Positions 1-46,605 of a stretch of 46,605 bases of DNA are shown one piece after another; within the stretch, counting starts at the first letter, position 1, and the number at the start of each line of letters is the position of its first letter. Where the stretch lies: NCBI GenBank assembly GCA_009885935.1, contig VFJT01000118.1, positions 1 to 46,605 of the forward strand, written 5' to 3'. Position numbers and translations under genes: made by a program. The notes beneath the pieces were generated by a model. The model worked only from the letters and a program-made list of their open reading frames with translations. It did not search any database and was not told the DNA's origin. The stretch comes from Gammaproteobacteria bacterium (lineage in GTDB: Bacteria; Pseudomonadota; Gammaproteobacteria; UBA1113).

Positions 1-80
1 CAATGAAGATGCGAGAAAAGGTTTATGACACAAGGCTATTCGGGCGACTCTACGCGTCAATGGCATTCGGTTAAGCACAT

Positions 81-104
81 GGGCGGCTCACGAGCGGCTC
101 TTCT
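81..104 (-). repeat. Degenerate GTAG-type REP, short family B
   Basis: gggcggctcacgagcggctcttct resembles gggcggctcgcgagccgcccctac (30866-30889) and gggcggctcaggagccgctcttac (20037-20060). Confidence 0.55.
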
Positions 105-382
105 CGAATAACACTGTAGAATATAATATCTCTCTTAGTATGAATCGCATCTTACGGAACGGGTAGCTCTATGCTATCGTAACTTACTCATAGACACAAA
201 TGCGAAAACCACTAACTTGCTTGTTCTGAAACTTATCAACGAATTGTTTAACCCTTACAGCAATAACGAAATTCCGCATAATTGTTATTTTTCAGTAGCT
301 TATCGGCTATATTCGTGGGAATCTCTCAGCGCGCAGTGACGAGGACCGGCGCAATTAAAAATATTCGCAGTGCTAGCAAAAT

Positions 383-1042
383 CTATTCACCAAGCCAAAC
401 GACAATATCTTCAATTACATGCCCTTGTACCACGCCTCTGTTTTCGTAGCGAGTCTTTGGCCGTTCTAAAATTTCTACACCTGATGATGGCCTTTTAAAA
501 GATAATTTTGGACAGGATGCCAGTAATGCTTGCACCGCCAAGCAATAATCCGCCCAATCGCTGGCAAAATGTAAAAAAGCGCCTGGCTTCATATGCGCTA
601 ACAATACATCTAAAAAATCGGTTTGTAGCAAGCGTCGTTTGTGATGCCGTTTTTTGGGCCAAGGATCGGGAAAAAAAATCTGCACTCCCGCTAAACTGTG
701 TAAAGGTAATTGTTCTTTGAGCAGCAACACCACATCGCCGTAAGCAATGTGCACATTGGATAATTGTTTTTCTTCTAATAAAGTCGCTAAACGAGCGGCC
801 CCGGGTAAGAATACCTCGGCTCCTAAAAAATGTGTGTGCGGATACTGTGCTGCTTGCCACGCCAAACTATGGCCCATACCAAAACCTATATCTAAGATCA
901 AAGGTTTATCCACCACCGTATCTTTCACCCACAAATACTGTGGCAATACGGACTCTACAGCCAACTTTTGTGCCGGTGTCATACGTCCCGCGCAACGGGC
1001 GAAGCTTTTAATGCGCCGTGGTGGATAAATCGATTCACTCAT
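383..1042 (-). CDS. trmB: tRNA (guanine-N7)-methyltransferase
   Basis: Motifs LDIGFGMG, FFPDPWPKKRHHKRRL, ASDWADY, RPKTRYE. Confidence 0.95.
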   Translation of the reverse strand: MSESIYPPRRIKSFARCAGRMTPAQKLAVESVLPQYLWVKDTVVDKPLILDIGFGMGHSLAWQAAQYPHTHFLGAEVFLPGAARLATLLEEKQLSNVHIAYGDVVLLLKEQLPLHSLAGVQIFFPDPWPKKRHHKRRLLQTDFLDVLLAHMKPGAFLHFASDWADYCLAVQALLASCPKLSFKRPSSGVEILERPKTRYENRGVVQGHVIEDIVVWLGE

Positions 1043-2046
1043 AAGCCAGTCACGATTTCTTTGACCAATCCTGGTCCTTCATAAATTAAGCCGCTGTACA
1101 ATTGCAGCAATTTAGCCCCTGCTGCGCGTTTGCATTTGGCATCGGCCAAGGAGATTATACCGCCCACACCCACCAAGGGTATGGCTTCTCCTACAGCCTC
1201 ATAAAATGCTGCCAATACCGCATCGGCACGTGCGCTTAAAGCACGGCCACTGATACCCCCCGGCTGGGAGCGCCATTCTATTGGCACATTATCGCGATTG
1301 ATCGTTGTGTTGGTGGCAACAATGGCGTCCATTTGCTGCGCGCAAAAAATATCGGCTAAAACTTTAATTTCTTCGTTGCTTAAATCCGGCGCTACCTTAA
1401 TCCACAAAGGCACAACCCGTTGGTAACGATCGGCATAATCACGTTGTGCTTTTTTTAAGCCTGTTAACAGCTGCTGACAATACTCTTTGTGTTGCAGTTC
1501 GCGCAACCCGGTCATATTGGGGGAAGAAATGTTAATGGTGACGTAATCACAAAAAGGCGCCACTCTATCAAAGCAGTATAGATAATCATTTAGCGCATCT
1601 ACTAAGGATGTATTCGTATTTTTACAGATATTCACGCCTACAATCTGGCCTATAGGCCTTTTTTTCAGATTTTCCACCAAATAATCCACGCCACGATTGC
1701 AAAACCCTATGCGATTTAATAAGGATTGTTGTGCTGGCAAACGAAATAAACGCGGTTTAGGGTGCCCAGACTGTGCTTTAGGGGTAATACCACCGACTTC
1801 AATAAATCCAAAGCCCATATGAAACAAAGCCGGTAAATGCGCTGCATGGTTATCAAAACCCGCGGCTAAGCCTACCGGGTTTGGGAAAGACAAGCCTGCG
1901 ACTTGTAGCGGTGTTTGCAGTGCCCATTTTGGGTATTTATCGAACAATTTTGCCTGCCAATCCAATAGTCTTAATGCCGCGTGATGAGCGGTTTCAGGAG
2001 GGCACATAAACAATAAAGGTCTTATCGATCGGTATATTTGACTCAT
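1039..2046 (-). CDS. pyrD: Quinone-dependent dihydroorotate dehydrogenase (class 2)
   Basis: Motifs FPNPVGLAAGFD, GFGFIEVG, INISSPN, KVAPDL, ATNTT, GGISG, YSGLIYEGP. Confidence 0.95.
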   Translation of the reverse strand: MSQIYRSIRPLLFMCPPETAHHAALRLLDWQAKLFDKYPKWALQTPLQVAGLSFPNPVGLAAGFDNHAAHLPALFHMGFGFIEVGGITPKAQSGHPKPRLFRLPAQQSLLNRIGFCNRGVDYLVENLKKRPIGQIVGVNICKNTNTSLVDALNDYLYCFDRVAPFCDYVTINISSPNMTGLRELQHKEYCQQLLTGLKKAQRDYADRYQRVVPLWIKVAPDLSNEEIKVLADIFCAQQMDAIVATNTTINRDNVPIEWRSQPGGISGRALSARADAVLAAFYEAVGEAIPLVGVGGIISLADAKCKRAAGAKLLQLYSGLIYEGPGLVKEIVTGL

Positions 2047-2092
2047 TTTTTGCTTTCTTCGTCTACAATTAAGGGTAGGAGTATATAAAGAA

Positions 2093-3619
2093 GTGGCTTC
2101 TATGTACAGTCATCATTTTCTAATCGAATTTATCAGTGTGTTAGCCATAGGCGGCGTGACCCTTTATTGTGCCCATTGGTTGGTTACTCATCGCCCTATT
2201 TATAAGCGCTTTTTCACTTTGACCGTCAGCATTTTATTACTGTTAGGCACCGCAGTTACTTTTATCCTGGGCCACAACCAAGATGTCGTCTTTTTCCATA
2301 AAATACAAAGGGAACTCTTGGCTGCCATTATATTTTTATTTTGTTTTGTGTTTATTCAATTTTGTAACATTATTATATGGAATGGTTTACTCGTTAAAAA
2401 TGGCCGTCCTATTTTTCCTAAAGTTTTAGTGCGTTTTATTCATTTTCTTATTTTTCTAGTAGCTCTATTCGTCATTATGCAATGGCTATACGATGTTAAT
2501 GTTACGCAATTATTAGTCGCCAGCAGTTTGCTGGCTTTGATATTGGCTTATGGCGCACAATCCAATTTATCGAATGTTTTTTCGGGCATTACTTTAAACA
2601 TTACTCGTAATATGGAAATTGGTGATTGGATAGAAGTTGAAATAACCCCCGGTGTATTCATTTCCGGTTATGTAGACAGCTTAGATTGGCGCTGCGTTAC
2701 TTTAAAAAATTATGACGAAAATTTAGTGGTCATTCCTAATAGCGTGTTAACAGAAAAGATATTTGTAAATTACAGTCAGCCCTACCCTCTATTTAAGCAA
2801 CAATTTTATTTAAAAATAGCTTATACTATTCGCCCAGATGAAGTCATTTTTTGTTTGAAAAAAGCGATGTCGGAAAATTCTAAAATACGACAGGATCGAG
2901 ATATGAATGCGCATGTATCCGCCTTAGAGGGAGACAGTGCCACTTATCATATAGAATTTTTTTCGGAGAAGTATGTAAACCATGACATTAAAGATGAGAT
3001 TATCCGATCTGCTTATTATCAAATATTAAGAACTCATCATTCGGCCGCCCCTTTCGTTACATTTTCGCTTATCAAACATCCCAGCGATGCTTTGCGCATT
3101 AATACAGAAAAAATAGCCGGCCTCATTTCTAGTCAATCTGTTTTAAGTTGCTTATACCCTGAAGAATTGAGTGAACTGATCAATCATGCTGATTTCGAGC
3201 GTTTCTCTGCCAACGAAGTACTATTGCAACAGGGCCTTGCCAATACTTATCTCTATATCCTATTAGAAGGTGGTTTACAAATAGAACATCAAAATCAAGA
3301 TGGCAGCCGGATGATTTTAGAAAACCTTCGTGATTTTGCTGTGGTCGGTGAATACAGCATGTTATTAGACGAATTACCTCAACAAACGGTACGCTGCACA
3401 GAGGAAAGCCTGGTGATGATCATTCGTCGTGAGGTGTTTCGTAATATCGTGCTGAAACGCACAGAAATTATAGACTCGTTGAAAAACATTATAGAGAGTC
3501 GACGATCTGAAAATGCTCGTAAGATAGAAAAACATCAAAGACAAAAAGAACATGAACTAAATGATTTGGCGGGATCTATCTTGGAACGGCTTAAAGCTAT
3601 TTTTCATGCGGGACCTTAA
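2093..3619 (+). CDS. MscS-family channel fused to a C-terminal cyclic-nucleotide-binding domain (bCNG-like)
   Basis: N-terminal TM helices; MscS motifs LSNVFSGI, IGDWIEV, G.V..LDWR, VVIPNS; cNMP-like C-terminus (F...EVLLQQG..LYILLEG, VGEYSML..P...TVRC). Alternative ATG start at 2102. Confidence 0.85.
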   Translation: MASMYSHHFLIEFISVLAIGGVTLYCAHWLVTHRPIYKRFFTLTVSILLLLGTAVTFILGHNQDVVFFHKIQRELLAAIIFLFCFVFIQFCNIIIWNGLLVKNGRPIFPKVLVRFIHFLIFLVALFVIMQWLYDVNVTQLLVASSLLALILAYGAQSNLSNVFSGITLNITRNMEIGDWIEVEITPGVFISGYVDSLDWRCVTLKNYDENLVVIPNSVLTEKIFVNYSQPYPLFKQQFYLKIAYTIRPDEVIFCLKKAMSENSKIRQDRDMNAHVSALEGDSATYHIEFFSEKYVNHDIKDEIIRSAYYQILRTHHSAAPFVTFSLIKHPSDALRINTEKIAGLISSQSVLSCLYPEELSELINHADFERFSANEVLLQQGLANTYLYILLEGGLQIEHQNQDGSRMILENLRDFAVVGEYSMLLDELPQQTVRCTEESLVMIIRREVFRNIVLKRTEIIDSLKNIIESRRSENARKIEKHQRQKEHELNDLAGSILERLKAIFHAGP

Positions 3620-3634
3620 TTTAATGGCCCGCCC

Positions 3635-5026
3635 TTACTGATATCGCCATGTTGTTTCATTATCACTATCTTCTATCATTACACCTTTTTGTGCCAATTG
3701 TTGTCGTACCTCATCGGCCTTGGCCCAATTTTTTTCTGCACGCGCTGAACGGCGTGTAGCAATCAATGCTTCTATTTCGTTTGCAGCTATAGCAGAATGC
3801 GCATCTTGTTGAAAATAATTTTCAACCGGCTCCGTCAACAAACCCAGTACTGCAGCTAATTTTTTCAACATTTGTGCGAGTGCTATGACATTGTCTGGCT
3901 CTTCAATTTTATTGCGATTTAATTCTCGCACCAAGTCAAATAAAACGGACAATGCCACCGGGGTGTTAAAATCGTCGTCCATTGCTTCCATAAAGCGCGT
4001 CTCATAAGCCTTAGCCACGTCATTTTCTATTATCTCTGTAGGCAAAGCTAACCCGCGTAAAGCACCGTACAAACGATCTAAAGCGCTTTGTGCGCCCTCT
4101 AATGCTTCCAGTGAATAATCCATCGGGCTGCGATAATGGCCGTATAATAGGAAATAACGTACGACCTCGTTCTTCCATTCACGCAACACCTCGTGTATCG
4201 TAAAAAAATTGTTTAAGGATTTAGACATTTTTTCTTTGTTGATTTCAACAAAACCTACATGCATCCAATAGTTTACAAAGGGTTTTTCATAAGCGCCTTC
4301 TGCCTGTGCAATTTCATTTTCATGATGCGGAAACTTTAAATCGTTGCCCCCACCGTGTATATCAAAAGGCTGGCCTAATTCTAAACTGGACATGACTACG
4401 CATTCTGTATGCCAACCCGGACGACCATTGCCCCAGGGCGAGGGCCAATAGGGTTCATTCTCTTTAGACATTTTCCACAACACAAAATCCAAGGGTGTTT
4501 TTTTAGCCTCTACAATGGCAACGCGTGAACCAGCTTCTAGTGCTTCTAAATCTTTATGTGCTAGCTTCCCATAATTTTTAAATTGCGTCACGTCAAAATA
4601 AACATCGCCCGTAGTGCCTACATAAGCTAAACCCTTGGCTATGAGTGTTTCTATTAAAGTTACCATTTGCGGGACATAGTCCGTAGCCTTAGGCTCAGAA
4701 TCTGGAGTCAAAGTGCCTAGCGCTTGCATGTCTTCCGTTAAAGCGTTGATAAACCGCGTGGTTAAAGCGTGCATGGATTCTTTATTTTCAAGCGCTCTTT
4801 TGATAATTTTGTCGTCTATATCGGTGATGTTCCGCACGTAATTGACTTTATAGCCACAATAACGCAAATATCGATTGATTACATCAAAAGCGACCATCAG
4901 CCTGGCATGACCTATATGGCAATAATCATACACCGTTATACCACAGACATACATCGTCACTTCATTGGCCCGTATGGGTTTAAAGATTTCTTTTTGTTTG
5001 CTTTTACTATTATAAATGACTAGCAT
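3635..5026 (-). CDS. cysS: Cysteine--tRNA ligase
   Basis: MYVCGITVYDYCHIGHAR, NITDIDDKII, GRPGWH, DIHGGG.DL.FPHHENEIAQ, KMSKS. Confidence 0.98.
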   Translation of the reverse strand: MLVIYNSKSKQKEIFKPIRANEVTMYVCGITVYDYCHIGHARLMVAFDVINRYLRYCGYKVNYVRNITDIDDKIIKRALENKESMHALTTRFINALTEDMQALGTLTPDSEPKATDYVPQMVTLIETLIAKGLAYVGTTGDVYFDVTQFKNYGKLAHKDLEALEAGSRVAIVEAKKTPLDFVLWKMSKENEPYWPSPWGNGRPGWHTECVVMSSLELGQPFDIHGGGNDLKFPHHENEIAQAEGAYEKPFVNYWMHVGFVEINKEKMSKSLNNFFTIHEVLREWKNEVVRYFLLYGHYRSPMDYSLEALEGAQSALDRLYGALRGLALPTEIIENDVAKAYETRFMEAMDDDFNTPVALSVLFDLVRELNRNKIEEPDNVIALAQMLKKLAAVLGLLTEPVENYFQQDAHSAIAANEIEALIATRRSARAEKNWAKADEVRQQLAQKGVMIEDSDNETTWRYQ

Positions 5027-5028
5027 AA

Positions 5029-6456
5029 TTAACTCTCTGCAGTAAATAAAGCAACCGCCGCCGCAAAACGGCGTTGCACTTGCTCGCTGCCCATCAGCTG
5101 CAATACATCCTCTAATTGCGGCCCATGGAATGATCCTGTTAACGCCACGCGCAAGGGTTGAAACAAAGCGCGGCCCTTGACGTTACATTCTTTCTGCAAG
5201 CACTGTTGCAAATAAGCGTAATCTACGCCTTGTTCCTTGACAGCAGCTATGGCTGTAATAAAAAAACCTTTACCCGCTTGAATGAGCACATCGCGCAGCG
5301 TAGGCTCCAAAACAAGTGTGTCCGCATACAAGCGCGTAGCCCAATCATCAAATTCTTTGGGGAAAACAATATTGAGTTGCATGGTTTTTAAGAATGCTTC
5401 TTGTTTTGCGGCAGGCACTAAGGTAAATTGTGTGCTGTGCTCGCCAATCCATAATCTAAACGCCGATTGCGACAAGCGCATCACGGCTTCTTTTTGCCAG
5501 TGTAATAATTGTTGTTCATCAAAATGCGCTGCTGATCGACTCAAATGACTAAAATCAAAGCCCGCAGCCAATTGCGCTAAACTCATAAATTGTTCATCAC
5601 TATAATAATGACCCAAACGTGCTAAATAATTGACAATAGCTAGAGGTAAATACCCTTCTTTGCGCAAGGTTTGTATATTGCGACTGCCATTGCGTTTAGA
5701 CAAGGGCGTATGATCCGCACCCATGATCAAGGAAATGTGGCAATATTGCGGCACTCTTAAGTTCAGTGCTTGTAAAATCAATATTTGTTTCGGTGTGTTG
5801 GTGAGATGGTCTTCTCCACGCACTACATGCGTCACGCCCATCATGGCATCGTCTATGGCGTTACAATACATGAAAGGTGCAGTACCATCGGCACGGCGTA
5901 TGATAAAATCGCCTATATCATCGGTTAAAAAACGTTGTGGCCCCTTGGCTAAATCTGTAAATTCTACCGCTTCGCCATCCGGCATTCTAAAACGCAAGGT
6001 GGGTTTTTCGCCCGCAGCGATTCTTGCTTTGACTTCTTCGGCCAATAAATGCCTACAAGTGCCCGCATAACGCGGCGGCAGACTTTGAGAGCGTTGCACT
6101 TTGCGCATGGCTTCTAAATCTTCATCACTGCAAAAGCAAGGGTAAGCATGCAGCCCTAAACGTTGATAATCGTTATCGTAAATGGCTTGGCGCTCAGATT
6201 GCCAATAAGGACCATTGTTGCCGCCCACTTCCGGACCTTCTTGCCAGTCTAATCCTAACCAGCGCAGATCGGCCATTAACGCTTCCGTGTATTCGCTTTT
6301 AGAACGCTCTTTATCGGTGTCTTCAATGCGCAGCAAAAATGTGCCTTGCAGTTTGTGTGCCAATAAGACATTAAACAATGCCGTACGCACATTACCGAAA
6401 TGGATTAAGCCGGTGGGGCTAGGGCAAAAACGAAACTTTAGGGACGATGTTTGCAT
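5029..6456 (-). CDS. gltX: Glutamate--tRNA ligase
   Basis: RFCPSPTG..HFGN (HIGH), LRIEDTD, YPCFC, RGEDHLTNT, LSKR (KMSKS), anticodon domain PLRVALTG. Confidence 0.95.
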   Translation of the reverse strand: MQTSSLKFRFCPSPTGLIHFGNVRTALFNVLLAHKLQGTFLLRIEDTDKERSKSEYTEALMADLRWLGLDWQEGPEVGGNNGPYWQSERQAIYDNDYQRLGLHAYPCFCSDEDLEAMRKVQRSQSLPPRYAGTCRHLLAEEVKARIAAGEKPTLRFRMPDGEAVEFTDLAKGPQRFLTDDIGDFIIRRADGTAPFMYCNAIDDAMMGVTHVVRGEDHLTNTPKQILILQALNLRVPQYCHISLIMGADHTPLSKRNGSRNIQTLRKEGYLPLAIVNYLARLGHYYSDEQFMSLAQLAAGFDFSHLSRSAAHFDEQQLLHWQKEAVMRLSQSAFRLWIGEHSTQFTLVPAAKQEAFLKTMQLNIVFPKEFDDWATRLYADTLVLEPTLRDVLIQAGKGFFITAIAAVKEQGVDYAYLQQCLQKECNVKGRALFQPLRVALTGSFHGPQLEDVLQLMGSEQVQRRFAAAVALFTAES

Positions 6457-6496
6457 AGCATGCTCTTATTACTCTAGAATACCTTACCATTTAACC

Positions 6497-6625
6497 TATA
6501 CTCATAGCAGTTGATTTTTAGGCGAGGCGCCTAGCCCGCGAGCCAAAGGAGTGTATGTACTAATACATGACTTTGGCGAGATGGGCGTAGGCAACAAAGC
6601 CTAAGAATCAAATGCGAAGAGTATA
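6497..6625. mobile_element. ERIC-like 129-bp miniature inverted-repeat element (MITE)
   Basis: TATACTC...GAGTATA termini; 27-bp terminal inverted repeats matching 23/27; central AGGAGTGTATGTACTAATACATGACT palindromic core; size and layout like ERIC. Confidence 0.75.
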
Positions 6626-6652
6626 TTATACCCGAGATTGTAGTGAATAAAC

Positions 6653-7366
6653 ATGTCCATACTCGTCATTTCTGACCTACACTTAAACCCTGCAGAGCCA
6701 CAAGGCTTGGCAGCTTTGGCTGCATTGCGGCAAAAATGGGCTGCGAACTGCTCTGACTTATACATTTTAGGGGATTTTTTTGAGGCTTGGGTGGGGGATG
6801 ACGACAACAATGCCTTTGTAGAGGCAACCGTTGCCGAGCTACAAGCCTGGCGTCAATTGGGCATAAAACTGTATTTTATGCCGGGTAATCGCGATTTTCT
6901 CTTGGGCAAAGACTTTGCACAACGCGTGGATTGGACCGTGCTTTCTGATCCGCAACTCGTTGATTTTTATGGAATTCCTGTATTGCTCAGCCATGGTGAT
7001 CTATTGTGTACGGATGACTTGGCGTATCTACGCTGGCGCCACTATGCCCACAGCCGCTGGCTACAACGCTTATTTTTAGCCCTGCCCTTGTGGCTACGCC
7101 GCAAAATGGCGCAAAAGGCACGGCAAAAAAGCAAACATTATGTGCAAATTTTAGATCCTATCAAGATGGATGTTGTTCCCTCCGCGGTACTTGCCTGGCT
7201 AAAACAAGCCCCTAGCAGCGTGCTAATCCATGGACATACGCATAAACCGGGTTACCATATTTGCTATCGAGATCACCGCGCCTTTACCCGCATTACCCTC
7301 AGTGATTGGCACGACGGCGCCCATGTGCTGGTGTGGGAGAAGGATAATAGCGCACGGTTGATTTAA
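6653..7366 (+). CDS. lpxH: UDP-2,3-diacylglucosamine diphosphatase
   Basis: ISDLHL, LYILGDFFEAWVGDD, GNRDFLLG, HGDLLCTDD, IHGHTHKP. Confidence 0.95.
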   Translation: MSILVISDLHLNPAEPQGLAALAALRQKWAANCSDLYILGDFFEAWVGDDDNNAFVEATVAELQAWRQLGIKLYFMPGNRDFLLGKDFAQRVDWTVLSDPQLVDFYGIPVLLSHGDLLCTDDLAYLRWRHYAHSRWLQRLFLALPLWLRRKMAQKARQKSKHYVQILDPIKMDVVPSAVLAWLKQAPSSVLIHGHTHKPGYHICYRDHRAFTRITLSDWHDGAHVLVWEKDNSARLI

Positions 7367-7367
7367 C

Positions 7368-8819
7368 CTAAGCCCTAGTGTGCGCCAATGCCGCTAAATA
7401 CTCAGCATCAATATCGCCAGTAATATAATCGCCGCTAAATACAGAATCTTCAAAACGGGTGATATCTGGATTGCCTTCGCGCGCTGCGGCAATTAAATCT
7501 TTTAGATCTTGGAAAATCAAACCGTCGGCCCCGAGCAAAACCCTAATTTCCTCTACACTGCGATCATGCGCGATGAGATCGGTTGCTCGTGGCATATCGA
7601 TGCCATACACATTTGGTGCAATCACCTCCGGTGCAGCAGAAGCAAAATAAACTTTTTTAGCCCCCGCAGCACGTGCCAGTTCGATAATTTCCTTTGAGGT
7701 AGTGCCGCGCACAATAGAATCATCCACCAAAAGCACATTCTTACCTTGAAATTCTAAATCGATGGCATTTAATTTACGTTGCACCGATTTACGGCGTATG
7801 GCTTGACCCGGCATAATGAAAGTACGGCCTATGTAATGGTTTTTGACTAAGCCTTCGCGGTATTTTAAACCCAAACGCAAAGACATCGCGTAAGCCGCGG
7901 TACGGCTGGTTTCGGGTACGGGCATAACTACATCGATATCGTGCTCGGGCCATAGCCGCAATAATTTTTCGGCTAGATATTCCCCTAATTTCAAACGAAC
8001 TTTATACACTAATATCTTGGACATAATGGAATCGGGACGTGACAAATAAACAAATTCAAATAAACACGGTGATAGTTGCGTTTTCTTAGCGCACTGTTGT
8101 CGCTGCATTTGTCCATCTACGCTGATAAAAACAGCCTCGCCCGGCGCCACATCGTCTAATAGATGAAATCCTAGGCTATCCAAAGCCACCGTTTCCGAAG
8201 CAAACAGATAATCCGGCGCAGCATTGTCGTTTTGCCTAACGCCCAAAGACAAAGGCCTAATGCCATAAGGATCGCGAAAAGCTAACAGTCCATAACCGGC
8301 GATCAACACGATCACCGCATAAGCGCCTTTGCACCTAGGGTGTAGTTTACTCACAGCCTGAAATAATTTTTCTGGCGTTAGCTCGCCTGCTGCCACCCGT
8401 TGCAATTCTTCCGCAAAAACATTCAGCAACACCTCCGAATCTGAGCGTGTATTGAGATGTCTAAAGCCTTTTTGCCATAATTCTTTTTGCAAACTAGCCG
8501 CGTTGGTTAAGTTGCCATTGTGCACTAAACACAAACCATAAGGTGAATTGACATACAGTGGCTGCGCCTCAGCTGCAGAATCGGTGCCTGCAGTAGGATA
8601 ACGCACATGCCCTAAACCATAATGGCCGCGCAAACGCAGTATATCTTGCGCATTCACCACATCGCGCACAAAACCCTTGCCTTTTTGTAAATGTATTTGT
8701 AGGTCTTCACAAGTGGCTATGCCCGCTGCATCCTGACCTCTGTGCTGTAGCAGCGTTAAGGCATCATACAATTCAGCGCTGACATTTTGTTTGGAAATTA
8801 ACCCGGCTATACCACACAC
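7368..8819 (-). CDS. purF: Amidophosphoribosyltransferase
   Basis: MCGI N-terminus, LQHRGQD, GHVRYPTAG, HNGNLTN, FEFVY..RPDS, LLVDDSIVRGTTS. Confidence 0.97.
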   Translation of the reverse strand: MCGIAGLISKQNVSAELYDALTLLQHRGQDAAGIATCEDLQIHLQKGKGFVRDVVNAQDILRLRGHYGLGHVRYPTAGTDSAAEAQPLYVNSPYGLCLVHNGNLTNAASLQKELWQKGFRHLNTRSDSEVLLNVFAEELQRVAAGELTPEKLFQAVSKLHPRCKGAYAVIVLIAGYGLLAFRDPYGIRPLSLGVRQNDNAAPDYLFASETVALDSLGFHLLDDVAPGEAVFISVDGQMQRQQCAKKTQLSPCLFEFVYLSRPDSIMSKILVYKVRLKLGEYLAEKLLRLWPEHDIDVVMPVPETSRTAAYAMSLRLGLKYREGLVKNHYIGRTFIMPGQAIRRKSVQRKLNAIDLEFQGKNVLLVDDSIVRGTTSKEIIELARAAGAKKVYFASAAPEVIAPNVYGIDMPRATDLIAHDRSVEEIRVLLGADGLIFQDLKDLIAAAREGNPDITRFEDSVFSGDYITGDIDAEYLAALAHTRA

Positions 8820-8831
8820 ACGCTTACCCTC

Positions 8832-9374
8832 TTACGTTGATTCTTTTAATTGAGACGCCGTATCAGCCGCATCGGTGTCACTAGCGGCAACAGAGGTGTA
8901 CTTGTCCTGATATTGATCTAACCAAGCAACACTCTTTTGTAAATATTTAACCATGCCCGAATCCTGCCACCAGGGCTTTTCTTTTAAAGAAGTATTAGAG
9001 ATACCCCATACAACCAGAGCGACTACTACAAAACCGCGCAGTATGCCGAATAAAAAGCCTACAAATTTATCTAGATAAGTAGATTCCGACTTTTTCATAA
9101 AATGTAAAATAATCTTTTTTAGCACGGTGCCGATCAACAAGGTGGCGAGGATAATGCTGATTACTGCCGCCCACAGCCTAGCGCTGGTATTGGGAATAAT
9201 GTCTACAAAATAGAATTCGACGCGTGCTGAATACTCAAAAGCCAGCCACAACGCCACTAGAACAATGAGTAAAGACAGCGATTCGTGCACAAAGCCACGC
9301 ATAAAGCCGATTAAACTAGAAGCAATGACTATAGCAATTAAGATATAATCTAGCATAGTTAACGTAATGGTCAT
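8832..9374 (-). CDS. cvpA: CvpA-family membrane protein
   Basis: LDY.......S..IGFMRGFVHE, DKFVGFLFGILRG; directly upstream of purF as usual. Confidence 0.9.
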   Translation of the reverse strand: MTITLTMLDYILIAIVIASSLIGFMRGFVHESLSLLIVLVALWLAFEYSARVEFYFVDIIPNTSARLWAAVISIILATLLIGTVLKKIILHFMKKSESTYLDKFVGFLFGILRGFVVVALVVWGISNTSLKEKPWWQDSGMVKYLQKSVAWLDQYQDKYTSVAASDTDAADTASQLKEST

Positions 9375-9392
9375 GTTATTTTTCCTCTGTTT

Positions 9393-10730
9393 TTACAATT
9401 TCCTGGATTGCCACGTCGCTGCGCTCCTCGCAATGACGATTGCTTCCGCCACCGTATGAAAAGAGCCAAAAACCAAGACCGTTTCGTTGGCGGCGGCGTT
9501 ATCCTGCGCAGCACAGTAAGCATCGTTGATTGTGCCATATTTTTGATACGATGTAATCCCCAAGGCGATAAAATCAGCCTCAATGGCTTCTAAAGGGGCC
9601 GCTTTTCTGTCTTTTAAGGGCGCTAAATACCATTTAGCAGCGCAATGCTGCCAGGGTAAAAGGCTCGCTAACCTGTCTTTAGTCGCCAACATGGAAAAGA
9701 CTATATGCACCGTTCCCTGCCAGCCTAAGAGACTAAGTTGCCGCTGTAACTGGATGCTGGCTTGCGGGTTATGTGCCACATCAATAATGCACCTAGGCTC
9801 ATATCCTATAGTTTGAAAACGCCCTGTTACATAAACCGTGGCTAAGCCCTGACAAATCGCCTCTGCCATAATCGGTAATCTAGGTTCCAATAGTGTCAAC
9901 GCTTGTAAGGCCAATGAAGCATTGTGCAATAACACCGCTGGCTTGGGCAGATCCCTATAATGATGGTCTTTATTCTGCCAATGCCAAGCCTCACCTTCCT
10001 CTTGAAAATAAAAATCAGTCCCCTGAAAATATAATAGAGCGCCTTTGGCCGCGGCACTTGCAACCACCGTGCTCACCGCATCCCTATCGCCATAAATGGC
10101 GGGTTTTCCCGAACGAAAAATCCCTGCTTTTTCAGTACCGATTTGCTCGCGACTGTCTCCTAAATAGTCTGTGTGATCTATATCGACCGTCGTGACAATC
10201 GCCACATCGCTATCGACGATATTCACTGCATCTAAGCGACCACCCAAACCTACTTCTAAAATAATGACGTCTAATTTATCTTTTTGAAACAGATACAATG
10301 CAGCCAAAGTGCTCCATTCAAAGTAAGTTAAGGTAATATTGTCTCGAGCCACTTCTACCGCTGCAAAGGCTTCACCTAAGGCGGCATCGCTGGCGGTATG
10401 ACCGGCGATGACAATGCGCTCGTTGAATTGCAACAAATGCGGCGAGGTATACGCGCCACAACGATAACCCGCAGCGCCGTAAATAGCGGCTAAAGTCGCT
10501 ACTGTGCTGCCCTTACCATTAGTGCCACCCACCGTAATGACGGGACAATTGAATTTAAGCAGGCAAAGTCGTTCAGCAACCATTGACGCTCGATTTAAAG
10601 ATAGATCAATTTCTTGTGTATGTTGGTGCTCTATATAGGTAAGCCATTCTGCTAGATTTTCAGGGCAGACACAGGGGTCTGCCCCTACGTTAAGATTCGC
10701 ATCTTGAAATGCTTTGGGTATATTAGCCAC
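9393..10730 (-). CDS. folC: Bifunctional folylpolyglutamate synthase/dihydrofolate synthase
   Basis: VITVGGTNGKGST, YTSPHL..FNERI, LEVGLGGRLDAVN, DVAHNP, VFGSFHTV; lies between accD and cvpA. Confidence 0.96.
   Translation of the reverse strand: MANIPKAFQDANLNVGADPCVCPENLAEWLTYIEHQHTQEIDLSLNRASMVAERLCLLKFNCPVITVGGTNGKGSTVATLAAIYGAAGYRCGAYTSPHLLQFNERIVIAGHTASDAALGEAFAAVEVARDNITLTYFEWSTLAALYLFQKDKLDVIILEVGLGGRLDAVNIVDSDVAIVTTVDIDHTDYLGDSREQIGTEKAGIFRSGKPAIYGDRDAVSTVVASAAAKGALLYFQGTDFYFQEEGEAWHWQNKDHHYRDLPKPAVLLHNASLALQALTLLEPRLPIMAEAICQGLATVYVTGRFQTIGYEPRCIIDVAHNPQASIQLQRQLSLLGWQGTVHIVFSMLATKDRLASLLPWQHCAAKWYLAPLKDRKAAPLEAIEADFIALGITSYQKYGTINDAYCAAQDNAAANETVLVFGSFHTVAEAIVIARSAATWQSRKL
9403..9438 (-). 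repeat. CGTC-type palindromic repeat (RPE-7-like) forming the 3' end of folC
   Basis: Minus strand CGTCATTGCGAGGAGCGCAGCGACGTGGCAATCCAG, translated as VIARSAATWQS; 29/32 identical to 46516-46547. Confidence 0.8.
10663..10688 (-). repeat. GTAG-type REP (family A) inside the 5' end of folC
   Basis: GTAGGGGCAGACCCCTGTGTCTGCCC, 25/26 identical to the intergenic copy at 24789-24814; translated as VGADPCVCP. Confidence 0.9.
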
Positions 10731-10734
10731 CTCT

Positions 10735-11589
10735 TCACTGCGCCAAAAGCTTAGCCAATAAGCCTGAAATACGATCGCGCAATTCGCGCCTATCGATGAT
10801 TAAATCGATATGTCCGTGCTCTAATAGAAATTCACTGGTTTGAAAGCCTTCGGGTAATATTTCACGCACCGTTTGTTCTATGACTCTAGGTCCCGCAAAG
10901 CCGATCAAAGCCTTAGGCTCGGCGATGATGATATCGCCTAACATGCTTAAACTAGCCGACACCCCGCCCATAGTAGGATTGGTCAATACAGAAATGTAGG
11001 GTAATTTTTGTTGATGAAACCGTTGCAAAGCGGCGCTGGTTTTTGCCATTTGTAATAAAGAGGTTAGACCTTCTTGCATACGCGCGCCACCGCTGGCGGA
11101 GATACACACAAAAGGGCATTTTTTTTCTAATGCGCGTTCAATACCACGCACAAATTTTTCTCCTACTACAGCGCCCATAGAGCCGCCTATGAAGGAATAT
11201 TCGAATACGGCCACGACTATAGGTTTTTCTTTGAGTTGCCCTTCCATCACTACCAAGGCATCTTGTTCGCCGGTCTTTTTTTGCATATGCACCAAGCGAT
11301 CTTTATAGCGCTTGGTGTCTTTAAATTTCAGTAGATCGCTGGCTTGTAGTTCATTGGCCAATTCCTTGCCGCTATCCGCATCTAGCAATTGGTCTAAGCG
11401 CAGGCGCGCGCTGATGTAAAAATGATGGCTACATTTTGGACATACTTCGGCGTTGCGTTCCAATTCTGGCTTATACAGCATACCTTTACATTGCGGGCAA
11501 TTTACCCATAAACCCTCCGGTACATTGGCACCCTTGCCTTCAGTCGAAGTGCGGATCTTAGATGGTAATAATTTGGACAGCCAACTCAT
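10735..11589 (-). CDS. accD: Acetyl-CoA carboxylase carboxyltransferase beta subunit
   Basis: VPEGLW..CP.C...CPKC zinc finger, [36 protein letters not shown]. Confidence 0.97.
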
Positions 11590-11635
11590 GTTATTAACCC
11601 TTGTGTCTAGACGTCTATTGTCGCTTGATATTTCA

Positions 11636-11836
11636 TCAGTGGGCTTTTGCCTCTTCCTCTAGCGCTCTAACCTGCTCTACGGACAAACCTGTGCATTCTG
11701 AAATAGTGGTTAAATCAATGTCTGCTTGCAAAAGATTAGTCGCCACTTTTAAAGTATTATTTTTTTCCCCAAGCTGCATTCCCTGTTGCATTCCTTGTTG
11801 CATTGCTTCTTGCCTAGTGGCTTCTATTAAGTTCAT
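11636..11836 (-). CDS. Predicted internally initiated 66-aa C-terminal protein (RpnS antitoxin) nested in frame in the rpn gene
   Basis: Minus strand CGGGAGGTTGTTATG: GGAGG 5 nt before the in-frame ATG of [15 protein letters not shown]... Confidence 0.7.
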
Positions 11837-12592
11837 AACAACCTCCCGATATTCTGGCGTAAAACCTTTTTTCAAAATAACCCAATAAAAATCAATGGGT
11901 TGGCCATCAGCGCTGATGCTCTCTGCAAGATAGTGTAGCACACTATGGCTCAGGTCACTACTGGCCTTTATGCCGCAATTTGAGAATAATTCGCTCACCA
12001 AACGTAGCTTTTTCTCCAGTTCTTGCTGGTTTTTCGTATGGCGCAAACTAGCCAACATTAGATTTGAAATGTGCTGACGACGTAGATCGACTTCATCTAA
12101 TGTTGCAGCATCCAGCAGAGGGAATGGTTGTATCAATATCTCTTGCGCCAGGCCAGACAAATCACCAAACTGCCCAAAAAAACTTCGATCGTGCGACCAC
12201 GGCCGCTTACCATTGTACACCACTAAGGGATAAACAAAGGGCAAAGGCAACTCATCGTTTTCGTGTAAGGCCACATACCGCCTTAAAATTTGCAGGGTGT
12301 AATACATCAGTCTAAACGGCATGAGTGCGTCGGAGCTGCTTTGGTGTTCACAAAGTACATATAAAAAAGCTTTTTTCTCAGAATTCGCACAGTTTACACT
12401 AAACAGCACATCACTTTCGCTTCCATTCAATTCTTTGTCTATAAAACTAGCCTCCTCTATGCGTATACTGGGTAAATCAATAAGGTTCAGTACCTTCTGG
12501 GGCAAGCGTGTTTTAAAAAAATCTTGTGCTATAGACAAGTTTTTCATCATTGCTTTAAAAAATTCATCATGTTTAGAACGTATACCAACCAC
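11636..12592 (-). CDS. Rpn/YhgA-like PD-(D/E)XK nuclease (long form, RpnL)
   Basis: HDEFFK N-terminus, [32 protein letters not shown]-terminal (MQQG)n followed by A.NLL....I..CTGLS. Confidence 0.9.
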
Positions 12593-12770
12593 TCTTTAGT
12601 CCTTATTACTCTCAAGAGATATCAATAAATATAATTATATATTATGCATTCATACATTTCAAGGGTTACGGATTTTGCTGAACATCACCCCGCTGCATTC
12701 ATTGTTTTAGATATGCTATACTGTTGGGTCAATTAATCGGGAGGCAATCGTAGAGGTTGCATACAGTATC

Positions 12771-13244
12771 GTGGCTAATGAAAACAAAAAACAAAATTCG
12801 ACCATAGCCCTACACAAAAAGGCCCATCACGAATATCAGATTGAAGAGCGTTTCGAAGCGGGTTTAGTGTTAGAAGGTTGGGAGGTCAAAAGTTTACGTG
12901 CGGGTAAAGTACAACTCGTCGATAGCTATGTAGTGCTCAAAAATGGCGAAGCCTGGCTGATAGGCACCCACATTACCCCCTTGAATACTACCTCAACCCA
13001 TGTAAAAGCGGTGCCTGATCGCACGCGCAAATTGCTGATGAAACGATCAGAGTTGCATAAATTAATAGGCTACGTAGAGCGCCAAGGCTATACCCTCATT
13101 CCTCTGGATTTACACTGGCATAACAATCGCATCAAGATCAACATTGGACTCGCCAAAGGTAAAAAACAACATGATAAACGCGCCAGCGAACGCGACAAAG
13201 ATTGGGCGCGCGATAAGGCGCGGTTGATGAAGGTGAAGTTGTAA
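12771..13244 (+). CDS. smpB: SsrA-binding protein
   Basis: [45 protein letters not shown]. Confidence 0.97.
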
Positions 13245-13313
13245 GCTATCAACATTTTCCTTTCACTTAGTAACTACCATCTCATCTGCGGCGTTAAATC
13301 AGCTTTACACTCT

Positions 13314-16300
13314 CTATCCGAAATCAAAAATCTTACCAAAAGAAAGAAAAGAAGCGTTTCTCTCCATTTCTGCCTGTCGTTGTTTAGTCTTATCAGGAAG
13401 AAAGGTTTGGCTATTCTGAGAAGCTCTGGGTAGACTCTCTGGTGAGAACAAGCTGCTATTTTCAGCCGGTTGGCCTAATGATCTTCTTTGCAATATTTCC
13501 GCTTTTCTTTCAAACGCTGGCGAAACTTCAGACGGCGTCAACCCGCCTTCGGTGTCTGTAGTATCTTCATCTGAAGCAAATCGCTCACTCTCTGGGCTAG
13601 AAGGTTGAGGACTTGGCGAAAACATCCCAGGACCAGCTAAAATACAACTTTGTCGGCTATCTAAAGAGCGGCTAGATGGTACACCCATAAATGACTGCGT
13701 CTGGTTATCAGTAAGAAGTGCACTCATGCTTGAAGATCTACCTAGTCTATGCTTAACATCAGAGGCATCTTGCGTAAGTACAGCTCCCTGCGACGGAGAT
13801 TTATAATTTTCATCAAGCGTAGCAAGTGTTCTTTGTAGTGCGCTTACATCACCAGATGATTTTGTTCCATAAAGACGTTCTGTCAAGGGTCTTTTACGCT
13901 TCATGAGCTCTACTTTAACTTCCCCAACAGATTTTTGTTTTGCTTCAACTTCATTTTGAAGCTTTTTATTCTCTGCAGAAGCAGTTTCAAGAGCTGTTTT
14001 TAATTCCTTAATTTTTTTATCACAATCTGCCTCGGCTTCTACAAGCTCTTCCTCTTTTTCATCTGAAACCAGCAGTTTAAGCTTAGAAATTGCATTTTGC
14101 AAATTAGATTGAGCGTTAACTAACAAGTTCTCTTTTTTCTGCGCCCCAGGGAGAGCCCTTTTAAGCTCTTCTTCTTTATCTTTCAATGTGCTATTTTCTT
14201 TAATAAATGTTGATTCATTTTCCGAAAAAGACTCTTTTGCATTCTGAGCGGAAATAATTTTCTCACTCTCCGCCCCAAAGATTAGACTATCTCCACTTTC
14301 TTGTTCAAATCTTATTATAGCGGATTTGATTTGCCCTAGAATATTTTTAGGGTCAAAGCCTGCGTTTCTATTTACCTGCTCTTGGATTGCAGCAATCTCA
14401 ACGGCTAACCTTACCTCTGGTATAAAGAATCGCGTGACAAAAGAAAAAAATGTTTTAGGAAACTTTTTAGAAAGATCAGAAAGCGCCTGCTTAACTATGC
14501 CCTTTTGTTCTTCCAACTTTTGTTTCTGGCTTGCTCCGTTCTGGGTTATATCCGCCTCAAGTGTTTCACGTTTAGTTTTTTCTGCGCTTAACTTAGAATC
14601 CTCTTTTTTAAATGCTGATTCTTTCTCTAGGAGAGTTTCTTTATCGTTAGAAAATTGTTCTTTTCTGCCAATGATTAATTTTTTCTCTGCTTCCAACTGC
14701 TCTAGAGCTGTACTCTTTCTTCGTACCTCTGGACTTCTAATTTCTGCCGTACTAGTCTCCAATTTCCTCTGTAATTCAACCAAAGCAGCACTCTCTTTTG
14801 CATACGCGTCGATCTGCTCTTTTGTACTATGTAGATTCGCTAAACCTTCTTCATCTAAGCCTTTTTCAGCTTGCTTCTGAGCAGCTTCTACATCAAACAC
14901 TTCTTTTAAGTCTTCAGCCCGAAATTCCGTTACCATCCGGATTGCTTTCTGTAACTCTGCAGGTAAATCAAGAAATGGCTCTGCATCAGTTGCAATATTC
15001 AACTTAAATTGCTGAACATAAAGCTTTTTGATTGTTTCTTGGCGTTCTTGTGCCTCTTTAGGATCAAAAGCAGCTTTTATAAGAGATAGTTCATTACATA
15101 GATAATCGTTATATTCAAGATGGTTTTTTGCCTCACTTAATTTGAGGTAATATTCTTCACCTTCACAGAAAATACCCATTTCCTTCAATGCTTCATGAAG
15201 AAATGCTAAATTCCCTGCTCTACGGGAAACTTTAGCTGCATTTAAATCTTGACAAAGATTCTCCAGAACAAACTGCCAATCCCGCTGCGGAGAGTATGAA
15301 ACCATTCCTTGATTAGCAAGGATCTTTAAAGCAGCTCGTTGAAAATCAGGAGCTTTTAATTGTTCATCTAGCGTTATTTGAGGGTTTATCGGTTTTTTCT
15401 CTTCATAAGGCCGGCCTTCAGGATCTAAACCTTGACATAAAGCACAACCATCTTTTTCTGAAACATAAATCACATTTTGCCGCAACTCAGGCTTACCCTC
15501 TGGCAGAGGTTTAAATAAATATCCTGCAAAAGTTCTCTCTTCATCCAATTTTTTCTGCATTCGTTGAGCATCTAGTTTAATTTTATCTAGCTCTGCTGCA
15601 AGAACCCTATCTGAGCTCTTAACTTCAGATTTTTTTTCATCTATTTCTTTAAGAAACTCCTCAAGCTGTTTATCTATTTGTTTATATTTTTGTTTTTCTT
15701 TGCTAGAGACTTCATCCCCAACTATTATCTGTCTAACAGAATCTGTTAATTGACTTAGAATATCACCGCCATTTGGATTGACAATTAAATCCAGTTTCGC
15801 TTGAAATTGAGAGATAAGCTTTGACCTTTCTGCAAGTAAAATCTTTAGTGTTTCGGCTTTTTGTTTAAGTTCAGAAAGTTTGGTTTCTATAGACCCAAAC
15901 ATCGCGGTGCCATTTTGTGCTAAAGCAATTTCGTCTTCTCTGGCTTTAATATAAGCACTCAAGCTTCTAGAGAGTTCGTCTTGATTTGCAGGCGGATCAT
16001 TAAATTCAGTTTCCAAAGAATCAAAATTCCGTGTACAAGATGCAAGATGTGCCGTAGCTTCTTCCTGCTCCTTTAAAACCTTATACTCTTTATTGAATCG
16101 CTCGCCTAATCGTTGTGCTTCAGTTCGAAAGGCACTAAGCTGGTTTTTATATCTAAAATTTGTTATACTAGATCCATCCTCACGAGAATCTATTTCCTTA
16201 TAACATCGGTCTATCGCATCACAATATTGCTGTATTTCATCTATAATTTTTTTACACTCTTCTATGCTCAATGTTTTGTCTGCACGATCTTCTAACTCAC

Positions 16301-17771
16301 CTAAAGTTTCCTTAAATTCTGCACAAGCTATTTCAGGTGCTTTAATCGCTTTTAGCCTTTGGCCTTCTACACTGGATTCTTCTGGATTAAGAACAATGCT
16401 AGGATTCATATTGCGCCATTTTTCAAGCGCTCTATCTTGAGACATTTCTAATGAATCTGGAAATAACTTAAAAAGCAGTTTTACTTTCTCTGGATTACCG
16501 CCCACAATGGCCACCGTTAAAGGAGTTTGTCCTCTAGAATTTCTTTCTTGGGCGATCGCAGCTTTTTGGGTTTCATCTAGGCTATCAACATGCGCTTTAA
16601 TTAATAAGGGATCGTCTGCATTTAAAATAAGCGCATGTAAAGGATAGGTTGCTTCCTCTTCTTCTGTATATTTTTCACCTTCAAGCCCATTCTGTGTATC
16701 AATTAACAGTCTTTCAGCCATATCTTGAGCTTTTCTTATTAGTCTAACAATCTCTTCATGATTCAAAATTTGTTCTTTAACTGCTGCATATTCTCCTCGT
16801 GACATTGTAATGCGAAAAGCGTGCTCCCATCCATCTATAGATTCCTGATTTTGAGCTTGTTCCAACCTTTCTTCAAATTCTGTAACAAGCAGCATAACCA
16901 AAGCTTCTGTTAGCGTATTCAATAATTTTTGCACATCGGCTTGCAATTTTCTCAGATACTCACGCAATTCTGTTACATTTTGCCTCCCCAATGATGCTAA
17001 TCGGCCAGAATTAGATATTCTCCAGGACTTCGCTTTTTCTAATTCTGCAGCCAATTTCTTATTATATGCATTAATTTTATCGATAGCGGCTACATACTCT
17101 TCTACAGTATTAGGTTTAGGCTGAGTCCGCAGTGATTCAAATTCCTGTTGAAACTGCTGCTTTAGTACTCGTGCATTGACAATATCATAGACATCTATTC
17201 CAGCCTCAATATAAAATGGCACAGCTGGTTGGCCATCTTGACCTAAAATCTTACAAATATATCGGCCTGCATATTCCCCAGATATCCTGTCTTTTATAGG
17301 AGCAACATAAATCATACCCGCCGTTGCTTCAATGCTATTAAATGATGCTTCATCGTCTAAAATTTCAAAATTACATTTAATTGAACTCTGCTTCTCCTGA
17401 ATAAGGCATCCTCTTAATTGTCTTAATCGTCTTAATGCTTCATCCTGTTGCTCTTTTTGTTTATCTTCTTGCCATTTTGCTTCAGCCTGCAATAATGGGG
17501 GCGACAGCATTTGAGCTTCATTTTGCAATTGAAGTAACTGTGCTCGTTCATTTTTCAAGGCAATTAACTTCTCATCCGGTCCCAAAAACCAAGAAATCAC
17601 GCTATTCGATTCTGTGGTAGACATTTTTTCATCATGCTCTATGATCACCACAGTAATCTTTTCAATGTAAGCATTCACGGCTAAGATAGCTTTTTGATAC
17701 TGTTCTTGTGTGTTGAGTTTAGGCTGCGCTGCTTGCAGTCGCTGAAGTTCGCTGTGTAGTTCCGCTGACAT
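13314..17771 (-). CDS. Large coiled-coil protein with ankyrin-like repeat(s); candidate secreted effector
   Basis: 1485-aa open frame, AT-rich, E/K/Q-rich helical; YPLHAL and GQTPLTVAIVGGNPEKVKLL ankyrin-like motifs; S/P-rich tail. Confidence 0.75.
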   Translation of the reverse strand: MSAELHSELQRLQAAQPKLNTQEQYQKAILAVNAYIEKITVVIIEHDEKMSTTESNSVISWFLGPDEKLIALKNERAQLLQLQNEAQMLSPPLLQAEAKWQEDKQKEQQDEALRRLRQLRGCLIQEKQSSIKCNFEILDDEASFNSIEATAGMIYVAPIKDRISGEYAGRYICKILGQDGQPAVPFYIEAGIDVYDIVNARVLKQQFQQEFESLRTQPKPNTVEEYVAAIDKINAYNKKLAAELEKAKSWRISNSGRLASLGRQNVTELREYLRKLQADVQKLLNTLTEALVMLLVTEFEERLEQAQNQESIDGWEHAFRITMSRGEYAAVKEQILNHEEIVRLIRKAQDMAERLLIDTQNGLEGEKYTEEEEATYPLHALILNADDPLLIKAHVDSLDETQKAAIAQERNSRGQTPLTVAIVGGNPEKVKLLFKLFPDSLEMSQDRALEKWRNMNPSIVLNPEESSVEGQRLKAIKAPEIACAEFKETLGELEDRADKTLSIEECKKIIDEIQQYCDAIDRCYKEIDSREDGSSITNFRYKNQLSAFRTEAQRLGERFNKEYKVLKEQEEATAHLASCTRNFDSLETEFNDPPANQDELSRSLSAYIKAREDEIALAQNGTAMFGSIETKLSELKQKAETLKILLAERSKLISQFQAKLDLIVNPNGGDILSQLTDSVRQIIVGDEVSSKEKQKYKQIDKQLEEFLKEIDEKKSEVKSSDRVLAAELDKIKLDAQRMQKKLDEERTFAGYLFKPLPEGKPELRQNVIYVSEKDGCALCQGLDPEGRPYEEKKPINPQITLDEQLKAPDFQRAALKILANQGMVSYSPQRDWQFVLENLCQDLNAAKVSRRAGNLAFLHEALKEMGIFCEGEEYYLKLSEAKNHLEYNDYLCNELSLIKAAFDPKEAQERQETIKKLYVQQFKLNIATDAEPFLDLPAELQKAIRMVTEFRAEDLKEVFDVEAAQKQAEKGLDEEGLANLHSTKEQIDAYAKESAALVELQRKLETSTAEIRSPEVRRKSTALEQLEAEKKLIIGRKEQFSNDKETLLEKESAFKKEDSKLSAEKTKRETLEADITQNGASQKQKLEEQKGIVKQALSDLSKKFPKTFFSFVTRFFIPEVRLAVEIAAIQEQVNRNAGFDPKNILGQIKSAIIRFEQESGDSLIFGAESEKIISAQNAKESFSENESTFIKENSTLKDKEEELKRALPGAQKKENLLVNAQSNLQNAISKLKLLVSDEKEEELVEAEADCDKKIKELKTALETASAENKKLQNEVEAKQKSVGEVKVELMKRKRPLTERLYGTKSSGDVSALQRTLATLDENYKSPSQGAVLTQDASDVKHRLGRSSSMSALLTDNQTQSFMGVPSSRSLDSRQSCILAGPGMFSPSPQPSSPESERFASDEDTTDTEGGLTPSEVSPAFERKAEILQRRSLGQPAENSSLFSPESLPRASQNSQTFLPDKTKQRQAEMERNASFLSFGKIFDFG

Positions 17772-18084
17772 TTTAGCACCCCTCTTTATCTGTTGTGATC
17801 GATTCTGGTGTTAGATCTCTGTACAACTCTCATAATATCAAACGTTTATTTTAAATAATAGTGCATAAGACCCATCTTTTTGAAAATATTGATAAATAAA
17901 TTCTGTTTAGTATGATTTTTATACTGATTGGCTGATAAAAGAATGTTTCTTGTGTCGTTTTTTTGATGTAAAGATCTTTGTTAAAGGTTTTGTGGATATT
18001 AAGCGGCTTTAGTGAAGTCCAGAAAACTGAGAATCCTTGCTCAGGAAGGAATAGAAGTTTTATTAATAATATAACCGTTCGATT

Positions 18085-19410
18085 TTAATTGGTATGGGAA
18101 GGCATCTTTATGAGAGTTGGAACCATAGGAATATTAACTGTACCACTACTTGGCGTTTCAGTAGCAAAAAATGAATAAAACGCTTTACTGACTGTAGAAG
18201 CTACTCTAGAAATTTTAGCACCGGCCTCCTCCTTAAGATCCTTAGCATAATCAAGCCTCGTATATTGAAGCCTTGCCTGCTTGTTCATTAACGCTTCCTT
18301 GTGTTCTTCAGAAAGGTAAGTTTGTGCGTGTGTAGAGTTTAAGTTGCTTGTTTTGCTCTCTAGAGCTGTTTGTAAAAGTGCCTCTACACCGTTAAGCTTG
18401 GCATGCTCTCGTGCCGCCTTGGTATACTTATCCTCTAATACCTCACCGAGTTTCACCATACCCACAGCCAGCGTACCAATAAGCAACCCAAGTCCAATTA
18501 TAACGGGCAAATAGGGTGCAACCGCGACAATTGCCGTTGCAGCAATAGCCACAGTAGCAATAACCGCCACTATAGCCACTCCCGTCATCACCACCGCAGC
18601 GGCCCCTAAAACAGGAAGTTCTTTCTTACAGCTTTTTACTTTTTCTTCTTGCTCATCGATTAATGATTGAGCAAGAGCGGTTTTTTGTTGCTCATCTTCT
18701 AAAATTATTGCACCTTGACCATTAACAGGAGTTGCAAGTTTATTTTCTTTCCTGATGACGTTAAACCTGTCATCTAACTCTGACATCTCGGCTTGATCTG
18801 TAGCTTGAGTTCTAGCAAAACTCAACAAAGCATCCACTTGGGTTATCAGAAGATTTATTTTTTGATTGATCTCGATTGGATTCGCTTTAGCTGTAGTATC
18901 CGCCTGCAATGCTTCTATTTCTGCTATCTTTTCTTCAGCTAAATACAGCGGATTTGTTCTAAGTTGAGCAAGAGAATACTCATGACATTTTTCTGCAAAA
19001 GAAATCCAAGCGCTCGCAGCAAACCCTATGGCACCCAGAGCAGGCATACCCAGCGCGAGTCCTACTACCGTTAAAGCCGTCAACTGTGCGGCAGAAAATA
19101 AGTGGGCTTTATCCCAATCACTCAATTCAGATTTAGACAATGCAGCTGTGGACTCAAAGCCCGCATCATTAAAGTTCCAAAGGGAAGGATAAGTTTTTTC
19201 TATAATTCCAACTGTTTTTTCTATTACTGGTCCTACTTTAGGGATGAGGGAAGCGAGTGGGCGCAGTACTTTAAGTAGGGGTAAAACAGTGCCTGTAAAA
19301 AAAGCAAGACGTGCCGCATCATTTGCCATCGATGCAAGTTTTTTCAGCATATCTTCAAGCAGATCTTCTATTTGTTGTAGTAGACCTTTTTCATCTAGCT
19401 CACCAGCCAT
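18085..19410 (-). CDS. Hypothetical membrane protein with hydrophobic hairpins and coiled coil; effector-like
   Basis: 441-aa ORF; AGGTGA SD before the ATG; two long hydrophobic segments (LTVVGLALGMPALGAIGFAA; VLGAAAVV...LAVGM). Confidence 0.7.
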   Translation of the reverse strand: MAGELDEKGLLQQIEDLLEDMLKKLASMANDAARLAFFTGTVLPLLKVLRPLASLIPKVGPVIEKTVGIIEKTYPSLWNFNDAGFESTAALSKSELSDWDKAHLFSAAQLTALTVVGLALGMPALGAIGFAASAWISFAEKCHEYSLAQLRTNPLYLAEEKIAEIEALQADTTAKANPIEINQKINLLITQVDALLSFARTQATDQAEMSELDDRFNVIRKENKLATPVNGQGAIILEDEQQKTALAQSLIDEQEEKVKSCKKELPVLGAAAVVMTGVAIVAVIATVAIAATAIVAVAPYLPVIIGLGLLIGTLAVGMVKLGEVLEDKYTKAAREHAKLNGVEALLQTALESKTSNLNSTHAQTYLSEEHKEALMNKQARLQYTRLDYAKDLKEEAGAKISRVASTVSKAFYSFFATETPSSGTVNIPMVPTLIKMPSHTN

Positions 19411-19630
19411 ACGCTCACCTTCACTATAACTTCTAATAATTAATCTAGCTTTTAAGGCACAATTTTGTACTATTTTAACACAATAATCGTTTTAATTGCA
19501 ACATTTTTGGACAGTTTTGCGCTTTAAAAACGTAACGTGTTGATTTATAAATAAAATGTTATTTGATTTGTTTGAATGGTCTATGGATAAATGACGCAAA
19601 ATGATTAGATATTTGTGCATATTTGGACAT

Positions 19631-19656
19631 GGGCAGGCACGGGGGCCTGCCCCTAC
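19631..19656 (-). repeat. GTAG-type REP (family A), singleton
   Basis: GTAGGGGCAGGCCCCCGTGCCTGCCC, identical to 30078-30103 and 31264-31289. Confidence 0.92.
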
Positions 19657-19720
19657 GTTCTTTCTTGCATCTTCAAGTATAATGGAATATATCCATAACC
19701 TATAAAGGCAATAGCAGATA

Positions 19721-20032
19721 ATGATAAATTGGTTCTATTTATTTCTCGCAGGTGTTTGTGAAATCGGCTGGCCTGTAGGCTTGAAACTCGCACTAAACAA
19801 TCGTTGGTGGGCTGTGTTTGCTATTGCCACCATGGCGATAAGTGGCTTCTTGCTGTTTTTGGCACAAAAAACGATCCCTATGGGTACCGCTTACGCTGTT
19901 TGGACAGGCATAGGCGCCGTAGGTGCCTTTGTGGTGGGTATCATCTGGTTTGAAGATCCGGCAACTGCTGCACGCATGGTAGCAGTGGGCTTTATCGTCA
20001 TCGGCATTGTCGGGTTAAAATTGGCGGCATAA
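19721..20032 (+). CDS. Small multidrug resistance (SMR) transporter, Gdx/SugE-like
   Basis: 103 aa, 4 TM; W.YL.LAG.CEI.W..GLK and IPMGTAYAVWTGIG. Confidence 0.9.
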   Translation: MINWFYLFLAGVCEIGWPVGLKLALNNRWWAVFAIATMAISGFLLFLAQKTIPMGTAYAVWTGIGAVGAFVVGIIWFEDPATAARMVAVGFIVIGIVGLKLAA

Positions 20033-20036
20033 ATAC

Positions 20037-20060
20037 GGGCGGCTCAGGAGCCGCTCTTAC
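20037..20060 (-). repeat. GTAG-type REP variant (family B), possibly acting as terminator of the SMR gene
   Basis: gggcggctcaggagccgctcttac hairpin 4 nt after the stop codon. Confidence 0.7.
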
Positions 20061-20072
20061 TCTTTAGAAATT

Positions 20073-20130
20073 TTACGCTTCTAGTAGTGCCGCTAAATTG
20101 CTTGATTCTTTTTTTTAAGTTAGTTAAAAT
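20073..20130 (+). promoter_or_regulatory. 58-bp direct repeat copy 1 containing a predicted sigma70 promoter
   Basis: 54/58 identical to 21834-21891; TTGATT (20102-20107), 17 bp, TAAAAT (20125-20130). Confidence 0.8.
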
Positions 20131-20163
20131 CAGGATTATTGAGTATATTCCCCCCCTTTCAGA

Positions 20164-20201
20164 TCAGATGATGTATGGAATAACTTCCATGCATCATCTG
20201 A
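20164..20201. promoter_or_regulatory. 17-bp-arm inverted repeat in the leader of the AlbA_2 gene (operator or RNA hairpin)
   Basis: TCAGATGATGTATGGAA-TAAC-TTCCATGCATCATCTGA, 16/17 complementary plus one U-G pair. Confidence 0.65.
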
Positions 20202-20225
20202 AGTCAACACCAAAAAAACGAGCCT

Positions 20226-21782
20226 ATGGGGGATCGTAAAATGTCTAACCGTCTACCCCTTACTTTGAACAATCTGTTATATCAACGTAAAGTTGAAAGC
20301 GATCGCATTGAATACAAGGCTGGCTGGAATCCTGATTCAATTATTCGCACGCTCTGCGCATTCGCCAATGATTTTGAAAACCTTGGTGGCGGTTATATTG
20401 TGCTTGGGCAAGATTGTGATGTTCACGGCCAGCCCCTATTTCCGCCTGCGGGTCTGCCAAACAAGCAGCTCGACAAGATCCAACAAGAATTACTGGCTGC
20501 TTGCCAACTCATTCAACCACCTTACTTTCCTACGTTAACGATAGAAACAGTGGAAGACCGCGAGCTTATCGTCTTAAGAGCCCCAGGCGGAATGCACCGA
20601 CCGTATAAATCCCCAGCGTCCATTAAAGCAAAATATAAAACTTGGCACTACTACATCCGCCGCTATAGCAATACAATTGAAGCAAAAGGGGAAGACCAAC
20701 GAGAACTACTGAATCTAACCGCCAAGATACCATTCGACGACGGTTACGCACAACATGCGCAGATCAATGATTTATCCAAGCCACTGATGTTGGCGTATTT
20801 GCATGAAGTGGGCAGCACGTTGGCCGATGATACCGTTAATACATCGGTAGAAAGTCTAGGATGGCAAATGAACCTGTTGGGTGGACCTAGAGAATTGCCC
20901 TGGCCAAAAAATGTTGGCCTATTATTTTTCAATGAAACACCCGATCGCTTTTTTCCATACACACAAATTGATGTGGTATGGTTTCCAGAAGGCGCAAATG
21001 GTAACCGTTTTGATGAAAAAATATTTAAAGGCCCTCTGGATCGCATGACACGTGAAGCACTTGACTATATTCAACGCAATTATTTGCATCAAACGATTCT
21101 CAAGCACCCCAATCGAGCAGAAGCCACTAGAGTATGGAACTTCCCTTATGCAGCAATTGAAGAAGCGGTAGTCAATGCAGTTTATCATCGTTCCTATGAA
21201 GAACGCGAACCCATTGAAGTACGTATCAGTCGTAGTGAATTGGTAGTTCTAAGTTTTCCAGGGCCCGATCGCTCTATTCGATTGGCAGACTTTTCAGCGG
21301 GCCGCGCCGTAAGTCGCCGTTACCGCAATCGACGTATTGGTGAATTTTTAAAAGAACTAGAACTAACCGAAGGACGTTCAACAGGTGTACCCAAAATTTT
21401 AAAGGCCATGGCTGATAATGGGTCGCCTGCGCCGCTATTTGAAACCGATGATGATCGCTCTGCTTATGTAATTCGGCTACCAGCGCATCCATTGGCAGAA
21501 AGCCCCACCATGGAAGTCACCATGGAAGTCACCATGGAAGTCACCATGGAAATTGCGACCTTACTCAAGGCTATTAAAGGAGAGATGAGCCGCCAAGCGC
21601 TGCAAAACGCAATAGGTCTAAAAAATGCTGATTATTTCCGTAAAGCGTATGTACTACCGGCTATTACCGCGGGATTCCTGGAAATGACCCTACCAAACCA
21701 GCCCAAAAGCAGCTTACAGCGCTACCGTCTAACGAATCAGGGAAAACAATGGGTCTACAGAAAAAAGTCACGGAAAAAATAA
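20226..21782 (+). CDS. AlbA_2 (Schlafen-like) / HATPase_c_4 / C-terminal winged-helix protein
   Basis: ESDRIEYK..W, TLCAFAND...GGGYIVLG (AlbA_2); EAVVNAVYHRSY, YRNRRIGEFLKEL.LTEGRSTG (HATPase_c_4); GEMSR..LQ..IGLK...FR...P....G.LEMT.P..P.S..QRYRLT (wHTH). Likely start 20241. Confidence 0.85.
   Translation: MGDRKMSNRLPLTLNNLLYQRKVESDRIEYKAGWNPDSIIRTLCAFANDFENLGGGYIVLGQDCDVHGQPLFPPAGLPNKQLDKIQQELLAACQLIQPPYFPTLTIETVEDRELIVLRAPGGMHRPYKSPASIKAKYKTWHYYIRRYSNTIEAKGEDQRELLNLTAKIPFDDGYAQHAQINDLSKPLMLAYLHEVGSTLADDTVNTSVESLGWQMNLLGGPRELPWPKNVGLLFFNETPDRFFPYTQIDVVWFPEGANGNRFDEKIFKGPLDRMTREALDYIQRNYLHQTILKHPNRAEATRVWNFPYAAIEEAVVNAVYHRSYEEREPIEVRISRSELVVLSFPGPDRSIRLADFSAGRAVSRRYRNRRIGEFLKELELTEGRSTGVPKILKAMADNGSPAPLFETDDDRSAYVIRLPAHPLAESPTMEVTMEVTMEVTMEIATLLKAIKGEMSRQALQNAIGLKNADYFRKAYVLPAITAGFLEMTLPNQPKSSLQRYRLTNQGKQWVYRKKSRKK
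21506..21551 (+). repeat. In-frame 12-bp tandem repeat (CACCATGGAAGT, about 3.8 units) encoding (TMEV)n
   Basis: Read directly from the sequence. Confidence 0.95.
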
Positions 21783-21833
21783 ATTTTTGCGTTCGCTTGT
21801 TTAAAGCTATTTTCTGCTCATTGTCAAAAAAAC

Positions 21834-21891
21834 TTACCCTTCTAGTAGTGCAGCTAAATTGCTTGATTCTTTTTTTTAAGTTAGCTAGAAT
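21834..21891 (+). promoter_or_regulatory. 58-bp direct repeat copy 2, predicted queF promoter
   Basis: TTGATT (21863-21868), 17 bp, TAGAAT (21886-21891), 35 nt upstream of the queF ATG at 21927. Confidence 0.8.
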
Positions 21892-21926
21892 TGGGTTTCG
21901 TTACTATAAATTTGAAGATAAATACA

Positions 21927-22751
21927 ATGAATACTGTTTCTGAACTAGGCAAAAAAACCATTTACCCGCAAAGCTACAGTGCAGAATATCTGTGCCCTAT
22001 TTCCAGAACCGGCAAACGTCTAGAAATTGGCATTGATCCCGATGCACCCCCTTTTGTGGGTTTCGATTGCTGGAACCATTATGAAGTCTCATGGCTCAAT
22101 GAAAAAGGTAAGCCCATCGTCGCTATCGCCGAAATCATGTATGATTGCAATTCTCCTTTTATCGTTGAATCCAAATCATTGAAACTCTATTTTAACTCGT
22201 TTAATCAATTTAAGTTTAAATCTGCGGACGAGGTCATCCAAACCATTCAAAATGATTTGGAACCTAGGCTGAAAACCGCCGTAACCGTGACACTGCATGC
22301 ATTAAATTCAGCGCACAGTCCGACGATGAAAACAGCTTTTGCAGGAACGTGCTTAGATGAACTCGATATAGAATGTTCTACTTATAATACCGATCCTAAT
22401 TTTTTACACACCGAAAATACTGTAGTAAGCGAGAGCGTGTATTCTGATCTGCTCAAATCCAATTGTCTAGTCACCCACCAACCGGATTGGGGCAGTGTGC
22501 AGATCTGCTATGAAGGCAATAAAATCAATCATGCAGGTTTATTGCGTTATATCGTTTCTTATCGCAATCACAATGAGTTTCACGAACAATGCATCGAACG
22601 CATATTTGTAGATATTTTGAAACGCTGCCAACCTAAAAAATTATCTGTTTACGGGCGTTATACGCGACGCGGCGGATTGGATATCAACCCCTACCGTTCA
22701 ACCCATGCAGTGGATGTTCACGGCTTGAATTTTAGGTTGCCGCGACAGTAG
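21927..22751 (+). CDS. queF: NADPH-dependent 7-cyano-7-deazaguanine reductase (type II)
   Basis: W..YEVSWLNEKGKP, IVESKSLKLYFNSFN, LLKSNCLVTHQPDWG, EFHEQCIERIF, YTRRGGLDINP; ATG at 21927 preferred to the TTG at 21891, which overlaps the -10 box. Confidence 0.96.
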   Translation: MNTVSELGKKTIYPQSYSAEYLCPISRTGKRLEIGIDPDAPPFVGFDCWNHYEVSWLNEKGKPIVAIAEIMYDCNSPFIVESKSLKLYFNSFNQFKFKSADEVIQTIQNDLEPRLKTAVTVTLHALNSAHSPTMKTAFAGTCLDELDIECSTYNTDPNFLHTENTVVSESVYSDLLKSNCLVTHQPDWGSVQICYEGNKINHAGLLRYIVSYRNHNEFHEQCIERIFVDILKRCQPKKLSVYGRYTRRGGLDINPYRSTHAVDVHGLNFRLPRQ

Positions 22752-23694
22752 CTTGTGTTTGTGGTATTGCCACCTGCCCCACCACTTCTGCCACACCCGT
22801 TTCTTTCTCGGCTAAAGTGACTATTTTGTTTAAATCTACACTGGCGACACGCTCGGCCGTAGCATTTTTCAGTACCTCATTCCATAAACTATCGTAGCGA
22901 CCGGCATAATAGAAGCGGTCTTCGCGCAGCGGCCTGTGTGCTTCAAAATAAAGCTTACCCTTTAACCACCCTGCTTTGAAAGGTTGATCGACGATAGTCA
23001 CCTTGGTATCCACTGGAACCATATTAAATAATTGTTCCACATCTTCTGGATACATATTGATACAACCCGCACTGGTTCTACGTCCCACCACATAAGGATG
23101 ATTCGTGCCATGAATCAGATACGTAATATTGCTCAAACGCATCCTGTAAGCACCCAATGGATTGTCTGGGCCTGGAGGAATAACCTCAGGCATGGGTTTT
23201 CCTCTCTTGATCATATCCTCAGCAACCGACTGCGGCACACGCCACTCGGGATCTTTTGTCTTTTCAATGATGGTCAGCTCTCCAATAGGCGTCTGCCACG
23301 CATTGCCTATACGCCCTATGCCTACAGGAAATATCACCACAGTATTTGAACCCGGTGGATAGTAATACAGGCGTAACTCGGCTAAATTAACAACAATCCC
23401 CTCCCTAGGCGCATCCGGCAATATGGCTTGATGCGGCACCAATAATCGCGAAGCAGTGCTCATACGCAATGGATCCAGATAGGGATTGGCTTCCAACAAT
23501 TGGTAATAACCTATATCGTTACGCTGTGCAAAATTAGTGGCCGTATCCCCCATTTTGACCGCAGCATTTTTATCACTGCCGACTACAGTATCCCCATTAG
23601 CAGGCAGATTATAAACTGCAGCAAGCGCCGTAGGTGCTATTATTGCACCCAACAGGCCTGCTAAAAGTAGACAAACTAAATATCGTTTGGCCAT
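22732..23694 (-). CDS. L,D-transpeptidase (LysM-like + YkuD domain), paralog 2
   Basis: Signal peptide, EANP..DP, GIVVNLAELRLYYY, PGPDNPLG, YLIHGTN...TSAGCI; probable start MAKRY at 23694 (ORF track starts 23721). Confidence 0.92.
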   Translation of the reverse strand: MAKRYLVCLLLAGLLGAIIAPTALAAVYNLPANGDTVVGSDKNAAVKMGDTATNFAQRNDIGYYQLLEANPYLDPLRMSTASRLLVPHQAILPDAPREGIVVNLAELRLYYYPPGSNTVVIFPVGIGRIGNAWQTPIGELTIIEKTKDPEWRVPQSVAEDMIKRGKPMPEVIPPGPDNPLGAYRMRLSNITYLIHGTNHPYVVGRRTSAGCINMYPEDVEQLFNMVPVDTKVTIVDQPFKAGWLKGKLYFEAHRPLREDRFYYAGRYDSLWNEVLKNATAERVASVDLNKIVTLAEKETGVAEVVGQVAIPQTQATVAAT

Positions 23695-23717
23695 TTTGTA
23701 TTTACACTCCTTGTCTT

Positions 23718-24680
23718 TCAAGATGCGGCTTTAGTAGATCCATCAGCAGCAGCCACTGCTGGCTGGCCCGCCGCTAGACCGACAGCTTCTGGCACGCCCG
23801 TTTGTTTTTTAACTAAGCTCTGCACTTTACTCCAATCTACACTGGCAGCACGATTGGCCGTGGCGTCATTAATCGCTGCATTCCACAAACTATCGTAATG
23901 ACCCGCATAGGTAGCCCGTTGCTCACGCAATGGCTCATGGGCTTCAAAATAAAATTGACCATTTAACCATCCCGCTTTAAAGGGTTGATTCACAATAGTC
24001 ACCTTTGTACTCACCGGTACCAGTGCAAATAATTCTTCAATATCCTCTGGATACATACGGATACAACCAGCGCTGGTTCTACGGCCCACACCCTGAGGGC
24101 GGTTGGTACCGTGGATCAGATAAGTATAATTGCTAAGACGCATCATATAAGCGCCCAATGGGTTGTCTGGGCCTGCAGGAATGACTTCCGGCAGAATAAT
24201 GCCTCTTTTGGCCATATCCTCAGCCACCGACCGCGGCACGCGCCAATCTGGATCTTGTTTTTTCTGGATAACAGTCAGTTGCCCGGTCGGGGTTTGCCAG
24301 TTGCCACCCACACGGCCTATCCCTATAGGATAAGTCATGACCGTATTTGAACCCGGCGGATAATAATATAAGCGTAATTCGGCTAGATTAATCACGATGC
24401 CTACTCTAGGCGCATCAGGCAATATGAATTGATGTGGCACCAACAAACGCATCCCAGAGGGCAAACGCATTGGATCCAAGCGTGGATTAGCCTCCAGCAA
24501 TTCATAATACCCAGCATCATTGCGGCGTGCGAAAGCGCTTAAATTATCCCCTATCTTTACAGTGGCAACTTGGTTACTGCCCACTATAGTATCGCCATTT
24601 ATGGGCAAATTATAAACAATAGCAAACGCAGGCGTCATGACTAACACCAGTAAAACACAACACAACCATTTTTTTAACAT
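23718..24680 (-). CDS. L,D-transpeptidase (LysM-like + YkuD domain), paralog 1
   Basis: Same motifs, YLIHGTNRPQGVGRRTSAGCIRM; probable start MLKKW at 24680. Confidence 0.92.
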   Translation of the reverse strand: MLKKWLCCVLLVLVMTPAFAIVYNLPINGDTIVGSNQVATVKIGDNLSAFARRNDAGYYELLEANPRLDPMRLPSGMRLLVPHQFILPDAPRVGIVINLAELRLYYYPPGSNTVMTYPIGIGRVGGNWQTPTGQLTVIQKKQDPDWRVPRSVAEDMAKRGIILPEVIPAGPDNPLGAYMMRLSNYTYLIHGTNRPQGVGRRTSAGCIRMYPEDIEELFALVPVSTKVTIVNQPFKAGWLNGQFYFEAHEPLREQRATYAGHYDSLWNAAINDATANRAASVDWSKVQSLVKKQTGVPEAVGLAAGQPAVAAADGSTKAAS

Positions 24681-24757
24681 TAAATTACCCCCCAGCAACT
24701 ATGCATCATATAGTGTGCTGCCCTACAAATCAAATCACATATTGTGCATTGTTTTTC

Positions 24758-24814
24758 GTAGGGGCGGGCCCCTGTGCTCGCCCTGCCAGGGCAGACACGG
24801 GGGTCTGCCCCTAC
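24758..24814. repeat. REP doublet (REPIN-like): two inverted family-A REPs with a 5-nt spacer
   Basis: GTAGGGGCGGGCCCCTGTGCTCGCCC-TGCCA-GGGCAGACACGGGGGTCTGCCCCTAC. Confidence 0.92.
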
Positions 24815-24843
24815 GATAAGATCGCATCTACAAATAGAGACTA

Positions 24844-26889
24844 TCACCACAACAGCTTCCACGCCGAGGTCGCTTCAACGGCTTGTACATTCATACTTCT
24901 ATAGCAGGCTAATTCCTTAGCCAAGTTTTGCTTATCCATAGTACGGGCATACTGTAAGATACCACCTTGAAACGGAGGAAAGCCCGCACCAAAAACAACA
25001 CCGGCATCGACCAAGTCTACGCTATTCACTACAGCCTCATCTAAACATAAAAGAGCACGATTCAACATCCCTAAAAAGAATTGCCGTTCCAATACAGTCA
25101 ATTTTTCTGGATCTAACGCTGTCTTAGCGCGCACGCGTTTACCCTTAACATAATTATAAAACCCTTTTTGCGTTTTGCGCCCCAATTCGCCCTTATCTAC
25201 TTTGCCCTGCAACACCGCTTGTGCTGTTTTGGCGTCATCACCAATTAAATTTTTACTCACGGCCAGGCACACATCTAAACCCACTTGATCGGCTAATTCC
25301 AATGGCCCCATAGGCAAGCCCAAACAATGTCCAGCCGCATCAATCACTTGTATACTCTCTCCCGCAGCCAATGCCTTAAACCCTTCAGCAAAATAACCGC
25401 CTATAATTTGATTGACTAAAAACCCCGGCGCATCTTCCACCGGCAAAGGCAATTTTTTAATTTGTTTGACGAAAGCCGCCGCATAAGCAATAGTGGTTTT
25501 ATCCGTATGCTTACCCTTCACCACTTCAACCAAAGGCATATAAGCAACGGGATTAAAGAAATGTATGCCCACTAAACGCTGTGGCTGCGTTAATACGCTA
25601 GCGATATCCGCTAAGCGTAAACTAGAGGTATTGGTAGCAAAGATGGCATCAGGACGTGCACGTGCATCAATTTGTTTAAAAATCTCGTGTTTTAAAGCCA
25701 GATTTTCCACTGCGGCTTCTAAGATCAACTCTGCATGCGCAATACCGTCTCCGCTGGGATCCGGACACAATCTATCCACAGCGGCTTGTATCAAATGTTT
25801 TTTCTTTAATCGCTTTTTAGCCAGTTCATAGGTTCTAGACACTGCACTACCTAAGGCTTGCAAAGAAGGATCCTGTAAAGTTACGCGCAAGCCGTGCACA
25901 GCACACCAAGCGGCGATGTCACCCCCCATAACCCCCGCACCCACAATGTGTATATGCCGCACTTTAAAATCAGCTTCTTTACCCGTTGCTTTTAATTTTC
26001 CTTGCAAGAAAAAAACGCGCAATAAATTACGGCAAGTAGGCGTAGATAATAATGTACCGACAGATTCGGCTTCGGCAGCAAACGCTTTTTCTTCCAGTGT
26101 ACCTACATTGACCCAATTATCGATTAGCGCATAAGGTGCTGGATATTGCTCACTTTTTACTTTGGTCGCTAATTTTTTCTTAAATAAAGCCCCCAATAAA
26201 TTACGCACAAAAGGGATTTCCGTCACTTTATTCATCCAGCTATTTTTTTTCACTTTAGGTTTATGTTGAATATAATAAACTGCAGCCCGTCGTAGCTCGC
26301 GTAAAGGCATCACATCATCGACTAAACCTAATTTTTTAGCTTGTAACGCATCTACATTACGCCCTTCTAACACAAGCCCTATACCTTGAAATACGCCCAA
26401 TAAACGTATAGCCCGCACCGAACCCCCAAACCCAGGATGGATGCCTATTTTAACTTCGGGCAATCCTATTTGGGTATGTTTTTCATCGCTAGCAAGACGA
26501 TAATGACACGCTAAAGCTAACTCCGTACCACCCCCTAAACAAAAACCATTGATTGCTGCCACCACAGGGATAGGCAAGGCTTCAATTTGTGAAAATAGCG
26601 TTTGTGTTTTACGCATATGACTGACCGCATCATTCACATCATTAACCGCAGCAATTTCTTTAACGTCAGCACCGACAATAAAATCAGGCGCTTTATCCGA
26701 AATAAAGACTACGCCGCTAGTATTGTTTGGATTAGCTTTAATGTCTGCCACTATGGTTTCTAATTCTTGCAACACTGCAAAATTTAAAACATTGACCTCT
26801 TCATTGGCCACATTTAATGCCACCCATAAAATTTTATTTTCATCCTCATGCAAGGACCAATTTTTATAAACTTTTGTTTTAGCCATCAC
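24844..26889 (-). CDS. fadJ: Fatty-acid oxidation complex alpha subunit (enoyl-CoA hydratase / 3-hydroxyacyl-CoA dehydrogenase)
   Basis: FIVGAD, CLGGGTELALAC, GLPEVKIG, VGAGVMGGDIA, ATNTSS, GIHFFNPV, MGPLELADQVGLDV. Confidence 0.9.
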   Translation of the reverse strand: MMAKTKVYKNWSLHEDENKILWVALNVANEEVNVLNFAVLQELETIVADIKANPNNTSGVVFISDKAPDFIVGADVKEIAAVNDVNDAVSHMRKTQTLFSQIEALPIPVVAAINGFCLGGGTELALACHYRLASDEKHTQIGLPEVKIGIHPGFGGSVRAIRLLGVFQGIGLVLEGRNVDALQAKKLGLVDDVMPLRELRRAAVYYIQHKPKVKKNSWMNKVTEIPFVRNLLGALFKKKLATKVKSEQYPAPYALIDNWVNVGTLEEKAFAAEAESVGTLLSTPTCRNLLRVFFLQGKLKATGKEADFKVRHIHIVGAGVMGGDIAAWCAVHGLRVTLQDPSLQALGSAVSRTYELAKKRLKKKHLIQAAVDRLCPDPSGDGIAHAELILEAAVENLALKHEIFKQIDARARPDAIFATNTSSLRLADIASVLTQPQRLVGIHFFNPVAYMPLVEVVKGKHTDKTTIAYAAAFVKQIKKLPLPVEDAPGFLVNQIIGGYFAEGFKALAAGESIQVIDAAGHCLGLPMGPLELADQVGLDVCLAVSKNLIGDDAKTAQAVLQGKVDKGELGRKTQKGFYNYVKGKRVRAKTALDPEKLTVLERQFFLGMLNRALLCLDEAVVNSVDLVDAGVVFGAGFPPFQGGILQYARTMDKQNLAKELACYRSMNVQAVEATSAWKLLW

Positions 26890-26895
26890 TTTATC

Positions 26896-28179
26896 TCACG
26901 CTCCTTTTGTATTCAACAACACTGCGCCACCTTGGCCACCGCCTATACATAAAGAAGCAATACCCTGCTTTGCTTTATGCTGCCGTAATGTGTGCAATAA
27001 ATGCAATATGATGCGCGCACCACTGGCACCCACCGGATGCCCGCAGGCAATAGCGCCCCCATCCACATTGAGGCGATCCATAGGCAATGTTCCTAGGGCT
27101 TTTGGCATCCCTAATTTATTCTGACAATATTCGTTGCTGGCCAGAGCTTCTATACAAGCCAGCACTTGTACGGCAAAAGCTTCATTGATTTCCCAATAGT
27201 CTATATCGTTCAACGTTAAATGATTGCGCGCTAATAATGGCGGTATCGCATACGCGGGCCCTAAACCCATGCGACTGGGATCTAATGCCGCCCAGTTGTA
27301 ATCGACGATTTCTCCTAATACTGGCCAGCGATAATGCTTGACCGCTTCTTCGCTCGCCAATAATAAATACGCCGCGCCATCCGTGATTTGTGAACTATTT
27401 CCTGGGGTGACTTGCCCATAACGCAGATCAAATACAGGGGCTAATTTAGCGAGTTTTTCTAAACTACTGTCTACACGCACACCGTCGTCATAATCGTAAC
27501 AGTGGCCTTGATTATCATAAATAGGCACTATTTCGCTTAAGCGGTGTTCTTTTTGCGCTGCGGCGAAACGTTGGTGACTCTGTACAGAGTATGCATCCAT
27601 CTTTTGGCGGCTGATGTTAAAATCGTGCGCCAAAATCTCAGCCGTTTCTCCCATCCCTAAATTGACTTGATGATCTTTCAAGCCCAGCAATAAAGCCACT
27701 ATAGGTTTAAAAAAAGGGGGCCTCAATGCCAAACCCGTTTTTAATTTGGCCAGTATATTCTTTTGTTGTTGTAGACGCAGCAACCAATCTACCATTGCCG
27801 GACTAAACAACAACGGTGCCTGACTCATGGCTTCACAACCACCGGCTAACACCACTTGCGATTGCCCACGTTGTATGGATTCCATCGCCGACACCACCGC
27901 CTGCATCCCCGAAGCACAATTACGTTGCACCGTCCACGCGGGTATGGATTCATCTAAACCCAGCCGCAAACCCACTACACGCGAAATATTGGCTTCATAC
28001 GCACTGGGCATAACGCATCCGGTAATCACTTCATCGATTTGTGTAGGCAGAACTCCTACTCGCAATAATAAGGCACGGGCAGCGGATACGGCTAAGTCGG
28101 AAGCTAAAAAAGGCCCGCGCCCTTTAGCTCGTATAAAAGGGGTGCGCGCCCCATCGACTATTAATACTCTTTTACTCAC
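26896..28179 (-). CDS. fadI: Acetyl-CoA C-acyltransferase (thiolase)
   Basis: RTPF, RNCASG, NSSQITDGA, EINEAFA, GGAIACGHPVGASG, LCIGGGQG. Confidence 0.9.
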   Translation of the reverse strand: MSKRVLIVDGARTPFIRAKGRGPFLASDLAVSAARALLLRVGVLPTQIDEVITGCVMPSAYEANISRVVGLRLGLDESIPAWTVQRNCASGMQAVVSAMESIQRGQSQVVLAGGCEAMSQAPLLFSPAMVDWLLRLQQQKNILAKLKTGLALRPPFFKPIVALLLGLKDHQVNLGMGETAEILAHDFNISRQKMDAYSVQSHQRFAAAQKEHRLSEIVPIYDNQGHCYDYDDGVRVDSSLEKLAKLAPVFDLRYGQVTPGNSSQITDGAAYLLLASEEAVKHYRWPVLGEIVDYNWAALDPSRMGLGPAYAIPPLLARNHLTLNDIDYWEINEAFAVQVLACIEALASNEYCQNKLGMPKALGTLPMDRLNVDGGAIACGHPVGASGARIILHLLHTLRQHKAKQGIASLCIGGGQGGAVLLNTKGA

Positions 28180-28228
28180 AATATCCTCACATCAAATTGC
28201 CAAAGGTAAATGTAGCAGGAAAATGGTT

Positions 28229-28786
28229 TCATTGTAATAACCACGACTGCTGGCCTGGTTCATATACGGTGTATTCTGTACAAATTATACCATCACCCAG
28301 TTTTGGTGTGCTTTTATTATCCATAAAAGGCATTGCCTCCACTGCTTGCAGCAGCATTTTTTGTCCAGAGGCTTTTAATTGCCTCTGCACGCTGATGCGA
28401 AAAAAGTCTACCCCCGTTTCCACGTTGCCCTTAATTTGCGCACAAGGCTGAGTCATGATGCGTTCGTAAATGACTCCTATTTGTTCATCTGCCACGTTAT
28501 CAATACAAGTCGCCGTAGGCCAAGAATTGTTAGCTATAAAAAAATAATCATTACTCACAGAATACGGCACGAAACATTTTCCTGTTGCTACTCGTTGCGG
28601 CAATTGCCCTTCGGCCAAAGCCAATTGCTGCCATAGCCTATCCTGCATTTTTACCTGCAGCCATACATAATATTGACTGCGTTTCACCCATTGCGCTTGT
28701 TCAAAGGTGGCCATTACAATCAACGACAACACCATTAAAACAGTCATCACAATGATTAAGGTAAAGCCTTGTTGTTTTGTTTTCAT
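28229..28786 (-). CDS. pilX: Type IV minor pilin, PilX-like
   Basis: QQG|FTLIIVM prepilin leader lacking E5, as typical of PilX; third gene of the V-W-X cluster. Confidence 0.7.
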   Translation of the reverse strand: MKTKQQGFTLIIVMTVLMVLSLIVMATFEQAQWVKRSQYYVWLQVKMQDRLWQQLALAEGQLPQRVATGKCFVPYSVSNDYFFIANNSWPTATCIDNVADEQIGVIYERIMTQPCAQIKGNVETGVDFFRISVQRQLKASGQKMLLQAVEAMPFMDNKSTPKLGDGIICTEYTVYEPGQQSWLLQ

Positions 28787-29686
28787 TTACGACACCCCAG
28801 GTTGCAAAGGAACATCCACTTCCATCGCTTGATACAAATGGCCATCGTCATTGCGATAAGAAAGTCCTGCAAAAAAATAATTCTGCGGGCGATGCGTGAC
28901 ACGTTCTAAACTTTTCAATAAAATATGCGTTACTAATACAGTATGATTTTGATTGTCTGTAATCTTATTCAATTGCAAATCCTCAACGCCATCGGCCCAT
29001 TCGTAAGTTTGGCCGTTTTCATAAGAATACAATCCCCAAATCGGCGCGCCCAATCGCGTTTTTCTATCGGTTTTAGCAATATAAAATGTTTTGCTTTGCC
29101 ATAAACCAAAATAACTGCCTGCAGCAAAGGCTGTGCTGTTATTGGGTGTGTTCACAATCTGCTGATTATTTTGCACGCGGGCGTTAAGCACTGTTGTTAA
29201 TTGCGCCTCTTTGCAATCGGCAATCATCACCGCATCGCCCGCCTTCAAGCGTTGATGTGTAGAAAGAGTCCATGGATTTTGGTTTGTTGCATGATCAATC
29301 AATAGGTAATCATGCCACACCGCCATTTTTTCAATGTGTATCACCATGGTATGGGCTTTAGCCTGATAACCCTTACCTAGCCAAGCCGCCGGCACTTCTT
29401 CGGCACGGCGTATTTGCACCGCCTCATCCGTATTAACGCGCAAACAGCCGCGATAGCCAGCGCCACTGAACTCGTGAGTAAACAATTGAGATACGCGACC
29501 AAATTGGCGCTGTAAGGAAAACACATTGCTCTGATAATGGCTTTGCTCTATGCTGTTTAACAGGATAGTCATGATCACCGTCATGACTATCAACGACAAA
29601 GCCAAGGTCACTATTATTTCTAACAGCAAAGCACCTGTTATTGTTCTGTGTGTAAACACAGGCTTATCCGGAATAATCGAGTTCAT
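28787..29686 (-). CDS. pilW: Type IV minor pilin, PilW-like
   Basis: G|ALLLEII hydrophobic N-terminus, AGYRGC, MIADC, FYI, ADGVEDLQ. Confidence 0.78.
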   Translation of the reverse strand: MNSIIPDKPVFTHRTITGALLLEIIVTLALSLIVMTVIMTILLNSIEQSHYQSNVFSLQRQFGRVSQLFTHEFSGAGYRGCLRVNTDEAVQIRRAEEVPAAWLGKGYQAKAHTMVIHIEKMAVWHDYLLIDHATNQNPWTLSTHQRLKAGDAVMIADCKEAQLTTVLNARVQNNQQIVNTPNNSTAFAAGSYFGLWQSKTFYIAKTDRKTRLGAPIWGLYSYENGQTYEWADGVEDLQLNKITDNQNHTVLVTHILLKSLERVTHRPQNYFFAGLSYRNDDGHLYQAMEVDVPLQPGVS

Positions 29687-30047
29687 CGACTAAGTCCAAA
29701 GGCACGCCATCTGGATTAAACACTGCCGCCAACGGCTGCCACTTGAGATGAAAGCTACAAAAAGGCCCTAAGGCCGAAAATGCCACGGTTGCCTGGGGTA
29801 GCCACTGCGGTAACTCATTTTGCCATTGTATAAAAGCGGCATTAAAAGCCTCTCCTTGGCGCAAAACCCGGTAGCGTACCAGCAGATTAGACGCTTCTTC
29901 TATAGCCACCGTGCGTAATAAGCCCTGGTTCATAATGCGAAAAGACAGAAATTGCAGGCGAATAATGGCCAAAATACCGATGGCAAAAAGTGTGAGGGAA
30001 ATCATTAATTCAATGAGACTTAATCCCCGTTGGCCATGAGAAAACAT
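29664..30047 (-). CDS. pilV: Type IV minor pilin, PilV-like
   Basis: QRG|LSLIELMISL..FAIGIL....LQ, W...L..WLP. Confidence 0.8.
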   Translation of the reverse strand: MFSHGQRGLSLIELMISLTLFAIGILAIIRLQFLSFRIMNQGLLRTVAIEEASNLLVRYRVLRQGEAFNAAFIQWQNELPQWLPQATVAFSALGPFCSFHLKWQPLAAVFNPDGVPLDLVDELDYSG

Positions 30048-30077
30048 CTAGTTACACCTTACAATATAAATCAGCGC

Positions 30078-30134
30078 GTAGGGGCAGGCCCCCGTGCCTG
30101 CCCTAGGGGGGCGACCACAGGGGGTCGCCCCTAC
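30078..30134. repeat. REP doublet (REPIN-like), family A
   Basis: GTAGGGGCAGGCCCCCGTGCCTGCCC-TAGGG-GGGCGACCACAGGGGGTCGCCCCTAC. Confidence 0.92.
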
Positions 30135-30331
30135 GCTATTTTTAGCATTTCAAATAAATAATATATATTTTAATTATGTTTTTAATATTTTTCAAGGGCT
30201 AACCTCACTTATTTCATCATAACCTTATGGTTTTCTTAAAAAGGGCAGTTATTTTGCGTCTAAACCCGTGCGAAACCACGCTTTTCTGCTAGGCTATTAC
30301 TAGAGTGTGTTATTTTACAGAGAGTTACATA

Positions 30332-30643
30332 ATGACTAAGTCTGAATTGATCGATAAATTGTATAGCCTGTTCCCTAGTCTAGGGCCAGAAAAAGCGCAT
30401 ATGGCTGTGAATTTAATTGTAGATAAAATGGCCGAAAGCTTATTGAATGGCGAACGAATCGAAATCCGCCGCTTAGGTAGCTTCGCCCTACGCCATCACA
30501 AGCCCCGCGCTGCTCATAATCCTAAGACCGGTCAGAAGTTAGTGGCTAAAGAAAAATACAGCGTACACTTTAAGCCCAGCAAGGAATTAAAAGAAGCTAT
30601 CAACGAAGCTCGTGATAACGGTGTTCCTCCTGGGGAAGAATAA
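30332..30643 (+). CDS. ihfB: Integration host factor beta subunit
   Basis: MTKSELI, GERIEIR..GSF.L.H..PR.A.NPKTG, HFKP.KEL. Confidence 0.9.
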   Translation: MTKSELIDKLYSLFPSLGPEKAHMAVNLIVDKMAESLLNGERIEIRRLGSFALRHHKPRAAHNPKTGQKLVAKEKYSVHFKPSKELKEAINEARDNGVPPGEE

Positions 30644-30656
30644 CTGTTCTGTGTTT

Positions 30657-30680
30657 GTAGGGGCGCCTCGCGAGGCGCCC
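30657..30680 (+). repeat. GTAG-type REP (family B), likely also the ihfB terminator
   Basis: GTAGGGGCGCCTCGCGAGGCGCCC followed by tttcctttct. Confidence 0.85.
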
Positions 30681-30701
30681 TTTCCTTTCTTAGCGTTCAT
30701 A

Positions 30702-30730
30702 GTGACAATAGATATCACATAAGGTATGAT
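30702..30730 (+). promoter_or_regulatory. Predicted sigma70 promoter of tRNA-Pro
   Basis: GTGACA, 17 bp, TATGAT; ends 9 nt before the tRNA. Confidence 0.6.
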
Positions 30731-30739
30731 TGCGTCCTT

Positions 30740-30816
30740 CGGGGTGTGGCGCAGCTTGGTAGCGCACTTGCATGGGGTGCAAGGGGCCGCTGGTTCGAAT
30801 CCAGTCACCCCGACCA
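30740..30816 (+). tRNA. tRNA-Pro(GGG)
   Basis: CGGGGTG...CACCCCG acceptor stem, CTTGC-AT-GGG-GT-GCAAG anticodon arm, GGTTCGAATCC T-arm, encoded CCA. Confidence 0.97.
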
Positions 30817-30865
30817 GACATATCAATGAATACAAAATAATTAAATATCGGTGCCCAATTAAAAA

Positions 30866-30889
30866 GGGCGGCTCGCGAGCCGCCCCTAC
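30866..30889 (-). repeat. GTAG-type REP (family B)
   Basis: Minus strand GTAGGGGCGGCTCGCGAGCCGCCC, inverted relative to 30657-30680. Confidence 0.85.
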
Positions 30890-30910
30890 AATAGATTTGC
30901 GCTAGAGAGT

Positions 30911-31222
30911 TTATTCGTCGTTAGCGGCATCGCCATGTAAAACACCGGATAAACGTTGTTTTAACACTTGACCGGCATGAAACACCAGTACGCGTCGTGC
31001 CGTTATTTCCGCAGCTTCACCCGTTTTAGGGTTACGGCCAGGACGGCTGGACTTATCGCGGGTAATAAATTTACCAAATTTAGACAACAACACATTGCCT
31101 TCGTTAATGACGGCATCGTTGATTAGGGTAAAAAAGGCTTCTACCACTTTTTGGCTGTTTTTTCTATCTAAATCCATCTCTTTGCACAGATGTTCCATTA
31201 AATTTGCTTTAGTTAAGGCCAT
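30911..31222 (-). CDS. ihfA: Integration host factor alpha subunit
   Basis: MALTKA.L.E.L, V.LS.FG.F..RDK..RPGRNPKTGE...ITARRV..F.AGQ.LK; downstream of pheT. Confidence 0.93.
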   Translation of the reverse strand: MALTKANLMEHLCKEMDLDRKNSQKVVEAFFTLINDAVINEGNVLLSKFGKFITRDKSSRPGRNPKTGEAAEITARRVLVFHAGQVLKQRLSGVLHGDAANDE

Positions 31223-31263
31223 TTTCCACTCCTTCGCATTACTTTACACCAATGAAGATCCAC

Positions 31264-31321
31264 GTAGGGGCAGGCCCCCGTGCCTGCCCTAACTAGGGCA
31301 ACCACAGGGGGTTGCCCCTAC
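31264..31321. repeat. REP doublet (REPIN-like), family A
   Basis: GTAGGGGCAGGCCCCCGTGCCTGCCC-TAACTA-GGGCAACCACAGGGGGTTGCCCCTAC. Confidence 0.92.
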
Positions 31322-31352
31322 GCACCAATTTAAATCTTGATGGGTACATGCG

Positions 31353-33809
31353 TCAATTACGCAATACCGCGGCTAACTCTGTAGCCAGGGCATTTACTAC
31401 TTTTGCCATCCAATCATTGACTTCATCGTCTACCAAGGTGCGCTCACTATGCTGCAACATCATGGCAACGGCTAGACTCTTATGACCAGAGGCAACCCCT
31501 TGACCCTGGTAAACATCGAATAAGCGCACAGCGACAACATCAAACGGTGCAATTTGCGCCCGAATGACCGCTTCTATGCGTTCGTATGTTACCTCGTTAG
31601 ACACCGTAAAAGCTAAATCGCGCCTAATCGCCGGGTACTTTGAAAGTGTAGCAAACCTAGGCAAAGTTGCCAGTGCCAAGGCCTCTAATGTGAGCTCAAA
31701 CACAAAGATAGGGCCATCTAAGTCGAATTGTGCCACCAAACTGGGGTGTAAAGCCCCTAATTCGCCTATTTTTTGATTGCCGTGGTAGATAGCGAGTGCC
31801 TGTTTAGGGTGCAGACAGGGGTTATTTTCCGGTTTAAAGGTGCATTCTTCCAGTAACTTAAATTGCTGTAATAGGGCCTCTACATCCCCCTTCATATCAA
31901 AAAAATCGACTTTCTGCGCAGCGAGCCCCCATTGCAAAGGCCAACGCTGGCCGGCAATAATGCCTGCAACGCGCATCTCTTCGTGGATATCTTCTATAAG
32001 GGATTCCGGAGCAGCATAACCCTCTGTGGCTGCCCTATCAAGCCAAGCATGGGAGCCTGCGATAATGGGACTATAAACCCGGCCTATCTCAAAAAAGCGC
32101 ATTCTGTCTTGTTGGCGATTTTGATTGTACTGTACCGCTTGTAGCAAGCCTTGCCATAAACTAGTGCGCATCACCGCCAAATCGGCAGAGATCGGATTAC
32201 GCAACGACAAGGGCGTTCTGTCGGGAAATAAAAGTGCTTCCTTCTTTTTATCTACAAAACTGTAGGTGATGAGTTCTTGATAAGCCCGCGCCATAAGGGC
32301 GGTGCTGATTTGCGCACTGTCTTGCTGCTGTTTGTTATCCGCCTTAGGCATCAATACTTGCTGTGGATACTGATGAGCAATACGATCATAGCCATAGACA
32401 CGCGCAATTTCTTCTATTAAGTCGATCTCGGCCACTACATCGGCCCTAAAACTAGGCACAATGACACGCCAGCTTTCTTTATCATAGTCTAATGACATAC
32501 CTAATCCACGCAGAATAGATTCTACGTCAGCATTAGCGATTTCAACTCCTAAAATACGCGTGATGCGACTTTTGCGCAAGGTAATGATAACTTCTGGTGG
32601 CAAGGCTGCAGCAGAAGTCTCTTCAATCACAGGCGCCGCTTTACCGCCGCTGATGGCCAATAATAATTCTGTAGCGCGATCTAAAGCCATCGCTTGTAGT
32701 TGCCAATCGACACCGCGTTCAAAACGATGTGAGCTATCCGTATGTAAACCGTAACGACGCGCAACACCGGCTAAGGCCAGCGGCGTAAAATAAGCGCTTT
32801 CTAGAAAAATATTCGTTGTGCTATTTTGCACAGCGCTTTCTACCCCACCCATCACTCCGGCTAAAGCCAATACTTTTTTATCATCGGCAATGACCACAGT
32901 GTTTGCATCTAAAGCAATGGTTTTGCCATCCAGCAACGCTACATTTTCACCGGCGAGGGCTTTACGCACATGAACATTGCCTTGTAACTTATCGGCATCG
33001 AAAGCATGCAAGGGTTGGCCTAGTTCCAACATCACATAATTAGTGACATCGACTACGGGCGATAGCGATCTGAGGCCACTGCGGCGTAACCGCTCTTTTA
33101 ACCACAATGGGGTGGCTACACTATTATCAATGCCGCTGATTGTGCGCCCTACATAACGACCACAAGAAAGCGTATCGTCAATAAATACCTTAGGCGTAGC
33201 TTGTTTTTCTACCTGAATCGAGGGGGCTGTCAATGGCGAGGCAAAAGGCTGGCCGCTGGCAATGGCTAATTCGCGCGCCAAACCTTGTACCGATAAACAA
33301 TCGCCGCGATTGGGCGTTAAATCCAAGCGTATAGATTGATCGTCTAGCTGCAAATAACGACGCAAATCCTCGCCTAAAGGCGCGTCAGCTGGCAATTCTA
33401 AAATACCGCTGCTGTTATCCGTTAATCCCAGTTCGCTGGCTGAACACAACATGCCTTCTGAATCTACGCCGCGTAAACACGAACGTTTTATTTTAACAGT
33501 GCCGCCACTCAATTCTGCTCCCACCATCGCCACCGCTACTTTCAAACCAACACGCACATTGCTAGCCCCGCACACGATTTGCAAAGGCGTTTCTAATGGC
33601 AGCACTTGAACGCCGCATACACGCAATTTGTCTGCATCGGGATGAGGCTTAACGGTTAAAACTTCACCTACCAGAACATTAGAAAAATGTTCGGCTACAG
33701 GCGTGCATTCATCTAATTCATGACCCAAGGCCGTAAATAAAGCAATTATTTTCTCGCTAGAAATAGCGGGGTTTACCCAGGTGCGTAACCAGTTCTCAGA
33801 AAATTGCAT
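31353..33809 (-). CDS. pheT: Phenylalanine--tRNA ligase beta subunit
   Basis: MQFSENWLR, HPDADKL, TPNRGDCLS, LGQPLHAFD, RFERGVD, DLIEEIARVYGY, SKYPAIRRDLA. Confidence 0.97.
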   Translation of the reverse strand: MQFSENWLRTWVNPAISSEKIIALFTALGHELDECTPVAEHFSNVLVGEVLTVKPHPDADKLRVCGVQVLPLETPLQIVCGASNVRVGLKVAVAMVGAELSGGTVKIKRSCLRGVDSEGMLCSASELGLTDNSSGILELPADAPLGEDLRRYLQLDDQSIRLDLTPNRGDCLSVQGLARELAIASGQPFASPLTAPSIQVEKQATPKVFIDDTLSCGRYVGRTISGIDNSVATPLWLKERLRRSGLRSLSPVVDVTNYVMLELGQPLHAFDADKLQGNVHVRKALAGENVALLDGKTIALDANTVVIADDKKVLALAGVMGGVESAVQNSTTNIFLESAYFTPLALAGVARRYGLHTDSSHRFERGVDWQLQAMALDRATELLLAISGGKAAPVIEETSAAALPPEVIITLRKSRITRILGVEIANADVESILRGLGMSLDYDKESWRVIVPSFRADVVAEIDLIEEIARVYGYDRIAHQYPQQVLMPKADNKQQQDSAQISTALMARAYQELITYSFVDKKKEALLFPDRTPLSLRNPISADLAVMRTSLWQGLLQAVQYNQNRQQDRMRFFEIGRVYSPIIAGSHAWLDRAATEGYAAPESLIEDIHEEMRVAGIIAGQRWPLQWGLAAQKVDFFDMKGDVEALLQQFKLLEECTFKPENNPCLHPKQALAIYHGNQKIGELGALHPSLVAQFDLDGPIFVFELTLEALALATLPRFATLSKYPAIRRDLAFTVSNEVTYERIEAVIRAQIAPFDVVAVRLFDVYQGQGVASGHKSLAVAMMLQHSERTLVDDEVNDWMAKVVNALATELAAVLRN
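32010..32066 (-). repeat. Decayed REP doublet embedded in frame in pheT
   Basis: attatcGCAGGCtCCCaTGCtTGgCt-TGATA-GGGCAgCCACAGaGGGTTatgctgct; 15/20 and 16/18 identity to the two halves of the doublet at 31264-31321. Confidence 0.75.
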
Positions 33810-33824
33810 AACAGTTTAAGATCC

Positions 33825-36269
33825 TTAATGTGGGCGGTCTTCTTTACGGCGCTGGGTTTTAGGGGATCGTTTCACCACTTTATCTAAAACAGCATCGCTG
33901 ATACTAGTGCTTTCTACGATGGGTTCTTCTTTTAACGGTTCCGGTGAATGATCTAAGGCCAGTGCTAATACTTCGTCAATCCAACGCACCGGTTTAATAT
34001 TAAGATTTTTGGTAATATTATTGGGAATTTCTTTTAACTCAGCACGATTCTCATAGGGAATGAGTACGGTCTTAATACCACCGCGATGCGCTGCCAATAA
34101 TTTTTCTTTTAAACCCCCTATAGGCAACACTTCACCGCGCAAGGTGATCTCTCCAGTCATGGCAACACTGGCTTTAACGGGGATCCCCGTTAGAGCCGAT
34201 ACCAAGGCCGTACACATCCCTATACCGGCACTAGGCCCATCTTTAGGCGTAGCCCCTTCGGGTACATGCACATGAATATCCACTTTGGTATAAAAATCAG
34301 GTTGTATGCCCAGTTGTCTGGCGCGACTGCGCACCACTGTCATAGCCGCTTGTATGGATTCTTGCATGACATCGCCTAGATGCCCTGTATAAGTAGATTT
34401 ACCTTTACCGGCAACGGCACACGCTTCAATCGTTAACAGTTCACCGCCCACTTGTGTCCAAGCAAGGCCCGTGACCTGGCCTACGCGATCTTCTTCGTCA
34501 GCCTTACCAAATCTGAATTTTTCCACCCCTAAATAGCGTTCTAAATTGCGTTTAGTAATGATGACTTTTTTGCGATCTTTTTTAACCAATAACTCTTTAA
34601 CCGCTTTTCGGCAACATTTGGCAATAGCGCGTTCCAAATTACGCACGCCCGATTCGCGGGTATAATAGCGAATGATATCTTGCAACACTTCCGTAGACAT
34701 GCTGAATTCTTTATTTTTTAAGCCATGCATTTCCATTTGCTTGCTCAACAAATGTCGTTTAGCGATGTTGATTTTTTCATCTTCGGTGTATCCAGCCAAA
34801 CGGATCACTTCCATTCTATCCAATAAAGCATCGGGAATATTCAATGAATTGGCGGTACAAATAAACATAACGTCAGACAAATCATAATCGACTTCTAAAT
34901 AGTGATCGCTAAAAGTATTATTTTGTTCAGGGTCCAGCACTTCTAGTAAAGCAGACGCCGGATCGCCGCGAAAATCCATCGCCATTTTATCCACTTCATC
35001 GAGCAGGAATAGTGGATTGCGGACTTTTGCTTTAATCAATTTTTGAATGATTTTCCCTGGCAAAGCACCTATATAGGTTCGTCTATGACCGCGAATTTCC
35101 GCCTCGTCCCGTACGCCCCCTAAGGATACACGTGCAAAATGACGTCCTGTGGCACGAGCAATAGATTCACCCAAAGACGTTTTACCGACGCCAGGAGGAC
35201 CTACAAAGCATAAAACAGGTCCTTTGATTTTTTTAACCCGTTGTTGTACCCCTATGTATTCAATGATACGTTCTTTGACTTCTTTTAACCCATAATGATC
35301 TTTTTCTAAAATGTTGATGGCCTGACGCAGATCTTTATTCACCGGCGTTGCTTCTATCCACGGTACGCTGACCATAGTATCTAGATAATTTCTAGATACG
35401 CTGGCTTCTGCCGACATCGGTGGCATAGCATTTAGTTTCTTTAATTCTGATTGTGCTTTCTCACGCACTGATTCAGGCAATGCTTTTATTTTACTTTCCA
35501 GCTGTTGCATCTCATCTTCAGCACCTTCCTCGCCCGCCATCTCTTTTTTGATGGCTTCTAGCTGTTCATTCAATAAATAATCGCGTTGTCTTTTCTCCAT
35601 TTGTCCCTTGACGCGGCCTTTAATGCGATTTTCCATTTCTATAATTTCAAGCTCAGAACCTATGCAAGCGATGAGTTCTTCTACCCTTTTTGAAACATCG
35701 AGTATTTCCAATAAGCGTTGTTTTACCATCAGTTTCAAGGGCAAATGTGCGATAACGCTATCGGCCAAACGAGAAGCATCGTCTATACCCATCAAAGAAG
35801 ATAAGACTTCCGCGGGCAATTTGCGATTGTTTTTAAGGTATTGTTCAAACTCAGATAAAATGAGATGGCTTAACACTTCATTTTCGCGTTCTTTTAGCGG
35901 CAAATCGGCTAACACTTCCACCTGCACTTGGTAAAAGGGTTCATCGGCTACATATTCTAATGCTTTACCGCGCTGCAAACCTTCAACCAAGACTTTGACT
36001 GTGCCGTCCGGCAGTTTTAACACTTGCAATACGCGCCCGATACACCCTAATTCATATAAGTCCTCGCTGGGGGGATCGTCTTTATCTGAATCTTTTTGCG
36101 CTGTCATAAAAACCCATTTCTCGCCTTGCGCTGCGGATTCCAGAGCGGCGATCGATTTTTCTCGACCTACAAACAGCGGCAAAACCATATGGGGGAAGAT
36201 GACCACATCGCGTAAAGCCAGAGCGGGCATGACTAATTTTTCTTCGGCCTGTAAGGTTGAATCTGACAT
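33825..36269 (-). CDS. lon: Lon protease
   Basis: [45 protein letters not shown]. Confidence 0.98.
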
Positions 36270-36285
36270 ATTTTTATCCTGTTAT

Positions 36286-37629
36286 TTATTCAGCCGCTTT
36301 GCGCTGAACTGTGGCCTTAGGTTTCTTCAGTTTTTTATGTTCGACAGTGCTTTCATCCGCTTGTTGATAAACGATCAAGGGATCGTTTCTGCCTAAAATA
36401 GCATTTTCATCCACTACGACCTTAGAAACATTTTCCAAGCCGGGTAATTCATACATCACATTCAACAATACATGTTCCAAAATAGAGCGTAATCCTCTAG
36501 CGCCCGTTTTACGTTCTAGGGCTTTTTTGGCCACGGCTTGTAAAGCTTCGGGTCTAAACTCTAAATCTACACTTTCCATATCAAACAGACGTTTGTATTG
36601 TTTGGTTAAAGAGTTCTTGGGATCTTTTAGGATTGATATTAAAGATTCTTCATTTAATTGCTCTAAGGTTGCAATGACAGGTAAACGACCTACAAATTCA
36701 GGAATCAAGCCAAAACGAATTAAATCTTCAGGCTCAACTTTCTCCAGAATATCGCCAATATTTTGCTTTTCATCAATCTCACTGCGTATATTGGCAGAAA
36801 AACCTATGCTGGATTTACTCGCTCTATCTTGGATGATTTTTTCCAAGCCCGAAAAAGCACCGCCGCAAATGAATAGAATATTGCTGGTATCCACCTGCAA
36901 AAACTCTTGTTGCGGATGTTTACGACCACCTTGTGGTGGCACCGATGCTATGGTGCCCTCAATTAATTTTAATAACGCTTGTTGCACGCCTTCGCCCGAC
37001 ACATCGCGTGTTAAAGAAGGACTGTCGGTTTTACGAGAAATTTTATCGATTTCGTCTATATAAACTATACCGCTTTGCGCCCGATCTATGTCGTAATCAC
37101 ATTTTTGCAATAATTTTTGAATGATGTTCTCTACATCTTCGCCTACGTAGCCTGCTTCCGTTAATGTGGTTGCATCGGCAATGGCAAAAGGCACATTTAA
37201 AATACGGGCTAAGGTTTCAGCCAATAAGGTCTTACCGCTACCAGTAGGGCCGATCAATAAGATATTACTTTTACCCAACTCCACTTCATTGTCTAGTGTG
37301 ACCGTGGATTGTGGATAAAACAATTTTTTATAGTGGTTATACACCGCCACAGCCAACACTTTTTTAGCGTGTTCCTGGCCTATGACATATTGGTTTAGAA
37401 TTTCATGAATTTCCGAAGGAACCGGTAGATAACCATCGTTGTCTACGCTTTCTTCCTGCTGTAATTCTTCGCGTATGATATCGTTGCACAATTCTACGCA
37501 TTCATCGCATACAAAAACAGAAGGCCCCGCAATTAACTTGCGTACTTCATGTTGACTCTTACCGCAGAAAGAGCAAAACAAGGTACCGTCTTCATCATGA
37601 TTGTTATCATTATCTTTTTTATTAACCAT
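36286..37629 (-). CDS. clpX: ATP-dependent Clp protease ATP-binding subunit
   Basis: CSFCGK zinc finger, [21 protein letters not shown] loop, TGARGLR. Confidence 0.98.
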
Positions 37630-37857
37630 TATCCGCTCCCACGTATTTCAATAAATCTTTACAGCCCCTAGTCCCGTCTCACACTAAAAGTATAAGCTAT
37701 AAACTGTATTTGCTAAGCTCCTCACACTAACAATTACAAGAAATAACGTTGCTGTTGTTATTTCTTGCTAAAAAATACTTTAAACATAAAGTATTTATGC
37801 TAAAATAAACAAAACGACTAGTGTTTCGCCCCTCCTTCTGACATGAAGGCGGTTTGC

Positions 37858-38517
37858 CTATTTTTCAAGGGGCGGCTCTGTTGCCGTGCGACGTTTGTAG
37901 AATATTTCATCGATCATGCCATATTCTAGTGCCCGCTCCGCCGACATAAAGTTATCGCGTTCAGTATCCCTGCGAACTTCCTCAGCCGGTCTACCAGTAT
38001 GATGGGCTAAGATACTATCTAGACGCTCACGCAAAAATAATGCCTCACGCGCATGGATCTCTATATCCGTAGCCTGCCCTTGATAACCACCCGAAACCTG
38101 GTGGATCATGACGCGAGAATTGGGTAAGCTATAGCGCTTCTTCGCAGCACCCGCACACAGCAATAAAGCGCCCGCACTAGCGGCCTGCCCTATGCACAAG
38201 GTACTGACATCCGGCTTAATAAACTGCATGGTATCGTACATAGCCAAACCCGCCGTGACTACCCCACCCGGAGAATTGATGTACAAAGAAATATCTTTAT
38301 CGGGGTTCACCGATTCCAAAAAAATCAATTGCGCCGTGATTAGATTAGCCATGTAATCTTCAATTTGGCCTACTAGGAAAATGATGCGCTCTTGCAACAA
38401 ACGTGAGTAAATATCATAGGCTCTTTCACCGCGCGCCGTTTGCTCTATTACTATAGGAACTAAACCTACGTTTTTTTCTATGTGATCTTGCCAAGCGTAA
38501 AAATGTTTTTTATCCAT
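37858..38517 (-). CDS. clpP: Clp protease proteolytic subunit
   Basis: [35 protein letters not shown]. Confidence 0.97.
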
Positions 38518-38539
38518 TTGTTGCTAACCCTTAATTAAT

Positions 38540-39901
38540 TTATTTGTGATCGTGGTCGTGGTCGTGCCCATGGTCATGATCGTGATCGTGATCGTGATCA
38601 TGCGCGCCTTGGATTGCTTTTTCGAATGAAACTTGCTCTTCTTCTATTTGTGCGGTATTTAACAATGCATCGACTATCAAGACTTCCATTGCTTCACCCT
38701 GAATTTGCTCTATCAATTCCTCGCTATTATAATACATTTGCATCATTTGCGTAGGGTTCTCATAAGCACTCATTTTTTCTTCTAACAGTGTAGTCACGTG
38801 ACTAGGCTCAACCTTTAACTTGAAGGCTGTGACGGCTTCGCGCATTAACAAGCCGGTGATCACATTATCGCGCGCCTGCTGGGCAAAACGGCCCATATCG
38901 TTGATATTAACCTTTTGTTTTTGCTTAGCCGCTTGCGCTTGAATAGCACGCGCAATACGCGCCATTTCCTCTTGTATTAATACATTGGGCACATCAAATG
39001 CGTTTAGTTCTTTCAACTTATCGAATACACGCTTTTTGTTTTCTACCCGTAAGGCCACCGCTAATTCACGCTCTAAACCCTGCTTTAATTCGGCACGCAA
39101 CGCTTCCATGCCACCTTCTTTAACGCCCAGTAATTCGGCAAAAGCTTCATTTAATTCGCGCACTTTACCCGTCAACACTTTATGTACCGTCACATCGAAA
39201 GTGGTTGCCGCTCCGGCCAAAGTAGGTTCATGATAGGCTTCGGGAAAAGTAACGCTAATGGTTTTCTTCTCACCACTTTTAACACCGACTAAACTGTCTT
39301 CAAAACCGGGTATAAATTGTTTAGAACCCAAGGTCAATTCAGCGCCTTCCGCTTTACCGCCTGCAAAAGCTTCACCATCGCGATAGCCTACAAAATCCAT
39401 CACTAGTTTGTCGTCTAAAGCCGCGGCTCTATCCACTTCTACCCACTCTTTGTATTGTTTCTGTAGACGCGTCAATACTTCGTCTATATCTTTTTCTTCT
39501 ATGGTGGCAACTCGTTTACGCAGTACTTGCCCTTCTAAGGTTTTAAAGTTGATTTCAGGCAACACCTCAAACAAGGCACTGAATTTAAATGGTGTGCTGG
39601 GTTCAATTTGCTCTAGATCAATGTTGGTAATTTCGACTACACTTAATTTTTTATCTGCAAATGTTTCTTTTAATTTTTCATCAATGATTTTTTGCATGGC
39701 GTCTTGGCGAATCGCTGCACCATAGCGCTGCTCAATGACTTTTACAGGCACTTTCCCGGGTCTAAAACCGTCGATGCGCGCAGTAGAGGCTATTTTTTTA
39801 ATCTCTTTATTCACCGTGGTATTAATATCGTCCCAGGGCATTTCAATGGTTAATTTGCGCTTTAAGCCTTCTAAGCTTTCTAATTGCACTGCACTCGTCA
39901 T
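38540..39901 (-). CDS. tig: Trigger factor with a His/Asp-rich C-terminal tail
   Basis: GFRPGKVP ribosome-binding motif, FKBP domain FIPGFED, FPEAYH; upstream of clpP. Confidence 0.96.
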   Translation of the reverse strand: MTSAVQLESLEGLKRKLTIEMPWDDINTTVNKEIKKIASTARIDGFRPGKVPVKVIEQRYGAAIRQDAMQKIIDEKLKETFADKKLSVVEITNIDLEQIEPSTPFKFSALFEVLPEINFKTLEGQVLRKRVATIEEKDIDEVLTRLQKQYKEWVEVDRAAALDDKLVMDFVGYRDGEAFAGGKAEGAELTLGSKQFIPGFEDSLVGVKSGEKKTISVTFPEAYHEPTLAGAATTFDVTVHKVLTGKVRELNEAFAELLGVKEGGMEALRAELKQGLERELAVALRVENKKRVFDKLKELNAFDVPNVLIQEEMARIARAIQAQAAKQKQKVNINDMGRFAQQARDNVITGLLMREAVTAFKLKVEPSHVTTLLEEKMSAYENPTQMMQMYYNSEELIEQIQGEAMEVLIVDALLNTAQIEEEQVSFEKAIQGAHDHDHDHDHDHGHDHDHDHK

Positions 39902-39937
39902 TTCTCAACCTCTAATTGTTCTAAAAATACTCTATAA

Positions 39938-40022
39938 TGGTGCGAAAGGAGAGACTCGAACTCTCACGGGTTTCCCCGCTGGAACCTAAATCCAGTGCGT
40001 CTGCCAATTCCGCCACTTTCGC
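39938..40022 (-). tRNA. tRNA-Leu(TAG)
   Basis: GCGAAAG acceptor, CTGGA-TT-TAG-GT-TCCAG anticodon arm, long variable arm, GTTCGAG, CCA; usual position upstream of tig. Confidence 0.97.
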
Positions 40023-40033
40023 AAGAAGGCGTC

Positions 40034-40062
40034 ATTATACCCATAAATTAGTCTAGGGTAAA
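40034..40062 (-). promoter_or_regulatory. Predicted sigma70 promoter of tRNA-Leu/tig
   Basis: Minus strand TTTACC, 17 bp, TATAAT, followed by GC-rich gacgcc. Confidence 0.55.
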
Positions 40063-40077
40063 TGATGTTATGGTACA

Positions 40078-40368
40078 ATGCAGCTAATATTGACACAAAC
40101 GCAGAGGGTTCAGATGGTACAACGCCTTGATTTTTCTAAAAATAGTGGTTTTTTAGCGCGTATAGCGCCCTTTATCGTCTTAGGGATTTTTTGTATATTG
40201 GGCATTATAGGCTTTATTGTCCTATCTTATGTAGCCTTAATAGGCGTGGCCATAGGCTTAGTGCTGTTTATCACCAGTTATGTATACAAACTGTTGAAAC
40301 GCCGCGGCACTATGCCGCCCCAAGCCAAACAACGCCCAGGAAAGACTTACGATCATAAGGATCTGTAG
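40078..40368 (+). CDS. Small hypothetical membrane protein
   Basis: Hydrophobic hairpin and basic tail (GKTYDH); start may be 40114. Confidence 0.6.
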   Translation: MQLILTQTQRVQMVQRLDFSKNSGFLARIAPFIVLGIFCILGIIGFIVLSYVALIGVAIGLVLFITSYVYKLLKRRGTMPPQAKQRPGKTYDHKDL

Positions 40369-42174
40369 CTATAAAATAGTGCAGCTACAACGTGCAGAAT
40401 CTTCTATATGCTCGAGTGCATCTGCCTTCTTATTATTAGGGGCCCTAAATATTCCATATGTAGACGTAGAGGCACCTGTTCCCCGATAAAAACTATTCAA
40501 TGGCAGTAATGGATCAACAGATGAAGAACTAGCTGTACTATTAACAGAATGCGCGTTATCGCCTATAAGAGTCCAGTCCTCTAGCATCGTGTCTGATTCA
40601 CTTCCAAAACCTTTCATGTCTGATTCACTTTCAAGACCTTTCCCCTGTTCTCTTTTAGCGGCAAATTGCCTGTTTATGCTCTGAACGAGATTATTCCGTA
40701 TCGCTAAATCGCCACCCGTTTCCTCTAAAATAGATGCGCGATTTTCATCAAGGGAATTAATCAGTAATACGATATCTTCTAATGCCATCTCCTCTAAGGT
40801 AGTCACAAAAGTATTAAAAGCCTCCAACTTTATTGCGCTCTCTTGGTTTCCCATCGAGAAAAAAGAAGAATAACGGGCTAGTGCCACGAGGGCAGGGAAA
40901 TAGGCGCCAAGCACAGAGCCAGAGCCATTAAACATCGCGCTGGTAGCATAAGCATCTGCACCAAAAAAATCGGCTAATTGTACTGGAATATGCACTGTCC
41001 CAAATGAAATTTTCTCAAAAAAAGCCGTTGCCAACTCTCGTGTCATATTTCCATTGGTAACACCGGAGAGTGCCGCCATTGTCAACAAGGCAACAGCGCC
41101 TATTACAGCCGCTTTAGGGTAAAAGTAATATGCTGGATTCTTCGCTATCATTTCCCCAAAGCGTTTATCATAAAGACTTTCGGCTATCAAATAAATACTG
41201 GAGAAAACTTCCTTTGCGCCATTGACAAACAACGAAGCAAACGGAACCATAGAGGCGGCTGTCAATACAGATTTGGTAATAACATCAATTGTCTCAATGG
41301 GAATAGTAACCGCACTATTTAGAAAAGAATAATCCACCGCGGTATAACCCACCAAACCCAACGCTGCAATTGTCATACCAGTCCCACTAAAGATAGTCCT
41401 TCCTAGCCACCTAGGGTCCTTACCGGATGTAGTACCTTCTAATAAACTAGCCAAAGTGAAGTCACAATCATTAAAGTCTCCTCGTGCAACACGCCATTGC
41501 TGTGCTTTCAGTCTTTCTAAAAATACGCCGCGAACTTTGCAAGCTATATCTTCCTCTTCTTTTGAAAGCACTAATTTTCTAGGAATTTTCTTCGTTAAAT
41601 TTTGCATAGCAAAAACGGTCAATGCCGCATTCACGCACCAAGAATTTAATGTCCACAATAGTGTAGAGAGCATGCCGCTCGTAGAAGACTCTTCTGTCAA
41701 TCCAGCAAAAGGAACTGCCGCCAACGCTCCTGCAGCAGATGGCCATATAAGGCGAGCATAATACCAACCATCTTTTTGCAAGTCTAAAAGTTCTTTTTTT
41801 AATGGGTCATCGGATTTTAATCTATCGATAACACTAAACCCAGCCCATAAGGTAGGTAATGCTGACGTGACAGCACTGCAAAATGCAGTTACATAAGCTA
41901 CAAATTCCCTATTAGGAAAAGCGGCTTTACATCCTGAAACGTAGGCTTTACTGGCAAGAAAAGAGAGGATCACATTTAATGCTTTTAGAGCAATCCATGC
42001 TTTACTTTCTGATGGGCGATTTGGTGATTGTAAATGTTTAGAGTATTTCTCCAACTTTTCACAGACACGCCGCTGTTCAATCGAAAAATTGTCTAGGTTG
42101 CCTTCTGGTAAGAACTCAGAATGTTCTGATTCTGATTCTGATAAAAATACAACATCGTCTTGTATTGCAGCCAT
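40369..42174 (-). CDS. Multi-pass membrane protein ending in a CaaX motif; candidate effector
   Basis: 601 aa, acidic N-terminus, many hydrophobic segments, Ser-rich tail, C-terminus ARCSCTIL-stop checked in the DNA. Confidence 0.75.
   Translation of the reverse strand: MAAIQDDVVFLSESESEHSEFLPEGNLDNFSIEQRRVCEKLEKYSKHLQSPNRPSESKAWIALKALNVILSFLASKAYVSGCKAAFPNREFVAYVTAFCSAVTSALPTLWAGFSVIDRLKSDDPLKKELLDLQKDGWYYARLIWPSAAGALAAVPFAGLTEESSTSGMLSTLLWTLNSWCVNAALTVFAMQNLTKKIPRKLVLSKEEEDIACKVRGVFLERLKAQQWRVARGDFNDCDFTLASLLEGTTSGKDPRWLGRTIFSGTGMTIAALGLVGYTAVDYSFLNSAVTIPIETIDVITKSVLTAASMVPFASLFVNGAKEVFSSIYLIAESLYDKRFGEMIAKNPAYYFYPKAAVIGAVALLTMAALSGVTNGNMTRELATAFFEKISFGTVHIPVQLADFFGADAYATSAMFNGSGSVLGAYFPALVALARYSSFFSMGNQESAIKLEAFNTFVTTLEEMALEDIVLLINSLDENRASILEETGGDLAIRNNLVQSINRQFAAKREQGKGLESESDMKGFGSESDTMLEDWTLIGDNAHSVNSTASSSSVDPLLPLNSFYRGTGASTSTYGIFRAPNNKKADALEHIEDSARCSCTIL
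40590..40642 (-). repeat. 27-bp-period in-frame duplication (KGLESESDM / KGFGSESDT)
   Basis: tgtctgattcacttccaaaacctttc vs tgtctgattcactttcaagacctttc, 24/26 identical. Confidence 0.85.
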
Positions 42175-42370
42175 AATTATTTTTCCCTTATATTAATTTT
42201 ATGATTGCGCACGGCTTAGCCATGCTGATTAATCACACACCCTTTGAGTTTTTAGTATCTAGAATTTAAGTGGCTATGTAGCCCTGAAAAAGAAATGGAA
42301 CAAGAATGCCTTCAATTTATTTTTGTCGTCCATAATTAAAAACCATTTTAGTATTTGTTATGGAAGAATT

Positions 42371-43699
42371 TTATCGAATATTTGTTTTGCTGTCAACACC
42401 TAGAATAGAAAAAACTACGCCCATTTCATTTTCTGCTGCCAACTTGTGCGCATGATAAGCATAGCCGACCACAGCAACCAGTTCATCTTGCACATAAATG
42501 AGGGGAATACGCGCACGCTGCCAGGGCGGCACGCCCCATTCTTGAAATAGTTTTTTCAATGGATGCGATCCCACTCGACCTGCGGCATGAAAACGTTCAC
42601 CTTGTGTACGAAAGCGGACGACACAATCAGCCCCATTGGCTACAACCAAACCTAGCCCTAGCGCTTTCTCACGGCGCAATACAATGTCATCTATACACAG
42701 CGTACTTTCAGTATCAGGCCAGCAAAATTCACCCCTACGTGGCATGATTTCTTTAGAAGATAATGCATACAAACGATTTTGATAACCGGTTAACACCACA
42801 TTTTGCCAGCTTACTTTTCCTAGCCGACTATAAACCAAATTTAACAGATGCTGCATCTGTGCCTCTGTAGGCAGGGCTAAACCCTGCTCTTCCAACCACA
42901 AGCGCAATACTGCACTGCATTCATAGCGCGACAAAGCGGCTAATCTTGTTTGATCTAAGGTATTATCCTGCTCCGCTCTGCACTCTTCTAAAATCCCATA
43001 CCACAATGGCTCTGCCCATTGCATAAGCTGCGCCGATAACCCCGCGCTGCGCGCTAAAGTTCTAGCATAACTAGGCCAACGCTGACGTAATACAGGAATC
43101 ACTAACTGGCGTAAATAATTGCGATCATAAGCCGTATCGTCATTGCTTAAATCATTGATATGCTCTAGTTGGTGTAATTTGGCATACGCTTGTATATCCG
43201 CACGCGTCACGCCTAAAAACGGGCGGTAATGAATTACGCCCGATTGAGTTTCAGTGTGCTCAGGCATCGCCGCTAAACCTTTAGGCCCAGCGCCTCGTAA
43301 TAACTGTAATAGCACCGTTTCGGCTTGATCGTCTTCATGGTGCGCTGTTAACACTACATCGCCTGCCGTCAAACGAGAAAAAATGGCTTCATAACGCAAG
43401 TATCTAGCATTCGCTTCTACACTACCGCCTTTGGGTATTTGAATATCCGCGACGTGTAATGGGATATCCCAGCGACGGCACAGATCGGCACAAAAATCTT
43501 GCCATGCGGATGCGGATGTCTGTAAATGATGATTGACGTGCACAGCGATGATCGGTACAGCAGTATTCAGCGTATAACGCAAAAAATGCAGTAAAACCAC
43601 GGAATCCACGCCACCGCTTAAAGCCACGCACCAACGGTGAATAACCTTATCTCTTAAAGGCGCTAGGAAGGCTTCTTTACTTAAGAACACGTTGGCCAT
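42371..43699 (-). CDS. tilS: tRNA(Ile)-lysidine synthetase
   Basis: [11 protein letters not shown]-loop, [35 protein letters not shown]. Confidence 0.95.
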
Positions 43700-44633
43700 A
43701 GGACATTAAACGCGCATAGCGTTCTGCTAATAATACCTCAGTGGATTTTGTGGTGAGCCGGTCTAATTGTAAAATGAGTTCCGTTTTTAAATGCTGCGCC
43801 ATTTCATCGACTTGCCTATGCGCGCCACCCAAGGGTTCTGGCAATACTTTGTCGATGAGTTGTTGTTTTAATAAACTCTCGGCATTGAGTTTGAGTGCGC
43901 CTGCTGCCTCAGAGGCTTTTTCGGCACTTTTCCATAAAATAGAAGCACACCCTTCGGGAGAAATCACGGAATAAATACTGTATTGCAGCATCATCACATA
44001 ATCGCCTACGCCCAAGGCTAAAGCACCACCGGAGCCGCCTTCACCTATCACCGTACAGAGCACCGGTGTTTTTAAACCTGCTAATTCATACAAGTTGCGC
44101 GCAATGGCCTCGCTTTGATTGTGCTCTTCGGCAGCAATACCGGGATAAGCACCGGCGGTATCAATGAAGGTTAACACCGGCAAATTGAAATCTTCCGCCA
44201 AGTGCATTAAACGCAAGGCTTTGCGATAGCCCTCGGGCTGCGGCATACCAAAATTACGCTCTACTTTTTCTTTGGTTTTTCGGCCTTTTTCATGGCCGAT
44301 GATCATCACGGGACGATCTCCTAAATAAGCCAAGCCGCCTACAATGGCTTTATCGTCTACATAGTGTCTATCGCCATGCAATTCATCAAAATCAGTAAAA
44401 ATACGGCTAACATAATCTAAGGTATGCGGTCTTAAGGGATGACGCGCCAATTGCGTGATTTGCCACGGCGATAAATCGGCGAAAATGTGCATGGTGAGTT
44501 CGCGGCTTTTGGCCTGCAAACGCCGCAGTTCGCCGCTGATATTGACCGACACATCGTCGCCCATACGCGCTAATTCTTCAATTTTCGCTTCTAATTCGGC
44601 AATAGGTCGTTCAAAATCCAAAAAATTGTGCAT
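43677..44633 (-). CDS. accA: Acetyl-CoA carboxylase carboxyltransferase alpha subunit
   Basis: [50 protein letters not shown]. Confidence 0.97.
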
Positions 44634-44661
44634 AATCACCTCAGATCAGTGCTAAGTTAGG

Positions 44662-44705
44662 GTCTATTTTGCTAGAATGCGAGCCTGCCGTCAATTTTTT
44701 TAAGA
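44662..44705 (-). promoter_or_regulatory. 44-bp direct repeat copy 1, predicted accA promoter
   Basis: 42/44 identical to 45993-46036; minus strand TTGACG, 17 bp, CAAAAT, preceded by an A-tract. Confidence 0.75.
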
Positions 44706-44790
44706 TAAAGAACAAAATTGGATAAAGATTGACCCATTTACAAGTGAAAAAGAAAGAAAATTGTTTTAAGAGCAAACTTAGTATATTAAA

Positions 44791-45006
44791 TCAAAAAGCC
44801 AACCACTTTGCTTCAAGCATTCTGCCTAAGACAACATCCTCACTAGACAATTCTATGTTTTTGTAACCAACTTCATTATACGCAGATAAAATCAAGGAAT
44901 TGTTTTCATTAATTACCGCCCTCAAAATGGATTACCAGTTAATAAACTGTATCCTGGTTTTAAACGATACTGAAAGATGTCGTTCGATATCCATTTTCTT
45001 GCGCAT
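44791..45006 (-). pseudogene. Possible degraded gene remnant (C-terminus reminiscent of an S24/LexA-type domain)
   Basis: Frame with an internal stop, ending LILSAYNEVGYKNIELSSEDVVLGRMLEAKW; resemblance by eye only. Confidence 0.25.
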
Positions 45007-45070
45007 AAATTAGCTCAGCACTTTCCCAAACAGAGAAGTTAAACTAGCCGGAGAAATAGGAGTCTATAAA

Positions 45071-45169
45071 ATGGTGAAAAGAAAGATAACGCAGTATAAT
45101 ATTGGATTTAAAAAGTCATCCGCGCAATTAGCTTGTCTGACGGAGAAAAGTGCTCTACAATTGAGTTGA
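45071..45169 (+). pseudogene. IS3-family OrfA N-terminal fragment
   Basis: AGGAG SD, then MVKRKITQYNIGFKKSSAQLA..., matching the KRK...Y...FK..SA.LA start of IS3 OrfA; stop after 32 codons. Confidence 0.5.
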
Positions 45170-45220
45170 AAATATAGTTGCAATAATGTTTTTCGTTATT
45201 TAACAAAGTCAGGGGTTAAT

Positions 45221-45613
45221 ATGCCATTCACAAGAGTATCCATGCTAAAAGGGAAAAGCAGCGAATATAAACATGCTGTTATAGATAGCATTTATGATGC
45301 TATGAGATTAACATTTGATGTGCCAGAGAACGATATATTCATGGTAATTCATGAACATGAAGAGGATAGTTTTAACTACGGAAAAAACCATGGGAAAAAC
45401 TGTCTTAATATTAAACGTACTGATGATTTGTTATTTATTCAGGTAACAGCCAGCAATACGCGAACAGTTGATAAGAAAACAGCTTTTTTTTCAAAAACAG
45501 CTGAACTATTAGTTGAGAGAATAGGGATTAGGATAGAAGATGTTTTTATAAATATCGTAGAGGTTCCTAAAGAAAATTGGTCTTTTGGTAACGGATTAGC
45601 ACAATATGCATGA
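45221..45613 (+). CDS. Tautomerase-family protein
   Basis: Catalytic Pro1 (MPFTR), VP..D.F, RT...K..F, EDVFI..VE...ENWSFG.G.AQY. Confidence 0.88.
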   Translation: MPFTRVSMLKGKSSEYKHAVIDSIYDAMRLTFDVPENDIFMVIHEHEEDSFNYGKNHGKNCLNIKRTDDLLFIQVTASNTRTVDKKTAFFSKTAELLVERIGIRIEDVFINIVEVPKENWSFGNGLAQYA

Positions 45614-45710
45614 CTACTTTAAAATAGTGTATTTTATTAGCAGGGCCCCCGGCAAACCCTACCCTCCTTTTGTGAATATGCAGAAGAGGGGGGGGTATTG
45701 CGTTATAGTC

Positions 45711-45890
45711 GAGAAGGTTCACTCAACTGTGTCAGCCCAATCAAAGCTCTATTTTTAGCCTTCCTTCAAAGTAAATATCAAGCTGAGAAATCACTAGTGC
45801 CCAGTTATGCATCGGTTGGTTCCATTTCATTCTGATGCGCTGGTAAGTAGGGTATATGAGTTTAACCAAAGCGTTTTCAGAAGTAAAGGC
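45711..45890 (-). mobile_element. IS256-family right-end remnant (transposase C-terminus plus terminal IR)
   Basis: Minus frame AFTSENALVKLIY.....RMKWNQPMHNWALVISQLDIYFEGRL (stop 45741-45743), typical of IS256 transposase ends; GAGAAGGTTCACTCAACTGTGTCA end at 45711. Confidence 0.8.
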
Positions 45891-45992
45891 TTCTAAATAA
45901 CTTAACTCGCGCATTTTATTTTAAGGGTTTTCTTCATAAATTAAGTTGCTCCTCATTTCATATTGGAGAAGACTCGCGGTAGCTAAACTATC

Positions 45993-46036
45993 GTCTATTT
46001 TGCTAGAATACGGGCCTGCCGTCAATTTTTTTAAGA
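45993..46036 (-). promoter_or_regulatory. 44-bp direct repeat copy 2 (duplicate of the predicted accA promoter)
   Basis: gtctattttgctagaatacgggcctgccgtcaatttttttaaga. Confidence 0.75.
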
Positions 46037-46163
46037 AAAGAAGAAAATATGAGTATTTCTCAGCACTGAGGCCTTATTGAGCCTGGATGTGTTTTGAGAA
46101 AATTCAATCTATTCAATGGATTAGACACACCTCTCCTAAATCGGTGTTTTATAAATCCGAAAA

Positions 46164-46192
46164 GTGACAAAACCGCCCCACATCTGTATAAT
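46164..46192 (+). promoter_or_regulatory. Predicted sigma70 promoter
   Basis: GTGACA, 17 bp, TATAAT; upstream of a truncated ORF start (ATG 46231, MSQKE). Confidence 0.5.
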
Positions 46193-46246
46193 AAAAGCAC
46201 TATATATAAAATTTTAGCAAGGTACTTTTTATGTCTCAAAAAGAAA

Positions 46247-46322
46247 GGTTCTGTCGCAACTAATTAAATTGCCTCAGCCAATCATAGGACGGATTTCCTC
46301 TGGGCGCAACTAGGCTGCTAAG
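46247..46322 (-). mobile_element. IS6-family right-end remnant
   Basis: GGTTCTGTCGCAA resembles IS6-family IRs (GGTTCTGTTGCAA type); the minus strand reads tta gca gcc tag (LAA-stop) about 60 nt inside, as at the end of many IS6 transposases. Confidence 0.55.
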
Positions 46323-46390
46323 GTTTGACTTATCATACTAGCTGTGTGACACTATCTGTATGATACCCCCAATACGATAGGAGCCCCTAT

Positions 46391-46501
46391 ATGGAACGAT
46401 ATTTTCCACAGGGCATTGCTACGGACAATGCCTTTTGCAACCGAGAGTTCGAAAGAGCTGCGATAAAAGTGAGTATTGAGAGCCATGAACATATTGTGTA
46501 A
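46391..46501 (+). pseudogene. N-terminal fragment of a P-loop ATPase, truncated before Walker A
   Basis: AGGAG SD; MERYFPQGIATDNAFCNREFERAAIKVSIESHEHIV-stop, with the F.NR..E pattern that precedes Walker A in ATPase_2/STAND-like proteins. Confidence 0.55.
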
Positions 46502-46557
46502 CTACTCGCCCCATCATTGCATCGTCGCTGCGCTCCTCACAATGACGGGGCGAGTAG
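46502..46557. repeat. Hairpin made from a collapsed CGTC-type repeat doublet
   Basis: ctactcgccccatcattg...caatgacggggcgagtag, 17/18-bp arms; the core matches the folC 3' repeat. Confidence 0.75.
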
Positions 46558-46560
46558 GCA

Positions 46561-46596
46561 AAAATATTTTAAAATTTTCTCTAAAAACACTTGACA
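46561..46596 (+). promoter_or_regulatory. AT-rich UP-like tract and perfect -35 (TTGACA); the -10 would lie beyond the window
   Basis: aaaatattttaaaattttctctaaaaacacTTGACA. Confidence 0.45.
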
Positions 46597-46605
46597 AGGT
46601 TTTTA

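What the first reader, a model, noticed from the sequence alone, without database searches (positions are those of the whole stretch)
32010..32066. A complete REP doublet fossilised in frame inside PheT
Seen: PheT has an extra loop of roughly 18-20 aa between RFFEIGRVYSP and IHEEMRVAG. Its DNA aligns with the intergenic doublet at 31264-31321 (15/20 left arm, 16/18 right arm, 5-nt T...A spacer like the one at 24784-24788), and the 57-nt length preserves frame. An intact doublet would read VGAGPRACPxRATTGGCPY; PheT reads IIAGSHAWLDRAATEGYAA. Every Cys and Pro has been replaced and the GTAG/CTAC ends are lost. Known: in-frame palindromic insertions are established for Rickettsia RPEs, whereas GTAG REPs are considered mostly extragenic. 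Inference: with the two folC cases, this lineage is turning REPs into protein sequence in essential genes, with young and old stages both visible.
Basis: partly seen in the sequence, partly recalled or inferred. Interest (0 to 1): 0.8.

Follow-up and report, generated by a model that had tools for sequence, protein, structure and literature searches.

The report
Decayed REP doublet inside PheT
A small mobile DNA palindrome landed in frame in a surface loop of an essential tRNA-charging enzyme and has since decayed into ordinary protein sequence; relatives show the fresh and empty states, but such insertions are already known.

Summary
pheT (31353-33809, minus strand, 818 aa) carries 22 extra residues at the tip of a beta-hairpin in its CLM domain. 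The 57 nt at 32010-32066 are a decayed copy of this genome's GTAG-tagged REP doublet. A profile of 129 genomic doublets scores it 17.4 bits across both arms. The maximum was 11.1 bits in 25 genome shuffles and 8.3 bits in 901 kb of real DNA from distant relatives.

Comparative data settle it. Same-genus relatives have an empty site (G003, G005). Others have an intact single REP unit (P0003, VGADPRVCP), an intact doublet (P0004, VGAGPRARPNRATTGGCPY) or a half-decayed doublet (P0002) at the same codon position. The REP family occurs only in that subclade.

The palindrome is now gone: -16 kcal/mol against -43 to -50 for intact doublets. The loop is modelled with low confidence.

At least 13 other conserved genes of this genome also carry in-frame REPs, among them dnaE, lpxB, murD and aroK.

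However, intragenic in-frame GTAG REPs, including dimers coding 20-30 aa and cases in tRNA synthetases, were described by Di Nocera et al. 2013, and this scan has noted them in other genomes. This is a new, well-documented member of a known kind. The added value is one site showing empty, fresh and fossil states.

The parts
31353..33809 (-). pheT, phenylalanine-tRNA ligase beta subunit, 818 aa, intact
   Evidence: ORF and translation P0001. Pfam B3_4, B5, CLM, FDX-ACB and tRNA_bind domains. E 2.6e-232 to P. aeruginosa PheT 4P71. The AF2 model matches PheRS beta chains at E about 1e-100.
32010..32066 (-). 57-nt decayed REP doublet, read in frame as I582-A600 (IIAGSHAWLDRAATEGYAA). The GTAG and CTAC ends are lost.
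   Evidence: 37 of 58 aligned columns identical to doublet 31264-31321. The same site holds an intact doublet in P0004 and an intermediate in P0002. Fold energy is -16.0 kcal/mol, z -0.4.
32018..32060 (-). Core of the decayed doublet that still matches the genomic REP-doublet profile (model positions 7-50)
   Evidence: nhmmer 17.4 bits, E 0.0096. Shuffle maximum 11.1 bits. Real-sequence maximum 8.3 bits.
31992..32069 (-). Whole lineage-specific segment P581-E606. 26 codons stand where empty-site relatives have 4 (GGG GTA GGA AAA), a net gain of 66 nt or 22 aa.
   Evidence: Codon-level comparison with G003 and G005. AF2 pLDDT is 59, 53 and 67 for blocks 581-610, between strands 569-583 and 605-622.
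31264..31321 (.).
   Evidence: nhmmer 58.6 bits. Fold energy -43.9 / -47.9 kcal/mol, z -7.5 / -7.9.
30078..30134 (.). Intact intergenic REP doublet
24758..24814 (.). Intact REP doublet with the 5-nt spacer TGCCA
10663..10688 (-). Single REP unit read as VGADPCVCP inside the open frame of a FolC-like Mur-ligase gene (ORF 9396-10799), upstream of the Pfam domains
   Evidence: The only start codon upstream of it in the frame is a GTG at codon 23.
19631..19656 (-). Single REP unit

Best explanation
A REP doublet of this genome's own GTAG-tagged family, plus about 9 nt of flank (net +66 nt), was inserted into the DNA coding the tip of a beta-hairpin in the catalytically inactive CLM domain of PheT.

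The addition was a multiple of three and fell in the stop-free frame that reads GTA GGG as Val-Gly, so the essential gene stayed open and the repeat was translated as an extra loop (shown). The copy then decayed. 21 of 57 bases now differ from an intact doublet, mostly GC to AT. The GTAG and CTAC tags and the hairpin are gone, and the Cys/Pro/Gly-rich peptide has become IIAGSHAWLDRAATEGYAA (shown).

Today it is most likely a tolerated, flexible surface loop with no function of its own (inferred).

The loop is a repeatedly occupied site in this genus. The states seen are empty, intact singlet, decayed singlet, intact doublet, old doublet, and a longer repeat-derived insert. Their distribution does not follow the gene tree. 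The history therefore needs several insertions, exchange of alleles by recombination, or both (partly shown, partly inferred).
For: **Profile match.** 17.4 bits over both arms, against a maximum of 11.1 in 25 shuffled genomes and 8.3 in 901 kb of real distant sequence.

**Site states in relatives**:
- G003, G005, P0006 and P0008 are empty.
- P0003 has YSVGADPRVCPIHEE, the translation of the second commonest unit (62 copies).
- G004 has GTAGGGGCAGACCGTGTCTGCCC in frame.
- G007 and P0007 have decayed singlets.
- P0004 has VGAGPRARPNRATTGGCPY, one residue from two intergenic doublets.
- P0002 has LIAGSHAWLDRAATEGYPY, which still keeps the CCnTAC end.

**REP distribution.** Counts were G000 414, G007 124, G004 93, G006 29, G005 24, G003 7, G001 2, G027 2 and 0 in 23 other relatives. 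All loops of 39 or more residues belong to that subclade.

**Loss of the hairpin.** -16.0 kcal/mol (z -0.4) against -43 to -50 (z -5.7 to -7.9) for intact doublets.

**Structure.** Mean pLDDT is 90.1, but the insert scores 53-67, between strands 569-583 and 605-622. It lies inside Pfam CLM 477-708.

**Independent sample.** A contig of run X5 carries the insert unchanged.

**Discordance with the tree.**
- G000 is sister to P0003 (bootstrap 95) and is closest to it in every 60-column window except the one at the loop.
- The AU test rejects a G000+P0002 clade (p 0.002).
- It also rejects a G000+P0002+P0004 clade (p 3e-77).

**Same behaviour elsewhere in the genome.** 13 of 19 ORFs tested have Pfam matches on both sides of, or spanning, an in-frame REP.
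Against: - Each arm alone is not significant with a single-unit profile. At DNA level the case rests on the two arms together plus the relatives.
- The insertion is not a clean cut-and-paste. 78 nt replace 12 nt, and no target duplication can be read.
- DNA of P0002, P0003, P0004 and P0007 was not obtainable, so their states are known only as protein.
- No RAYT transposase was found in G000. The genus yielded only an IS200-like gene and fragments, with no REPs beside them. The moving enzyme is therefore unknown.
- Neutrality is inferred, not measured. The loop is 24 of 28 residues identical between G000 and P0002, which are 81% identical overall. AF2 draws a short helix at 588-596. Some constraint or function cannot be excluded.
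- The groups for the AU tests were named after the tree had been seen.
Confidence: 0.88

Rival explanations
1. There was one ancestral REP insertion in the common ancestor of the REP-bearing subclade. All present states (empty, singlet, doublet, fossil) arose from it by partial deletion, decay and gene conversion from other genomic REP copies, not by repeated new insertions.
For: - All occupants share orientation and reading frame at the same codon position.
- The empty sites still contain GTAGG.
- G004 sits at the base of the subclade and G007 well inside it, yet both have singlet-derived loops of the same length.
- Orthologous REPs elsewhere appear to be refreshed. purK of G000 and G007 differs by a two-sided stem switch, GAC/GTC against GGC/GCC. 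dsbD is intact in G000 but decayed in G003, G005 and G006.
Against: - The empty loop has the same length as in outgroups without REPs and shares their V-G (P0011-13: Y.KVGQ.I.E). It therefore looks ancestral, not deleted.
- P0004's pristine doublet is nested among empty-site sequences. A clade of the three 39-residue loops is rejected at p 3e-77.
- The singlets carry the GAC/GTC stem and the G000 left arm the GGC/GCC stem.
- The flanks differ: EVIGKE in P0004 against PESLIED in G000 and P0002.
Confidence: 0.2
2. The decayed insert has been domesticated and now does something for PheRS, for example a new contact with tRNA, the alpha subunit or a partner. It would then be kept by selection.
For: - 24 of 28 loop residues are shared by G000 and P0002, whose proteins are 81% identical overall.
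- The insert is unchanged in the X5 strain, although 16 substitutions lie in the surrounding 701 nt.
- AF2 predicts a short helix at 588-596.
Against: - The closest relative, P0003, lacks it and has an intact singlet instead.
- pLDDT is 53-67.
- The CLM domain is the inactive copy of the catalytic fold (Pfam description, and general knowledge).
- Similar inserts sit in loops and linkers of 13 unrelated proteins.
- Zero changes in 66 nt is unremarkable when about 1.5 are expected at 2.3% divergence.
Confidence: 0.08
3. The likeness to REP is chance: an unrelated lineage-specific loop expansion of PheT.
For: Only 37 of 58 columns match. Neither arm alone is significant. The nhmmer E-value is a modest 0.0096.
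Against: - 0 of 25 shuffles come within 6 bits, and real sequence reaches at most 8.3 bits.
- An intact doublet, an intermediate and singlets occupy the same site in relatives.
- The loop occurs only where the REP family occurs.
Confidence: 0.02

Closest known systems
Intragenic GTAG- and CGTC-tagged REPs ('REP-decorated' ORFs), Di Nocera, De Gregorio & Rocco 2013, BMC Genomics 14:522 (PMC3733652; passages read; supplements not seen)
   Same: - GTAG-tagged hairpin repeats, singletons and inverted dimers, sit in frame inside genes for known proteins.
- Dimers encode 20-30 aa.
- The hosts named in that paper include tRNA synthetases and DnaE.
- The authors suggest that such insertions lie in loops or linkers and are neutral.
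   Different: - Here the copy is a fossil with its tags and palindrome lost.
- One site shows empty, fresh-singlet, fresh-doublet and decayed states across a genus.
- The host is an uncultured freshwater-sediment gammaproteobacterium.
- No RAYT was found.
- Whether PheT is already in that paper's Additional file 3 could not be checked.
Rickettsia palindromic elements (RPE), Ogata et al. 2000, as described in PMC10969869 and PMC3184786 (passages read)
   Same: Palindromic repeats are inserted in frame into unrelated housekeeping genes of a small genome and are translated as extra peptide segments.
   Different: RPEs are about 105-150 bp, with a conserved peptide for each family. Here the unit is 26 nt (57-58 nt as a doublet), carries a GTAG tag, and belongs to the REP class.
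REPIN-RAYT systems (Bertels & Rainey 2011, PMC3116915; search listing and start of abstract only)
   Same: There are hundreds of copies. Inverted doublets with a short spacer are the dominant arrangement (129 doublets). The two stem sides co-vary among the copies.
   Different: No RAYT gene was detected in this 99.6%-complete but fragmented assembly. REPINs are described as extragenic.
QMITE2 of Coxiella burnetii, a MITE containing a GTAG REP (PMC5896051; passages read)
   Same: A GTAG REP is embedded in a longer repeat. Some copies are in frame with ORFs or extend them.
   Different: QMITE2 is 150-190 bp, has terminal inverted repeats and 7-11-nt direct repeats, and lies mainly in 3' UTRs. 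No sequence comparison was made here.

Membership tests
GTAG-tagged REP / REPIN family of this genome | 5' GTAG tag on each unit (GTAG...CTAC on a doublet) | tested here: not met
   The genomic family has it: 451 units fit GTAGGGGC-N3-CCCCNGTG-N3-GCCC. The pheT copy reads ATTATC... and ...GCTGCT at the two ends. P0002 keeps Y-P-Y and P0004 keeps V-G...P-Y at the ends. The pheT copy is therefore a derivative, not an intact member.
GTAG-tagged REP / REPIN family of this genome | Sequence match to a profile of the family above background | tested here: met
   17.4 bits, E 0.0096, model positions 7-50. Shuffle maximum 11.1 bits. Real-sequence maximum 8.3 bits.
GTAG-tagged REP / REPIN family of this genome | Stable G+C-rich hairpin or palindrome | tested here: not met
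   -16.0 kcal/mol, z -0.4, for the pheT copy, against -43 to -50 kcal/mol, z -5.7 to -7.9, for four folds of three intact doublets.
GTAG-tagged REP / REPIN family of this genome | Two units in inverted orientation with a short spacer | tested here: met
   Both arms align, with the 5-nt spacer TGATA. 65 genomic pairs have 5-nt spacers.
REPIN-RAYT system | A cognate RAYT (Y1 transposase, PF01797) gene, usually flanked by REPs | tested here: not met
   No PF01797 match in G000. In the genus there is an IS200-like 144-aa gene in G005, a broken fragment in G004 and a weak hit in G001. No REPs lie in those three loci. The assembly has 217 contigs, so absence is not proven.
In-frame intragenic palindromic repeats (intragenic REPs, RPE-like) | The repeat lies inside a conserved gene whose frame stays open on both sides | tested here: met
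   The 818-aa ORF has no stop. Pfam CLM spans 477-708 across the insert. It aligns end to end with 4P71.
In-frame intragenic palindromic repeats (intragenic REPs, RPE-like) | Orthologues in related genomes lack the insert (empty site) | tested here: met
   G003, G005, P0006 and P0008 lack it, as do all relatives outside the subclade. 95 of 106 PheT have a 17-18-residue loop.
In-frame intragenic palindromic repeats (intragenic REPs, RPE-like) | The insert sits in a loop or linker that leaves the fold intact | tested here: met
   AF2 places it at the tip of the hairpin between strands 569-583 and 605-622, with pLDDT 53-67 against about 95 on either side. The model matches PheRS beta structures. 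This is a prediction only.
In-frame intragenic palindromic repeats (intragenic REPs, RPE-like) | The insert is present in the mature protein | not testable with these tools
   Nothing was laid from the RNA run X19. No proteomic data were available.

The most novel reading that the evidence does not exclude
The PheT hairpin tip is a recurrent landing pad, and intragenic REPs in this clade are turned over rather than simply decaying.

- At least four occupant types occur at one codon position: singlet, old doublet, young doublet, and a longer repeat with a shared 5' module.
- Their distribution is rejected by the gene tree.
- Orthologous in-gene REPs elsewhere differ by two-sided stem switches (purK) or are pristine in one genome and decayed in its relatives (dsbD).
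- No RAYT was detected in any of these genomes.

If this holds, REP copies inside genes are renewed by gene conversion or site-directed re-insertion without a resident RAYT. The genus would then offer a natural time series of how a selfish palindrome becomes protein sequence.
Probability: 0.3. Interest if true: 0.6.

Novelty: new member of a known kind. Interest (0 to 1): 0.4.

Why it matters
This shows, at one codon position of an essential enzyme, the whole life history of a selfish palindrome becoming protein: empty site, fresh singlet, fresh doublet, half-decayed copy and fossil. It offers a concrete system for asking how new surface loops arise, how fast a strong mRNA hairpin is eroded inside an essential gene, and what moves REPs when no RAYT is present.

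It also matters for annotation. Lineage-specific loops in conserved proteins of REP-rich genomes may be old repeats that nucleotide searches barely detect. The phenomenon itself is already described, so the value is as a clean, datable example and not as a discovery of kind.

Tried and rejected
- **Single-unit REP profile.** It found none of the pheT arms and gave only 6.7 bits, E 68, on the pheT CDS. The arms are too decayed one at a time.
- **Fetching DNA of the close relatives (P0002, P0003, P0004, P0007).** I used those loci as a real-sequence background instead.
- **Laying runs X8, X9 and the RNA run X19.** X8 and X9 gave only short pieces of 36-59 nt that run on into unrelated sequence. 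X19 gave nothing. This says nothing about relatives' loops or about expression.
- **RAYT search.** PF01797 was negative in G000 and uninformative in the genus.
- **GTAG as the landing target.** The empty pheT sites contain GTAGG. The empty sites of lpxB, purK and murD have no GTAG at the junction, so I dropped this as a general rule.
- **Clean target-site duplications.** Only lpxB shows a possible CAAG(A) direct repeat. In pheT, murD and ribBA the REP partly replaces older sequence.
- **Second folC case.** I did not find it with either profile.
- **Earlier notes on this genome.** The look-up returned nothing.
Full report
**What is at the coordinates.** The ORF 31353-33809 on the minus strand encodes an 818-aa PheT. 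It has the usual domains: tRNA_bind 46-147, B3_4 216-388, B5 409-474, CLM 477-708 and FDX-ACB 723-817. It matches P. aeruginosa PheT (4P71) end to end at E 2.6e-232. The finding's 57 nt (32010-32066) code I582-A600, IIAGSHAWLDRAATEGYAA. In the 4P71 alignment 22 query residues around this stretch have no partner. Lon lies upstream (33825-36269) and an HU/IHF-family gene downstream (30911-31222). An intact REP doublet sits in the spacer at 31264-31321.

**The repeat family.** The genome holding the window (G000: 2.06 Mb, 217 contigs, 42% GC) has 451 units that fit GTAGGGGC-N3-CCCCNGTG-N3-GCCC with up to 4 mismatches. The two N3 blocks co-vary as a stem. 129 convergent pairs have a 4-8-nt spacer; 65 have 5 nt and 52 have 6 nt. 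Intact doublets fold at -43 to -50 kcal/mol.

**Is the likeness more than chance?**
- Direct alignment gives 37 of 58 columns identical to 31264-31321.
- An nhmmer profile of the 129 doublets (both orientations) hits 32018-32060 at 17.4 bits, genome-wide E 0.0096, covering model positions 7-50, that is both arms.
- In 25 whole-genome dinucleotide shuffles done in 1-kb blocks, the best score was 11.1 bits.
- In 901 kb of real DNA from 181 loci of distant relatives, mostly pheT, the best score was 8.3 bits.
- A single-unit profile does not recover either arm alone.

**Orthologues.**
- PheT was found in 30 of 31 relatives searched.
- In 26 aligned sequences only G000 (+22 aa) and G006 (+34 aa) have large inserts at this loop. 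G004 has +3 and G007 +2.
- In a wider alignment of 106 PheT the loop is 17-18 residues in 95 sequences, 19-21 in 7, 39 in 3 and 51 in 1. All four of the long ones belong to the close subclade.
- The REP pattern is confined to the same subclade: G000 414, G007 124, G004 93, G006 29, G005 24 and G003 7, against 2 each in G001 and G027 and 0 in 23 others.

**The series at one site.** A protein search restricted to residues 500-720 found closer relatives.
- P0004 reads YIPI-VGAGPRARPNRATTGGCPY-EVIGKEIHEE. The 19-mer differs by one spacer residue from the frame-1 translation of two intergenic G000 doublets.
- P0002 reads YIPLIAGSHAWLDRAATEGYPYPESLIEDMHEE, the same decayed peptide as G000 but still ending in Y-P-Y.
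- P0003 reads YSVGADPRVCPIHEE, which is the translation of the second commonest unit (62 copies).
- G004 has GTAGGGGCAGACCGTGTCTGCCC in frame, a unit with 3 nt lost from its loop. G007 and P0007 have decayed singlets.
- G003, G005, P0006 and P0008 are empty (YSGVGKDIHEE and the like). Their length matches outgroups that read Y.KVGQ.I.E.
- G006's 34-aa insert begins with a 22-nt module (CCCACAGCATTTCAAGATGCAA). That module precedes REP units at several G000 loci.

**History.** On the pheT codon tree and the protein tree (loop columns removed), G000 is sister to G007 among the held genomes. Once metagenome proteins are added it is sister to P0003 (bootstrap 95). P0004 is nested among the empty-site sequences.
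- P0003 is the closest sequence to G000 in every 60-column window (88-100% in all but one early window, where it is 79%) except at the loop. There P0002 is closest, at 79% against 68%.
- The AU test rejects a G000+P0002 clade (p 0.002) and a clade of the three 39-residue loops (p 3e-77). The groups were named after the tree had been seen.

So the fresh doublet of P0004 is independent of the old doublet of G000 and P0002. The old doublet's distribution needs recombination, or replacement in the P0003 line. Whether singlets and doublets came from separate insertions or from conversion of one old copy cannot be settled without DNA of those contigs. I could not fetch that DNA.

**State of the copy now.** 21 of 57 bases differ from an intact doublet. 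By my count on the alignment, most changes are G/C to A/T, which fits a 42% GC genome. The tags are gone and the fold energy is -16.0 kcal/mol, no better than shuffles (z -0.4). The replacement of every Cys and Pro therefore follows from decay of GC-rich codons and needs no special selection. Selection against a very stable hairpin in an essential mRNA is plausible but not shown.

**Structure.** AlphaFold2 with the 106-sequence alignment gives mean pLDDT 90.1. The insert (blocks 581-610) scores 59, 53 and 67, between strands 569-583 and 605-622, with a short helix drawn at 588-596. The model matches bacterial PheRS beta chains at E about 1e-100. The site is the tip of a hairpin in the CLM domain, which is the inactive copy of the class II catalytic fold (Pfam name; general knowledge).

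**Independent samples.** A 1436-nt contig of run X5, from another study, covers 31700-32400 with 16 substitutions, no gap, and no change between 31924 and 32129.

**The wider pattern.**
- Of 322 non-overlapping profile hits, 31 lie inside stop-to-stop frames of 150 aa or more, with at least 25 aa on each side.
- I sent 19 of these frames to Pfam. 13 have family matches on both sides of, or spanning, the REP: DsbD, an MFS transporter, HypD, methylcrotonyl-CoA carboxylase alpha, LpxB, RibBA, an E2 acyltransferase, MurD, DnaE, PurK, GlnD, AroK and RsmD.
- Of the other six, one is partial (ArnT-like), three have the REP only N-terminal of the domains (an amidase, an enoyl-CoA hydratase, the FolC-like ORF of the window), and two have no Pfam match.
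- The remaining frames, mostly short, were not tested.
- 11 of the 13, and PheT, use the frame that reads VGA[GDA]P....
- Empty-site comparisons in relatives:
  - lpxB has an 81-nt insert in G000 only, in 0 of 5 relatives.
  - purK has a 33-nt insert shared by G000 and G007, with a two-sided stem switch between them.
  - In murD (+18 nt) and ribBA (+3 nt) the REP partly replaces older loop sequence.
  - dsbD is intact in G000 but decayed at the same place in G003, G005 and G006.
- No RAYT was detected.

**Comparison with what is known.** Di Nocera et al. 2013 (PMC3733652; passages read) report intragenic GTAG and CGTC REPs in several species. More than half are dimers or groups encoding 20-30 aa, and tRNA synthetases and DnaE are among the hosts. 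They argue that such inserts may be neutral in loops or linkers. RPEs of Rickettsia are the classic in-frame case (passages in PMC10969869 and PMC3184786). This scan has already noted in-frame REPs in at least eight other genomes, and one note reports recurrence at the same loop. One earlier window, from another phylum, shares 7 of 13 short words with this doublet.

The kind is therefore known. What this case adds is a fossil stage backed by a same-site allelic series. I found no paper on this lineage. My searches were those, and supplements were closed.

**Verdict.** This is a new member of a known kind, of moderate interest.

Noticed in passing
G000 contigs C171:32029-32085, C56:487-544, C34:6003-6062, C198:12070-12109, C95:21529-21567, C71:748-781, C76:23600-23639, C130:8571-8601, C106:2129-2158, C49:12875-12904, C135:4720-4750, C9:12135-12190, C62:14755-14783: 13 conserved genes carry REP units or doublets in frame, with Pfam matches on both sides of or across the REP. 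They are dsbD, an MFS gene, hypD, the MCC alpha gene, lpxB, ribBA, an E2 acyltransferase gene, murD, dnaE, purK, glnD, aroK and rsmD. Several of the copies are fully intact doublets.
   Followed up: partly
same loci as above, plus pheT 32010-32066: There is a strong frame and orientation bias. 11 of the 13 genes, and PheT, read the REP as VGA[GDA]P..., with GTA as Val. Only the MFS gene and hypD use other frames, although a single unit has no stop in 5 of its 6 frames.
   Followed up: no
window 10689-10735 (minus strand, upstream of the REP at 10663-10688); also G000 C76, C9, C107; and L002 (G006 pheT insert): A second conserved module, about ATATACCCA.AGCATTTCAAGATGCGAATCTT..C and read as P.AFQDAN.., directly precedes some REP units. 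About 11 flanks carry its core. The 34-aa insert in PheT of G006 starts with 22 nt of this module. Some REPs therefore belong to a longer composite repeat.
   Followed up: partly
window 9396-10799 (-): In the FolC-like Mur-ligase ORF the only start codon upstream of the in-frame REP is a GTG at codon 23, and it lies inside the composite repeat. The repeat may therefore supply the start and the N-terminal extension of the protein.
   Followed up: partly
G000 whole genome; L211-L213: More than 400 REP copies, but no Y1 or RAYT transposase (PF01797), in a 99.6%-complete assembly of 217 contigs. The genus shows only an IS200-like gene (G005) and fragments, none with REPs beside them.
   Followed up: partly
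G000 C49:12875-12904 versus L227 (G007 purK): The orthologous in-gene REP units differ by a two-sided stem change, GCAGAC/GTCTGC against GCAGGC/GCCTGC. These are the two commonest genomic variants. This hints at gene conversion between REP copies, or at selection for the hairpin.
   Followed up: no
G000 C171:32029-32085 versus L214-L216 (dsbD of G005, G003, G006): The linker between DsbD_N and the membrane domain holds an intact doublet in G000. The same place holds a decayed, shorter REP remnant in three relatives.
   Followed up: no
G000 C95:21496-21576 versus L219-L223 (lpxB): An 81-nt insert is present only in G000. It consists of a 33-nt leader, a REP unit and a truncated second arm, and is bounded by a possible CAAG(A) direct repeat.
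   Followed up: partly
window 33825-36269 (-) and 30305-30643 (+): pheT is preceded by lon, not by pheS. Two HU/IHF-family genes lie nearby (30911-31222 minus strand, 30305-30643 plus strand), with REP doublets in the spacers at 30078-30134 and 31264-31321.
   Followed up: no
G027 (another family of the class), contigs C21 and C2: Two near-matches to the REP pattern occur in a genome of a different family. The REP sequence type may be spread across distant lineages.
   Followed up: no
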